This document shows, piece after piece, positions 1 to 64,000 of a DNA stretch of 64,000 bases. This DNA comes from Macrostomum lignano. Its lineage: Eukaryota. Every line of letters begins with the position of its first letter. The stretch's first letter is position 1. Position numbers and translations under genes: made by a program. The notes below the pieces were generated by a model. It made no database searches. It worked only from the letters and a program-made list of their open reading frames with translations, and had not been told where the DNA came from. The stretch spans positions 868,001 to 932,000 of the forward strand of contig NIVC01000067.1 in assembly GCA_002269645.1 (NCBI GenBank). The letters are read 5' to 3'.

Positions 1-60
1 GGTGCCGTCGTCAGCGAATCCGTTGCAACTGAGGTCGAGCCACTGGAGACTGGCGTTTGT
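1..60 (-). CDS. LRRC74: LRRC74-like LRR gene, exon running off the left edge (TNASLQWLDLSCNGFADDGT)
   Basis: TTCAG acceptor at 61-65 (minus). Joins the upstream exon in phase 0 to give AALG|TNASLQWLDLSCNGF, an RNI-type LRR. Confidence 0.85.
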
Positions 61-207
61 CTGAATTGTCATGGAGATACGGTTGGAGACTTCTCTATAG
101 ATAGAAATAGTGTTACAGCCCTGGTTCTACAACCCTGGATTGTAAAATCGGCACCCATGGGCAGTGGAACCGGAACCTCTAGTCTCTAGTGATGAACCAG
201 AACCTCC

Positions 208-560
208 GGTCCCTGGACTTTGGATCCTCTGGTTCCTGGACTTTGGATCCTCTGGTCCCTGGACATTGGATCCTCTGGTCCCTGGACATTGGATCCTCTG
301 GTCCCTGGACTTTGGATCCTCTGGTCCCTGGACATTGGATCCTCTGGTCCCTGGACATTGGATCCTCTGGTCCCTGGACTTTGGATCCTCTGGTCCCTGG
401 ACTTTGGATCCTCTGGTCCCTGGACTTTGTATCCTCTGGTCCCTGGACTTTGGATCCTCTGGTCCCTGGACTTTGTATCCTCTGGTCCCTGGACTTTGGA
501 TCCTCTGGTCCCTGGACTTTGTATCCTCTGGTCCCTGGACTTTGGATCCTCTGATCCCTA
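208..560. repeat. 23-bp minisatellite (GGACTTTGGATCCTCTGGTCCCT)n in LRR intron
   Basis: About 15 tandem copies; source of the ORFs at 164-670. Confidence 0.95.
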
Positions 561-647
561 GACTGTGGAACCGGCACCAATGGGCTGTAGATCCGGCCCA
601 TTATCCGGATACGAGACATATAAACAGAGGCTAATGTCAGATCGAAC

Positions 648-836
648 CCCGAGCGCAGCGCCAATCTCAACAGCTCCGTGAAGTCGAATCTCGCAAGCTG
701 ACAAGTTCAGTCTAACCAGCTGGCAGCTGATGGAGGCCGCGAGACTGTTGCTTCCAGCGAGAGCCGCTCCGATCAGCTGAGCGCCAGCGCTGCCCAGACG
801 GTTGGCGCTATAGTCCAGGTCCTTGAGGGTGGACAG
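648..836 (-). CDS. LRRC74: LRRC74-like exon (LSTLKDLDYSANRLG...LVRLNLSACEI...GAALG)
   Basis: Acceptor CCCGCAG ends at 837, donor GT at 647; 189 nt, phase 0-0; two LxxLxLxxNxL repeats. Confidence 0.85.
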
Positions 837-1182
837 CTGCGGGACAGAGTGGGTTACTTTGAGGGGCTTTGTCACTGCCGAAAACGAAGGCGACTATCAA
901 CCCGTGAGCACGTTCCCTGAGCACGAATACGCGCACGGACAGATTCGTGCTCACAGGCGCAGACTCACATAGGGTGCACAGACTTTCTTATCATCAGGCA
1001 GTGTGCACACTCTGTGCCTTGGTGGTTTGACCTTCGTGGTCGTGAATTGCATAACCAATTATCATGCACGAGCCCTAAATTATTGTGGCCGTAATCGGAA
1101 TCGAATCCCCGGGGACTTAAGCACGAAAGACAGACGCGTTACCACTAAGCTACTCTGCTTCTCTGGTCGATTTGCCTACAAA

Positions 1183-1662
1183 TTTGCCTACCACTACAGC
1201 TTTGTCTACCATTACAGCTTTGTCTACCATTACAGCTTTGCCTACCACTACAGCTTTGCCTACCACTACAGCTTTGCCTACCACTACAGCTTTGTCTACC
1301 ACTACAGCTTTGCCTACCATTACAGCTTTGCCTACCACTACAGCTTTGCCTACCATTACAGCTTTGCCTACCATTACAGCTTTGCCTACCACTACAGCTT
1401 TGTCTACCACTACAGCTTTGTCTACCACTACAGCATTGCCTACCATTACAGCTTTGCCTACCACTACAGCTTTGTCTACCACTACAGCTTTGTCTACCAC
1501 TACAGCATTGCCTACCATTACAGCTTTGCCTACCACTACAGCTTTGCCTACCACTACAGCTTTGCCTACCACTACAGCTTTGCCTACCACTACAGCTTTG
1601 CCTACCAATACAGCTTTGCCTACCACTACAGCTTTGCCTACCAATACAGCTTTGTCTACCAC
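1183..1662. repeat. 18-bp minisatellite (TTTGCCTACCACTACAGC)n in LRR intron
   Basis: About 26 tandem copies; source of the FAYHYS/TTTALP/GKAVVV ORFs. Confidence 0.95.
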
Positions 1663-1715
1663 AAGACTATCCCAGAAATGCACTTTGGTAACACAACTCT
1701 ACAAGCTCAACGAAC

Positions 1716-1859
1716 CTGCATCAAGCTGACCAGATGCTGGGCATCCTTCTCAACAAAATCGTTGCCAGCCAGATTGAGTTTACACAGAGCGACAAATGAG
1801 CTGCACCCTTCAGCCAGCTGTGCCAGCGCCTTGCCATCGAGTCGGTTACAGCTGAGGTT
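1716..1859 (-). CDS. LRRC74: LRRC74-like exon (NLSCNRLDGKAL...KLNLAGNDFVEKDAQHLVSLMQ)
   Basis: TTCGCAG acceptor, GT donor at 1715; 144 nt, phase 0-0. LNLAGNDF resembles LELSGNDF of LRRC74A (from memory). Confidence 0.85.
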
Positions 1860-2174
1860 CTGCGAAGTGATTGCATGGATGTGTGCGGTTGTGTAAGATT
1901 TTTGTACACGCAGTATTACATTCTTTCGAGCTATTCTGGAATTATTCCTGATAGGTTGAAAGGGAAAATGCCATTTTTTGAAATAATGAAGGCATGTAGA
2001 ATGTCAGTTAGGTATATGGGCATGTAATCTGACCTGTAGGCGGGTATGTGAATTTGTACGTAATGCATGTACGCAGGTACTCAGGTACGAGTATGTATCT
2101 ATTGGCATGTAGCAAGTAGGCATGTAGGTAGGTGCTTTAAATTCACGCAACTGTGTGTCTCTGCCCAACCTCAC

Positions 2175-2282
2175 CAGTGTTGTCAGATTGGCCAGTTCGC
2201 TAGCTGCCGTGACCAGGGAGTCGATGGCCAGGACTGTTAGCACGTGCCCAGACAGGTTGACCTCGCGCACGTTCTCTTTGCG
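2175..2282 (-). CDS. LRRC74: LRRC74-like exon (RKENVREVNLSGHVL...NLTTL)
   Basis: ATCGCAG acceptor, GTGAGG donor; 108 nt, phase 0-0; joins as NLTTL|NLSCNRL. Confidence 0.8.
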
Positions 2283-2414
2283 CTGCGATTGAACAAATGC
2301 GGGAATGAGGAAAACAGATATTAGGATGGATTTCAGTGATTCGGCAGAAATAACTATAGAAAATAGAAATAAAAGTTACTGCAGGAGGGCTGTGGACACT
2401 CTAACGAAACGCCC

Positions 2415-2484
2415 TTGGCGACGTCGTCCCACAACCAGCGCTGACGACAATTCTGCCCATTCCGTTGAATCCTGAGCACATAAG
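2415..2484. repeat. Short dispersed repeat with a second copy at ~7009-7070
   Basis: Both sites share TTGGCGAC..ACAACCAGCGCTGACG..AATCCTGAGCACATA. Confidence 0.6.
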
Positions 2485-2708
2485 CGAGCGAATGCTGTAC
2501 GCAGGCACGCACTCATGCCCACGCTCACACAGGGTGTACTGCGGCTCTAAGAGTCGGAGGCATTTACGAATGAGCTGCTCTGCCACCAAGCAAGCAATCG
2601 TTGGGTTGGCTTCATCTGCAGCATCGTCTAGTCAGTTACTACTCAGCCACTCAGCTCAGCCCACCAACCAACTCAGAATCACCCGCTTAGTCACTCCGTT
2701 CTACTCAC

Positions 2709-3270
2709 CGCCAGCGGTACGCAAGCGGCCACCACGTCGCTGTCCCGCAAGCCTAGACCGGTGACGCAGATCTTGTCGCCCGAGCCGGTCAGCTGGGCTA
2801 GCACCTGGCTCAGAGCCATGACTCGCAGCCGTCGGCACGCTCGTGTGTACATCCGACCCAGACTGTTCAGCAGCGAGTTCTCCCCGGCGCTGTCGCTGTC
2901 GTCGTCGTAATCGTCGTCTGGACTGTCCAAACAACGGCGACGCCGCCTACCCTGTCGAGGCGTGGTCGACGGTTTCGACATACGAGCAGTCCAGGCGTCC
3001 TCCAGATCCGTGTCCGATTCTTCGGACGATTCACCAGCCAACGTCACTTCCGAGGCTTCCTGACGAGCTTTGCTGGTGACCTCTCGGACAACGGCTTGGG
3101 GCTGCTGCTGCTCCACCTGCCGATTTCTCCGCTCTTGCCGCCGCCAATGCCGCCGCCGTAGCCGCCGTCGCCGATTGCTCCCGGTGTTGTCCGATGCGCC
3201 CCCGCTGGCCTGCTGCCACTCGGCCAGTTCTCGGTGGAAGTGCTCCACGGCCTCCTCCGCTTGGCCCTTG
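2709..3270 (-). CDS. LRRC74: LRRC74-like 5'-most visible coding exon (..SEESDTDLE..YTRACRRLRVMALSQVLAQL..GLGLRDSDVVAACVPLA)
   Basis: GTGAGT donor at 2708. DTDLE and Y..AC..L.V motifs resemble the LRRC74 N-terminus. The 5' boundary (acceptor ~3270-3280) is uncertain and there is no ATG. Confidence 0.75.
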
Positions 3271-4127
3271 CTGAGCTCAGAGATTATTAAACCGTCTCAG
3301 ATATAAAAGAGGCAAATTCTGTTCTGAGCAATTTAAAGTTACAAAATTTACTTGATATTTTCGTAGACTGCCTTAAAAATTTCTCTGCAGGGGACCAAGT
3401 GCAGCCGCAACCCTGCTCAGCTTAACTCGCTCACTGGGGCTGCACTAACCATTGCCATCTCTGCTTAACTTTCTGCGCCAGAAGTAATTTGGCTTGTCCA
3501 AAAAATCAATTAAAAATTTCGCTCGAATCAGAATGAAATTTGCTTGGTTGCAAACCTATAAGGCCTAAACATGTTAGCCTATACATGTCGGCCTATACAT
3601 GTACTCCTGATGTTTTTCAAGTTTGTGTAGGGTCCATCTAAGAGTCCTTGGTGTCAATCCAATACGCTATTGATGTATGGATGACATGGATCAGGCACGC
3701 CGATCAGAGGGTCCCATACTTATCCAGTAAATTTTGTTAATGCATCTTACCGCCTTTTAGTTTTAGCTGCTGCATCGTTACTGTTCACTGTTGATGCCTC
3801 CTTGTAGCTCATGATAGCAGATAATTCATTAATGATAATAATCAGAAAGCCAAGCTCCTGCTCGCATAAAATGCACCAAGGAACTTTACTTCACTTAAGT
3901 GTCAAAATATAGATTAAAGTCAGCTTGAATAGTTGCCATGGGCTCCTATTTGCCCTTCCCACTCCCTTCCCCAGAGGAGATCCTCCAACAACTGCTCCTA
4001 GCTACCGGCTGCGGGATTAAGGAAGTTCATCATCATCCTTTTGATGCTTGCTCCTATATGGACTATTTACTGTCATGCTATTGTTGCGGCTGTCAGGCCA
4101 TTTTTTGTGCAACGCGTGGAACAGCAG

Positions 4128-4338
4128 CGATTTTATAGGGTTGCTTGAGGGCGATTCTATAGGGTTGATTGAGGGCGATTCTATAGTGTTGGATTGAGGG
4201 CGATTCTATAGGGTTGGATTGAGGGCGATTCTATAGGGTTGCTTGAGGGCGATTCTATAGGGTTGATTGAGGGCGATTCTATAGGGTTGGATTGAGGGCG
4301 ATTCTATAGGGTGGATTGAGGGCGATTCTATAGGGTGG
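4128..4338. repeat. 24/25-bp minisatellite (GATTGAGGGCGATTCTATAGGGTT)n
   Basis: About 8 tandem copies. Confidence 0.9.
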
Positions 4339-4923
4339 AATTTAGACAATTTAGACAATTTTAGTATGTTCAAAAATATTTTATTACTTTTTTAACTTAG
4401 GGTTGGTGCAGTTGCTCTTTCTGGTGTAGTTGCGGTTTACTAACGAGGAGATGCGATCAAAAGTAGCAACAATATACTTTCTGGACAGACCTCGTAGGTA
4501 AATTTATTTGGCTTATGCTTTTAAATTATAATATAACATTAGTTAAATGATCTGCATTATATAAAGGTTTAAAAGTTGCGTAACTAAAGCTGAAGACTCG
4601 TATTGTTTAAGTCTTTAGAAATCAACAGTAACTGAAAGTACTCCAGCACTAAAAGAAAGTATTGAAGGCCTATTTTAAAAAATTGCCAAAATGTAACACT
4701 TGATGCGAGCTTTACCAAAAGTACATCCAATTAAGTAATCTATCATTCAAGTTGAATTCTAAGCTTTTCTTCTAAGCTTCGACAATTTCATATCAGTTTG
4801 AGTTCGAATCGGCCTTCAAAACATTTATGAGATTCCCCTAGAGCAGTTATGATCAGTCTGTTTAGTAAATTAGTTAAATAATGCTTGCGATTTAAAAAAA
4901 GTTCATCGCGTCCTTCATTTCCA

Positions 4924-5814
4924 TCAGCTGTCTGCGGCCGGCACAATTCGAACTCGCTGCGACACGCCGAACCGCGTGTGAAATGTGCCGGCCGTCACGA
5001 AGGCGACCTTGCTGCTGCCCTCCGGGTGCCGGAAGCCGAGGTTTCGCTGGAACACCTGGCGCAGATTCGGGATCACGATTGGCAGCAGGTAGCGATTGTC
5101 CTTGGTGTACAGGCGCACCTTGATGCGGCCGGATAGGTAGGTGACGGCCGTGAACCGGGCCTTGAACTCGTCCTCCTCAATCACCACCTCCGCTTCCACC
5201 CGGGAGGGCCGGCCGTCCCGGCTGCCGGGCACCCGGATCTCCGTGTTGATGGCCCACGTCACCTCGGACTCCACCGACTTCTCCGACTCCTTCTCCAAGC
5301 TGAACTCGGCGCTGAAGCCTGCGTTGAGTTCCAGGATGTCCTGCGGCAGCGCGAGCTTCAGGCCGAACTCCTGGTTGAGCACCAGGCCGCGGGTGATGCG
5401 GTAGCAGCAGCTCGAGCGGGTGGTCCTGCTGGTGTTGATGTGGTTGACGATCTCGTGCGGGCACTCGTTGGTGTACACCGTGCGGAATGCACAGCAGCTG
5501 CTGGTGCTGGGCCTCAGCGCCCGGCCCTGAGCCACCACCGTGACGGCCTCGGAGGCAAGCAGCTTGTCATCGTCGCCCTCGCCGTCGCCGCCAGCGCGGT
5601 TGGCCGCCTCAGGCTCGTAGTTGGGCACGGCGGTGACCACCTGCAGCTCGCGGGTGTCGATCTCTCGGCGCAGTTCGCCCCAGGGCAGCCGGCAGCCGAG
5701 CGACTTCTCCAAGTCCTTGCGTTCGTTCCTGTCGTAGATGGCTTCGGCAAACCTGTCAACGATGTCGTCAAGGTTGACGATCTGCTCCTTGAGTGCCGCC
5801 GGCTCGTCCGCCAT
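4924..5814 (-). CDS. Aerolysin-like / ETX-MTX2 family beta-pore-forming protein (LIN-24-like), 296 aa, coding region intronless
   Basis: Clean GC-rich ORF from MADEPAALK. It has FRTVYTN, a Ser/Thr-rich TSRTTRSSC strand, an amphipathic hairpin (ITRGLVLNQEFGLKL..LNAGFSAEFSL), then EVTWAINTEIRVP and AEVVIEEDEFKARF, the motif order of metazoan ETX/MTX2 proteins. Recognised by eye, no HMM run. A splice acceptor ends at 5840. Confidence 0.8.
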   Translation of the reverse strand: MADEPAALKEQIVNLDDIVDRFAEAIYDRNERKDLEKSLGCRLPWGELRREIDTRELQVVTAVPNYEPEAANRAGGDGEGDDDKLLASEAVTVVAQGRALRPSTSSCCAFRTVYTNECPHEIVNHINTSRTTRSSCCYRITRGLVLNQEFGLKLALPQDILELNAGFSAEFSLEKESEKSVESEVTWAINTEIRVPGSRDGRPSRVEAEVVIEEDEFKARFTAVTYLSGRIKVRLYTKDNRYLLPIVIPNLRQVFQRNLGFRHPEGSSKVAFVTAGTFHTRFGVSQRVRIVPAADS

Positions 5815-7079
5815 GACCGCCCGAGTTCCAGCCGTGTTGCTGGGGTGGAGGCAACGGGAAAGAAGAATGAAATTAGGGGATCGGAGATCCACCCTGCCAG
5901 TCTGTATTTAATGCCGAACCGATCGATCGGACTCCTGCCCTCCCAGCCCCAGCAGGCATTTCATAGGGAAGCCCAGAATGACTCTTGTTTTCCTCTCTCT
6001 CATTTCCTTGCCGCCCCAAGGCTTGGCAACAACCGGGGGCGCATTTTTTCGGAGAAGCCTCTCCAGTCTGCTGCTCACCTTCAGATTAATAATCCCGCCT
6101 TCACCCTGAGCAGTCAATCTGATTTTTTCGATCGGCCACGAGATAGAGAGAGAGAGAGAGAGAGAGCGATAAGCATGCAGTGTGTAGGAGAATTCCCCAA
6201 TACAAGCTGCGAGCCTGACTGAGCTATATTTGCCGCACAATAATGCACCGTGTGGAACTCTGTGTGGAAGAGCTGACTGTATTAACAATTCGAAGCAGTT
6301 CTGTTCAATATACGAAGCAAAAGAATCCCAATAATTTGAATATACGTAATATTTACCAACTTTGCAAACAAAATGCACAGAGCCTAAGGATTCTGTCAAA
6401 TATAAAATAATAACAAAATTAATAATTATTCAAATCACCAAAATATGAAAGTTACCTTTTGATATTTACCTAAAAGTCACTGGATGGCAGACCTGCAGAG
6501 GATAGTATAAGTTGGCAACAGAAAGATTCGCGGAAGAGAATAAAAACTTGTGCAGTTTGATTCCAGACTGGTCAGGCCAATCTAAACGCGAAAACTATGC
6601 AGATGAAAGCGATAAAACAAAGTCTTTGTTAAGTGTTTCTGGTTTAGTATCTGCTGGCAAACTGCAAATAAATGAGTAAATCTGCTTCTGCAGATTAAAG
6701 ACAATCTATTAAAAAAGCTGCTTTTTCAACGTGTTGTCTTTCTTCTACGTGTATAGTTTCCTAGAAATGATGCGATGCTGTCCGAAAAAAATGTTAGGGC
6801 AAACTACTTGTAGTAGCTAGTGCGAACATATTTGCAAGCGAGTTTATGTAGCGGTTTCAATGCGCACTTATATCTTTCAAGTTATGACTCCTTTGACAAC
6901 CGCTGATAATAATAAAATAATAGTAACATTAATAATATTAATGATAATAGTCACAATATTACCAATCGCTCGCAGGAAGGCCGTAGGCACCCTGGAGCAA
7001 CGATTTCTTTGGCGACATCATTCTACAACCAGCGCTGACGGCAAATCTGCCAATCCTGAGCACATACAAGCACGCCAAA

Positions 7080-7654
7080 ATCATGAGTGTGAATCATGAG
7101 TGTGAATCATGAGTGTGCATCATGAGTGTTAATCATGAGTGTGAATCATGAGTGTGAATCATGAGTGTGAATCATGAGTTTGAATCATGAATGTGCATAA
7201 TAAGTGTGAATCATGAGTGTGAATCATGAGTTTGAATCATGAATGTGCATAATAAGTGTGAATCATGAGTGTGAATCATGAGTGTGAATCATGAGTGTGA
7301 ATCATGAGTGTGAATAATGAGTGTGAATCATGAGTGTGAATCATGAGTGTGAATCATGAGTGTGAATCATGAGTGTGAATCATGAGTGTGAATCATGAAT
7401 GTGAATCATGAGTGTGAATCATGAGTGTGAATTATGAATGTGAATCATGAGTGTGAATCATGAGTGTGAATCATGAGTGTAAATAATGAATGAGAATCAT
7501 GAGTGTGAAACATGAATGTGAATCATGAGTGTGAATCATGAGTGTGAATCATGAGTGTGAATCATGAGTGTGAATCATGAGTGTGAATCATGAGTGTGAA
7601 TCATGAATGTGAATCATGAGTGTGAATCATGAGTGTGAATCATGAGTGTGAATC
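7080..7654. repeat. 13-bp minisatellite (TCATGAGTGTGAA)n
   Basis: About 44 tandem copies. Confidence 0.95.
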
Positions 7655-8039
7655 ACGCTCACCGATGAGGCATAACTTTGCCTTTGACAAGCGCAAAGTC
7701 ACCAGCGAAATCTTGATTTTGATTTTGGTAAAAGTCGAATTAGTATAAATTACAAGTCTATTTTCTTCAAACTCCATACTAAGCTACTAAAAGTAGCTAG
7801 ATCTGATCTCAATAGCACTGGGCGAGTCTGACTCAAAATCCGGCTTACAGGCAGATGTCAGCATTGGAGCAGCTCCATCCTGTCACGGACTAAAGATAGA
7901 GGAGATGTTCAATTCCAATAGCCGAGAGGTGCGAACTCTGAGACGTATGGAGAGAGAGAAAGTCTGTGCAAATACTGAGGAAGAGAGGTAGACACTGAGA
8001 AAGTTTGGAGAGGCAAGGGGTTGATTCTGAGATGACTTG

Positions 8040-8965
8040 GAGAATATGAGATATAGACACTCAGATTGCTAGGATAATGAGAGGTAGACATTGAAACAAC
8101 TGTGGAGTGAGAGGTAGACAATGAGACGGCTGGGAGATTGAAAGGTAGACACTGAGATTGCTACGAGATTGAGAGGTAGACACTGAGATTGCTAGGAGAT
8201 TGAGAGGTCGACACTGAGATTGCTAGGAGATTGAGAGGTAGACACTGAGATTGCTAGGAGATTGAGAGGTCGACACTGAGATTGCTAGGAGATTGAGAGG
8301 TAGACACTGAGATTGCTAGGAGATTGAGAGGTCGACACTGAGATTGCTAGGAGATTGAGAGGTCGACACTGAGATTGCTAGGAGAATGAGAGGTAGACAG
8401 TGAGATGCCTGGGAGAATGAGAGGTAAACATTGAGATTGCTAGGAGAATGAGAGGTAGACAGTGAGATTGGTAGGAGAATGAGAGGTAGACACTGAGATG
8501 CCTGGGAGAGAGAGGTAGACACTGAGATTGCTACGAGATTGAGAGGTAGACACTGAGATTGCTAGGAGATTGAGAGGTAGACACTGAGATTGCTAGGAGA
8601 TTGAGAGGTCGACACTGAGATTGCTAGGAGAATGAGAGGTAGACACTGAGATTGCTAGGAGAATGAGAGGTAAACACTGAGATTGGTAGGAGAATGAGAG
8701 GTAGACACTGAGATGCCTGGGAGAGAGAGGTAGACACTGAGATTGCTAGGAGAATGAGAGGTAAACACTGAGATTGCTAGGAGAATGAGAGGTAAACACT
8801 GAGATTGGTAGGAGAATGAGAGGTAGACATTGAGATTGCTAGGAGAATGAGAGGTAGACAGTGAGATTGCTAGGAGAATGAGAGGCAAACACTGAGATTG
8901 CTAGGAGAATGAGAGGTAGACACTGAGATTGCTAGGAGAATGAGAGGTAGACAGTGAGATTGCCA
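8040..8965. repeat. 31-bp minisatellite (GAGAGGTAGACACTGAGATTGCTAGGAGATT)n
   Basis: About 28 tandem copies, degenerate at the left end. Confidence 0.95.
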
Positions 8966-9617
8966 GCCAGACACCAGTCTCAGTAATGCTGCAGAAATGG
9001 CTTTACAAGTAGTACATCAGTAGGTCAGCAGCTGCCCCCAAGTTCTCGTGACGCGCAAAAAATGGTCGTAAAACTAAAAACACTGAATTTCTATAGCTCT
9101 GCACTAATAGAGCGCACTAGCCTACTTCTCAGTCTCTTCGGCAGAAGACATCTGGCGCCTTCCTAATTAATAATCTAGGCTTCAAGGCGAGTTCACATCG
9201 GGCTACAGCCAGGCGTGTTGTAAAACTTTCAATACGAGCTAGCAGAATTTATCGCAGCGCACAGCACACTAAGACACAGTCTGAGGCATGTCACGCATCG
9301 TTGAGCCTGTGTGTGTGTCTGATCTGATGAAGCTGGGTGGGTGGGCTTCGTCATCCAGCTCGGAGCCACACGCAGTCTCTCAGCTGGGGGTCCTCGCTGC
9401 CTCCCCTCCCTGTCCCGCGCAAAAAAGAACAATGGAGAGAAAGTATACAGAATAGATGTAGGGCCCTGTGTCGGTCACTTTCTTCTCAGCGCTTTGCTAA
9501 GCTATAAATGCGAATAGAAACAGGAGAGGAAATGCCCAAGTGAAAGCTCTCTTCGCTGTCCGTCTGCCTGTCTGTGCCTTGTTCTGTCATCAACTTCTCA
9601 GCTAGTGCAGAGTACAG

Positions 9618-10034
9618 ATGACGTCAGCCGTTGGCGGTACTGGACTGTTCAAAGCGCCGTACCGTCTGTCCAGACGGCAGCCGCAGCTGCCTCTGGTCAG
9701 CTCCGGGGAACCTGCAGCCAAGTGGAAGGCCGCAGCTGCCGCCGCTGCCGCCGCCGCCGCCTCGGCAGCAGGAACAACCGACTCTGATTCCAACGCCGAC
9801 AACAAGGAGCCGCTGACATCCGAGGATTGTTCAACAAAGTCTTCTTCGACTTGCTCAGATGCGCTGCCAAATTCGACTGAGGCGACTACAGCGAGTAGAA
9901 AAAAGTCGGTCAACTTCCGGTTGTCGCCGGCTGAAGAAGCGGCTGACAGGGAGGCACAGCTGCTGGCCTCGCTGGGCATCGAGTTCCGGCCTGGGCGAGT
10001 CCGGCCGAATCCCCATGGCAACCGGATGCGATAA
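9618..10034 (+). CDS. Orphan 138-aa low-complexity protein or terminal exon (poly-Ala, KKSVNF motif)
   Basis: GC-rich island preceded by a pyrimidine tract with AG at 9601 and another AG at 9617 directly before the ATG. No family recognised. Confidence 0.45.
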   Translation: MTSAVGGTGLFKAPYRLSRRQPQLPLVSSGEPAAKWKAAAAAAAAAAASAAGTTDSDSNADNKEPLTSEDCSTKSSSTCSDALPNSTEATTASRKKSVNFRLSPAEEAADREAQLLASLGIEFRPGRVRPNPHGNRMR

Positions 10035-10488
10035 TCAAGCATCTGTGCTGATCACTTGGCTGTGTTTGCTGGCCTGCTCTTGACAGTTCTGTCATCGCGT
10101 GCCCAAATGTTGATGAGGATTTCTCACTTTGAGGATGCCAGCTGTCTTCAACTCTGCTGTCTACTTATGTAATTCCCCACTCATCATTTCCCACATCAGT
10201 CCCAATTATCAAATTGATCATCAAACACCGATTCCGTTATTCAAGTCTTGCCTGCTCGCTGTTTAATTGAAAACCTGAATTTACGCTCGTATCTCACCCT
10301 GTGACCGCCCGATGCATCCAGTCACTCTAGCAAATCTTGTCAATCAAGCGCAATAAATTTTGATTGTGTTTTTTCAAATTAAAATAAATCTGTTGAAATG
10401 CACAGCCTACTCTCGATTTAATGTTTCGGTCTGTAATCCTTCATTTAACTTATTTTAGTGACAAAGAAACAACTTGTCTGCCTGTCTA

Positions 10489-10921
<433 letters not shown>

Positions 10922-11615
10922 TTAGTCAAGCCAATGACAGCTCCAATATTTTCCAGCATCGGTGAACCGTGACAGAAACAGGATGAAATTTAACAACCCC
11001 CTCTCCTAAGAAATGAAAGACTGCAAATTAAAGCAAAGCAGAGCACAGATGAAGAGGACACTCCTCGCTGCGGAAGGGAACTCAAAAATTTCTTTTCAAA
11101 CGGAGGAAGAGGATAAGGGAAAATACAGACGGATGAGACGGAAGAGGAGCAATGGGAGGAAGGGGGGAGAGAGGGGGACGGGGCACTTATTCAGGCTGGG
11201 GACCGCAATAAAAATCGCATTGCCAATTCGGCGGCCGGCAGCAGCGGAGGGGCGCATCGGTCCGGGGGGGGGGCTGCCCGCAGGGGGAGACCCGGCCGGG
11301 CTTCGGATTGAAATTGGCGGGCAATCGATGCCGCTGCGAGGCTCTGGGGCTGGGGGCGAGAGAGAGAGAGGTAGGAAGAGACGGAGCCAAGGGATTGGCG
11401 TTCCGCTTCTAGGGGACGGGGCTGAGGCATAGAAACGGGAGGAAGGAGCGGAGCCTCCGGAGCTGGGAGCAGGAGAAAAAAGCAGCAGAGAGAGCGAGAG
11501 GAAGCAGACAGCGCGGGGGTCAAGAAAATAAGAAGAAGCGGATAGAGGAGGATCTGTCTGAGCTGCCGGGCGCGACTTCTTTCTCCATTGTCCCCCTGAG
11601 CAGCCGCGACTGGTC

Positions 11616-12605
11616 ATGCACTCTGCCAGTCTGCCCGACTACGTCAATGCCGAGGCCATGCAGATGCAGCAGCACCTCCAGAAGCCCGCAGGTTCATCGA
11701 CCACCGTGTCCATCTCCACTGGCAGCAGCGAGACTGACGGGGAGTCTGGCTGCTGCTGTCTCTGCTGCTGCTGCTGCTTTTGCTGCCGCGGGACCGGACG
11801 GAGCGAACTGGACGAGCGGGCGGGCCGGTTCGCCAGCGCCCTGCTGCTCCTGGCAGCGCTGCTGCTGTCGGTGGATGCGGCCAGGCTGGCACTTTTCGGC
11901 TGGCACTCGGACGGCGCTTTCCTTCGCTTCAACTTCGCCGGCTCCGGCCCCGGCGTCGACTGGCCCCGCTGCGGCGGCGGCAGCGCCGGCACTCTGACGC
12001 CGCTGCTGGACAGGTCGGCGCGAGAGGCGCCAAGCTGGCTGTCCGAGGCGCGCCAGACTCTGGACAATAGTCTGCTGCTGGCCGGCCAGGCTGTCGAAGT
12101 CGGGCTCCGCCTGCCGCGGCCAAGGCAACCGCCGAAGCCGCTGGTCCTGGCATTGAACCACGCGGGCATCGCCGCGAGCGTGTGCCTGCTGGCGGCGGCC
12201 GTCCTGCCGGCCTGCCTTCGGCCACGGCGGCCCGCCCGCTGCTCGCTGGCAGCGGGAATCGTCCTGGCAGCCTCAGCCGTCGGCCTGTCGCTGCTGGCCA
12301 CGTCGGCGTGTCTGGTGAAGCTCTATTTCTTCACCCTGTGCGAGGTCGGCAGCTCGCAGGCCGAGCCGCCCCGCTACGACAGCCTCGTGCCGCCCTGCCC
12401 GCTGCTGCGCAAGGCGTTCTTCTGCGCCGAGTGCTTCAGCCTGCTGGTGCTGATCGCCTCCGCCTGCATGGCCGCCTGCCTGCTGGCCTTCCTGTCCAGG
12501 GCCGCCTGCGGCTGCGACAACCGGCGGCCAAGCCTGCGGCAGCTGCCCCGGCGTCGGCGGAATCGCAACGACGAGGGCGACGTTGGCGTGGGATTCAACG
12601 TCTGA
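11616..12605 (+). CDS. Intronless four-TM membrane protein (claudin/PMP22-like topology), 329 aa, with N-terminal Cys cluster
   Basis: Four hydrophobic segments with a large loop after TM1; CCCLCCCCCFCC before TM1; basic C-terminal tail. Acceptor CAG ends at 11603, 12 nt before the ATG. Family not determined. Confidence 0.75.
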   Translation: MHSASLPDYVNAEAMQMQQHLQKPAGSSTTVSISTGSSETDGESGCCCLCCCCCFCCRGTGRSELDERAGRFASALLLLAALLLSVDAARLALFGWHSDGAFLRFNFAGSGPGVDWPRCGGGSAGTLTPLLDRSAREAPSWLSEARQTLDNSLLLAGQAVEVGLRLPRPRQPPKPLVLALNHAGIAASVCLLAAAVLPACLRPRRPARCSLAAGIVLAASAVGLSLLATSACLVKLYFFTLCEVGSSQAEPPRYDSLVPPCPLLRKAFFCAECFSLLVLIASACMAACLLAFLSRAACGCDNRRPSLRQLPRRRRNRNDEGDVGVGFNV

Positions 12606-12654
12606 TTGGAGCGGATGGGGAGTCGCTCAGTAGATTTAGATGCACTTTAAAGCC

Positions 12655-13086
12655 TGGATTGCTAGACTATGATAGGGATTGCTAGTCTATATGATATGGA
12701 TTGCTAATCTATATGATAGGGATTGCTAATCTATATGATAGGGATTGCTAATCTATATGATAGGGATTGCTAATCTATATGATAGGGATTGCTAATCTAT
12801 ATGATAGGGATTGCTAATCTATATGATAGGGATTGCTAGTCTATATGATAGGGATTGCTAGTCTATATGATAGGGATTGCTAATCTATATGATAGGGATT
12901 GCTAATCTATATGATAGGGATTGCTAGTCTATATGATAGGGATTGCTAATCTATATGATATGGATTACTAATCTATATGATATGGATTGCTAATCTATAT
13001 GATAGGGATTGCTAATATATATGATATGGATTACTAATCTATATGATATGGATTGCTAATCTATATAATGTGGATTACTAATCTAT
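12655..13086. repeat. 22-bp minisatellite (GGGATTGCTAATCTATATGATA)n
   Basis: About 19 tandem copies immediately after the stop codon of the 4-TM gene. Confidence 0.95.
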
Positions 13087-13458
13087 TGCAAATTAAATTC
13101 AAAATAGTACAGGATTTCAGTCTCTAACCAAAAATAAGTACATAATGAAAATTTATACTTCAACAGTCCTCTGAGCAGACTGAGAATTCACCAACGCACA
13201 GGCGCCAGTTAAACAAACCCGTTTAGCTCATAATGGTTTCAAATTGCATTCATTGCAGCAAAGCCTTCCCACAAGAACTGCACTGTATGTACCGCAACTG
13301 CTTGCCGATGCATGATTGCTTCTCAGATACTGAAACCTCATCAACTGACGGTCATAATGCTTTTCTGTCCGTGTTTGTCCACTTGCGATAAAGCGCTGTG
13401 CATTGCCTTTCTCTTTTTTGAGATATAAATTGGGTTCTATTTCCAGCAACTGGGACTA

Positions 13459-14212
<754 letters not shown>

Positions 14213-14394
14213 CCAACTCTACAGCATGCTTGGCTAAGCTCCTAATCAATACGCTCGTATAGGGGAATGAAGGGAATGCTCGCATATCTAAGCTAATCCG
14301 GAGTGTTAAGGCGAGGAGGCGCCTGCCCGCATCTCAGGAATCTCAGGGCCACAGTCGGGTGGCCCTGCTTCGCTTGGGACCCTACACGGTGATC

Positions 14395-14505
14395 GTGTCT
14401 GTGACCGTGTCTCTGACCGTATCTGTGACCGTGTCTCTGACCGTGTCTCTGACCGTGTCTCTGACCGTGTCTCTGACCGTGTCTCTGACCGTGTCTCTGA
14501 CTGTC
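14395..14505. repeat. 12-bp tandem repeat (GTGTCTCTGACC)n
   Basis: About 9 copies. Confidence 0.9.
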
Positions 14506-15002
14506 TGAAAAAGACAGGAAGCGTTTCCCTGCTGGAGAATAGCAAACTCATCTAGCGGTACAACCAAACCACTTGCCAAATGCACTTTTCCTGGAGCTCA
14601 GGCTTCACGCGGCGACTTCCTAATTTTCATTCTTTTGCGTTGCGTGCCCTGCGAGCCAACCTAGCATATTTTTCGGCAGCCAATAAATCAATCCGGCCGC
14701 TGGAGCTGTTCCTGCCTGCTTGCGGCTGAAACTCTCTCTGCCTTCAACAAGGCGGCCGCTTCCTCTCTGCAGCCGCCTCTGCTGCTGCTGCTGCTGCTCC
14801 CCTTAATTGGCCAAGATAAATATCAGCGGCATTGATTGAGGAAAAGAGCGATGCAGCGATCTGGGAAGACTTTGTGTTGACATTGGGGATGCTGGGAGAG
14901 TGCGGCCGTCATTGTGCGTGAGTACTGCGAGTTGGGAGCTTGCGGAGTGCACTGCTGATCATGGTTTGATCTGGGGTTCTCTGAGGCCTCTGTAGGAGAG
15001 AG

Positions 15003-15364
<362 letters not shown>

Positions 15365-15742
15365 GCAGACAGACGGACAGACAGACTTGCACAGCTACTG
15401 TATTTATTAATGAGTCTCCAGCTCACAATTTGCATATGCATGAGCAGCTCTATAACAGCCATAACCAGATTAATGCACAAGAGATGGGCAGCGGCTATTC
15501 AGACTCATCGCTGATGGCGCTGGCACTCATTATTTAGCATGGCAGACCAAGGATGTCGCCATAGGAGTAGAGCCTCTTTGCATTCCGCTTATTTAATCAA
15601 TGATTTCTGATGGCAGTGCCCAAAAAAATTTATTCAGGAGACGGAGAGTGGGCGAGAAAACACTGCATGCTGCTTCTTACCGGATATTGTGAATATTCTC
15701 TGTCAGCGCATTGAGCTCACTTTTAAGGATAGAGAACGTGTT

Positions 15743-15794
<52 letters not shown>

Positions 15795-17173
15795 TGCATT
15801 AGGCATTTATTGGGACAAGCGTGTATAAACTGACCCGTGCTATTAGGACCAAAAATGTGTTGGGCCAGGCCCAATAAGTGCGTCCCGACACTTCCAAAAA
15901 TGAATTCTATTGAAATGAAAAAATATTCATTGGAACCGTCTTTCGATTCTCCTTTCAAAAATCAATGTCATTTTTTCATATTTTTAATCAAACACGGGGA
16001 ATCTAATGATTTGCAGTGTCCTAAGAAGTTTAAAAAATTATGCGAACTGATGGTCTGATCCAACAGAACAATTGGGTCTCAAATCGGAATTCTCGTTTTA
16101 TTACAATATTTCTTACAATATCAAGAAAGTCTACTACAAGTAACAGATAGAGGTTCTCCACAGGGCTGCCAATCGACACTTGAAAGGATCCTGACATTTG
16201 GCATCGTGTTTACTATAAAATATGAAATAATTTAATAAAGATTTAGAATATTACAATCAAGCATACAAACCTTATAGATTTAGTATATTTAGATTTTTGC
16301 ATAGAAACAGCTAGCATCTAAATTCATTAGCTTCCAATTTCACTTATACACGAAACATGGCAAATTAAGGTTACATCCGCCTGTGCCCTCGGCCATTTTA
16401 ACTGAAATTCTCGTTTTCAGTCAGCTGCATTAATCTATTTGTCATATGTGAATGGGTATTAACTGACTCAAGTTAGTGACTGGAGGCCATTAACGTAAAG
16501 TGACACTTTGAGTGAGGTAGTTTTCCGGTGGAAATTCTCACAGTCTTATGAAGCGCTTTTAGAGCAAAGAAATAAAGGGCAAAGAAAAACTTTGCATTTC
16601 CCGAGAAAACCGAGGACGAGTATTAGAGGGAAACGTTTAATCTCTAAGGCTTTAAATGACTTCCTTATTGGCCTGGGTTTGGGCAGCCATACTATGTAGC
16701 AATTTTTCCTAGAATTATGATAATTATCGTCTGGTGTACTGAAAAGTACGGAGATACGAAGAAACTTAAGATGACTGCATGGACTGCTAGCACATGTTTG
16801 AGTGTCACTGTCACTGTAAAGTCTAAATCGATGACTAGTTGGCCCAAAACTACTAGGCCTTCCTGAAAAACAATTCTGCTTATCTTGGATCGTAAAGATA
16901 AACCCACGTACAGAGCAGAAGTGTTAAGACAAGCGTGTACAAGACCCAGGCAATCCCTTACCCAGGCCACGTGTACATTCCTATCGCGGCGGGGGGAAGC
17001 GGGGAGGAGAGGCGGGCGCAAGGGAGTCAGGATAAAGTTTACACTGAAGTTGAGGCCTACAAGAGGAAGAGCCAATTCTAACGGAAAGGTACATGTAGAA
17101 GTTCCCTTTGACAAACGGCGTACTGCATATGTTCAAACGAATATAATTCATTTGCGAGACCTGCACTACACAG

Positions 17174-17679
17174 ACAAAATGTGCCACGTCACAAGAGTTT
17201 CCATGCATGACCTGGCATGAAAAGACTTGGCTAGGAACCATTACACATATGTAAGTAGAATTTAAAATTCTTTTTAAAATTTTATGATTAAATAAAAACT
17301 TAACCGGAATTTACATATGTACTTTTCTAAAATTCCAGATACGTTGATATCGATAAGCTACCGTTTTCTTCTATAACAAACATATTTGCCTTCATTGTCA
17401 AGTAAGTCTTGTCTCGTACTCGTATATGTCGTATTTTTTGTAGGTTGAAAAAAATAATAAGCAGCCTAGTAATACTCTGAGCTCAGTGAAATATAAGAGA
17501 GGCGGGACGATCACCTTATTTATCAATTAATTTACAACAGCCAGTTGAGCAATCATAAGTAGGCAAAATTTACACTTCTAGGAAGAACAAATTTTACTAA
17601 AAGTTTCAATCAAAACATTTGGGAAAGAAATCTCGCACGACACATCGCCCACAGTACTAGAGACTTGGAGAAATACTAT
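17174..17679 (+). CDS. Candidate chain of three short exons (17174-17250, 17339-17401, 17655-17679)
   Basis: Each has a CAG acceptor and a GTAAGT/GTAAGT/GTGAGT donor. Phases 0-2, 2-2, 2-0 join without a stop: TKCATSQEFPCMTWHEKTWLGTITHIYVDIDKLPFSSITNIFAFIVNTRDLEKYY. Confidence 0.4.
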
Positions 17680-18238
17680 GTGAGTTTTCTGGGCAACTAA
17701 TGTAATATATTACTGTTATAATTCGATAGTCGAATTATTTTTTTACCCAAAGCAGTGCTATTGCATAACTAAAGAACAGTATAAAAATGACAGCATTCTA
17801 GAACGAGAAACAAAGCTTACTGCAAAGGCAAACGCCGAAAGAAAAGCAGGGCAGAGTCAGCAGCAAAAAAGAAGCTCATCTGAATGGAAAGATGGGCGGT
17901 CAGCAAAGAGATAGGATCTCAAAAAATTGCAACTCCTAGTAACTGAAACTCAATTGCAATAAGTGTTTTGTTCTCTAGGGCATTATTAAAACAAGCAAGC
18001 CTGCCTGCAGTCAGCTAGTGAGAAAGTAAGTTGTTGCGGCACTATCGGGAAAGTGAAAATTGTACTCCATCTGACTCACACAAGCAGCAGCGTTGGGACA
18101 AACCTCGAGTATTTTAATTGTACAGTAAAATTTCATTGACAATGAAGCATTTATTAGAACAGCGACATTTAAATCTGTTTTCAAACAAATCAGACCGATT
18201 TCTCATGAGTTATTTTTCTTTTGTGCGCCCACGCACAG

Positions 18239-18300
18239 GTTCATCCGCATTCAAACTCGCCGCTGCATCCGTCATTTGGTTCACTTGCTGCTCACAAGCC

Positions 18301-18339
<39 letters not shown>

Positions 18340-18948
18340 GCTATCCGTGCAGGCAGTCAGTCTATTTGTGAATTTTCTGGTGGATCTGAAGAAAACCCGT
18401 CTGGCACAGGATTAAAGAGAAAGAGACTATCTGTTTTGGGTGAGTATTATCTGCTGTAGAAGTATTGTACACCAGAGTACTTGTGTTACCTGATAGAGCA
18501 CAATTCAAAAGCAATGCAACAATCTCAGTGGCATTGTTGGGACACAAGCTACAAACGCAAAGAATAGTAAACACAGCCCAGCCTAGCTCAAGGCTAGTAA
18601 TTTGTTGGGCATTTATTGGGACATTGCAGCCAGGCCTATTTTTTGAACAGCATTTGTTGGGTCGCACTTATTGGGACAATACTGATTCTAATCGCGACTA
18701 CTTCTGAGTTCTGACTTTTCAAAACAGACCCAGCATTAGTTGAACACGTTCTATTAAAGGGTTCCTTTATAGCCTATTAATGATTACTAAAGCAAGCCTA
18801 TCTTAATTGATTTCTTTTCCTCGCAGCTTCTGAAGTCAGCAACGCCAGCGACATGCCTAAGAGACAAGAATGCGCTTTAACGATCAGCAGCGAGCATTCT
18901 GATCTCGCCGCTGCATCCGTCATTTAGTTCACTTGCTGCTCACAAGCC

Positions 18949-18981
<33 letters not shown>

Positions 18982-19590
18982 GCTATCCGTGCAGGCAGTC
19001 AGTCTATTTGTGAATTTTCTGGTGGATCTGAAGAAAACCCGTCTGGCACAGGATTAAAGAGAAAGAGACGATCTGTTTTGGGTGAGTATTATCTGCTGTA
19101 GAAGTATTGTACACCAGAGTACTTGTGTTACCTGATAGAGCACAATTCAAAAGCAATGCAACAATCTCAGTGGCATTGTTGGGACACAAGCTACAAACGC
19201 AAAGAATAGTAAACACAGCCCAGCCTAGCTCAAGGCTAGTAATTTGTTGGGCATTTATTGGGACATTGCAGCCAGGCCTATTTTTTGAACAGCATTTGTT
19301 GGGTCGCACTTATTGGGACAATACTGATTCTAATCGCGACTACTTCTGAGTTCTGACTTTTCAAAACAGACCCAGCATTAGTTGAACACGTTCTATTAAA
19401 GGGTTCCTTTATAGCCTATTAATGATTACTAAAGCAAGCCTATCTTAATTGATTTCTTTTCCTCGCAGCTTCTGAAGTCAGCAACGCCAGCGACATGCCT
19501 AAGAGACAAGAATGCGCTTTAACGATCAGCAGCGAGCATTCTGATCTCGCCGTTGCATCCGTCATTTGGTTCACTTGCTGCTCACAAGCC

Positions 19591-19623
<33 letters not shown>

Positions 19624-20871
19624 GCTATCCGTGCAGGCAGTCAGTCTATTTGTGAATTTTCTGGTGGATCTGAAGAAAACCCGTCTGGCACAGGATTAAA
19701 GAGAAAGAGACGATCTGTTTTGGGTGAGTATTATCTGCTGTAGAAGTATTGTACACCAGAGTACTTGTGTTACCTGATAGAGCACATTTCAAAAGCAATG
19801 CAACAATCTCAGTGGCATTGTTGGGACACAAGCTACAAACGCAATGAATAGTAAACACAGCCCAGCCTAGCTCAAGGGTAGTAATTTGTTGGGCATTTAT
19901 TGGGACATTGCAGCCAGGCCTATTTTTTGAACAGCATTTGTTGGGTCGCACTTATTGGGACAATACTGATTCTAATCGCGACTACTTCTGAGTTCTGACT
20001 TTTCAAAACAGACCCAGCATTAGTTGAACACGTTCTATTAAAGGGTTCCTTTATAGCCTATTAATGATTACTAAAGCAAGCCTATCTTAATTGATTTCTT
20101 TTCCTCGCAGATTCTGAAGTCAGCAACGCCAGCGACATGCCTAAGAGACAAGAATGCGCTTTAACGATCAGCAGCGAGCATTCTGATCTCGCCGCTGCAT
20201 CCGTCATTTAGTTCACTTGCTGCTCACAAGCCGCAGCAGCAGCAGCAGCAGCAGCAGCAGCCGCTATCCGTGCAGGCAGTCAGTCTATTTGTGAATTTTC
20301 TGGTGGATCTGAAGAAAACCCGTCTGGCACAGGATTAAAGAGAAAGAGACGATCTGTTTTGGGTGAGTATTATCTGCTGTAGAAGTATTGTACACCAGAG
20401 TACTTGTGTTACCTGATAGAGCACAATTCAAAAGCAATGCAACAATCTCAGTGGCATTGTTGGGACACAAGCTACAAACGCAAAGAATAGTAAACACAGC
20501 CCAGCCTAGCTCAAGGCTAGTAATTTGTTGGGCATTTATTGGGACATTGCAGCCAGGCCTATTTTTTGAACAGCATTTGTTGGGTCGCACTTATTGGGAC
20601 AATACTGATTCTAATCGCGACTACTTCTGAGTTCTGACTTTTCAAAACAGACCCAGCATTAGTTGAACACGTTCTATTAAAGGGTTCCTTTATAGCCTAT
20701 TAATGATTACTAAAGCAAGCCTATCTTAATTGATTTCTTTTCCTCGCAGATTCTAAAGTCAGCCACGCCAGCGACATGCCTAAGAGACAAGAATGCGCTT
20801 TAACGATCAGCAGCGAGCATTCTGATCTCGCCGCTGCATCCGTCATTTGGTTCACTTGCTGCTCACAAGCC

Positions 20872-20910
<39 letters not shown>

Positions 20911-21561
20911 GCTATCCGTGCAGGCAGTCAGTCTATTTGTGAATTTTCTGGTGGATCTGAAGAAAACCCGTCTGGCACAGGATTAAAGAGAAAGAGACTA
21001 TCTGTTTTGGGTGAGTATTATCTGCTGTAGAAGTATTGTACACCAGAGTACTTGTGTTACTTGGTAGAGCACAATTCAAAAGCAATGCAACAATCTCAGT
21101 GGCATTGTTGGGACACAAGCTACAAACGCAATGAATAGTAAACACAGCCCAGCCTAGCTCAAGGGTAGTAATTTGTTGGGCATTTATTGGGACATTGCAG
21201 CCAGGCCTATTTTTTGAACAGCATTTGTTGGGTCGCACTTATTGGGACAATACTGATTCTAATCGCGACTACTTCTGAGTTCTGACTTTTCAAAACAGAC
21301 CCAGCATTAGTTGAACACGTTCTATTAAAGGGTTCCTTTATAGCCTATTAATGATTACTAAAGCAAGCCTATCTTAATTGATTTCTTTTCCTCGCAGATT
21401 CTGAAGTCAGCAACGCCAGCGACATGCCTAAGAGACAAGAATGCGCTTTAACGATCAGCAGCGAGCATTCTGATCTCGCCGCTGCATCCGTCATTTGGTT
21501 CACTTGCTGCTGCCAAGCTGCAGCAGCAGCAGCAGCCGCTATCTGTGCAGCAGTCAGTTAA
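18239..21561 (+). CDS. Array of phase 1-1 poly-Ala exons: 18239-18439, 18827-19081, 19469-19723, 20111-20362, 20750-21010, and terminal 21398-21561
   Basis: Every copy has a CAG acceptor (TTTCTTTTCCTCGCAG in copies 2-6); copies 1-5 end in G|GTGAGT. All five lengths are multiples of 3. Copies 2 and 4 carry TGG>TAG; the last copy ends at TAA 21559-61. Confidence 0.55.
18256..21540. repeat. ~642-bp tandem repeat, about 5.2 copies, each with a variable (GCA)n tract
   Basis: Acceptor spacings are 642, 642, 639 and 648 nt; the units are nearly identical. Confidence 0.97.
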
Positions 21562-21761
21562 TTCATGAGTTTTCTGGCGGAGCTGGTTATTTTTTTAATT
21601 TTCTGAATCGAGAAGCTGATTAACTGTTGTGTGCTTCACTGGAATATTATTTAGAGGACGCATTTTTTGCAGTCTGTTTCTAATAAAATCCGGTGCAATG
21701 ACCGCGGTAGAGCTCTAGCATTTGCTTTTTATAGTATTTGTGTATATTCTTTTTCAAGCTA

Positions 21762-22166
21762 TGCTGGAATTGTTGGGACAGCCCTATCCACACTGGCTAT
21801 GGTGGAATTGTTGGGACAGCCCTATCCACACTGGCTATGGTGGAATTGTTGGGACAGCCCTATCCACACTGGCTATGATGGAATTGTTGGGACAGCCCTA
21901 TCCACACTGGCTATGATGGAATTGTTGGGACAGCCCTATCCACACTGGCTATGGTGGAATTGTTGGGACAGCCCTATCCACACTGGCTATGGTGGAATTG
22001 TTGGGACAGCCCTATCCACACTGGCTATGGTGGAATTGTTGGGACAGCCCTATCCACACTGGCTATGGTGGAATTGTTGGGACAGCTCTATCCACACTGG
22101 CTATGGTGGAATTGTTGGGACAGCCCTATCCACACTGGCTATGGTGGAATTGTTGGGACAGCCCCA
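21762..22166. repeat. 38-bp minisatellite (GGAATTGTTGGGACAGCCCTATCCACACTGGCTATGGT)n
   Basis: About 10.5 head-to-tail copies with no spacers. Confidence 0.95.
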
Positions 22167-22845
22167 TACTATAGTGTGTGCTGGCTTCTGCTATAGTGTG
22201 GTTCATTTCCGCATCCTTTTACGTAGCATTCTGTGGGTCCGAATAGCTGACATGTACCTTTTGAGTAATTCTAGTGATTGTGTCATAATCAATAAAGTAC
22301 ATTTTTATGAACAGTGGAGTTTCGCTACAGAATTGTTTTTTCCCAGTGGCACTAAATGTAGCAAATTTTGTTTATTCAGATCGTAAAATTTTTTTGATAT
22401 GTGTCAATGTCGTTTGTCTTCGATAACCTTAAAGTCCCTTGCCATTTACCATCCTGTCTTCTATAATCTATGATCGCTGAAATTATCTGGTGAAATTTGA
22501 CGCGCTGATATTATTGCCTTAGTGGAATTCAGCAAGACACCAGGGTTTTTTAATTCTGTTTTAGACAAGTATACATGTACAATCTGTTGTGAGTTCAATG
22601 CACCTCGAAAAATGCTTTCCAACTGTTTTCAGTAAGCCAAAAGCATGTTGTCAATAAAAATCTATTTGGTGGGTTGAAAATTGCCTGTGTGGGGACGTGT
22701 GTGTGTGTGATTTTTCGTGTGTCGGAGCAGTCCCAATATGTGCAAGTTTTTGCACACTTGGCCAATAAGTGCCTCGTGCACGTTTGTGTGTGTGTGTGTG
22801 TGTGTGTAGGATTTGTGAAGCGTGAGACTGATTTGAGGATGTAAG

Positions 22846-24518
22846 AGCGGAGAGAGTGGGAGAGAGGAGAGAGCGGGAGAGAGGAGAGAGTGAAAGAGAG
22901 GGGGTGGGAGAGAGGAGAAAGTGGGAGAGAGGCGGAGTTTGAGAGAGAGGGAGTGGGAGAGAGGAGGGAGTGGGAGAGAGGCGGAGTTTGAGAGAGGGGG
23001 AGTGGGAGAGAGGGGGAGTGGGAGAGAGGCGGAGTTTGAGAGAGAGGGAGTGGGAGAGAGGAGGGAGTGGGAGAGAGGCGGAGTTTGAGAGAGGGGGAGT
23101 GGGAGAGAGGAGGGAGTGGGAGAGAGGCGGAGTTTGAGAGAGAGGGAGTGGGAGAGAGGAGGGAGTGGGAGAGAGGGGGAGTGGGAGAGAGGCGGAGTTT
23201 GAGAGAGTGGGAGTGGGAGAGAGAGGGAGTGGGAGAGAGGGGGAGTGGGAGAGAGGGAGTGGGAGAGAGGCGGAGTTTGAGAGAGGGGGAGTGGGAGAGA
23301 GGCGGAGTTTGAGAGAGGGGGACTGGGAGAGAGGGGGAGTGGGAGAGAGGCGGAGTTTGAGAGAGAGGGAGTGGGAGAGAGGAGGGAGTGGGAGAGAGGC
23401 GGAGTGGGAGAGAGGAGGGAGATGGAGAAGTTTGAAGGGATAAAGCAAGAATGTATTCTGACATTATTGGTAATAAAATATCACAAAAACGGTGCACAAC
23501 AGTCTCGCTACCAGGGTCGAACGCACAATATCTCGTATCGTTTGAAACAGTTCAACTGCCATATCGGAAGCAGTGCACTTGTAAGCGCTTAATTAATGTT
23601 TTTGCCGTATCGGACAGCGCTGAGAAAACCCTGCCTTTCATTGGGGGCCGCAGCGCAATGCGTTAGCGCTGATTGACATGTCCAAAAGGCGGACAGCATC
23701 CGAGAAAGGATTCAGTTCGCTGCACAGGTCTGCAAAAGCATTTAATCGAAGCCAGTGTAGCCTCATGTGTGTTCACAATCTGGCTTTGCTACACCCGGAG
23801 GCTCTAAGCTTCACCTAGAGATCTGCAGCTGCTAAGGATCCTTTCTACAATCTAAAGACCAAAGCCTAACATTTGCAATTTTTATGAGGGTCTGATAATG
23901 CAATAGCTGGATACACGTGTGACTGCTTTAGCTAAAGTCTTCACTTATAAAATGGAATACAAAGTGGGAGAGAGGAGAGGAGAGGGAGGGTGGGAGAGGA
24001 GAGAGAGTGGGAGAGAAGAGAGTGAGAGGGAGAGGAGAGAAAGAGTGGGAGAGAAGAGGGAGTGGAGAGAGAGGGTGGGAGTGGAGAGAGAGAGGGTGGA
24101 AGAGGAGAGAGAGGGTGGGAGAGGAGAGAGAGGGTGAGAGTGGAAAGAGAGAGGGTGGAAGAGGAGAGAGAGGGTGGGAGAGGAGAGAGAGGGTGAGAGT
24201 GGAAAGAGAGAGGGTGGAAGAGGATAGAGAGGGTGGGAGTGGAGAGAGAGGGTGGGAGAGGAGAGGGTGGGAGGGAGAGAGAGAAGAGAGTGAAAGGCAG
24301 AGGAGAGAGAGGGTGAGAGAGAAGAGGGAGAGGAGAGAGAGAGGGTGGGAGAGGAGAGAGAGAGGGTGGGAGAGGAGAGAGAGAGGGTGGGAGAGGAGAG
24401 AGTGGGAAAGGAGAGAGAGGGTGGGAGAGGAGAGAGTGGGAGAGGAGAGAGAGGGTGGGATTGGAGAGAGGGTGGGAGAAGAGAGAGAGGGTGGGAGAGA
24501 AGATGGAGAGGAGAGAGC
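22846..24518. repeat. Two GA-rich composite satellites (22846-23425 and 23963-24518)
   Basis: GGGAGAGAG/GAGTGGGAGA units; the first block has interspersed GCGGAGTTT. Confidence 0.9.
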
Positions 24519-25184
24519 TGTACCAAACGCATACATAGTGTCAAGATTTTGACACTATCATTCCTCGTATTCTCAAAGGCACAGAAAGGCGCACAACAGT
24601 AGATATTCGATTGTAGATCTATTTAAAAGTCTGTTTAGAATCGATTTTAAATTCAGGGTACGAGCGTACTTTATTGGTGACAGATAAGCACAGATGATAA
24701 TGCGTGTCTTCAAATCAGATATTTTCATTTAGTAGTCGGCATAGCAGGGAAGGAGTTGGCACAGCTCTAAGGTCTTGGTTGGCTTGGCACGTTGAAGAAT
24801 GATAGAAATTTATTCAGTCCTTCATTAAAGTGACGGGGAACAGCTGCTCCTGCAGGACAGCTCAGTGGTAATCGAATTTCTAAATCATGAAATTCCCAGC
24901 AGGGATCTCGCGGAATTCAATGGAGTTGAGAATGCTAATGGCTGACTGTCATTAATCTCCTGACTGCCTGCTCCATACCAACCAACATGTAGGTCGTCTG
25001 TGAAATCTTTAATTCTGTTTTTAACACTATATATGTAAAATGTAATAACAGGTATTTGATGTATTGTGATGAGTTCAATATCTAAATTAAAGATCTGACA
25101 CGGCACATAACTTTAACATATTTTTCAAGATTTTGACACCATCATTACTCGTATTCTCAATATCTCCTGACACAATTTTGGCAT

Positions 25185-26100
25185 CTCTTCCAAGCATCTG
25201 ACACAAATTCTACATCTCTTCCTAACATCTGACACAAATTCTACATCTTTTCTCAACATCTGACACAAATCCTACATCTTTTCCCCACATCTGACACAAA
25301 TTCTACATCTTTTCCCCACATCTGACACAAATTCTACATCTTTTCCCAACATCTGACACAAATCCTACATCTTTTCCCAACATCTGACACAAATCCTACA
25401 TCTTTTCCCAACATCTGACACAAATCCTACATCTTTTCCCAACATCTGACACAAATCCTACATCTTTTCCCAACATCTGACACAAATCCTACATCTTTTC
25501 CCAACATCTGACACAAATTCTACATCTTTTCCCAACATCTGACACAAATTCTACATCTTTTCCCAACATCTGACACAAATTCTACATCTTTTCCCAGCAT
25601 CTGACACAAATTCTACATCTTTTCCCCACATTTGACACAAATCCTACATCTTTTCCCCACATTTGACACAAATTCTACATCTTTTCCCCACATTTGACAC
25701 AAATCCTACATCTTTTCCCCACATTTGACACAAATTCTACATCTTTTCCCAGCATCTGACACAAATTCTACATCTTTTCCCAGCATCTGACACAAATTCT
25801 ACATCTTTTCCCAGCATCTGACACAAATTCTACATCATTTACCAGCATCTGACACAAATTCTACATCTTTTCTCAACATCTGACACAAATCCTACATCTT
25901 TTCCCCACATCTGACACAAATTCTACATCTCACCCAGCATCTGACACAAATCCTACATCTTTTCCTAACATCTGACACAAATCCTACATCTCTTCCCAGC
26001 ATCTGACACAAATCCTACATCTCACCCAGCATCTGACACAAATTCTACATCTCACCCAGCATCTGACACAAATTCTACATCTCTCCTCAACCTCTGACAC
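25185..26100. repeat. 31-bp minisatellite (ACATCTGACACAAATCCTACATCTTTTCCCA)n
   Basis: About 29 tandem copies. Confidence 0.95.
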
Positions 26101-26778
26101 AAAATGAACATTCCATATCAATACAAGCTCCCAAATCCCTAGCCTAGCTATTAACAAGAATCCCCAAACCAACTGACTCAAATTGAGCAGTTCAGTTCAA
26201 TGCAAACCTCTAGCAGGTCAGCAGCACCCAATAAAATCCAATTCAAGCCATGGCAACTCCCCAGAGGCTTTCGGCTACTTGAAAAGGCAGAAATGCGCCC
26301 TCAACCAGAGAAGCGAGCAATTTTCCGATAAAAAATACAGCCAAATTCTCAACACACTTTATAGGTCAATCAAGGTCACTGTAAGCGGTGATCGTTTACC
26401 TATTAAATTATTTCTTAAGCGTATAATATCGTATATTGTAATATGCTGTTTAAAATCCGAACAATAGAGAAAGGAAATCAAATTTAATTCGAAATGGGTC
26501 GGGTTAATCAAAATTGAAAAATGAAAAACATGCATAGCTTGATATTACTCAAATAGAAAGCACCAGACACCGCTAAGAATAAACTTTCAATTTGCTAGAA
26601 AGAAAAACTCGCTGAATCACAAGAAACTTGAAACACATTAAAATAGCTGCATCTCGCTACTGCAAGTAGCGCAAATCGTGTAGTAGTATTACTGAACCGT
26701 TTATTACAGTCCCGAAACCAACTCGTAGCAACAGAAGTCTTTAAAAAAAGTACATTCTGAACTCCCGTTGAACCGCGG

Positions 26779-27208
26779 TCACTTTGCCGCCTCCGCCTGC
26801 CGTCTTTTATCGCCGGCCTTCTCATCGTCGGGATGGAGATCGCGCACCGGCACGAGGCTCAGCAGCAGGAAGTGCCGCTGGTAGGCTTTACTGGCCCTGA
26901 ACAGCCGGTCGGTGCCGTGCAGGCTGTCCAGCACTCCAAGCACGCCGAAGTTGTTCACAAATTTCAGATGATGAAAGTCGTGCGCCTCGGGCGAGGGCAG
27001 CAGCGGGAAGTGGTAGCCGCAGTGGGCGATGGAGGTGGAGATCAGGGCCAGGCAGAACCACACCCACACCGTCCCCAGGTGCGAGCCCATGATCAGGGGT
27101 CCGACACACGGCGGCAGTAGGTTCGATAGGACGTGCTCGATCGGGTGCGCGTACAGGGATATTATCCCAATGGGAGCTGTCCACTCGTGATGGATCTTGT
27201 GAATGTGT
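26779..27208 (-). CDS. FAXDC2: FAXDC2 exon 3 (HIHKIHHEWTAPIG...HCGYHFP..SPEAHDFHHLKF...)
   Basis: Histidine boxes HKIHH and HDFHH; CATCCAG acceptor, phase 2; stop TGA at 26779-81. Confidence 0.95.
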
Positions 27209-27257
27209 CTGGATGGGGCAAGGCGATGGATCTTTTGTTAACGAGATTTACTTGCCT

Positions 27258-27780
27258 ACTGGGGATTTGAGTCTGGGGATTTGGGAAGATCATTGAGTCT
27301 GGGATTTGGGAAGATCATTGAGTCTGGGATTTGGGAAGATCATTGAGTCTGGGATTTGGGAAGATCATTGAGTCTGGGATTTGGGAAGATCATTGAGTCT
27401 GGGATTTGGGAAGATCATTGAGTCTGGGATTTGGGAAGATCATTGAGTCTGGGGATTTGGGAAGATCATCGAGTCTGGAGATTCGGGAAGATCATTGAGT
27501 CTGGGGATTAAAAGGTCGTTGAGTCTAAGGATTAGGGAAGATCATTGTGTCTGGGGATTTGGGAAGCTCATTGAGTCTGGGGATTCGGAAAGATCATTGA
27601 GTCTGGGGGTTTGGGAAGATCATTGAGTCTGGGGATTCGGGAAGATCATTAGGACTGGGGATTCGGGAAGATCATTGAGTCTGGGGATTCGGGAAGATCA
27701 TTGAGTCTGGGATTTGGGAAGATCATTGAGTCTGGGGATTTGGGAAGATCATTAGGACTGGGGATCTGGGAATATCATAT
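27258..27780. repeat. 25/26-bp minisatellite (GGGATTTGGGAAGATCATTGAGTCT)n in FAXDC2 intron 2
   Basis: About 20 copies. Confidence 0.95.
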
Positions 27781-27870
27781 AGAAAGTGATTCTGAAGATT
27801 CTGGAATATCAAGGATAGATGATGCATGAATCTGACCCACCCCAAGATAAAAAGCATAAGCATTGCTCAC

Positions 27871-28127
27871 TTGTAGATGCTGGGGTGGTGCAGCAGCCGG
27901 TGGGAATAGTAGAAGAACACCTCTTCGGCCAGCACGCAGACGCCAATTTCAAGGATGACCCACTGCAGAGTGGGCAGCTCGCCGTGGAACACTCCGCCTC
28001 GCAGCCTGAAAGCCTGATAAGCCAGCAGGGAGAAGGGAATCCCAACAACAGTCTGGTTGAACAGCACCAGGGCGATGGCTTTGGCCAGCTGGCGCCTGTC
28101 CACTGGGGCGTTTTTGTCCGGCTGCAC
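27871..28127 (-). CDS. FAXDC2: FAXDC2 exon 2 (VQPDKNAPVD...ELPTLQW...EEVFFYYSHRLLHHPSIYK)
   Basis: CCTTAG acceptor, AA|GTGAGC donor; 257 nt, phase 0-2; first His box HRLLH. Confidence 0.95.
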
Positions 28128-28154
28128 CTAAGGGGGGTGGGCGCGATCACAATT

Positions 28155-29232
28155 AGACACCTGGGTCAGAGATGACCCTCGCAATCTCAGGCATAGAGTC
28201 ACCTGCTTCAGAGATCACTCGCGCAATCTCGGGCATAGAGTCACCTGGGTCAGAGAAGACTCTCACTCGCAATCTCAGGCATAGAGTCACCTGCTTCAGA
28301 GATCACTCGCGCAATCTCGGGCATAGAGTCACCTGGGTCAGAGATCACTCTCGCAATCTCGGGCATAGAGTCACCTGGGTCAGAGATGACTCTCTCGCAA
28401 TCTCAGACATGGAGTCACCTGGATCAGAGATCACTCTCGCAATCTCGGGCATAGAGTCACCTGGGTCAGAGATGACTCTGTCGCAATCTCAGACATAGTC
28501 ACCTGGGTCAGAGATGACTCTCGCAATCTCAGGCATAGAGTCACCTGGGTCAGAGATGACTCTCTCGCAATCTCAGACATAGTCACCTGGGTCAGAGAAG
28601 ACTCTCACTCGCAATCTCAGACATGGAGTCACCTGGGTCAGAGATGACTCTCTCACAATCTCAGACAGAGTCACCTGGGTCAGAGATGACTCTCTCACAA
28701 TCTCAGACATAGTCACCTGGGTCAGAGAAGACTCTCACTCGCAATCTCAGACATGGAGTCACCTGGGTCAGAGATGACTCTCTCACAATCTCAGACAGAG
28801 TCACCTGGGTCAGAGATGACTCTCTCGCAATCTCAGACATAGTCACCTGGGTCAGAGAAGACTCTCACTCGCAATCTCAGACATGGAGTCACCTGGGTCA
28901 GAGATGACTCTCTCACAATCTCAGACAGAGTCACCTGGGTCAGAGATGACTCTCTCACAATCTCAGACAGAGTCACCTGGGTCAGAGATGACTCTCTCGC
29001 AATCTCAGACATAGTCACCTGGGTCAGAGAAGACTCTCACTCGCAATCTCAGACATGGAGTCACCTGGGTCAGAGATGACTCTCTCACAATCTCAGACAG
29101 AGTCACCTGGGTCAGAGATGACTCTCTCACAATCTCAGACAGAGTCACCTGGGTCAGAGATGACTCTCTCACAATCTCAGACAGAGTCACCTGGGTCAGA
29201 GATGACTCTCTCACAATCTCAGACAGAGTCAG
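28155..29232. repeat. 42-46-bp minisatellite (AGAGTCACCTGGGTCAGAGATGACTCTCTCACAATCTCAGAC)n in FAXDC2 intron 1
   Basis: About 25 copies; each unit has an internal inverted pair AGAGTCA/TGACTCT. Confidence 0.95.
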
Positions 29233-29268
29233 AGTCCCTCAGCTTGGTTACAAGACCCAAAGTCTTAC

Positions 29269-29577
29269 CTTGTACCGCATAAGAAACTCTGGCCAATTGA
29301 AAGTGTCGAGCAGGATGAGCAGCAGATTTAAAGACCAATACACCGTCATGGTGATGACTATGGATCCCCAGAGGCTGGCGGAAGCATCAGTGCCGCCAAA
29401 GAAGCTGTAAGCATTATCAAATGTGCTCTGCCAGAAATCACCAGAGGCGCCCCAGAAGCGCTGGGCAAGGTCTGTCACAGTGTTCCTGGCAGCAACAAAA
29501 GCCACTAGCGAGCTGCCAATGACAAAGGCAGCCCTGCGCAGCGAGTCAGTCCAATGCTCAGTAGCAATAGTCCGCAT
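29269..29577 (-). CDS. FAXDC2: FAXDC2 exon 1 (MRTIATEHW...RNTVT...FWGASGDFWQ...MRYK)
   Basis: AAG|GTAAGA donor. The three exons total 996 nt (331 aa plus stop), about the length of vertebrate FAXDC2. Confidence 0.92.
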
Positions 29578-30770
29578 CTGAAGTTGATCAGAGCACTGTG
29601 GAGTATTAACAATACCAAACAGAACTCATTGAAAAAATTATTTAATTTCCTTTTATAAAATATATAAAGGTTAATATTTATATTTTATATAAATGTGTCC
29701 AAGAAATTTTATTCTTACCAATTAAGAAATCACAATAAGTATTTAACATGTCAAATTAGTAACTTTGACTAATTCTAGAAACATCAATAGAATAAATTAT
29801 GAATGAGAACTTATTCAATATTGGTAATAGGTCTATGCCTTAATATACAACTTTTGCTTAGATATTAAATGAATAAATGCATATTTAACTTTGTAGATAC
29901 ATCTAATTTATTGATAGCAACTTATCAATAAATAGCATAAGAGATATATAAGCTACTTGTATTTTAAAATGCAAAATTGGTAGATAGAATGAAAATATAA
30001 AAATTAAGAAGGCTAAAAGCCATTGCATTCTTATTACTCAAGATCAAAATTTCTGAAAAAGTTTTTATTTGCATTTGACTCAATGAAACAGTTGTTGATG
30101 TAAAATTGAGGTAATGCATGTTAAGCATAAGCTCTGAGGACTGAGATAGACCTAATAGTTATAAATAAAGATATTAGGCCTATTATGCCTATACTAGTAT
30201 AAATTAGATTAAAGTATTGAAATAGTCAAGAAAGTATCCAAGCCTACTCGTAACTTGCAGCAGCGAGCGAATTTTTAAAGGTCCATTCATGTTCTTTTCC
30301 AACCTTTTATAGTTTTATTTTAAATCCAGGGGCTGCCAGGCTATTGACTCGTGTTGACCTAAAATAGATTAGATAAGCTAATGCCCAGAGAAAAGTTTTG
30401 CACTCAATATGTAAATGTAGGCCACACCAATTTATCATTCGATTTTGAAGCACCTTCAAATATAACTCAAGCGGGAAAAGAAACAAGCAATAAAAAGCTT
30501 GCCAGCGCTGAAGTCTATTAATTGGTAAAAAATCAAAGAAAGTGACAAATAATATCACGGCCACGAAAAACTAAACTAGACATGCAAAAAACACGTGACT
30601 AAAATCACATATTATTAAAAAATTTCTCGCTCGTCTATAGGTAACCTATTTTTATAAAAAATTTCAATTAAGGTTTAAGCAATGAAGTATGTGAATTTGT
30701 TAGAAACTAAATTTGTTCAAACTTGTGAAAGAATTAATCAGGTCAGTCGCTCGTAAAATTATGGCGATTA

Positions 30771-31194
30771 TGTGGTAGTGTAAGTGGGGCTACCACTGTA
30801 CCTGTTTTTGCGTTTCAGACTTTTCCTTTTCCTAGGGCTGGCCCAATCTGACAACCTTGAGGTGTACCCCGTGACGTGAATTTCGTTTTCCGGGTTTGGT
30901 CCCCACATTTCCCTCTGTTGGTGCTTTATTTTTCCCTCCCTTCCCTTCCTTCCTTCCCTCACCCTCCTTTCGATGGCTATTTTTGATTTTTTCATACGCG
31001 GAGCCAAGTTGCCTATCTTCTGTACTTTACCAAATCCACTGCATGAACCCCCTTAATTTGTTCCTTCGGATGAACTATCCGCCCTTTCGCGTGATACGTG
31101 ACTGAATTATATATAACGCCTGCCGTATATAGGACTCGACTCGTCGACTCGACTCCCTTCGCCCCCGAGTTCTCCACTTTTCTTGCGCTCCACA
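30771..31194. mobile_element. Possible solo LTR (TGTGG...CCACA, 424 bp)
   Basis: 5-bp terminal inverted repeat with TG..CA ends; TATA-like and AATAAA signals in minus orientation. Flanks ATTA/ACTA are only an imperfect TSD. Confidence 0.3.
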
Positions 31195-31464
31195 ACTAAA
31201 TTTCTCTTCAATTTGTTCTACACCATTTTACCTCTTATTTTGAACAAAGTCTTGTTCAAAAGAAACAAGCAGAACTTCAATTCAAACACTTTAAGAAATA
31301 TCAGCCCTTGTGGAAATTCAAATCAAACAAAGTCCTTTTCTATTGAAACAGAAGAACTTCAATTCAGACTGTCTGAGGCCAAAATTGTCCCCTGAGTAAC
31401 GCGCATGCGCAGATTTGAAATTCTGCGCATGATGACATCGGTGTCGCCGCTGCCTTTTACTGTA

Positions 31465-31717
31465 CACCTTTTCACGTTCAATTTGATCAAAGTCCAGTTC
31501 TAAAAAAAACTAGCGGAAATTCAATTGAAAAATTCAGACTGAAGACAATTTTTTCTATATGGGCTATGGCTAAACCTTGCTTCGGTGGCAGAATGTTTTG
31601 AACTGGGGTTTGTTTTTATTGATTTTCCGTAAGCGTTGCCCCAGTCTGAATTGTCTGAATTGAATTTCCGCTAGTTTTTAAAACTGGGCTTTGATCAAAA
31701 TTGAACGTGAAAAGGTG
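31465..31717. mobile_element. MITE with ~70-80-bp TIRs and TA target duplication (Tc1/mariner-type)
   Basis: TA|CACCTTTTCACGTTCAATTTGATCAAAG... pairs with ...CTTTGATCAAAATTGAACGTGAAAAGGTG|TA. Confidence 0.8.
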
Positions 31718-31926
31718 TAATACTTCTTTTGCTCGCGTTGCATTGCGCGACTGACGTTCTTCACCACAAAGCAATTGCCAGACAGAAAAACTAGCTATCG
31801 TTCTTCTTGGCTAGAAGCAAGTTATTAATGACTAGTCTATGGCTATAGTTGACAAGGCTCCATGAAATGGCCTAATCAGTTCAAGTCTCAGGTATTTTTG
31901 GCTTTTACTGGTAAATTCAGGGTTTT

Positions 31927-32144
31927 ATGTATCAGATTAAACATGCCTTTTGAGGGAGTTATTTGTATAAATCACGAGGGCCTGAGGCCCGAGGGATTTA
32001 TGAAAATAACTCCCGAAAAAGGCATGTGTAATCTCATATAAACCATAGACATAAAGACTTTACGGGATATTATTGAATATTACCAAATAAAATCCCGGAG
32101 AACGCAAATATTGTCACGGACAGTCTTTATTTCTATGGTTTATA
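31927..32144. repeat. Two abutting imperfect palindromes (31927-32040 and 32037-32144)
   Basis: First stem is ~55 bp around a GGGCC-TGA-GGCCC centre. Second has a 22/23 match of TATAAACCATAGACATAAAGACT to the reverse complement of 32122-32144. Confidence 0.8.
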
Positions 32145-32577
32145 GCGAGTTCATCTTAATCATAGCTCTTAGCGTTTGCACTTAAAAAAGGGCACCCTTA
32201 GTTTAAGCTCGTAGTTAGCAACTGTGTTTATTTGATGAACTGAACTGAGACTGAAATATGTCTATGGCCAATAGATGTAGTAATAAGGAATAAAATATAG
32301 TGCATTAGAAACAATTTTCAGCTCTATAACTAAAGTCAAAAACATTTAATTTTAGGACAGACGAAGTAATAAGCTACTATGGTTACTTGCATTAACTAAT
32401 TTATACTTCCTCTAGTTTCCTCACAAACATTTCCCCGCTTTGTAAGCCGTTCCCATTGTACACTATACATGTACATGCACGTACTATGAGTCCAGGAATA
32501 GCTCGTATTATTTCTAAACTTCTCCGGCCGTTTCACGGAAAATTAATGAAAGAAGAAGTACGTACGAGCTACTATAC

Positions 32578-34551
32578 CTATGCCTTCTCAGACCCGTCCG
32601 ACTGGCGCTGCGACAGCACCGCACCAAGCCCAATTCGAGAGCTGGCATCCGTGTCAAGAATAAACTCACCAGCGTTTGGCGAGAAGTCTGGAAAAGCCAT
32701 AACGCTTGGCGAACACAGAGCCGCTTTCAGACTGTTGAACGACTGCTCTTGGGCTGGGCCCCATTTGAACTCGGCATCGTTCGCTACAAGTCTGTAGAGC
32801 GGAGCGGCAATCTCGGAAAAATTTGGAATGAAAGCTTTGTAGTAAACGCACAGTCCGAGAAACGATTGGACTTTGGCCACACTGCAAGGCCTGGGCCAGT
32901 CCTGGATTTCGGCACACTTTTCTGGGTTCGTTGCTATTCCATCCTTGGAGATCACGTGACCTAAGAAGCTAATCTTTTCGGCCAGAAAGACAAATTTTGC
33001 TGGCTTCAGCTTAATGTTAGCACTTCTGAGACATTGGAACACATGCTCAAGGCGCTCGAAGTGCTGCTGCACAGTCGTGGAGAAGACAACTATGTCGTCG
33101 AAGTAGACGAGGCATTCCTTCCAGTTGACTTCTGACAGTGCCATGGACATGAGTCTCGTAAAGGTTGACGGGGCGTTTTTGAGCCCGAAACTCATGCACT
33201 TCCACGCAAACTGTCCCCGATTCGGCACCACGAAAGCGGTCTTTAACTGGTCTTTCGACTCCAGTGGGCACTGATGGTACCCGGATGCCAGGTCCATCGT
33301 GGAAAAGATGCAGTTTCCCCGAGCGCATCAAGAGTCTCATCCATCCTGGGCGGAGGCAGAGGATCAGGCACGGTCACGCTGTTCAGACGCCTGTAATCCA
33401 GACACATTCTGAGACTGCCATCCGACTTTCTAACCGGAACCACTGGGCTCGACCAGGGTGACTGACAGGGATAGATGCGGCCTTCAGCCAGCAGTTGATC
33501 AACCTGTTTATCAACCTCACTTCTCCAGTGCGGCGGGATTCTGCGCAAGGGTTCAGTCACGGGCTTTGCGCTACCCGTGTCGATTTCGTGCGCCATCAGA
33601 TTCGTGAGCCCGAGTTCAGAGCTGTCTTTGGCAAAGACGTCACGATTTTTGGCAACCAGGGAAACAAACTCTCTTGCCTCTGCGTCTGATAGGCCGCAGG
33701 CACCCCACTCTTTGACTTCGCTGAGGGGACTCCACAGCTCTCCTTCTGACTGGACGGCATTCAGCTGCAGCTCCGCTGGCTGCTGCGCAGAGACCGGCGA
33801 AAACCAGCCAACTCGAGTGCCCCGCCTTATCGACAAACTGCACTCCGACGTGTTCAGAATCCTGACAGACAACTGACCCTCTTGATCAGGCAACTGCACC
33901 GATCTGGCCAGCAAATGATCACCTGCTGCCCGACGCTCGGACTCCACCATTCCAGGAAACTGAAATCCCCTCACCCCGCGTCTCTGAAGGCGGACTGGGA
34001 CCAGCTTCTCCTCACCGACATCCATCCGGACAGCCTGGCGCAGCACGATGCGGCACACAAGGGGTCTGTCAGCACAAAAACGGAAAGGAAAGACACACGA
34101 TTCTGTCTGCAGGCAGTGTCTAGCGAAATCAATTATCATGCAATGTCTAATGAAAATAATCGGTTCCTAAAATGCATGGCTGTGAAATTTCATCGACAAC
34201 TAAGAATTCGTGCTCAAATTTTGTCTCACCAATCGAAAAATTCGGATTAATTCGGCCTAAAATTTGAATTGGCTCACCACTCGCTGTGTAAATTGAAAAA
34301 TCAGTACTACAATTCTGAATTTTGTTCTTAATTTTGGCGGATTCTAAGAAACGACTACTAAGTAATGACACTGTGGACCCGCTGTCCAGCAAACAAGCAA
34401 CCAAGGGCCCATATTCAAACTTTGCGTCAATATAACCCAGTCCAGTTCCACCAAGCACACTCTGGATCTGGGTTGTGGGCCCTGGCGCTTCTTCAATCAC
34501 TGCAGACGGGGCCCGGGACGCTGGCCTGGCCGGCCCCCCATCCCGTTTCCC
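32578..34551 (-). pseudogene. pol: Gypsy pol (protease LLDSGS, RT YFDD, RNase H DTDAS) with two frameshifts, truncated
   Basis: Segments 34147-34620, 33243-34139 and 32578-33297 join through frameshifts near 34150 and 33310. The frame ends at DGSEKA*. Confidence 0.93.
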
Positions 34552-35444
34552 TGACTCTGAGCAGCCTGCTGACTCTGGCACCTGGCACGAGTGTGGCCCT
34601 GCTGGCCGCAGGCAAGGCAAACTACTCGATTCTTACAGTCCGCCGCCGAGTGCCCCATCTGAAGACACCTCCCACAGGTTCTGCCCGCCTGAGGCGCGGC
34701 TGCCGGCTGCTGCGGACTCGGCTGCACCACCGAGGCCGACGCCCCTCCTTGCTTCAGCTGCGCGATCTCTGCCTTCAAGCTGGCGATCTCCGCAGCCATG
34801 CGAGCTGTCTGACTGTCCGCTGCAGCAGCTGCCGCCTGACTGTTCACCACGTGGACTGACCGCTTTCCCTCCAGCAGCTTCATCGATGCGAGAGTCTGGC
34901 GCACTCGCTGGATCGCGGCCTGCAGCGTGTCAGGGTCTTGCAGCAAGACATTCTCAAGCACCCTGTCCGGAACTCGAATCCCCTTTAAGAATCGGTCTTT
35001 TGCTAGCTCATCCCTTTGCTCCACTGGCAGAGCCGGATATGCCTTACGCATGAGCTCCCTGAGAGCGTCAGCGTAATCCTCTAGTGCTTCCCCCTCTCTC
35101 TGACTCCTGTTTTGAAATTCTGTCTTGTAGTCCTGGGGTGTGCGATTCTGACTGAAGCGAGCCTCCAGCTGCTCCACAAACTCTGCGTAGTCCAAGTCAT
35201 CATCCAGCTAGAGATTGGCCACTGCTTTAAAAGCTGTGCCAAAGTCCAACAGACTCAGCAAATTCTGCTTCCGCTGATCCTCAGGGATCTGAGCAGCCTC
35301 GCAGTACGTGGTAAACTGTTGCAACCACAAAGCAAAATCTTGAGTCGGCACATACTTATTAGGACGTGGAACGCGCTGACCCACGTTCAACTGCTCCTGG
35401 ATTCTCGCTGTCAAAGCACCGATAAGATCGTCTAAATTGGCCAT
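34497..35444 (-). pseudogene. gag: Gypsy gag with two CCHC zinc knuckles and an in-frame TAG at 35208-35210
   Basis: CGRCLQMGHSAADC and CLACGQQGHTRARC. ORFs 35208-35456 and 34497-35195 are in the same frame. Confidence 0.9.
34545..34551 (-). other. -1 programmed ribosomal frameshift heptamer G GGA AAC (gag-pol)
   Basis: XXXYYYZ slippery site in the gag frame; pol is in the -1 frame; GC-rich structured sequence follows. Confidence 0.75.
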
Positions 35445-35570
35445 GATCGCTTGCACAAAACTAATTCTAACGCAAAACTAATTCTAACGCAAAACTAATT
35501 CTAACGCAAAACTAATTCAATAATGCACTACCCCAGACAACAGACAGAAATCTAACGGAAACCCTAACTG

Positions 35571-35590
35571 GAATCCTGGTCACGGCACCA
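35571..35590 (-). promoter_or_regulatory. Primer-binding site TGGTGCCGTGACCAGGATTC (tRNA-His)
   Basis: Starts 2 nt after the LTR end; complementary to the invertebrate tRNA-His(GUG) 3' end ...GAATCCTGGTCACGGCACCA (from memory). Confidence 0.8.
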
Positions 35591-35592
35591 GT

Positions 35593-36035
35593 TGTTGTGA
35601 GCCCCGTCCTCCGGAGCAACGCCTACAGCTTTAACCTGTCGGGAAGCTGCGACCCCCAGGTCCCCAGTCAGAGCTCCCGTCCCGCGCCCTAGGGAGAAGC
35701 AGAAAAAAGGACAGTAACTCGCGAACACGAACTTACACACCGTAGCCGATGCAGTTCGCCGTGCACTTTTTATGGTAGATCGACGAGTCGTTAATAGCCA
35801 ACGGAAGCGGACCAACGCGCGCAAGGGAGGAGTCTGCCCTCCAGACAGCGACTATATATTTTTCATTGGTCCTACGCGTACATGAATATAACTTAAGAAC
35901 AAATGTACGGTACAGCAGGGGAGGTGGGGTGGGGTGGCGTGATCGGCGTACGCATTGATTATTGATTGGAGGGGTGGGGCAGACTGGAGGGTTGGGGCGG
36001 GGCAGGAGGGCGAGAAAGGGCACGATTGCACAACA
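35593..36035 (-). mobile_element. 5' LTR, 443 bp (TGTTGTG...CACAACA)
   Basis: 7-bp terminal inverted repeat adjacent to the PBS. Confidence 0.85.
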
Positions 36036-37223
36036 GTAGCAACTTTTCTTTTCATCCATTCAGAGCAATTTCACAGTACTGTACAGCTTGTGCCTGTGTC
36101 AATATAGATGGGTCCTAGCAGTCAATATACACTTAGGCAGCTTTTTCTTGTGATGTGTCAGCATAAAGTGTTAAACTCAATCAGACGATAATTTTTCTAT
36201 ATTATAGCCACTTTAAATCTCCTGATCGTCACGCAGTGCCGCAGCGAAGTGCGTTGGTTTCTCATCATAAAAAGTCTCAAGATTTATTGACATTTTTGAG
36301 TGTCTGAGTAAAGCAAAAAATATATGCATATAAAGGAGTTGCATTCGCAGAAAGAAAAGAGTCTTTCTATTATATTGATTATCGCCGTCAATTAAATCAA
36401 GTGCGCGAACGCTTTAAAACAAAATATCATGTACAATTCTAAATAATTGTAATAATTATGCTTGCTATATTGCGAGGGGCCACTATTATTTAATTATAGA
36501 TAAGCAAGAATTATAGATTATTGAAGGGGCTACGAGTTATGAATTCAAAGCTTTGACCACTTACAGGCAGGCCTACATGAACATGTACTTGAACATGTAC
36601 TTCCTGGATCTCTAGCCATTAATTACATACGGAGATACACCAGCGAGTCTGGGCAGTAAACAGATCAACATTGAGTATGAACGCTTTGAGAGCAAAATGG
36701 GGATTTTTATAACACCAAATTGAAGGAGTCGCGGGTCAGGCCATTTCTTAGAAAAATTGTGCAGTCCTGATGCGGAAGTCCAGACGCTTTGCCTTTGCGC
36801 TGCTCTCAGAAATGACCAGCCGTGACACAGAAATAGAATTAGGATCAACATTTGGGAATCCTTTTAAAATACCATCCATTGCAAATCGGCCATCAAAATT
36901 GTCTCACAGATTTCGGAATGTCTACGTGATTTTTAAGTAGCTTCTCAAAGATTAAGTAAAATCCTACTTAACTCCTATAACTCCTAGCTCAGGTGAACAG
37001 AAAGTTAGAGCCGCTGTGCACCCTGTGTGAGCGTGTGTACAGTATCGCAGCGCTTTATATGCTTAGAACTGCTTCATTCCGAAGTCGTTGCCTCGGGGTG
37101 CCTGCAGCCCTCCTGTGGAATTAATTTTATTAGCATCTCACCCTCACAGCTAAAGCGCCTGAGCAAGTGCTCACACTGTATTCACACGGCCTACTATTGC
37201 ATTAGCTAAACCGACAGTAAAGT

Positions 37224-37288
37224 TCAGAAGAAGCTGGTTTCCTCTCCGGCTCCAAGCTCTGGATAGTGGCAGTAATACTGCAGCGCCC

Positions 37289-37328
<40 letters not shown>

Positions 37329-38180
37329 TTGCTCCCGCCCGTTCGGCCCCGCAGCCTCCAACGGCAGAGACTGCAGCGAGGCCCTGGCGGAGGCCTGCGA
37401 CTCTTCCAGCAGCTGGCCGTAGAAGCCGCGCCGAATCCAGATCTCCGCCTCTGGCGTCTCCCGCTGCGCCGCCGCCTCCCGGTCCGGCAGTCCGCGGGCC
37501 CGGTTCCGCCGGTGCGGCAGCGACATCGAGACGGTGCCGGCCGCCGTTTCAGCCGAGACGCTGGTGGCTGACGCAGAGGCGTCGCCTCCGGCAGCCGCCA
37601 TCGAGGAGGCGACGCAGTCTTCTTTGAATGCTTCTTGACAGTCCGCCGCTGCCGCCGCCGCTTCAGACGTCGAAGTGAAGTCGCGACTTGGCGATGTCAC
37701 CGAATGCCGCTCGGCGCCGCCTGACGTGCCGCCGCCGCCGCCGCCGCCGCTGAGCCCGCTGTCGCCGCTAGGAAGGCTGCGCAGAGGGCGATAGAAAAAC
37801 GCGGTTGGATCTGGACTGCGGCGCTGCTGCTGCTGCTGTTGATGATGATGATGATGATGGTTGTGATGCTGATGCGGGTGAGGCTGGTGGTTTTGCTGCT
37901 GCTGCTGCATGTACTGCGGATGGTACTGAAGCTGCTGCTGATTGTGCGGCGGCGGCTTCGGCGCGTACTCTCGCGTAGTTGGCGGCGTCAAGAAATCCGG
38001 CGGCGACACGGGCGGAGGCGGTGGCGGCGGCAGCGGCGACACCGATGTCATCATCAGCAGGGGCGGTGGCGGCGGCGGCGGTGGCAGGGAGACGACCAGC
38101 TCTGGGGTGCAGAGGTCGTGCTCAACATCGGTTCCGACATTGCGCACGGAGTGGCACATGGGCCTGCCAGCCTGCACGCA
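37224..38180 (-). CDS. NRG: Neuregulin-like gene, terminal exon: 318-aa low-complexity cytoplasmic tail (poly-P/H/Q/G/A)
   Basis: TACTAAC branch point, then CCAACCAG acceptor, phase 0; long stop-free GC-rich frame. Confidence 0.75.
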
Positions 38181-38778
38181 CTGGTTGGCGGTGGGGAGGC
38201 GATGCAGAGTATTGTTAGTAGTATGAAGTAAGCATTCGCACTGTCCGCTCTGTGACAGCACTGTGAGCACTCTTTCTAATTAGCGGCAGGTGAGCTGATT
38301 GCACCCTGGCGCACTTTAGGCGACATTGTCACACAACCGGCGAGAGACTCTGCCAATTCCGCAGACTCCCCTGAGCAGGCACACAAGCGCGCGGATACGT
38401 ACGCAGTCATACGTACAGGCACACACTCACACAGGAGTGCACAGTGGCCCTAACTTTATCTATCGTTAGGCATGTACACTTCACTGCTCCTTGGGGAGTT
38501 GGCCTTTAAGGCTGTTAATTGCACGATCAGAGCCAAGCCGAGATTCCAGTTCAGCCCTAAATTAATGCGACTGCACTGGGAATCGAGCCTGGGCCGCTGG
38601 CACATCAAAGCGCCGCACTATACCTCCGGGCTACGCTCCCCCACTGTGAGCATTCACTTTGAAGCGAAAAATTAAGATTTTGTTAACTTTTTTTTGCATT
38701 ACTTCAAGTAGTATCAATCTGAAATAGTGTGTTCATTCTTTGTTCAACGATAATTAGTCTAAATTGCTGGGCCCTCAC

Positions 38779-38839
38779 CTTGCACCGTTCGTTCTCCCGC
38801 TTGGCCTGCTGCCAATAGTCAAAGTCGCGTCTTCGCTGC
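38779..38839 (-). CDS. NRG: Neuregulin-like juxtamembrane exon ((R)QRRRDFDYWQQAKRENERCK)
   Basis: TTTTGCAG acceptor, AAG|GTGAGG donor; phase 2-0; supplies the basic stop-transfer sequence. Confidence 0.8.
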
Positions 38840-38877
38840 CTGCAAAATCAAAGACCGGAAAATATTGAGCTGTTTAA

Positions 38878-40015
38878 CAATCGCTTGATTCCCAATAGCT
38901 TGCTTCCCAATAGCATGATTCCTAATAGCTTGATACCTAATAGCTTGATTCCCAATCGCTTGATTCCTAATAGCTTTATTCCTAATAGCTCGGTTCCTAA
39001 TAGCTTGATTCTCAATCGCTTGATTCCTAATAGCTTGATTCGTAATAGCTTGATGCCTACGAGTAATATATTGATTCCCAATCGCTTGATTCCTAATAGC
39101 TTGATTCCTAATCGCTTTATTCCTAATATCTTGATTCCCAATCGCTTGATTCCTAACATCTTGATTCCAAATCTCTTGATTCCTAATACCTTGATTCCCA
39201 ATCGCTTGATTCCCAGTCGCTGGATTCCTAATAGCTTGATTCCTAATAGCTTGATTCCCAATCGCTTGATTCCCAGTCGCTGGATTCCTAATAGCTTGAT
39301 ACCTAATAGCTTGATTCCCAATCGCTTGATTCCTAATAGCTTTATTCCTAATAGCTCGGTTCCTAATAGCTTGATTCTCAATCGCTTGATTCCTAATAGC
39401 TTGATTCTCAATCGCTTGATTCCTAATAGCTTGATTCGTAATAGCTTGATGCCTACGAGTAATATCTTGATTCCCAATCGCTTGATTCCTAATAGCTTGA
39501 TTCCCAATCGCTTGATTCCTAATAGCTTGATTCCCAATACCTTGATTCCTAATATCTTGATTCCCAATCGCTTGATTCCTAACATCTTGATTCCTAATAG
39601 CTTGATTACCAATATCTTGATTCCCAATCGCTTGATTCCTAATAGCTTGATTCCCAATATCTTGATTCCCAATCGGTTGATTTCTAATAGCTTGATTCCC
39701 AATATCTTGATTCCTAATCGCTTTACTCCTAATAGCTTGATTCCCAATATCTTGATTCCCAATCGCTTGATTCCTAATAGCTTGATTCCCAATATCTTGA
39801 TTCCTAATCGCTTTATTCCTAATATCTTGATTCCCAATCGCTTGATTCCTAATAGCTTGATTCCTAATACCTTGATTCCTAATATCTTGATTCCCAATCG
39901 CTTGATTCCTAATACCTTGATTCCTAATAGCTTGATTCCCAATATCTTGATTCCCAATCGCTTGATTCCTAATAGCTTGATTCCCAGTCGCTGGATTCCC
40001 AATTGCTTGATTCCA
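38878..40015. repeat. 15-bp minisatellite (TTGATTCCTAATAGC)n in NRG intron
   Basis: About 75 copies; source of the ~400-aa IPN/NQAIR/GIK ORFs. Confidence 0.95.
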
Positions 40016-40527
40016 GCGTCCCAAACTGCTTGTCCCCGTGTTGGGAGTCCCTCAGATCCCACAGATCCGTGTCCCTGCTTCAGCAGCGCTATTGGAAATT
40101 CCCCCTCACCCTGATCTGCCTCATTTCCCCAAATGTGTTGCAGAAAGACTGACGGCTTTTGCTCCAGGTGCTTTCGTCACTGCCTGCTGTCTATCAAAGG
40201 CGAGTCACGCGAGTCAGGCATGAGAAGGGGGGCCTCAGCCACTGTGACAGGAGGCGTGGATGCTGCTAGGGATGATGCTGAGGCTGTTGCGCTGCTGATG
40301 TAGCTTAGAAGCTGAGCGTGCCAGAGAAGCTTTTTGGGGATTAATGATGGCATCAGAATGGATAAATGTTGGCTGGGTGCAGTCACCTAGATCTGCGGCA
40401 GAGCTCCGGGACAGAGATAAGTCACAATGCTTGGGGGAGTTTCGTTGTCAGCGAAATTTGACGCACGCACTTTTCTATTTTAACAAGACAATTAACTGCA
40501 GTTTAGGCTCGATTTCCGAGTGCAAGA

Positions 40528-40830
40528 GGGTTGCTATAGATCACCTGGAGACAGGGGTACCTGGGGTTGCTATAGATCACCTGGAGACAGGGGCACCTGG
40601 GGTTGCTATAGATCACCTGGAGACATGGGTACCTGGGGTTGCTATAGATCACCTGGAGACAGGATAACTAGGGCCCGAGTTGCTATAGATCACCTGGAGA
40701 CAGGGGTACCTGGGGTTGCTATAGATCACCTGGAGACAGGGGTGGGTTGCTATAGACCATCTAAAGACAGGGGTACCAGGGGGCTGCTATAGATCACCTG
40801 GCGACAGGAGTACCAGGGGGCTTACTATAG
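40528..40830. repeat. 36-bp minisatellite (GGGTTGCTATAGATCACCTGGAGACAGGGGTACCTG)n
   Basis: About 8 copies. Confidence 0.9.
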
Positions 40831-40918
40831 TTCAAATGGACAGGGGTGCCAGGGGTTTTCCAGGTAATAAAATCTGTAAATAATCGCAACAAAGATATGT
40901 ATAATTGACATCACAAAC

Positions 40919-41018
40919 CTGGACAGGTACCAGGAGATGAGCAGTATGAGCATGAGCATGGTGAGCACCAGGCCGATCCCGGTAACAGTCAGGATCCGGT
41001 CGGTTCGATGGAAGCAAT
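40919..41018 (-). CDS. NRG: Neuregulin-like transmembrane exon (DCFHRTDRILTVTGIGLVLTMLMLILLISWYLS)
   Basis: RILTVTGI matches the neuregulin TM start RVLTITGI; phase 1-2; TTTTCCAG acceptor. Confidence 0.9.
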
Positions 41019-41103
41019 CTGGAAAAGCAGTTCAAAAATGACTGTCTGGGCAACGCGAGATCAGCTGATTTATCAGCTGACGTTGTGAGGCGGCCTTTCT
41101 TAC

Positions 41104-41192
41104 CCAAGACTTTGCCTTTGCAGGTCTCGGTGAAGTTCTTGTAGGGCATCATGTTCCTCTCACAGCGGTCTCCATGGTAGGGGTAGGTGCAG
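41104..41192 (-). CDS. NRG: EGF domain second half (CTYPYHGDRC) plus stalk
   Basis: CCCCAG acceptor, G|GTAAGA donor; phase 2-1; supplies Cys5 and Cys6 with G-x-R-C. Confidence 0.9.
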
Positions 41193-41329
41193 CTGGGGAT
41201 GGCGGAGCGGGGCGGGTTGAGATCTGAGATTTGACAACGCATAACTCCGCAAGAATCCCTCGCGTCACTCCTGAACTCCTCTGAGAATTTCTCTTGAACT
41301 ATTTTGAGAATCGCCTCTAAACTCATCTA

Positions 41330-41575
41330 GAAATCGTCCCTAAACGTCTCCAAGAATCGGCCCTAAACCCCTTCCAAGAATCGCCCCTAAACCCCTTCCA
41401 AGAATCGGCCCTAAACCCCTTCCAAGAATCGCCCCTAAAACCCTTCTAAGAATCGCCCCTAAACTCTTCCAAAAATCGCCCCTAAACTCCTCCAAGAATC
41501 GCCCCTAAACCCCTTCCAAGAATCACCTCTAAACCCCTTTTAAGAATCGGCTCTAAACCCTTCAGAAGAATCGCC
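41330..41575. repeat. 24-bp minisatellite (CCAAGAATCGCCCCTAAACCCCTT)n
   Basis: About 10 copies; shares an AGAATCGCCC core with the 4128-4338 repeat on the opposite strand. Confidence 0.9.
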
Positions 41576-42109
41576 AGCTTCATCACAGGATTAAGTGTGT
41601 GACACAAGTCAGCTGAATCAGAACTTGGCCCAGGCCAACTGCATCATTGACCTTCGGAATCGATGTCGGAGTGCGGAGGCTTCGATCAGGGCCTGGAGGC
41701 CAAATACTTGCACCATAAGCCGCTGACTCGTTGCAATTATTTCTGTCACCTGGGCTAAAAAAAGTGTCAATTTCAACGCCCATCAATAAATGACCAATGG
41801 GAATTGGGAAGATTTCCCCGGCGCAGGAATGATACGACTCAGATAGGGAAGGGCAGCCAGAGAGCCAGCACGGATCAACACCCACCATAGCAACTCACTC
41901 CGACACCCCAAATCCCAATCGCGAGTCAGTAATTCCCACCAAATCCCCGATCCCCCATCGCGAACACGCCGGGGCCAAAATGAGAGATTTCCGCTGCGTC
42001 GAACACCCACTGGCTCGTATTGGCACACTTTCTTTATAATGCTAAACTATTTTCCTTTTCTGAGTATTTTTATCCCAGATACGAATAGTAAAAATTAAAT
42101 GGTTTTTTA

Positions 42110-42615
42110 AAGGGCTCGAACCTGAGACCTCTAGCTGTGACCTAAGGGAAAATTCAGGCTCAACTCAGAAATAAACTCAAGTTACACTAGGGCTCGAACT
42201 CGGGACCTCTAGTCGCGACCTGAGGGAAAATTCGGGCTCAACTCGGAAACGAACTCAAGTTACACTAGGGCTCGAACCCGGGACCTCTAGTCGCGACCTG
42301 AGGGAAAATTCGGGCTCAACTCGGAAACGAACTCAAGTTACACTAGGGCTCGAACCCGGGACCTCTAGTCGCGACCTGAGGGAAAATTCGGGCTCAACTC
42401 GGAAACGAACTCAAGTTACACTAGGGCTCGATCGAACCCGGGACCTCTAGTCGCGACCTGAGGGAAAATTCGGGTTTATAATTGAACTCGAGGTTACACT
42501 AGGATTCGAACTCGCAGCCTCAAGCCGGACCTCAGAAAAAGTTTTGATCAAAATCAAACTCAGGATCACGCTATAGGGCTCGAACCGGGGACCTCACGAA
42601 TGCAAGCAATGCTGG
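42110..42615 (-). repeat. 78-bp tandem repeat derived from a tRNA T-arm / B-box, about 6 copies
   Basis: Minus-strand unit contains TAGTGTAACTTG (A-box-like) and AGAGGTCCCGGGTTCGAGCCC (T-arm/B-box). The right-most copy extends into GCTTGCATTCGTGAGGTCCCCGGTTCGAGCCC, resembling a tRNA-Ala(TGC) 3' half. Confidence 0.75.
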
Positions 42616-43904
42616 TGCAGACGTTGAGGTCATAAAAATGGAAAGAGCCGCTCCAACGCCCTCTTAATAACCCTGTCCCCTTTTCTCTCGCCATCAAGCT
42701 CTGATGGGGAACCTTTATCCGATCCCAGCCAAGCGTGAAAACTGAGCCCCGAGCTTCTCCATGTTGTGGGAAATTATTTTTCCGCGAAATGATCTATTAA
42801 AATAGTTCTCCTTGGCTGAGTAGAGATTGCCGCCCCGTGTTGATTCGGGAGATGCCCGCCCAGGTGTGGATGACAAACGACTGAGCCCCGCTCCCCCAGT
42901 TTTTATGGGAAATCGTCAGTTCCTCTCTGCATCTCTCAAGCTGCGGCAGCGATGAAAATTCTTCCATAGCTCGGAATTGGGCGTCCCGGATCTCGCGTGG
43001 GCCCTCCTCTCTTCTTCATCTTCATGCCCCCTGCTTTCTCTCTTTGCCAACCCCCTTAGGCGACAAGCACTGGGATAAAATAATGGGAGAGACTTGGAAG
43101 CGAGTCTAGCATAGCAACCAAACAACTTAGCACTTCTTTCTCAAGTAAATATAATTTCATAGATGTAAGATGACTGCATTGGGCAAGATACACAGTTATT
43201 ACTCATAATTTGGTTAATGATGTGTAGGCTACGAGCTCAGCTTCTTCGAATGCGGCATAACGCAGATTTGAAGGGTGGTGGCTGTCGCTCACACAGGGTC
43301 CACAGCGCTGACTTTCTTAACGTAAGGCATTTACACTCCGCCTTGGGGTTGGCCCTCACGGTCGAGAACTGAATAGATATTGCATAGTGCCTTTCCGCGA
43401 GAGCTAACCGCGGTCAGCTCTGCTTAACTCAACTCTACTTAGCTCAGGCAGGGCCACTCAAGCACAGAAATGAACTCACACAAGTTCTGCAGTTAGCGAG
43501 ACAATGAAAATGCAAAAAAACTGCATTGTCAAACTGAAGCCGTCCGATTCACAATTAACTGTGTTTTTGCAGCTCGCTGTTGGTAATATTCACTAATTAT
43601 TAATTACCTTGTGACAAAAGGCTTTTGACAGTCAGACTGTTAAAAAAATTTCCTTTGGGAGAAATTTCAGTTGGCAGAATCCCGCCGCTTCTTTCAATTG
43701 TCTCCAGTTTTTGCATCCAGTCATAATTATTTTCCCATTGTTATACTTGGGCTTCAATACTAAATACTTCAGACTCCGCCCCTTCTTCAGTGTTTTGTGG
43801 GAACAGAATTTCACCAGCTGTCCGGGAGATGGCCTGTGCGTCTGATGTGGATTTTGCTGCGAGATCGGCGGACTAGTCTGGAGATTCTGCCTCTAATAGC
43901 TGCA

Positions 43905-44845
43905 GAATCCCAATGAGATCTAGAGATTCACAATGAAATCTAGAGATTCACAATGAGATCTAGAGATTCAAAATGAGATATAGAGATTCCCAATGAGATC
44001 TAGAAATTCACAATATGATCTAGAGATTCAAACTGGGATCTAGAGATTTACAATAAGATCTAGAGATTCAAAATGAGATCTAGAGGTTCAGTTTGAGATC
44101 TAGAGGTTCATTTTGAGATCTAGAGGTTCAGTTTGAGATCTAGAGGTTCAGTTTGAGATCTAGAGGTTCAAAGTGAGATCTAGAGATTCACAATGAGATC
44201 TGGAGATTCACAAGGAGATCTAGAGATTCACAATGAAATCTAGAGATTCACAATGAGATCTAGAGATTCACAATGAGATCTAGAGATTCCCAACGAGATC
44301 TAGAGATTCAAAATGGGATCTAGAGATTCCAAATGAGATCTAAAGATTCAAAATGGGATCTTACTTCCTTATTTACAATAAGATCTAGAGATTCAAAATG
44401 AAATCTAGAGATTCCCAATGAGATCTAGAAATTCACAATAAGATCTAGAGATTCGAAATGGGACCTAGAGATTTACAATAAGATATAGAGATTCAAAATG
44501 AGATCTAGAGGTTCAGTTTGAGATCTAGAGGTTTAGTTTGAGATCTAGAGGTTCAGTTTGAGATCTAGAGGTTTAGTTTGAGATCTAGAGGTTCAGTTTG
44601 AGATCTAGAGGTTTAGTTTGAGATCTAGAGGTTCAGTTTGAGATCTAGAGGTTCAGTTTGAGATCTAGAGGTTCAGTTTGAGATCTAGAGGTTTAGTTTG
44701 AGATCTAGAGGTTCAGTTTGAGATCTAGAGGTTTAGTTTGAGATCTAGAGGTTCAGTTTGAGATCTAGAGGTTCAGTTTGAGATCTAGAGGTTCAGTTTG
44801 AGATCTAGAGGTTTAGTTTGAGATCTAGAGGTTCAGTTTGAGATG
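43905..44845. repeat. 20-bp minisatellite (GAGATCTAGAGATTCACAAT / TGAGATCTAGAGGTTCAGTT)n
   Basis: About 46 copies in two variant blocks. Confidence 0.95.
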
Positions 44846-45437
44846 TACTTTACGCTTTCTTGATTTCCTATTTGCTTTACAAATTCAGTTATTTTTCCTC
44901 ACATCGATTTCGCATGCAGCTCAAAGAGTTTGGCACGTTTGAAAGTTTTCAACGAACCCAACTTCTCCAATCGATTCGAACTCGCAACTTCACTTTGCGT
45001 GCAAACTGAAACTCGAAGGCGACCACTTAAACCTTGGACTTAAAACGCGCCCTCTACATGTACCGTGATCGATAATTTTTGTACTAACTTTGCAGTCAAA
45101 CTAACTGACTACATTGCACTCTCCGTTAGCTTGAGTAGTCAGGGCTGAGAGGCAGTTAAGAAGTAGGACATCTCCTCTTCTGCTTAAGGATGCGACTGGA
45201 ACCAGTGGAGGTGCAAAGGTGCAAATCTCACATTAAGCTAAACTAGGCTGAGTGAGGCGGGCTGGGTGATAATCCGTTTGTACCCTGCCGGACAATGAGA
45301 AAGTCAGGGATTCGAACTCGGGAGCCCAGGTACACATTGAACGCATTAATCTCAAAGCTATTTTTTGCTCCCATTGATCTGATCAGTAAAATGAAAGGCC
45401 TTCATGCCCAGTTGCTCGGCCAGCCTCCCAGCCTCAC

Positions 45438-45513
45438 TTGCAGAACTTGATGCCGCCAGGGTAGCTGCTGCAGCTGCCGTTGTGCAGGCAGTAGAGCGGC
45501 GGGCAGGCCGAGT
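45438..45513 (-). CDS. NRG: EGF domain first half (DSACPPLYCLHNGSCSSYPGGIKFCN)
   Basis: CCCGCAG acceptor, AA|GTGAGG donor; phase 1-2. Joined domain is CX4CX5CX9CXCX8C. Confidence 0.92.
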
Positions 45514-45821
45514 CTGCGGGGTGGTTTTGGGGGGGGGGGCGTGCGACTGTTGCAATGAGATAATTAGAAATCTGATGGCAGCAGTCTGAGTTGGTACGAT
45601 AGCTTAATAATGATAATCATTGCATTCCAATACTGCGTGCGCAATTAGCTTGAAAAGATACGAGTGAGGTGGCTGTCACATTATGGACTGCATAGATGAG
45701 GAATCGAAGAGGCAGGAAGATTTGAGAATGGAAACCAGGCTTTTGCAAAGTGAAATGAAGTCCATATATTGGATTGCATTTTGCCTGCCCTGAGCTGTAT
45801 TCTGTGACGTTTCCGACTCAC

Positions 45822-45869
45822 CATCGACAATGGCCGGTGAAGTGGTGGTGAAGGGCAGCGTAGGCAGCA
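45822..45869 (-). CDS. NRG: Ig-EGF linker exon (VLPTLPFTTTSPAIVD)
   Basis: 48 nt, phase 1-1; TCAATCAG acceptor, G|GTGAGT donor. Confidence 0.8.
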
Positions 45870-45934
45870 CTGATTGAACTGAAATTGGTGTTCAACAGTT
45901 AAATATGTACATTGCTTTAACTGGCACGAGCTCA

Positions 45935-46365
45935 AACTGGATTCTGATTGGTCGGGAGTGGCCTATACAGTCTAGAGCTAAAGCAGGATTGGAATGTACA
46001 TTTGTACATTGGCTGGAACTCTACGGACCCCAAGCTGGATTCTGATTGGTCGGGAGTGGCCTATACAGTCTAGAGCTAAAGCAGGATTGGAATGTACATT
46101 TGTACATTGGCTGGAACTCTACGGACCCCAAGCTGGATTCTGATTGGTCGGGAGAGGTCTATACAGACTAGAGCTAAAACAGGATTGGATGGAACTCTAC
46201 GGACCCCAAGCTGGATTCTGATTGGTCGGGAGAGGTCTATACAGACTAGAGCTAAAACAGGATTGGATGGAACTCTACGGACCCCAAGCTGGATTCTGAT
46301 TGGTCGGGAGAGGGGTCTATACAGTCTAGAGCTAAAACAGGATTGGATGGAACTCTACGGACCCC
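45935..46365. repeat. 98/78-bp tandem repeat, 5 copies
   Basis: CTGGATTCTGATTGGTCGGG recurs at 45937, 46035, 46133, 46211 and 46289. Confidence 0.92.
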
Positions 46366-46602
46366 ATAAATTCAGTAAAAGTACTTTTAACCCGGAAAAA
46401 TCCATTTCCTTTAAAAATCTAGTTGTTCTTTTTACAACTTCGCATAGAGCTTTAGAACTGTATCTTTCAAACTTAAGTTTCGAAGATTAAAAAAACTTTT
46501 CTGAGTAAAAGTGTCAATCAAGCATGCGAGTGAGAACATTTCACCTAGAAAACATCTGTGCATTTTTTTGGCACGATCCGAGCATCAGATTGCAAAACTC
46601 AC

Positions 46603-46748
46603 CGGCCACGTAGACCCACTTCTGTATGGAGCCGTGATTGTTCTCCGCCTTGCAGGTGTAGTTGCCGGAGTCGCCGATCGAGATTCTGGATATTTGCAGC
46701 GTGGACACCAGGTGCCTGAGGGGTTGGCGGTCGGGGTGACAGGACTGA
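46603..46748 (-). CDS. NRG: Ig I-set domain second half (STLQISRISIGDSGNYTCKAENNHG)
   Basis: D-x-G-x-Y-x-C motif; phase 2-1; G|GTGAGT donor. Confidence 0.92.
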
Positions 46749-47009
46749 CTAACAGCTGACTGATAAGCTAGTTTGTAGATGCAAATCACAGCGGACACGC
46801 AGCCAGGGGAGGAGGCCAGCAGTCAGGCCTATTCCTCTGGCTCCTGAGGATACACACTCTCACACAGGGTGTACAGCAGCATATAAAATTTCTGTGCCAA
46901 TACCCACTCGCCTAATTTCTGTATTCGGCATTACTCAGCTAAATTACTGTGTGGCTGGCAGAGTACGGAATCAAACCCGGGCACTTTGAGTCCTCTGAGC
47001 TATTTTACG

Positions 47010-47230
47010 GGTGACGGGACTCAAGGATGGGTGACGGGGGACTCAAGGACGGATGATGGGGGACTCAATGACGGATGATGGGGGACTCAATGACGGATGA
47101 TGGGGGACTCAAGCAAGGATGATGGGGGACTCATGGACGGATGATGGGACTCATGGACGGATGATAGGACTCAAGGGCGGATGATGGGACTCATGGACGG
47201 ATGATGGGACTCAAGGACGGACGATGATTA
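47010..47230. repeat. 20-22-bp minisatellite (GGGACTCAAGGACGGATGAT)n
   Basis: About 10 copies. Confidence 0.85.
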
Positions 47231-48344
47231 TCCATCTGGAGTTCAGCTCGCATAGTTGGTCCCAGTTCACAAGACTCCAGCTATTCCAGATGTGTTGGCT
47301 CTAACTGGGAGCATCGCTTTGAAATCCGCATTGTTGGAATCCCAATTTCCAGCGATCCCTGGGCTCCGCTCCCCTCACCGCCTCCCCTCTCCAACTTCTG
47401 GCCCAGAAGCCGCTCGAATCCCCCCGTTTAGTCCCCAATTAATGGGCGGATTTGCGTCTGAGACTGCGGGAGGCCAGCGCTGCCCCACCACCCACCCATC
47501 CCCTAGAAGACGCTGGAAGATGATGCAGCACCAAAGTCTGCCGTCTGTCTCCAGGGCTGCTGATTTGGCTATTAGATCTGCTTCATCACTAGACAGACAA
47601 TTCATCACTCATGAGCCAACTCGTACTGTGCTGCTTTGGGAAATGGAAAACTCGCGTAAATGAAGGGCCTGCGTGACGAGGCCTCCAGTGTCTCCCTTTA
47701 TCTCCTGTCTACATCACAATTAAAGAGGATAAACTGGATAAAGATCAGCATGATAATTTTGTCTATTGAAATACAAACCCTTTAGAAATTCTGCCGCAAA
47801 CGATTTTGAGTTCAAGATCGGCTGCATGCCGAGACGGAGATGTAAAGTGCGATGGAAGCAGACAGATACTAACTATGCATTTGGGGAAAATATTAGAGAT
47901 TGGTTTACACAGCTCAGGTAGCTACGTAATAAGTTAGCTATGTTAACAGTACTATTAATGAATACGATTGACAGGTCCAACCCCACATTCTGGGATGAGG
48001 CTTCCCAGCTGCTCTGGCTGGCAATAAATGCACGAATGAGACCTGAAAATCCATACACTCCGAAGGAAACTTCGAATCTAGCAGGGAAAGGCGAAGATGG
48101 CTGCAGTACTCAAACTCCTCGAACTGGGATAATTTTCCCACATAGAGAAGAATGTTGGATCGCATTTCGACAAATTGTATTTCTACTCTGGTTGAGAGGC
48201 TGGGAGCGGCGAAATGAGGAGAGATGAGAAAGATTGGCAGCGTGAAGATGGAGATCTGAGCAAACAGAGCCGCGCTCGACCTGTTCTGCTGTCCAGTCCG
48301 CGTACGAGCGTATGGTTCTGCCATACTCTGCTGTCTCTGCCACC

Positions 48345-50290
<1,946 letters not shown>

Positions 50291-51239
50291 ATCCCAGTCT
50301 CCGTCTCATCACTTTCTTACAAACTGCCTATTCCCCGTTCCTATCTCACGGAGAGACCTAATTATTCACTCAGCAAAGAATCGGCTATCAGAATTAAACA
50401 GAGGCAGCAGCAGTGTCTCCAACCTGCACACGCGGCAGCAGGAGCAGCAAGGAGGAACTTATTTCTGGGAATCCGCAGCTCTCCGCAAGGCACACACAGG
50501 ACGTAGAGGGACAGAGAGGGGGAATGCAAGGTAAAAACAGGGCGAGGGAAGCAGTTCACATGCTTGAAACGCGCAAAAGAATTTTGCAAAAGCATCGATA
50601 GCTACTCAGTGCGGAAACTGCTGGGACACAAGCAGACTCAGCGATAAAGGAGAGAGAGGGGGGAATGAAAGTGAGAAGCGGTAGCTAAAGGAAATTCAGA
50701 AAACCGTTTCGATTTGTGGAAGAGGATTCGCTTCATTTGCTCTGAGCTGTCAGTGCTGATACAGTGGGCCACACGTGGATAAGTGCAAAGCACTTTGACA
50801 GGTAGCTCTGCTTTTTAACTTGCTGCTTAGAGACTTCTCAAATAGAATGTCTGGCCAGCTATTGCAATGCGATAAGTCAATGCATTCTGCATCGTAACCT
50901 TATTACGGCTGCTGATATTCCTAAAATTTTTATATGGTCTGTCAACTGAGATCAGAAAGCACAGTAGGAAGCATTTATCAAAATTTATAATAAAACTCGA
51001 TAATTAAATTTTCAGTTCCTGAAATTGAGCACCGTATACAGTACTCTTAAGAAGACTGACTCATTTTTCTAAAAGTTTCTTTAAAAAGGAAACTTAAATT
51101 GAATAATTAAAACAAAGGTGTTTCTCAAATCTCTTGTTGTTAAGCACTGTTCTGAGTTTTAAGTTCTGATAATAATTATAATAATAATTGGTTCTATCAG
51201 CTATTGCACCGGCTCATCTGAAGGCTGCGTACGGCTGTT

Positions 51240-51855
51240 CAGTCTAAGGACTGGGGGTTCGCCACAAACATTCTCAATTACGTTCCCATTTTACAGCTGG
51301 GTGAACTGAAGCAATGTTAAGTGTCTTTCTCCCGCCCTGCAGGGACATCAGGGCGGTGACCATGGCCCTCTCGGGTCATGGCTGTTTTGCCAGTCATCGC
51401 CACCTCCAGGGAAAAATCCGCAGTGAGGAATGACCCTTCTGCCTCTCCGGTGTCGAGAATGCGGAGCACTTCATCTGTGAATGCCCCGCCTTTACTCAGG
51501 TCAGGCTCACCTACCTCGGCCTAAACCCGGATCTCTCCGACGCTTTTAGGTCCGAGAATCTCTGCTAGCTCGTCCGCTACCTATGGGCTACCGGGCGAGC
51601 GACCATCCACCTCCTGGACACCGGCACCACCGGATCTCCCTGCGCGACACCGCAGCACCAGCTACCTGTGGTTGCCAGGGGTTAGCGGGAGGGGCGGCAA
51701 CGCCTCCTCGCTGCATTCGGATGCACGGAGCCCCCTGCAGCTGAGTCAAGAAGTGTCTTGCTCAAGGACACAAACTGTTCCGAGTGGGTCCAGAATCGAA
51801 CCCCCAACCTTCCAGTCGTGAGTGGGACGCTCTAACCACTAGGCCACAGCCCCCC
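51240..51855 (-). mobile_element. tRNA-derived CORE-type SINE, interrupted by a LINE fragment
   Basis: Head GTGGCCTAGTGGTTAGAGCG...GGTTCGATTC (A and B boxes). Core CCCATTTTACAG..AACTGA..TTAAGTGTCTT|GCTCAAGGACAC is MIR/CORE-like. Confidence 0.75.
51328..51750 (+). mobile_element. 5'-truncated non-LTR retrotransposon 3' end (R1/LOA/I-type CCHC finger) with 9-bp TSD AAGTGTCTT
   Basis: Reads ALSGHGCF...*PFC..GVENAEHFICECPAF..VR..LG...RYLWATGR with two stops; TSD copies at 51319-27 and 51751-59. Confidence 0.8.
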
Positions 51856-51910
51856 TGTTCCGATCAAGCAAGCTCTGATGAATTCATACTGACAGTCACG
51901 GAGGACTCAC

Positions 51911-52100
51911 TGGGATTCCTGATCGGCGTGCTCCTCCTGCTGCACGTTCACGTTCTCCTTCATGACGAGGTTGCGGCCGCCCCGGCTCCACACGATCTTG
52001 GGGTTCGGCTTACCCCTGGCTCGGCACTTCACTATGAGCGTCTTGCCCTCGCCGATCTTGATGCTGTTGTGGATTGGGTACACGACTTCCGGCTCGGAGG
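51911..52100 (-). CDS. NRG: Ig I-set domain first half (ASEPEVVYP...GKTLIVKCRARGKPNPKIVWSRGG)
   Basis: C..G.P.P...W Ig motif; TTGCGCAG acceptor, CA|GTGAGT donor; phase 1-2. Confidence 0.92.
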
Positions 52101-52261
52101 CTGCGCAAGGAATAAAAATGATGGCGAGTGGTATTTACGGACTTCTTTAATTCTCCACCTGTGTCAGTTGTGGCACAGATGTTCGAACTTGTGAAAGCAT
52201 ATTTTAATAGCTGTAGTTCATTGGCTGGGCGTAAGGTTTATGAGACTTTGTGGCCAATCTG

Positions 52262-52512
52262 TTGAGATTTTGAATCATAAGTGTGAGATTTTGAATAATA
52301 AGGATGAGATTTTGAATAATAAGGATGAGATTTTGAATAATAAGTGTGAGATTTTGAATAATAAGGATGAGATTTTGAATAATAAGTGTGAGATTTTGAA
52401 TAATAATAAGGATGAGATTTTGAGTCATAAGGATGAGATTTTGAATAATAAGGGTGAGATTTTGAATAATAAGGATGAGATTTCAAATAATAAAGACGAG
52501 ATTTTGAATCTC
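52262..52512. repeat. 21-bp minisatellite (GATTTTGAATAATAAGGATGA)n
   Basis: About 12 copies. Confidence 0.9.
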
Positions 52513-53335
52513 AAAGCAAAAATTTTCTGCCAAAAATGGAGATAGCTCTCACTGCAGTTTGGGGATTTTCAATCATGCATCTAGTATCAGGTTTTGCACA
52601 GAGAAGATGCGATATTGTACTCGTATAAAATAATTGGAGAATGACAGAAAATATTAACAAAGACTTCAAAGCTATCCCGCAGAGCTGCTTCCATGATCTG
52701 CCCTCAGCTCTCACCCCTGTAGAGGCTCCAGAAGATGTGAACAAACTGACTGTCGGGGCTTCCGCCATTCGGCTCGGTGTGTTGGTACTGGCCTTGGTCT
52801 TGCATTCTCTAGCAGATAAGTTTATCCCGACTCAACTCCCTTTTTGTCCTCAAATAAGAGAGCGCCGGGAGCCGGAAGCAGCGATGGAGTTCTTCTTATT
52901 CTGCAGACCAGGGGCTGCTCGGCATGGGATTGGCTGCTCACAGCAGCTCAGCATTTTGAGCTTTTGCATGGTAATTTATTTCCACCAATCCATTTTCCTG
53001 AGCGAGATCAATGTATAATATTGTAATCTAAGCAAATTAATATTTGTTTACATGCTTTTGACTGCCAATATTGAACTATGAAAATAATTCAAATCATTTT
53101 TTGTCATTTTTATTTCATTAGGTACTCCGAAAGTTAGCTACTAAAACATGAAAACTGTTTATAGTCCTACTTTTCTACTCAGAAGCTGTTGAGTAGTAGT
53201 ATGATAAGCATATCGTGCTCTTAGATTAGCTAGCAGCCTAAAGAAGCTTAAAGTCAAACCAGTTTTACATAATACGTTGTTATTATGAAACCCGTGTGGC
53301 AATGTTACTCACGAGGGACTCACTTGTACCTTAGA

Positions 53336-53435
53336 GTGCCCAGCTCATTCGGGTATTTAACCTACAGAGTACCCAGCTCATTCGGGTATTTAACCTACAG
53401 AGTACCCAGCTCATCCGGGTATTTAACTTACAGAG
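53336..53435. repeat. 33-bp tandem repeat, 3 copies
   Basis: CCCAGCTCATTCGGGTATTTAACCTACAGAGTA. Confidence 0.85.
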
Positions 53436-54219
53436 GCATCGCATAGGTTTATAATTCTTTATGTGAATACCGCAATGTAAGACTGCTGCCAAGAGAGCAA
53501 ATTGACTCCAATGCTGAATTTAAACGCAGGCATTCCATCAGCGCCTGTCTCGGACAGCTGGGCAATGCATTCCCCTGCTTGAAGTGCAAAAGCAACAGAC
53601 CCGAAAGCAACACCCTGATACATGATTGCTTCTTCTGTTGCTGCCTGTCCTGAATCAGGCCGTTAATCCAGCAGTTAACCCGAAACCGCGGCCTCTATCC
53701 GCTGGCAGAGACTAATCCAGAAGTTGATTAACTAACAGAAGAAAAAAACAAAAAAGCGCGCCCAGCTTGATTTTTTAAGGCTTAGCTCGTAGCTAGCTGG
53801 ACGATTTCGGGCAAAAAACAAGGATTATGAAGAACTTGAACGGCAAGCTTAGAAGCCAAGATGTTCACCCACTGTGCCTGCAGTGTGATGAAGAAAGAGG
53901 CTGAGAGATCTTAGTTAACCACAAATTAGTTCTCGGGAGAGCAGTTCCAGGTGCTCCGCGGTCCCTATAAGCCAAGGGGGCACTCGGGTGTAACAGGCAG
54001 TCTTGACACGATTGCTTACTAATTATTAATGAGCTAGCTTGACGTTTTGTGTTTCTTTAAACAAATCTGATCAGTTTTACAAAAATCGGACCAATTTTGG
54101 AGATTAAAACTGGCAAACTTCCTGGCCATTTCTTGGAAACTGATCTCTGGAGATTTGAAGCTTTCTTAGAAAATAGATCGTGGACCGGCTGTTTCTTGGA
54201 AAGGGTTTTAATTTTAACG

Positions 54220-54665
54220 GTATCTAGCTGTTTCTTGTAAATTGTAAGCATTGAATTTAGTGTAGTTGTTTCTTGGAAATTGTAAACATTGAATATAGTT
54301 TAGCTGTTTCTTGGAAATAGAAAACATTGAATATAGTTTAGCTGTTTCTTGGAAATTGAAAACATTGAATATAGTTTAGCTGTTTCTTGGAAATTGAAAA
54401 CATTGAATATAGTTTAGCTGTTTCTTGGAAATTGAAAACATTGAATATAGTTTAGCTGTTTCTTGGAAATTGAAAACATTGAATATAGTTTAGCTGTTTC
54501 TTGGAAATTGAAAACATTGAATATAGTTTAGCTGTTTCTTAGAAATGGAAAACAGTAAATTTTGTTTAGCTGTTTCTTAGAAATGGAAAACGGTGAAAGT
54601 ATTGTAGCTGTTTCTAAGAAATGGAAAAAAACATTGGATGTAGTTTAGTCGTTTCTTAGAAATGG
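54220..54665. repeat. 38-bp minisatellite (TAGCTGTTTCTTGGAAATTGAAAACATTGAATATAGTT)n
   Basis: About 11 copies with degenerate ends. Confidence 0.9.
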
Positions 54666-54893
54666 AAACTTTGTGGTTTCGGTGGTTCGAGGAAAGTAGA
54701 AAGAAATGGATTTAGCTGCTTCTAAGAACTCGAAAGACGTGATAATTTTTGAATGTTTCCAGATGGAGAAATGTGTTCATTTTCTGGAAAGCCAAAATAT
54801 TTTTTCTTAGAAATTGACATCATTCAAGACAAGAAATTAGAAATAGTTTGATTTTTGTCTGTCCCTGAGAAAATGCTGAGATCTGCTCATTAC

Positions 54894-55141
54894 CGGACAG
54901 ATCCGTAGGTCCAGTTCTTGACGCCGAAGGTTTCACGGAAATTAGCGGCACACGTGCTTCGAATGCAAAATTCGACCCTCGGACAAATGGACTCCGAATC
55001 CCATAGAAGTTGCAGCTGAGCTGAGTTTCGTCTGCTGTCTGTGCGTCCCCGACCGGACGGCAGGAAGCTGGCTGGGCAGCTGCATCTTTGTTACTAGAGT
55101 AGAGGGAAGCCTTCTTCGTTTGAGCACAGCAGCTCGTGCCG
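54894..55141 (-). CDS. Candidate NRG N-terminal-domain exon (GTSCCAQ...SCNFYGIRSPFVRGSNFAF...PTDLS)
   Basis: TTCAG acceptor, G|GTAATG donor, 82 stop-free codons. Its phase-2 entry does not match exon 1, so an additional exon would be needed. Confidence 0.35.
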
Positions 55142-55334
55142 CTGAAGTAACCGGATTAACGGACTTAGACTAGCCTTTGTAGTTCTGTCCCGTTGATCCA
55201 ATTAATCTGCGTCAATAAATTCCATGGATTTAAGATGTGAAGCCGCAGCTCGAGGAGTCAGGGGGCCGAGCGCATTCTCAAGGCAATGAGTTCCCTCGGT
55301 AGGGATGCCTCGGGAGCCACTTGCATCGTCCACA

Positions 55335-56110
55335 TCGCACCTTGTTTATCAGACACCCCACCTCACTCCTCTTTATCGCACCTTGTTCAACAGACACCCC
55401 ACCTCACTCCTCTTTATCGCACCTTGTTTATCAGACACCCACCTCACTCCTCTTTATCGCACCTTGTTCATCAGACACCCCACCTCACTCCTCTTTATCG
55501 CACCTTGTTCATCAGACACCCCACCTCACTCCTCTTTATCGCACCTTGTTCATCAGACACCCACCTCACTCCTCTTTATCGCACCTTGTTCATCAGACAC
55601 CCACCTCACTCCTCTTTATCGCACCTTGTTTATCAGATACCCACCTCACTCCTCTTTATCGCACCTTGTTCATCAGATACCCACCTCACTCCTCTTTATC
55701 GCACCTTGTTCATCAGACACCCCACCTCACTCCTCTTTATCGCACCTTGTTTATCAGATACCCACCTCACTCCTCTTTATCGCACCTTGTTCATCAGATA
55801 CCCACCTCACTCCTCTTTATCGCACCTTGTTCATCAGACACCCCACCTCACTCCTCTTTATCGCACCTTGTTTATCAGATACCCACCTCACTCCTCTTTA
55901 TCGCACCTTGTTCATCAGATACCCACCTCACTCCTCTTTATCGCACCTTGTTTATCAGATACCCACCTCACTCCTCTTTATCGCACCTTGTTCATCAGAT
56001 ACCCACCTCACTCCTCTTTATCGCACCTTGTTCATCAGACACCCACCTCACTCCTCCTCTTTATCGCACCTTGTTTATCAGATACCCCACCTCACTCCTT
56101 TTATCGCACC
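55335..56110. repeat. 40/41-bp minisatellite (CGCACCTTGTTCATCAGACACCCCACCTCACTCCTCTTTAT)n
   Basis: About 19 copies. Confidence 0.95.
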
Positions 56111-56488
56111 TGGACTCCCAGGTAATTGAAGTCGCTCGAGAAAACCCCCAGTTTGGGGAATCGAGCGTGGGAAAGGAGGGCCACGCGAGGAGCCGATTCC
56201 AGCAAATATTCGGTAAAGTTTCTACACTGCAAAACATAATCAATCGATTGAGATCTGCTCCGCCCGTGCTCCCACCAGTCTGTTCCCTCTTCATCAAACT
56301 GCACCTTCATCCAGCATTGCCTCAGAGTCCAGCGTGCACTGTGCCAGGTGGGGAAGAGAAGCACGGAATTCGAACCCGCAATTTGACAAGATGAGAGCCA
56401 GACGGGCTACACAGCCTCTCGGCCTCATCATCTCTTCTCTCTTAAACGCTCCAACGCGCTGAGACATCATAGTCAGTTGGACAAGCAA

Positions 56489-57220
<732 letters not shown>

Positions 57221-57699
57221 TGAGCAGGCCCCAGAGAGACGGGAAGAGAGATGGAGAGTAAAAATGAAGCGAGAAGCATTGCAAATGTTAAAAGCAGAGC
57301 AAAGAACACAGTGGAAAGAGTTGCGGCCTCTCTCTTTAATTGAACTGGGAGTGGACACTCAACAGGGAAACAGGCCTCAGCCAAAGGGTGCAGCAAAGGA
57401 GGCGCAAACTGACTGAACTGCGCACCCGCCCTTAAGAATAGGAGACAGAGTTGCATAATTCATCAGCGTATTCTGGACTGGATCGGATTTTCAATTTTTC
57501 GCATTCAATTCGGCAAGCGGTTTCAATCTCCGGGGAATCGAGGAATCCCAGGTACTTTCAGGAAGCTCTGACTTTCCTTAATAACAGGATGCTAACTTTA
57601 ATTAAAACAAAATATTGAAGACCTTGAAAACTAGAATAAAGCAACTCAGATCCAATTACATTTCCAGTCTCACTACCTATATATCTAGTCTCCCTGCCC

Positions 57700-58135
57700 T
57701 CCGATCTCCGATCTAGTCTCACTGACTCGGATCTAGTCTCACTGATCTCTGATCTATTATCGCTAATCTCTGATCTAGTATCGCTAATCTCTGATCTAGT
57801 ATCGCTAAACTCTGATCTAGTCTCACTGATCTCTGATCTAGTGTCACTAGTCTCTGATCTAATCTCACTGATCTCTGATCTAGTATCGCTAATCTCTGAT
57901 CTAGTATCGCTAATCTTTGATTTAGTATCGCTAATCTCTGATCTAGTATCGCTAATCTCTGATCTAGTATTGCTAATCTCTGATCTAGTATCGCTAATCT
58001 CTGATTTAGTATTGCTAATCTCTGATCTAGTATCGCTAATCTCTGATTTAGTATCGCTAATCTCTGATCTAGTATCGCTAATCTCTGATCTAGTCTCACT
58101 GATCTCTGATCTAGTCGCACTAATATTTGATATAC
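57700..58135. repeat. 21-bp minisatellite (TCTGATCTAGTATCGCTAATC)n at the start of NRG intron 1
   Basis: About 20 copies. Confidence 0.93.
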
Positions 58136-58183
58136 GAGCTAGTCCCACTAGTCTAGTCTCACTACCAATAGATTTAGTCTCAC

Positions 58184-58367
58184 CAGTAATATAATCCACC
58201 TCGACCGCAATGAGGTACCGAGCTCGAACCCCGGGACTGGCGGTCGTAGCCAAAGCAGATCTCGAAGTTTCACCCTGCGACTCTTGAGCCGCGACGCTGA
58301 AGCCGGCAAGTAATAGTGTTACCATGGCAACGAGCGCCGACAGGCGGTGTTTGGTAATTCGCCGCAT
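58184..58367 (-). CDS. NRG: Probable first NRG coding exon with signal peptide (MRRITKHRLSALVAMVTLLLAGFSVAAQ...VEVDYIT)
   Basis: Classical n/h/c signal peptide; G|GTGAGA donor, phase 1, compatible with the Ig exon acceptor at 52100. Confidence 0.65.
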
Positions 58368-58907
58368 ACCCGAATCAATGCTTCACAGCGAAGTGAGTGC
58401 TGGGTGTTTGTTGCAGCTAAGCAGCACTTCAGCTGTCAGAGGCCACCAGCATAATCGCCTCCTGTCCCCTACTGTCTTTTAGCGCTGACAACAGCCAGCC
58501 GCTTGCAGTTGCTTTTAGAAGCATTTTTCAACGCAGCAGAGCCAATGTGGTTGCTCACCCAAGCAATTCAATTCATTCGATCCTTGCTCAACCCCTACGC
58601 CTTCTGAGCAGCTTGAAGAACACTGACCAACCTCAGTCCGATTGGCTGAGGGCTTACAATCGCTAAGGGCTTGAGAAGTTACCGGCTTTACTCAAGCAGT
58701 CTTCTCTAATCAGATGCTGCAAGCCCTTCAAGTGCCATTTAACCTGCCGGGTCTACTCACTGCTCCAGGCTGTCTTCTTTAACTTGACGTAGTTTAATCA
58801 TTTTGATGGTTGGGGTGATTTTTTCAGCTAATTTGAGCATATTTTACACTAATGAATGAATGCTGCCTCTGATATTGACTTCAGTATCCATTTTTTCTGA
58901 CCTGCAC

Positions 58908-61705
58908 TCACTGTGACCTACACTCACTGTGACCTACACTCACTGTGACCTACACTCACTGTGACCTACTATCACTGTGACCTACACTCACTGTGACCTA
59001 CTATCACTGTGACTTACACTAACTGTGACCTACACTCACTGTGACCTACACTCACTGTGACCTACACTAACTGTGACCTACACTCACTGTGACTTACACT
59101 CACTGTGACTTACACTAACTGTGACCTACACTCACTGTGACCTACACTCACTGTGAACTACACTAACTGTGACCTACACTCACTGTGACTTACACTCACT
59201 GTGATCTACACTCACTGTGACCTACTATCACTGTGACCTACTATCACTGTGACCTACTATCACTGTGACCTACTATCACTGTGACCTACTATCACTGTGA
59301 CCTACTATCACTGTGACATACACTCACTGTGACCTACACTAACTGTGACCTACACTCACTGTGACCTACACTCACTGTGACCTACTATCACTGTGGCCTA
59401 CTATCACTGTGACCTACTATCACTGTGGCCTACTATCACTGTGACCTACACTCACTGTGACCTACACTCACTGTGACCTACTATCACTGTGACCTACACT
59501 CACTGTGACCTACACTCACTGTGACCTACTATCACTGTGACCTACACTCACTGTGACCTACACTCACTGTGACCTACACTCACTGTGACCTACACTCACT
59601 GTGACCTACACTCACTGTGACCTACACTCACTGTGACCTACACTAACTGTGACCTACACTCACTGTGACCTACACTCACTGTGACCTACACTCACTGTGA
59701 CCTACTATCACTGTGGCCTACTATCACTGTGACCTACTATCACTGTGACCTACTATCACTGTGACCTACTATCACTGTGACCTACACTCACTGTGACCTA
59801 CACTCACTGTGACCTACACTCACTGTGACCTACACTCACTGTGACCTACACTCACTGTGACCTACACTCACTGTGACCTACACTCACTGTGACCTACACT
59901 CACTGTGACCTACACTCACTGTGACCTACACTCACTGTGACCTACACTCACTGTGACCTACACTCACTGTGACCTACACTCACTGTGACCTACACTCACT
60001 TTGACCTACACTCACTGTGACCTACTATCACTGTGACCTACTATCACTGTGACCTACTAACACTATGACCTACACTCACTGTGACCTACACTCACTGTGA
60101 CCTACACTCACTTTGACCTACACTCACTGTGACCTACACTCACTGTGACCTACTAACACTATGACCTACACTCACTGTGACCTACTATCACTGTGGCCTA
60201 CTATCACTGTGACCTACTAACACTATGACCTACACTCACTGTGACCTACTATCACTGTGACATACACTCATTTTGACCTACATTCACTGTGACCTACACT
60301 CACTGTGACCTACACTCACTGTGACCTACACTCACTGGGACCTACTATCACTGTGACCTACTATCACTGTGACCTACTATCACTGTGACCTACTAACACT
60401 GTGACCTACTATCACTGTGACCTACACTCACTTTGACCTACTATCACTATGACCTACTATCACTGTGACCTACACTCACTGTGACCTACTATCACTGTGG
60501 CCTACTAACACTATGACCTACACTCACTGTGACCTACACTCACTGTGACCTACACTCACTGTGACCTACTATCACTGTGACCTACTATCACTGTGACATA
60601 CACTCATTTTGACCTACATTCACTGTGACCTAAACTCACTGTGACCTACACTCACTGTGACCTACACTCACTGGGACCTACTATCACTGTGACCTACTAT
60701 CACTGTGACCTACTATCACTGTGACCTACTAACACTGTGACCTACTATCACTGTGACCTACACTCACTTTGACCTACTATCACTATGACCTACTATCACT
60801 GTGACCTACACTCACTTTGACCTACTATCACTATGACCTACACTCACTGTGACCTACACTCACTGTGACCTACTATCACTGACCTACTATCACTGTGACC
60901 TACTATCACTGACCTACACTCACTGTGACCTACACTCACTGTGACCTACACTCACTGTGACCTACACTAACTGTGACCTACACTCACTGTGACCTACTAT
61001 CACTGACCTACTATCACTGTGACCTACTATCACTGTGACCTACTATCACTGTGACCTACTATCACTGTGACCTACTATCACTGTGACCTACTATCACTGT
61101 GACATACACTCATTTTGACCTACATTCACTGTGACCTACACTCACTGTGACCTACACTCACTGTGACCTACACTCACTGGGACCTACTATCACTGTGACC
61201 TACTATCACTGTGACCTACTATCACTGTGACATACTAACACTGTGACCTACTATCACTGTGACCTACACTCACTTTGACCTACTATCACTATGACCTACT
61301 ATCACTGTGACCTACACTCACTTTGACCTACTATCACTATGACCTACACTCACTGTGACCTACACTCACTGTGACCTACTATCACTGACCTACTATCACT
61401 GTGACCTACTATCACTGACCTACTATCACTGTGACCTACTATCACTGACCTACTATCACTGTGACCTACTATCACTGACCTACTATCACTGTGACCTACT
61501 ATCACTGACCTACTATCACTGTGACCTACTATCACTGACCTACACTCACTGTGACCTACACTCACTGTGACCTACACTCACTGTGACCTACACTAACTGT
61601 GACCTACACTCACTGTGACCTACTATCACTGACCTACTATCACTGTGACCTACTATCACTGTGACCTACACTCACTTTGACCTACATTCACTGTGACTTA
61701 CACTC
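58908..61705. repeat. 2.8-kb 16-bp minisatellite (CTGTGACCTACACTCA / CTGTGACCTACTATCA)n
   Basis: About 175 units of two main variants plus 14-bp deletion variants. Confidence 0.97.
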
Positions 61706-62344
61706 ACCATTACCAATATCATATTCGTTCACTGGTTTGTGTGGCTAACAATATCTCATTGAGTGTTCTAAGTCCATTATGTCTATTATTAATCTCTTAA
61801 CTTAATTCAGTCAATAGTTTGCTGAACAACCTACTGTAAGTAATACATAGTCCACCGTATCTGTCAAATCCTTGACCTGTATTGAATATAGCAGGCCTAC
61901 CTTATCAAAGGGATCACTTCAAAGGGAGTCAAATTTACCTTCTTGCTGTCTTCCCAAGATTCGAACCGTGCGGGTCACAGCAACATGTATTGGCGGGAAT
62001 TACTCTTTGCACCTCTCGACTCCGCTGTCCAGCACGCCAGGGCCCCAGCGGTATAAATCAGAGGGTTAGGGGCTTCAGGCTGGGGATCTATCACCCGCTG
62101 GGGAGGGTCCCAGAGATATTAGAGATTTACAATCCCGGCATAATCGGGATGATAAGGTCAGACTGTGTCCGTGCGGAGTGCTGCTCGAGTGCAGTCGCAA
62201 TTGGCTCTTAGAATGCGCACCAAGCATGCTGGAGCTTTGTCGAGCGCACTGCCTGCGACGCATCTTGGCAAAAACGAAGCCTGATCTTAATTATCAGGGT
62301 AATAGTCGATTTGTCAATTACTCTTCGCCATTATTATTACGAAC

Positions 62345-62437
62345 ATATTATCATCATCAGTATCACGATCACCACCATTTCCATCTCCATCATCATCATA
62401 ATCATCACCATCATCACCATTATCATCATCATCACCG

Positions 62438-62470
<33 letters not shown>

Positions 62471-62556
62471 CCGTCATCATCATCATCATCATTATCATCA
62501 TCATCACCGTCATCATCATCATCATCATTATCATCATCATCTTCTTCTTCTTCTTC
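62345..62556. repeat. (CAT)n/(CTT)5 tract, the 3' tail of the RTE LINE
   Basis: On the minus strand (GAA)5(GAT)n begins ~145 nt after the LINE stop codon. Confidence 0.85.
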
Positions 62557-62700
62557 CCTTTTGTCGCCTGTGTGGCATGGGCAGTCTTCGGGGTCTCTCG
62601 TCAGCAGTCCTTGCAGGTGCGTAGGTGGCGTGCCATGTTCGTCGCGGCGAGCGTGCGCCCACAACCTTCGCATTGTTTAGTTTTCGCTCGGTACTTCCTC

Positions 62701-63999
62701 TCACCTCCGGGACCGTGTCTCTTCCCGCGTTGTACCGCAGGTTTTGCGGTGTCTCGCTAGGTTTGATTTCGATATTTCTCGAGCACAGTTCGCGCATTTT
62801 ACGCGGTTTCCTCCCACTTCTCTCTCTCCTCCGCAGACCTTTACGTGGTTTAACCACGTTGCCTCTTGCCTGAACTGCTTCTCGCATTTTTCGCACTTGA
62901 ACGTTACTGGTTCTTCTATCTTGCGGTGCATCCTCTTTTGGTGAATGGTCAGGCCTGCTTTGCTTTTGCACTCCTTTCCGCAGTCTGCGTATTCACATAT
63001 GAATGTTCTTGTTTTCTCCTGTTTCTGTTTGTCGTTCCTTTCGATGTTCCTTGCTTCTGCCTTCTTTCCTTGTTGTTGTTCCCATCTCTTGAGGTGGCTT
63101 ATGCGTTCTTGAACAATTTTTCGCCATTTCTGGCGGTCGGTTGCTAGTCTCTCTGTCCTTTCGGGCTCGATCCCTGCTTGGCGTAGTAGTCGCTTCCAAT
63201 ATTCAATGGTGTTACCTTTTCTCGTACGTGTTTTCTTAATCTTTTCCAGACCTTTGTACCATCCGAGAACCATCTTTTTCGTTAGGCGGTTCGCCTCCAT
63301 GCGAAGCACATGTCCGATGCGGATCAGGTGGCTCTTCTCAATCTTTGTTTGTATTGTCGTTACTTCTAGTTCATTGCGAATGTCCTGCATATTTATTCCT
63401 TTTGCCTCCATTTCCCTTAGTGGTTCCATTTTCCTGCTGCTCCATATCTGCCGGTAGATCCGGTCCATGAAGCTTTGTAGTTGTTTCGTTTCTGACTTCA
63501 GGAATGGGCGTATGTTCGCGTGGAATAGCAGGATGCTCTCTATACAGGCTTCAACGACCTTCGCTTGCGTGGTCTTTTTCAACCTGCACTTGATGAAACG
63601 TCTACGGATCGTCGACCAGCTTCTCGCCGCTTTTTGCAATCTCTGGCTCGTGTCATATTTCGTGTCCGTCCATGATCCTAGCATTCGTACTTTTCCTCCC
63701 TCTCTGGTTCCGAATATCATTACCTCTTGCTTTTTGTCGTTCGTTTGTTCTTCGAATCCTGCCATTATTTCTTTCGTCGACTCTAGGCCCGCGCTGAGTT
63801 CCTTGCGGTTGCCTAGGATAGTGGTGTCGTCTGCGAATAGAACTGTTCTGATGAGTTCGGTTTTGGTCTCCGAGTTTGGTTGGTTTCTTCGCTGAGGTGG
63901 GAGTGAGCTTCCTGGGAGGTATGTCCATTCGATTCCGCATATTTGCTCTTTCTCCTTCGCTGTTTGTGTTCTTTTCTCCTCGACTTCCCTGATGCATGC
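62701..63999 (-). mobile_element. RTE-clade non-LTR retrotransposon ORF, 3' part (RT FADD, RIGHVLRM, three C-terminal zinc fingers)
   Basis: Stop-free from the window edge: ..TVLFADDTTILG.. to C2H2 CEYADC..HQKRMH and two C2HC fingers. Confidence 0.93.
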
Positions 64000-64000
64000 T

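Follow-up and report, generated by a model that had tools for sequence, protein, structure and literature searches.

A leaderless, glabralysin-related protein of the ETX/MTX2 branch and putative pore former in the flatworm Macrostomum lignano

The 64,000-nucleotide stretch of Macrostomum lignano contig NIVC01000067.1 analyzed here (the window) contains an intact gene, currently annotated only as "hypothetical protein", whose product we assign, with a probability of about 0.7, to the single-lobe, three-domain ETX/MTX2 branch of pore formers, as the product of a native, vertically inherited member of the metazoan family to which the Biomphalaria glabralysins belong. The protein's predicted structure most resembles the Mpp proteins Cry45, Cry23 and Cry51 of Bacillus thuringiensis. 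Aerolysin/ETX-MTX2 proteins encoded by animals are emerging as a class of endogenous pore formers; their roles, which are poorly understood, have been linked to immunity in snails, to the endolysosome in toads and, in C. elegans, to cell death, starvation and infection. The animal family is already described in snails, as the glabralysins; what is new is a diverged, unannotated flatworm member, and the finding is of value for correcting the annotation and perhaps as a way into the function, not as a new mechanism. The family thereby gains a foothold in M. lignano, in which transgenesis, RNAi and regeneration assays are available. A literature search for Macrostomum or flatworm aerolysin/ETX-MTX2 proteins, or for the locus tag, found nothing relevant.

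The list of open reading frames and their translations places a frame of 296 residues, uninterrupted from ATG to TGA, on the minus strand of the window (Table 1); the sequence-only reading had reported this frame correctly, without its strand. The contig encodes exactly this protein, and the NCBI entry BOX15_Mlig016627g1 (hypothetical protein, Macrostomum lignano) is identical to it at 295 of 296 positions. The gene is present in three near-identical genomic copies, one on this 1.13-Mb contig and two on sister contigs; between copies the coding sequence differs at 3-4 of 891 sites and the flanks in the same alignment blocks by ~1.9-2.4%. Five coding sites vary among the three copies, four of them synonymously, and the frame is intact in each. 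A tblastn search across the window found no second copy or paralogue elsewhere in it. The gene had been described as intronless among intron-rich neighbors. The first half of that description stands for the coding region, which is uninterrupted; the second does not, as the flanks are mostly minisatellites, a Pfam scan of the other flanking ORFs gave no match, and the nearest NCBI-annotated gene, located through a sister contig at about 9618-10034 (plus strand, 138 aa), has a single exon. A strong acceptor-like motif, with the same sequence in all three copies, lies just upstream of the ATG, so the 5' UTR may yet be subject to cis- or trans-splicing.

Table 1. Features of the Mlig016627-type gene and its product, in window coordinates.
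Feature	Position	Strand	Remarks
Complete single-exon CDS, 296 aa + TGA stop	4924..5814	-	Mlig016627-type ETX/MTX2-fold protein; ORF list, translation
Leaderless N-terminus and head (domain I) elements, aa 1-65	5620..5814	-	alignment, model secondary structure, hydropathy
Lineage-specific acidic insert (~30 residues), aa 66-98	5521..5619	-	gap in most relatives; pLDDT 45-60
Acidic run GGDGEGDDD, aa 75-83	5566-5592	-	inside the ~30-residue insert
Ser/Thr-rich strand NTSRTTRSSCC, aa 127-137 (N127-C137)	5404..5436	-	ahead of the insertion hairpin; sequence, conservation table
Putative amphipathic pre-stem (membrane-insertion) beta-hairpin GLVLNQEFGLKLAL-PQD-ILELNAGFSAEFSLE, about aa 143-174	5293..5388	-	column-wise alternation, 68 relatives
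W-x-(V/I)-(D/N)-(S/T)-x-I-x-V-P motif, aa 187-196	5227..5256	-	family alignment, conservation table
Long C-terminal strands (domains II/III), aa 197-296	4927..5226	-	conservation table, model
Polypyrimidine tract + CAG (TTTCATTCTTCTTTCCCGTTGCCTCCACCCCAG), terminating 25 nt before the ATG	5840..5872	-	candidate 3' splice or trans-splice acceptor
First AATAAA past the stop codon (416 nt downstream)	4503..4508	-	candidate polyadenylation signal

A direct Pfam scan of the window protein returned nothing even at E ≤ 10, leaving the PF03318 ETX_MTX2 gathering threshold (22 bits) unreached, and scans against NCBIfam and PDB sequences gave no match. An exhaustive HMMER search with the protein identified 188 relatives at E ≤ 1e-3, with best links down to 1e-34, and PF03318 is present in 45 of the 68 aligned relatives (best E-value 1.6e-13). 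Membership is therefore established through transitive homology and not through the curated model; the comparison with Pfam that the sequence-only reading had proposed is negative for the protein itself and positive for its relatives. A word-indexed homologue search retrieved only the protein itself and one paralogue, and at least three proteins when run with a 68-sequence profile. Searched against PDB sequences, the profile of the 68 relatives matches Cry51Aa (7.4e-10), Cry23Aa (1.6e-9) and Dln1 (4.7e-9), as well as LSL (1.6e-4), epsilon toxin (8e-4) and parasporin-2. The relatives include the Biomphalaria glabralysin Gla2Aa1 (P0117, with termini that match the published Gla2Aa1 PCR primers; PMC7016736), which is linked to the window protein with an HMMER E-value of 4.3e-7 library-wide and a pairwise BLASTP E-value of 4e-15, with 21% of residues identical across aa 102-293. 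The 13 named relative clusters are without exception metazoan, with Ditylenchus and Trichinella as nematode members. A neighbor-joining tree recovers Syndermata (99%), the nematodes (100%) and a clade containing Macrostomum (70%), with the window protein on a long branch, and the family tree is partly in line with animal phylogeny.

Orthologues of a sister lineage are conserved across Trematoda, Cestoda and Monogenea (flukes, tapeworms and one monogenean); parasitic flatworms of medical and agricultural importance carry conserved relatives of the gene that have yet to be named. Against PF03318, eight neodermatan relatives score 15-20.9 bits and that of Dicrocoelium 22.7 bits, while the Macrostomum paralogue Mlig017252 scores 22.0 bits, exactly the Pfam cut-off. 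A wider proposition, which is speculative and which we rate as quite improbable, is that flatworms as a whole, every major parasitic lineage among them, may have kept a leaderless ETX/MTX2 pore-former family that lies just under the Pfam threshold, and is unannotated for that reason, and may use it endogenously, and that in the Macrostomum offshoot an acidic head loop arose at the site of a lost intron. The parasites concerned may include schistosomes, liver and lung flukes, tapeworms and monogeneans, and the proteins, instead of being classical secreted toxins, may serve on the animal's own membranes or be secreted non-classically.

Structure prediction and a Foldseek search, both suggested at the outset, support the same assignment. 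AlphaFold run on the single sequence was uninformative (pLDDT 34); the AF2 model built with an alignment reached a pLDDT of 84 and a pTM of 0.76, and is predicted to adopt the elongated, mostly-beta, three-domain aerolysin-type fold. All 34 of its PDB matches at E ≤ 1e-3 are aerolysin-fold proteins, with 2d42 at the top (E 3e-12, probability 1.00, TM 0.60 normalized to the target) and 4rhz, 4pkm, 2ztb, 3zjx, 7ml9, 4zno and aerolysin among the others; the TM-scores are moderate (0.45-0.60).

The features picked out in the sequence-only reading (the missing signal peptide, the Ser/Thr-rich strand, the alternating amphipathic hairpin and the W..(T/S)..VP motif) were all borne out. Besides short strands and a long helix (aa 15-39), the N-terminal region contains I-x-(D/N)-L...V..(W/F)A, a family motif, and it starts at the same position as its relatives. 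Maximum Kyte-Doolittle hydropathy over a 9-residue window is 0.9 in the first 40 residues, no segment resembling a transmembrane helix was found by hydropathy in the protein, and among 128 full-length relatives just 5 show a hydrophobic N-terminus. Within the Ser/Thr-rich strand, R130 and T132 are family-conserved. The hairpin contains a strictly alternating 14-residue run, LELNAGFSAEFSLE, a length reached by 73 of 2000 shuffles; its hydrophobic/polar alternation is conserved column by column in the 68 relatives, Pro157 at the turn is kept in 65 of 66, and the segment aligns with the corresponding region of Cry51Aa and Cry23Aa. In the AF2 model it forms a low-confidence loop, in line with what is expected of a pre-stem loop. 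The motif that follows reads W187-AINTEIR-V195-P196, with W187 invariant across the family, and aligns to 'W..s..v.VPP' of Cry51Aa and Cry23Aa. The C-terminal strands retain the conserved E214, F221, G229, G276, G283 and Q286, and the protein ends four residues past the last strand, leaving no C-terminal propeptide. The hairpin, the W...VP motif and the leaderless start are all conserved family-wide. Taken together, the transitive homology, the profile matches to PDB sequences, the model with its Foldseek matches and the homology to Gla2Aa1 support the original description of a leaderless metazoan ETX/MTX2-type protein of the glabralysin kind.

We infer pore formation, subcellular location and biological role as follows. 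A soluble monomer would bind its target membrane through the variable head (domain I), here with an additional disordered acidic loop, and the membrane-bound monomers would then oligomerize; the amphipathic hairpin (aa ~143-174) would peel from the sheet and join those of its neighbors in a transmembrane beta-barrel. Having neither signal peptide nor C-terminal propeptide, like nearly the whole family, the protein is probably synthesized in the cytosol, from where it could target internal membranes, or leave the cell by a non-classical route or when the cell ruptures. The same fold could also have outlived this activity, leaving a diverged, soluble protein that would now act in binding, scaffolding or regulation, possibly as a negative regulator of a pore-forming paralogue by analogy with the action of BmALP3 on BmALP1 in the toad. 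Such a regulator paralogue exists in Bombina (PMC7995273). Some aerolysin-fold proteins are not known to be lytic. The long branch of the window protein and the missing Pfam match would fit such a loss, as would the extra acidic disordered loop in the head and the deposition of the top structural neighbor, 2d42, as a 'non-toxic' crystal protein. Four well-conserved family residues are also replaced (D14N, W54T, T118C and Q122I), the last two disrupting an N-x-T-x-x-x-Q motif. However, of the 21 positions best conserved in the family, 17 are kept, among them every position at ≥90% conservation; the strict amphipathic alternation of the hairpin and its Pro157 turn are intact, and differences between the genomic copies are mostly synonymous. 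We consider a loss of pore formation unlikely, although it deserves some weight, and retain the pore-former reading.

The acidic insert, which had been noted as the run GGDGEGDDD, is real relative to most relatives and extends over about aa 66-98; the model predicts it to be disordered. Under the wider, quite improbable proposition above, it could act as a built-in regulator of membrane binding, either an autoinhibitor or a switch. The possibility that it is an unrecognized in-frame intron was rejected: its GC3 of 0.85 is like the 0.90 of the rest of the coding sequence, indicating matching codon bias, 13 in-frame GT..AG candidates were all without splice consensus and without a polypyrimidine tract, and the 59%-identical Macrostomum paralogue (P0002) carries a coding insert of similar length. 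At this very site, after 'AEYS' (aa 61), Mlig017252 has a 509-nt spliceosomal intron (GTAAGT...CCAG). The Mlig016627 lineage, comprising the window gene and its 59% paralogue, is a fast-evolving offshoot that has drifted below Pfam detection, is without the intron of Mlig017252 and has gained ~30 residues at the same site.

The uninterrupted coding sequence, set against the intron of Mlig017252 and those of relatives in Schistosoma, Adineta and Saccoglossus, would also be expected of a retrocopy, that is, a processed copy, functional or decaying, of an intron-containing parent such as Mlig017252. The locus shows neither a poly(A) remnant after the stop nor a flanking target-site duplication, both of which were sought. 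Mlig017252 is only ~31-35% identical to the window protein, so any retroposition must be ancient, and the insert region is common to P0002, so the event would predate the duplication that separated it from Mlig016627. All three copies keep the reading frame intact, with synonymous changes outnumbering non-synonymous ones 4:1, and the upstream acceptor-like site suggests normal processing of a host transcript. Relatives carry one to three introns at non-shared positions, and since these positions differ in every lineage examined, simple intron loss explains the gene equally well. We regard a retrocopy as improbable.

Recent lateral acquisition from bacteria, which had been raised as a possible origin, or bacterial contamination of the assembly, is scarcely credible. 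Aerolysin-type genes have repeatedly been transferred from bacteria into animals (Moran et al., as cited in PMC7016736), and the gene, which lacks a coding intron, has a GC content of 65% against 39-43% in its immediate flanks. Against this, nearby host ORFs are equally high in GC3 (0.72-0.87), and the gene lies on a 1.13-Mb flatworm contig between host minisatellites and exists in three copies, allelic or homeologous. The named relatives are all animals, the bacterial structural neighbors are just 11-15% identical, and the paralogue Mlig017252 has a canonical spliceosomal intron. No close relative was found among 185,579 genomes of bacteria and archaea, in a scan that is a weak test given that it used exact peptide patterns only. 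Animal-only named relatives, a tree that partly follows animal phylogeny, the paralogue intron and the host-like codon composition all disfavor lateral acquisition, at least a recent one, and vertical inheritance is preferred.

Among known systems, the closest structures are ETX/MTX2 proteins of B. thuringiensis, namely Cry45Aa/26-kDa protein (2D42), Cry23Aa (4RHZ), Cry51Aa (4PKM/5HD2) and parasporin-2 (2ZTB), with Foldseek E-values of 3e-12 to 3e-8 and family-profile E-values of 7e-10 to 5.5e-4. They share the head, hairpin and W..VP architecture, but are bacterial, secreted or crystal-forming, often protease-activated, lack the acidic loop and have only 11-15% identity to the window protein. 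Clostridium perfringens epsilon toxin and Aeromonas aerolysin belong to the same fold class (Foldseek 1e-7 and 4.5e-6) and presumably share its mechanism, in which a prepore would convert to a beta-barrel built from the amphipathic hairpin. Both are secreted via signal peptides and activated by removal of terminal propeptides, whereas the window protein is leaderless; aerolysin also has an extra lobe. C. elegans LIN-24, which the sequence-only reading had named as a similar type and whose biochemistry is uncharacterized (PMC12945463), zebrafish Dln1/natterin-like (4ZNO), lamprey LIP (5ZU4) and Bombina BmALP1 (6LH8) are likewise leaderless endogenous animal proteins with an aerolysin-type pore module, a group for which functions in immunity, stress or the endolysosome have been proposed (PMC12945463, PMC6370762). 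Dln1, LIP and BmALP1 have added lectin or beta-gamma-crystallin domains, and only their pore module matches (~200 aligned columns).

The glabralysins named from Biomphalaria glabrata are Gla1Aa1, Gla1Aa2, Gla1Ba1, Gla1Ca1 and Gla2Aa1 (Lassalle et al., 2020, PMC7016736); pore formation by them is unproven (PMC7016736), and the sampling of their phylogeny did not extend to the flatworm lineage of the window gene (PMC7016736). Like the window protein, they are leaderless proteins of ~250-300 residues in the single-lobe metazoan ETX/MTX2 family, with domain I the most variable and with 2D42, 4RHZ and Cry51 as common best structural templates; the Gla1 primers encode an equally leaderless 'M-x-(I/V)-DL-V-DL' start. 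The glabralysin genes have 3-4 introns and their products match Pfam ETX_MTX2, whereas the window gene has no coding intron and its product no Pfam match. At the protein level, the window protein differs from the glabralysins in the ~30-residue acidic insert of its head.

The protein encoded by the 296-aa open reading frame is best interpreted as a leaderless, single-lobe beta-pore-forming protein of the ETX/MTX2 type. Neither Pfam nor NCBIfam nor the PDB sequences gave a direct match to the protein, even at E ≤ 10. When 1.84 billion cluster representatives were searched exhaustively with phmmer, 188 relatives emerged at E ≤ 1e-3, with 68 at ≤ 1e-10; these are typically 250-270 aa long and match residues ~100-291 of the query. 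Pfam PF03318 (ETX_MTX2) is matched by 45 of 68 relatives that were aligned as A1, with a best E-value of 1.6e-13; the Pfam family named in the sequence-only reading is thus recovered through these relatives but not with the protein itself. The A1 profile matched the PDB sequences of Cry51Aa (7.4e-10), Cry23Aa (1.6e-9) and the zebrafish natterin-like protein Dln1 (4.7e-9), together with a lamprey natterin-like protein, the Laetiporus lectin LSL, the Bt crystal proteins 2d42 and 2ztb, and epsilon toxin (8e-4), in alignments that span the pre-stem hairpin and the W..VP motif.

With A1 as the alignment, AlphaFold2 produced a confident model (pLDDT 84, pTM 0.76), with low confidence only at the termini, the acidic insert and the hairpin loop. 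Foldseek comparison of this model with the PDB gave 34 matches at E ≤ 1e-3, all 34 of them aerolysin-fold proteins, among them the Bt 26-kDa crystal protein (2d42; 3e-12, TM 0.60 normalised to the target), Cry23Aa (4rhz; 3.8e-12), Cry51Aa (4pkm and 5hd2; ~1e-10), parasporin-2 (2ztb; 3e-8), epsilon toxin (3zjx and 1uyj; ~1e-7), Mpp75 (7ml9; 7.5e-7), Dln1 (4zno; 1e-6) and proaerolysin (3c0m; 4.5e-6). Lamprey LIP and LSL are within this set, and Bombina ALP (6lh8) lies just beyond it at 2e-3. These profile and structural matches bear out the proposed ETX/MTX2-type identity, and membership of this fold family is the best-supported assignment, by transitive and structural evidence in place of a direct Pfam match.

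The expected sequence elements are all present: a Ser/Thr-rich stretch (residues 127-137), an alternating segment (~143-174), the W..VP motif (W187...V195-P196) and the acidic run GGDGEGDDD (75-83). The 14-residue alternating run is only mildly unusual when taken alone, its length being reached by 73 of 2000 shuffles, and it gains weight because the pattern is conserved across the family. A1 columns at residues 150-174 switch between nearly always and nearly never hydrophobic (100% at position 152, 3% at 153, 100% at 154, 91% at 161, 3% at 162, 99% at 163, 4% at 164, 100% at 167 and 0% at 168), and Pro157 occupies the hairpin turn in 65 of 66 sequences. At the level of the alignment, this conserved alternation and turn are the signature of an aerolysin-type membrane-insertion hairpin. 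Of the 21 positions best conserved in the family the protein retains 17, among them every one with ≥ 90% conservation (N116, T132, P157, W187, E214, F221, G229, G276 and Q286); the loss of D14, W54, T118 and Q122, together with the insert, is probably why Pfam misses it.

The absence of a signal peptide was also correctly read: the N-terminus (MADEPAALKEQIVNLDD...) has no hydrophobic core, hydropathy reaches a maximum of 0.9 in the first 40 residues (9-residue window), and no TM-helix-like segment was found anywhere in the protein. Relatives share this start point and begin with M-x-x-x-(I/V)-x-DL; a hydrophobic N-terminus occurs in just 5 of the 128 that are full-length, so that the lack of a leader is a family property and not a gene-model artefact. 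One of these five exceptions, P0012 from Seison nebaliae (458 aa), carries an evident signal peptide followed by a low-complexity N-terminal extension of ~230 residues. The chain ends four residues past the last strand, which leaves nothing like a C-terminal propeptide; in this it differs from aerolysin and epsilon toxin, which carry one.

By this reading, the variable N-terminal head would bind a target, the bound protein would oligomerise, and the hairpin at residues 143-174 would insert into a shared beta-barrel. The predicted fold and hairpin are established from alignment and model, while pore formation, location and role would follow by analogy with the glabralysins, LIN-24 and Dln1/beta-gamma-CAT. 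Glabralysins are proposed immune effectors (PMC7016736) and LIN-24 is associated with infection, starvation and cell death (PMC12945463). The main rival to a pore-forming role is that this fast-evolving copy has turned into a non-lytic binder or regulator.

All relative clusters with an organism name come from animals: the M. lignano paralogue Mlig017252 (three copies), the bdelloid rotifers Adineta ricciae and A. vaga, Seison nebaliae, the acanthocephalan Neoechinorhynchus agilis, Saccoglossus kowalevskii, Octopus bimaculoides, Lineus longissimus, Ditylenchus dipsaci, Trichinella spp., Schistosoma spindale and Biomphalaria glabrata (P0117). The last starts MFLDTRFKS and ends VKVTQAPL, exactly the termini encoded by the PCR primers for glabralysin Gla2Aa1 (Table S1 of PMC7016736); the window protein (phmmer 4.3e-7 library-wide, pairwise BLASTP 4e-15, 21% identity) is therefore homologous to a named glabralysin. 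The best templates for glabralysins, 2D42, 4RHZ and Cry51, are also its top structural matches; glabralysins have three domains, the head being the most variable, and contain introns, and their phylogeny largely mirrors species relationships, with flatworms outside the groups sampled (PMC7016736).

A tree built by neighbour joining (251 columns, 200 bootstraps) places the window protein beside its 59%-identical paralogue P0002 (100%), and this pair joins Mlig017252 and two environmental sequences (70%). Syndermata (99%) and nematodes (100%) were recovered, and the schistosome lineage falls in a separate clade with Saccoglossus (92%); deeper nodes are weak. Such a topology is suggestive of two or more ancient lineages of paralogues. 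Trichinella gene models (P0065, 1159 aa) join an ETX/MTX2-like module to an ERCC-6/RAD54-like one, probably through merged annotation. UniProt lists P0002 (M. lignano, 343 aa) as 'Rad60-SLD domain-containing', and the protein lacks a starting Met; its first ~73 residues resemble translated 5' UTR, and both name and N-terminus are probably artefacts.

The suggestion of lateral acquisition is disfavoured for a recent event. With named relatives from animals only, no close bacterial or archaeal relative in a pattern scan of 185,579 genomes (a weak test), and a GC3 similar to that of nearby host ORFs (0.72-0.87), a recent transfer is very improbable, as is contamination. The metazoan family as a whole may have an ancient bacterial origin.

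The coding region is intronless, as first read. Mlig017252 has one canonical phase-0 intron (509 nt, GTAAGT...CCAG, 45% GC) directly after ...AEYS (residue 61), S. spindale one of ~26 kb near residue 207 (a spliced transcript contig is also on record), Saccoglossus a small one after residue 3, and Adineta two or three; positions thus differ between lineages. Loss of the intron may have occurred either by retroposition or in situ, and the window gene has neither a remnant of a poly(A) tail nor a target-site duplication. The ~30-residue acidic insert starts right after the homologous P-N-Y-E, within 1-2 residues of the Mlig017252 intron site. We rejected a missed intron in favour of coding sequence because GC3 is 0.85 (0.90 in the rest of the CDS), splice consensus is lacking at all 13 in-frame GT..AG pairs, and an insert of similar length, though divergent, is present in the 59% paralogue. 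P0031, P0035 and P0078 show expansions in the same loop, a permissive part of the head domain.

The ORF (65% GC, GC3 0.89) lies between flanks of 39-43% GC. NCBI 'hypothetical protein BOX15_Mlig016627g1' from the free-living flatworm Macrostomum lignano is identical at 295 of 296 residues; NIVC01000067.1 (1.13 Mb; GCA_002269645.1) encodes the exact protein, and near-identical copies on two further contigs bring the total to three. The CDSs differ at 3-4 of 891 positions, with five variable sites overall (four synonymous and D215N), and flanking DNA in the same BLAST blocks differs at 44 of 2368 and 58 of 2386 positions. The CDS therefore varies 4-7 times less than the flanks and mostly by silent changes, which is modest evidence for constraint. 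The polypyrimidine-CAG motif hints at a candidate 5'-UTR or trans-splice acceptor. The inverted repeat may be due to chance, and the antisense ORF most probably arises from the high GC3 of the opposite strand and is not a gene.

Features of the window gene and its surroundings
Feature	Position	Strand	Details
Window gene CDS	ATG 5812-5814 to TGA 4924-4926	-	Uninterrupted ORF, 296 aa
Polypyrimidine-CAG motif	Ends 25 nt upstream of ATG	-	Identical in three copies
Inverted repeat	4935-4994		Imperfect, 27 nt, 78% complementary, 6-nt spacer; within CDS 3' end
Antisense ORF	5440-6222	+	260 aa, opposite GC-rich CDS
Nearest annotated gene	~9618-10034	+	138 aa; annotated on sister contig
Membrane-protein-like ORF	11616-12605	+	329 aa, GC3 0.87, several hydrophobic segments
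Retroelement fragment	32578-33297	-	RVT_1 8.9e-25, RT_RNaseH_2 3e-11 (reverse transcriptase, RNase H-like)
Two ORFs	62701-63765; 57558-58367	-; -	One with C2H2 zinc fingers, the other coiled-coil-rich
Satellite arrays	203-569, 1183-1662, 4127-4336, 7079-7655, 7983-8963		
Satellite arrays	10581-10919, 12668-13086, 13458-14122, 14999-15364		

The description of the neighbours as intron-rich finds no support: the nearest annotated gene is single-exon, and the rest of the surrounding region is packed with minisatellites. Arrays of micro- and minisatellites (periods 4, 8, 13, 18, 22, 23, 24 and 31 nt) are dense in the first 16 kb; they give rise to numerous long spurious ORFs in both orientations and vary in copy number among the three sister contigs. 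The membrane-protein-like ORF has no Pfam match; the sister contigs retain its region at ~97% conservation but have no gene called there. The coiled-coil-rich ORF gave many weak matches to coiled-coil families.

Our literature search found no description of a flatworm ETX/MTX2 or aerolysin-like protein, nor of the Mlig016627 locus; the window gene is an unannotated, unusually diverged member of an already known family. Further flatworm relatives lie outside the window (P0014, P0185-P0206 and P0030). With the Schistosoma protein as query, orthologues were found in eight further Schistosoma species, Heterobilharzia, Trichobilharzia, Dicrocoelium, Fasciola hepatica, Paragonimus, Calicophoron and Echinostoma, in the cestodes Schistocephalus and Spirometra, and in the monogenean Cichlidogyrus. 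All are annotated 'uncharacterized', with a precomputed Pfam domain in just one. ETX_MTX2 was the best Pfam match for each of the nine scanned directly, eight scoring 15-20.9 bits (cut-off 22) and Dicrocoelium 22.7; Mlig017252 scores 22.0 bits, exactly at the cut-off. A conserved ETX/MTX2-like gene in parasitic flatworms is a useful side-observation of this analysis.

Follow-up and report, generated by a model that had tools for sequence, protein, structure and literature searches.

The window, the whole stretch of 64 000 nucleotides of Macrostomum lignano DNA that was analysed, contains a tandem array at positions 18256 to about 21600, made up of five full units and a diverged partial sixth. 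The array is probably best explained as a recently amplified, copy-number-variable tandem duplication of a spliced exon–intron segment, lying in a dispersed repeat block and mostly non-coding or decaying. A young and noisy transcript, probably non-coding, is a likelier product of it than a protein system built of modules.

The tandem array and its exons

The full units start at 18256, 18904, 19546, 20188 and 20827 (the start-to-start spacings given for the array are 642, 642, 639 and 648 bp) and are 98–99% identical to one another. The partial sixth unit starts at 21475, and homology to the unit stops near 21586–21600. Each unit consists of a whole exon plus intron, the intron being 387 nt in most units, and the units are arranged head-to-tail. 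TRF did not report the ~640-bp array, only because the longest period of that program was 500. The features of the array are listed below, with ^ marking a splice junction.

18256–21474, plus strand: five full tandem units of 648, 642, 642, 639 and 648 bp
18239–18439, plus strand: first exon of the array transcript, 201 nt, after the acceptor cacag^GTTCATCC at 18238/18239
18827–19081, plus strand: internal cassette exon, copy 2, 255 nt, phase 1-1, in-frame TAG at 18925–18927
19469–19723, plus strand: internal cassette exon, copy 3, 255 nt, poly-Ala frame open
Exon start 19533, plus strand: alternative acceptor of copy 3, cagcag^CG
Exon end 19639, plus strand: alternative donor of copy 3, GGCA^GTCAGT
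Exon end 19682, plus strand: alternative donor of copy 3, ACCC^GTCTGG
20111–20362, plus strand: internal cassette exon, copy 4, 252 nt, in-frame TAG at 20209–20211
20750–21010, plus strand: internal cassette exon, copy 5, 261 nt, open, ending in KRKRLSVL
21398–21700, plus strand: terminal exon, with a 5' part as in a normal unit, then the shared segment as a diverged, partial sixth copy

The window's four internal exons are all multiples of 3 in length and symmetric (phase 1-1) in the poly-Ala frame, with the acceptor ttttcctcgcag^ and the donor TTGG^GTGAGT; at other loci, 6 of 22 internal exons depart from a multiple of 3 by 1–2 nt. The first-pass annotation had described a ~642-bp repeat with an acceptor and a donor in each unit and phase 1-1, which the internal exons of 252–261 nt confirm. 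Its view of the repeat as an exon-plus-intron cassette rather than a plain satellite is borne out. The named splice sites are those used in deposited RNA-seq-derived models, and copy 1 does possess its own 5' part and acceptor. The motif KRKR(R/L)SVL closes each module, as had been proposed. A stop in the 3' end peculiar to copy 6 had also been described: the poly-Ala frame of the terminal exon does stop at TAA 21559–21561, with AATAAA at 21682–21687, but this stop is not conserved, since the homologous exon on contig NIVC01000487 (L001) is frameshifted by 1-nt indels relative to the window copy and ends in IRAGSQLIDEFSGRAGYFLSF followed by a stop.

The units carry ordered private variants, the pattern of which suggests that the last growth step was a two-unit duplication in which units 2 and 3 gave rise to units 4 and 5. 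A search for degenerate extra units upstream of copy 1 yielded no significant homology (score 25 against 20.8 ± 2.1 for shuffled sequence, maximum 30), so the left edge of the array is sharp. The duplicated segment of ~640 bp would have run from the 3' part of one exon through the intron into the 5' part of the following one, and every junction would therefore re-create a complete exon with acceptor and donor. An origin of the array by unequal exchange inside the shared segment of ~130 nt is plausible, an event not separable from a decayed edge copy.

The dispersed block

The array lies within a larger repeat, the features of which are as follows.

15771–22792, plus strand: repeat block holding the array, ~7 kb, with ~96–97% identity at other loci
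15808–15838, plus strand: left arm of an imperfect terminal inverted similarity, AGGCATTTATTGGGACAAGCGTGTATAAACT
22745–22774, minus strand: right arm of the similarity, partner of 15808–15838
21758–22164, plus strand: 38-bp minisatellite, 10.7 copies here and 4.7 in L001

The block recurs in at least three other contigs of the Mlig_3_7 assembly, NIVC01000487 (L001), NIVC01001277 (L002) and NIVC01003014 (L003). Beyond the block, no homology links the flanks of the window copy, L001 and L003. Copies at the other loci hold 4.5, 7 and at least 16 units and the window copy holds five; the expectation that copy number varies is borne out to the extent that unit number differs among these four homologous loci. 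In-register unequal exchange would account both for such changes in unit number and for the homogenization of the units.

The inverted arms match at 24 of 31 positions and score 30, compared with a mean of 15 (standard deviation 2.3, maximum 23) in 300 shuffles; they are imperfect and not strictly terminal, lying about 10–40 nt inside each block end. Both ends of the block are GT-rich, and a comparison of three left and two right ends, all GT-rich or microsatellite, did not define a clean target-site duplication. A motif specific to the block, TTGTTGGGAC, is contained in the 38-bp minisatellite and is present three times in each array 'intron' as well. In its degenerate form, TTRTTGGGMC, the motif occurs 28 times in the window, all within the block, where 0.37 occurrences are expected. 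Apart from the array, the block yielded no long ORF in the ORF listing, and nothing over 140 aa in its upstream part, and searches of the whole 64-kb window with Rfam and ARAGORN returned no matches. Pfam searches with the long ORFs of the window detected retroelement pieces only, located elsewhere in the window.

The imperfect inverted ends, the private TTRTTGGGMC motif and the unrelated flanks of each copy are consistent with a dispersed repeat resembling a transposable element. Like non-autonomous TIR DNA transposons with internal tandem repeats, the ~7-kb block occurs at different loci, has imperfect inverted ends and a repeated short motif in subterminal and internal positions, and contains no transposase ORF. 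Unlike them, it has no definable target-site duplication and no known autonomous partner, was seen in just four copies and has ends buried in a GT microsatellite. The block would provide an example of a spliced, gene-like unit copied around the genome inside a transposon-like element.

Splicing and reading frame

Deposited M. lignano gene models, which derive from an RNA-seq-guided annotation (PMC5730564), use exactly the junctions predicted for the array. In each unit the models draw on a further two donors and one acceptor, giving totals of three donors and two acceptors. All six junction peptides predicted from the DNA by combining these donors and acceptors are present in the deposited models, 1–18 times each, and junction peptides of the form RSVL[D/A]SEVS occur 25 times. 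Applied to L002, the predicted junctions gave exactly the coding sequence of the GenBank model P0009, whose end is at the TAG variant. Through alternative splice sites the models alternate between the poly-Ala frame and a poly-Gln frame; the protein databases hold ORF-bearing isoforms only, so the frame usage seen in the models is biased either way. Judged from these models, transcripts of the block are spliced through its units into many isoforms, and combinatorial splicing would be a by-product of the repeated splice sites. The array repeat is the source of at least 30 'proteins' in UniProt and GenBank, some of them under misleading domain names, which calls for caution in the annotation of M. 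lignano.

In one frame the consensus exon has no stop over about 85 codons, and its length is divisible by 3 (chance estimated at roughly 0.03 per frame). This open frame does not appear to be maintained, since nonsense and frameshift variants have spread within the arrays. Within the window, TAG has replaced TGG in the poly-Ala frame of two of the four internal exons (copies 2 and 4), contradicting the proposal that any subset of exons can be included in frame. The same TAG is found in 11 of the 16 units of L002. Frameshifts occur in unit 4 of L001, where six of the seven units are open, and in units 7, 8, 11, 13 and 16 of L002, although some frameshifts in L001–L003 could be PacBio assembly errors. 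Shared variable sites occupy 5 of 232 exon columns versus 14 of 390 intron columns (Fisher p = 0.35), variation in the exon being no lower; the five exon sites comprise one synonymous and four non-synonymous changes, one of the latter being nonsense. With the TAGs, the frameshifts and an exon variability not below that of the intron, maintenance of the frame by purifying selection is not evident across the units. The abundance and spread of these variants suggest that RNAs from the array are most likely non-coding or pseudogenic. The functional combinatorial protein or polyprotein envisaged in the first-pass annotation is disfavoured by the same variants, which are common and have been spread by homogenization, as well as by the exon variation, the use of two frames in the models, the failure to find an initiator or signal-peptide exon and the lack of relatives in other species.

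The first exon (18239–18439) contains no ATG, and the first AUG of an RNA joining exons 1 and 2 is therefore the ATG of DMPKRQ; an ORF starting there would end after 24 codons in the window. Upstream of the array no initiator or signal-peptide exon was found, the six upstream GTRAG donors having no ATG ORF in phase 0 or 1. Pfam searches with the modules and models gave no stretch passing the threshold, only sub-threshold and mutually inconsistent repeat artefacts. A stop-free frame of 101 codons on the minus strand of every unit (for example 18365–18667) has no Met and was rejected as coding.

Homologues of the module outside M. lignano are absent from 1.84 billion representative proteins, all matches being from this species. 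A diverged paralogue family (P0030 and P0031) shares the module plan and has an open frame. It is identical to the array family at GLKRKRRSVL^AS.VSNASDMPKR across the exon junction, and the pattern common to both families is KRKRR, SVL(A/D)S.VS.ASDMP and KR in succession. The centre of P0031 corresponds to the poly-Gln frame of the array family, and the hydrophobic stretch of the module is not conserved in it. The DNA of this family is absent from the loci examined; no encoding contig is on record and no GenBank member was found. Literature searches with the two GenBank locus names and in work on M. lignano satellites and transposable elements found no description of the array repeat.

Alternative readings and related systems

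The conserved junction segment of P0030 and P0031 would also fit a peptide flanked by dibasic sites, and the array could be read as a genuine lineage-specific coding family whose product is a secreted precursor of modular build, or a polyprotein. To this product each cassette would add a conserved peptide of ~14 residues, SVL(A/D)S(E/K)VS(N/H)ASDMP, between KRKRR and KR convertase sites, together with a spacer free to vary; dose would be set by copy number and exon choice, and stop-bearing copies would belong to a redundant family as members in decay. The open and symmetric consensus exon, the models P0001 and P0002 with at least five open modules each, the position of the first AUG and the label 'Secreted protein' given by UniProt to two array models are in keeping with such a precursor, as is the pattern in P0031, where precisely the stretch bounded by the basic sites is conserved and the centre has diverged, even to the point of a different frame. 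This reading is nevertheless unlikely, given the homogenized TAG and frameshift variants, the short first-AUG ORF, the missing upstream signal-peptide or initiator exon, the unconserved hydrophobic stretch, the lack of an excess of synonymous change, splicing that departs freely from the frame and the orphan status of a family with no Pfam domain. Moreover, the conserved codons for KRKR make up a purine-rich tract adjoining the donor, for which a splicing constraint is an equally good explanation, and the conserved AAAGAGAAAGAGA, which translates as KRKR, is more simply read as a putative exonic splicing enhancer than as a convertase site. Less probable still is the more specific proposal of a species-specific precursor gene on a mobile ~7-kb block, in which each pair of cassette exons would yield one 14-residue SVLDSEVSNASDMP between KRKRR and KR, unequal crossover and combinatorial splicing would set the dose and movement of the block would seed new loci. 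Were a precursor reading correct, the array would represent a new copy-number-tunable peptide-precursor family in a model organism for regeneration.

The array exons could instead be untranslated leader or upstream exons of other genes, either within a polycistronic unit, as its outron or the part upstream in the operon, or through capture by neighbours where the block landed. Polycistronic precursor transcripts are frequent in M. lignano (PMC5730564), and several models consisting only of modules are named after unrelated domains (Rho-GAP, Dymeclin, UCH, BAF250_C and DRIM), names that would fit fusions of array exons to different neighbours in older ML2 gene models. However, no genes of these types were seen beside the block in the window or L001, in both of which the array is followed by a stop-bearing terminal exon and a conserved AATAAA, and the GenBank models of L001 and L002 are complete in themselves, which together leave a leader function improbable. 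M. lignano assemblies are difficult and repeat-rich (PMC5730564), which would favour a collapsed or expanded repeat or a mis-join, but an assembly artefact has hardly any probability: the array is present with distinct unit variants and copy numbers in the window and three independent Mlig_3_7 contigs, its units carry ordered private variants and multi-module transcript models exist. The artefact reading was rejected on the basis of these four independent copies.

Human LPA kringle IV-2, the NBPF Olduvai exon doublets and haptoglobin Hp2 are intragenic, exon-containing VNTRs that grow by unequal crossing-over. The array resembles them in its head-to-tail unit of whole exon plus intron, in symmetric exons that stay in phase at any number, in a copy number that varies, here among loci, and in its homogenized units. 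In those genes the frames are maintained and encode a folded domain of a known protein, whereas the array is an orphan with no known domain, its frame is broken in many units and the gene-like block is itself dispersed. FMRFamide-type precursors and notothenioid AFGP polyproteins are multi-copy precursors cut at dibasic sites; the array has a comparable short conserved segment repeated between KRKRR and KR with variable spacers, but differs in having one module per exon and stops in many modules, in lacking an amidation signal and a related peptide family, and in that no signal peptide was found. Long non-coding RNAs with exons derived from local tandem repeats, such as the RRD repeats of Firre, and transcribed macrosatellites share with the array the use of repeat units as exons, the many isoforms, the lack of a conserved ORF and a rapid lineage-specific turnover. 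The array departs from these in the open symmetric frame of its consensus unit, and is known from sequence and deposited models only. If the favoured explanation holds, the array would be a clean and datable case in which an intron-spanning tandem duplication created a string of splice-competent exons, and with it an explosion of isoforms free of protein function.

Models P0024 and P0025 begin at exactly base 18239 (VHPHSNSPLHPS...), the first of the array transcript's first exon, and the start of P0022 (VRPHSNSPLHPS...) lies at the corresponding position in a variant copy, suggesting that the acceptor at 18239 may be a spliced-leader (SL) trans-splice acceptor. The M. lignano SL ends in ATG (SL sequence from PMC8629364), and this ATG, if joined at 18239, would fall in the poly-Gln frame.

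Tandem units and their splice sites

The tandem repeat described in the first-pass annotation is real and comprises five full units (u1-u5) starting at 18256, 18904, 19546, 20188 and 20827, with lengths of 648, 642, 642, 639 and 648 bp, respectively, and an identity of 98-99%, followed by a partial sixth copy starting at 21475 in which unit similarity decays past ~127 nt. The length variation arises from a (CAG)11-14 tract. Alignment found no unit homology above shuffled controls 5' of 18246-18256, and the left edge of the array is sharp. Every internal unit contains an exon bordered by the acceptor ttttcctcgcag/ and the donor TTGG/GTGAGT (slashes mark splice positions), giving the following exons.

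18239-18439: copy 1 exon, 201 nt, with its own acceptor cacag/G at 18238/18239
18827-19081: copy 2 internal exon, 255 nt, phase 1-1 in the poly-Ala frame
19469-19723: copy 3 internal exon, 255 nt, phase 1-1 in the poly-Ala frame
20111-20362: copy 4 internal exon, 252 nt, phase 1-1 in the poly-Ala frame
20750-21010: copy 5 internal exon, 261 nt, phase 1-1 in the poly-Ala frame
From 21398: terminal exon, with the poly-Ala-frame stop TAA at 21559-21561 and then AATAAA at 21682-21687, a context also kept in the sister locus

The acceptors, donors, phases and distinct ends of copies 1 and 6 had thus been described accurately. The accompanying claim that any subset of exons can be included in frame is correct as far as phase is concerned, but the reading frame does not stay open: TAG replaces TGG in copies 2 (18925-18927) and 4 (20209-20211) in the very frame proposed. 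On the minus strand, a 101-codon stop-free frame covers the 'intron' and the 3' end of the exon at 18365-18667 and in each later unit; lacking any Met, it was rejected as a coding candidate and is treated as non-coding.

The GenBank annotation of assembly Mlig_3_7 derives from genome-guided RNA-seq assemblies (PMC5730564). Every residue of the deposited model BOX15_Mlig003618g1 (P0009) can be rebuilt from contig NIVC01001277 (L002) by joining 10001-10223, 10610-10855 and 11241-11341, exactly at the predicted donor and acceptor, with the coding sequence terminating at the TAG variant. The junction RSVL[D/A]SEVS occurs 25 times in UniProt models from an earlier assembly. The models expose two extra donors per unit (GGCA/GTCAGT and ACCC/GTCTGG) and one extra acceptor (cagcag/CG), and all six donor-acceptor junction peptides predicted from the window DNA, split codon included, are found in them, 1-18 times each. 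With the predicted junctions present in RNA-seq-derived models, the objection that no spliced transcripts use these sites falls away, and the exon-cassette reading is supported by deposited transcript-based models. Models P0007, P0017, P0020-P0025 and P0028 are named 'Rho-GAP', 'Dymeclin', 'UCH', 'BAF250_C' or 'DRIM' domain-containing in UniProt and consist of array modules only; these names were either inherited from fused gene models beside other block copies or are annotation errors.

A dispersed 7-kb block

The array does not occupy a unique gene locus. It lies in a ~7-kb block (15771-22792) with 96-97% DNA identity to other contigs of Mlig_3_7 (GCA_002269645.1). Homology of the window to NIVC01000487 (L001) and NIVC01003014 (L003) is confined to 15757/15771-22792, and beyond the block the flanks of these three loci are mutually unrelated (L002 was sampled inside the block only). 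The array has about five units in the window, seven in L001, at least 16 in L002 and ~4.5 in L003, where it is cut inside an 'intron' at L003 position 11385 and unrelated sequence runs to the contig end; an insertion, a rearrangement or a mis-join could each account for this break.

GT-rich sequence marks both ends of the block. In the window (GT)n microsatellites border both sides (15744-15796 and 22785-22808), and the GT-rich stretches of the other copies are shorter there. Just inside each end is an imperfect inverted similarity of 31 nt with 24 matches, exceeding all 300 shuffles. All 28 occurrences of the 10-nt motif TTRTTGGGMC in the 64-kb window (0.37 expected) fall within the block (15807-22159). 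They lie at its left end, in each 'intron' in three copies, and singly in each unit of a 38-bp minisatellite just 3' of the terminal exon (10.7 copies in the window, 21758-22164, and 4.7 in L001, 11651-11829). The motif may be bound by a transposase or another protein. No long ORF was found in the block outside the array. The block may be a non-autonomous element of the TIR type or some other dispersed duplication; no target-site duplication could be defined at its ends.

Coding capacity of the modules

A number of independent observations speak against the maintenance of a coding function. The TAG variant, present in two of the four internal exons in the window and in 11 of 16 units in L002, has been spread through the arrays by homogenization rather than purged. 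Internal exon length is not a multiple of three in 6 of 22 cases in L001 and L002, some of which may be PacBio errors, and single-base indels between the window and L001 alter the C-terminus and stop of the terminal exon. Among the 28 units compared from three loci, 5 of 232 non-CAG exon columns and 14 of 390 intron columns hold shared variable sites (Fisher p=0.35); of those in exons, one is synonymous, one nonsense and three are missense. The models use both the poly-Ala and the poly-Gln frame, switching through alternative sites, and some junction combinations reach stops. Exon 1 (18239-18439) lacks an ATG, and an ATG-initiated frame in compatible phase was found at none of six GTRAG donors in the 2.4 kb upstream; the first AUG of an exon 1-exon 2 RNA from the window would open an ORF of 24 codons. 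The conceptual spliced product matched 25 proteins, all from the flatworm Macrostomum lignano; HMMER, run in full against 1.84 billion representative proteins, found relatives in this species only, alongside one spurious bacterial repeat protein, and Pfam gave no credible match to modules or models. The combinatorial protein or polyprotein originally envisaged is therefore not supported, given the spread TAG, the frameshifts, the two frames, the missing initiator and exon variation similar to that of introns.

The consensus exon is nevertheless symmetric and open for ~85 codons in one frame, and six of the seven L001 units are still open. A diverged paralogue family (A0A1I8HX90, P0031, and A0A1I8FV09, P0030; module ASKVSNASDMPKREDSTSTINSEHSDIADALATSCLLAAQEQQQTLLMQTGCSQSIDDLSCGAKDNSSGKGLKRKRRSVL) has near-identical exon ends, GLKRKRRSVL/AS.VSNASDMPKR, around a strongly diverged centre that by eye matches the poly-Gln frame of the array family (SLAAHKPQQQQPLSVQAV), implying a pair of compensating frameshifts. 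Such end conservation would fit a ~14-residue peptide kept between KRKRR and KR sites, the spacer being free to vary; it would equally fit constraint on splicing signals near the exon ends. The KRKR codons (AAAGAGAAAGAGA) are purine-rich, and purine-rich tracts of this kind act as exonic splicing enhancers. A real peptide-precursor family, broadly defined, seems unlikely, and its specific version as a mobile precursor distinctly improbable. The most probable reading is a tandem duplication of recent origin, spliced and variable in copy number, that sits in a dispersed repeat block and whose ORFs are incidental or decaying. The array belongs with known tandem duplications that contain exons and with spliced transcripts derived from repeats, and the original observation, as distinct from the proposed function, was largely correct.

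Origin of the array and its surroundings

The array starts and ends in one shared ~130-nt segment (CTCGCCGCTGCATCC, the (CAG)n tract and TTTTCTGGYGGAKCTG), whose terminal copy is more diverged, mostly past the CAG tract. This fits the proposal that two similar segments, already present, underwent unequal exchange, and fits equally well a terminal copy that is the poorly homogenized edge of an older array. In the window u2 shares variants with u4, and u3 with u5, which suggests that the last step copied two units together; L002 variants form block-wise gradients. Such pairing and such gradients are typical products of unequal exchange in register.

Models P0024 and P0025 start exactly at 18239 (VHPHSNSPLHPS...) and P0022 at the equivalent base of a variant copy (VRPHSNSPLHPS...), all in the poly-Gln frame. 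About 30% of M. lignano genes receive a spliced leader of 35 nt whose last three bases are ATG (PMC8629364), and this ATG joined at 18239 would set the poly-Gln frame. The acceptor matches the reported YTNCAG preference poorly, and 18239 as a candidate trans-splice acceptor is only a lead.

Across the window (1-64000), arrays of 4- to 172-bp units occur every 1-2 kb. TRF returned 62 rows; the DNA is that of a eukaryote, M. lignano, with an extreme minisatellite content. Simple and tandem repeats make up 15% of the M. lignano genome, in line with this load (PMC5730564). Other features are as follows.

4924-5892, minus: 322-aa ORF, no Pfam match
11616-12605, plus: 329-aa ORF, no Pfam match, Cys-rich and hydrophobic
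32578-35195, minus: Gypsy-type LTR retrotransposon fragments, with ORFs for gag with zinc knuckle, RT and RNase H and no continuous pol frame
37224-38270, minus: 348-aa ORF, no Pfam match, rich in poly-Gln, poly-Pro and poly-His
42111-42474: 78-bp tandem repeat, 4.6 copies, unit including GGGCTCGAACCCGGGACC
62701-63765, minus: 354-aa ORF with C-terminal C2H2 zinc fingers

In its N-terminal part the 354-aa ORF presumably resembles the tail end of ORF2 from a non-LTR retrotransposon. The ORFs of 322, 329 and 348 aa may be species-specific genes or exons. ARAGORN found no tRNA in the 64-kb window; GGGCTCGAACCCGGGACC resembles a tRNA T-arm in antisense orientation, which suggests that the 78-bp repeat is a SINE- or tRNA-derived array.
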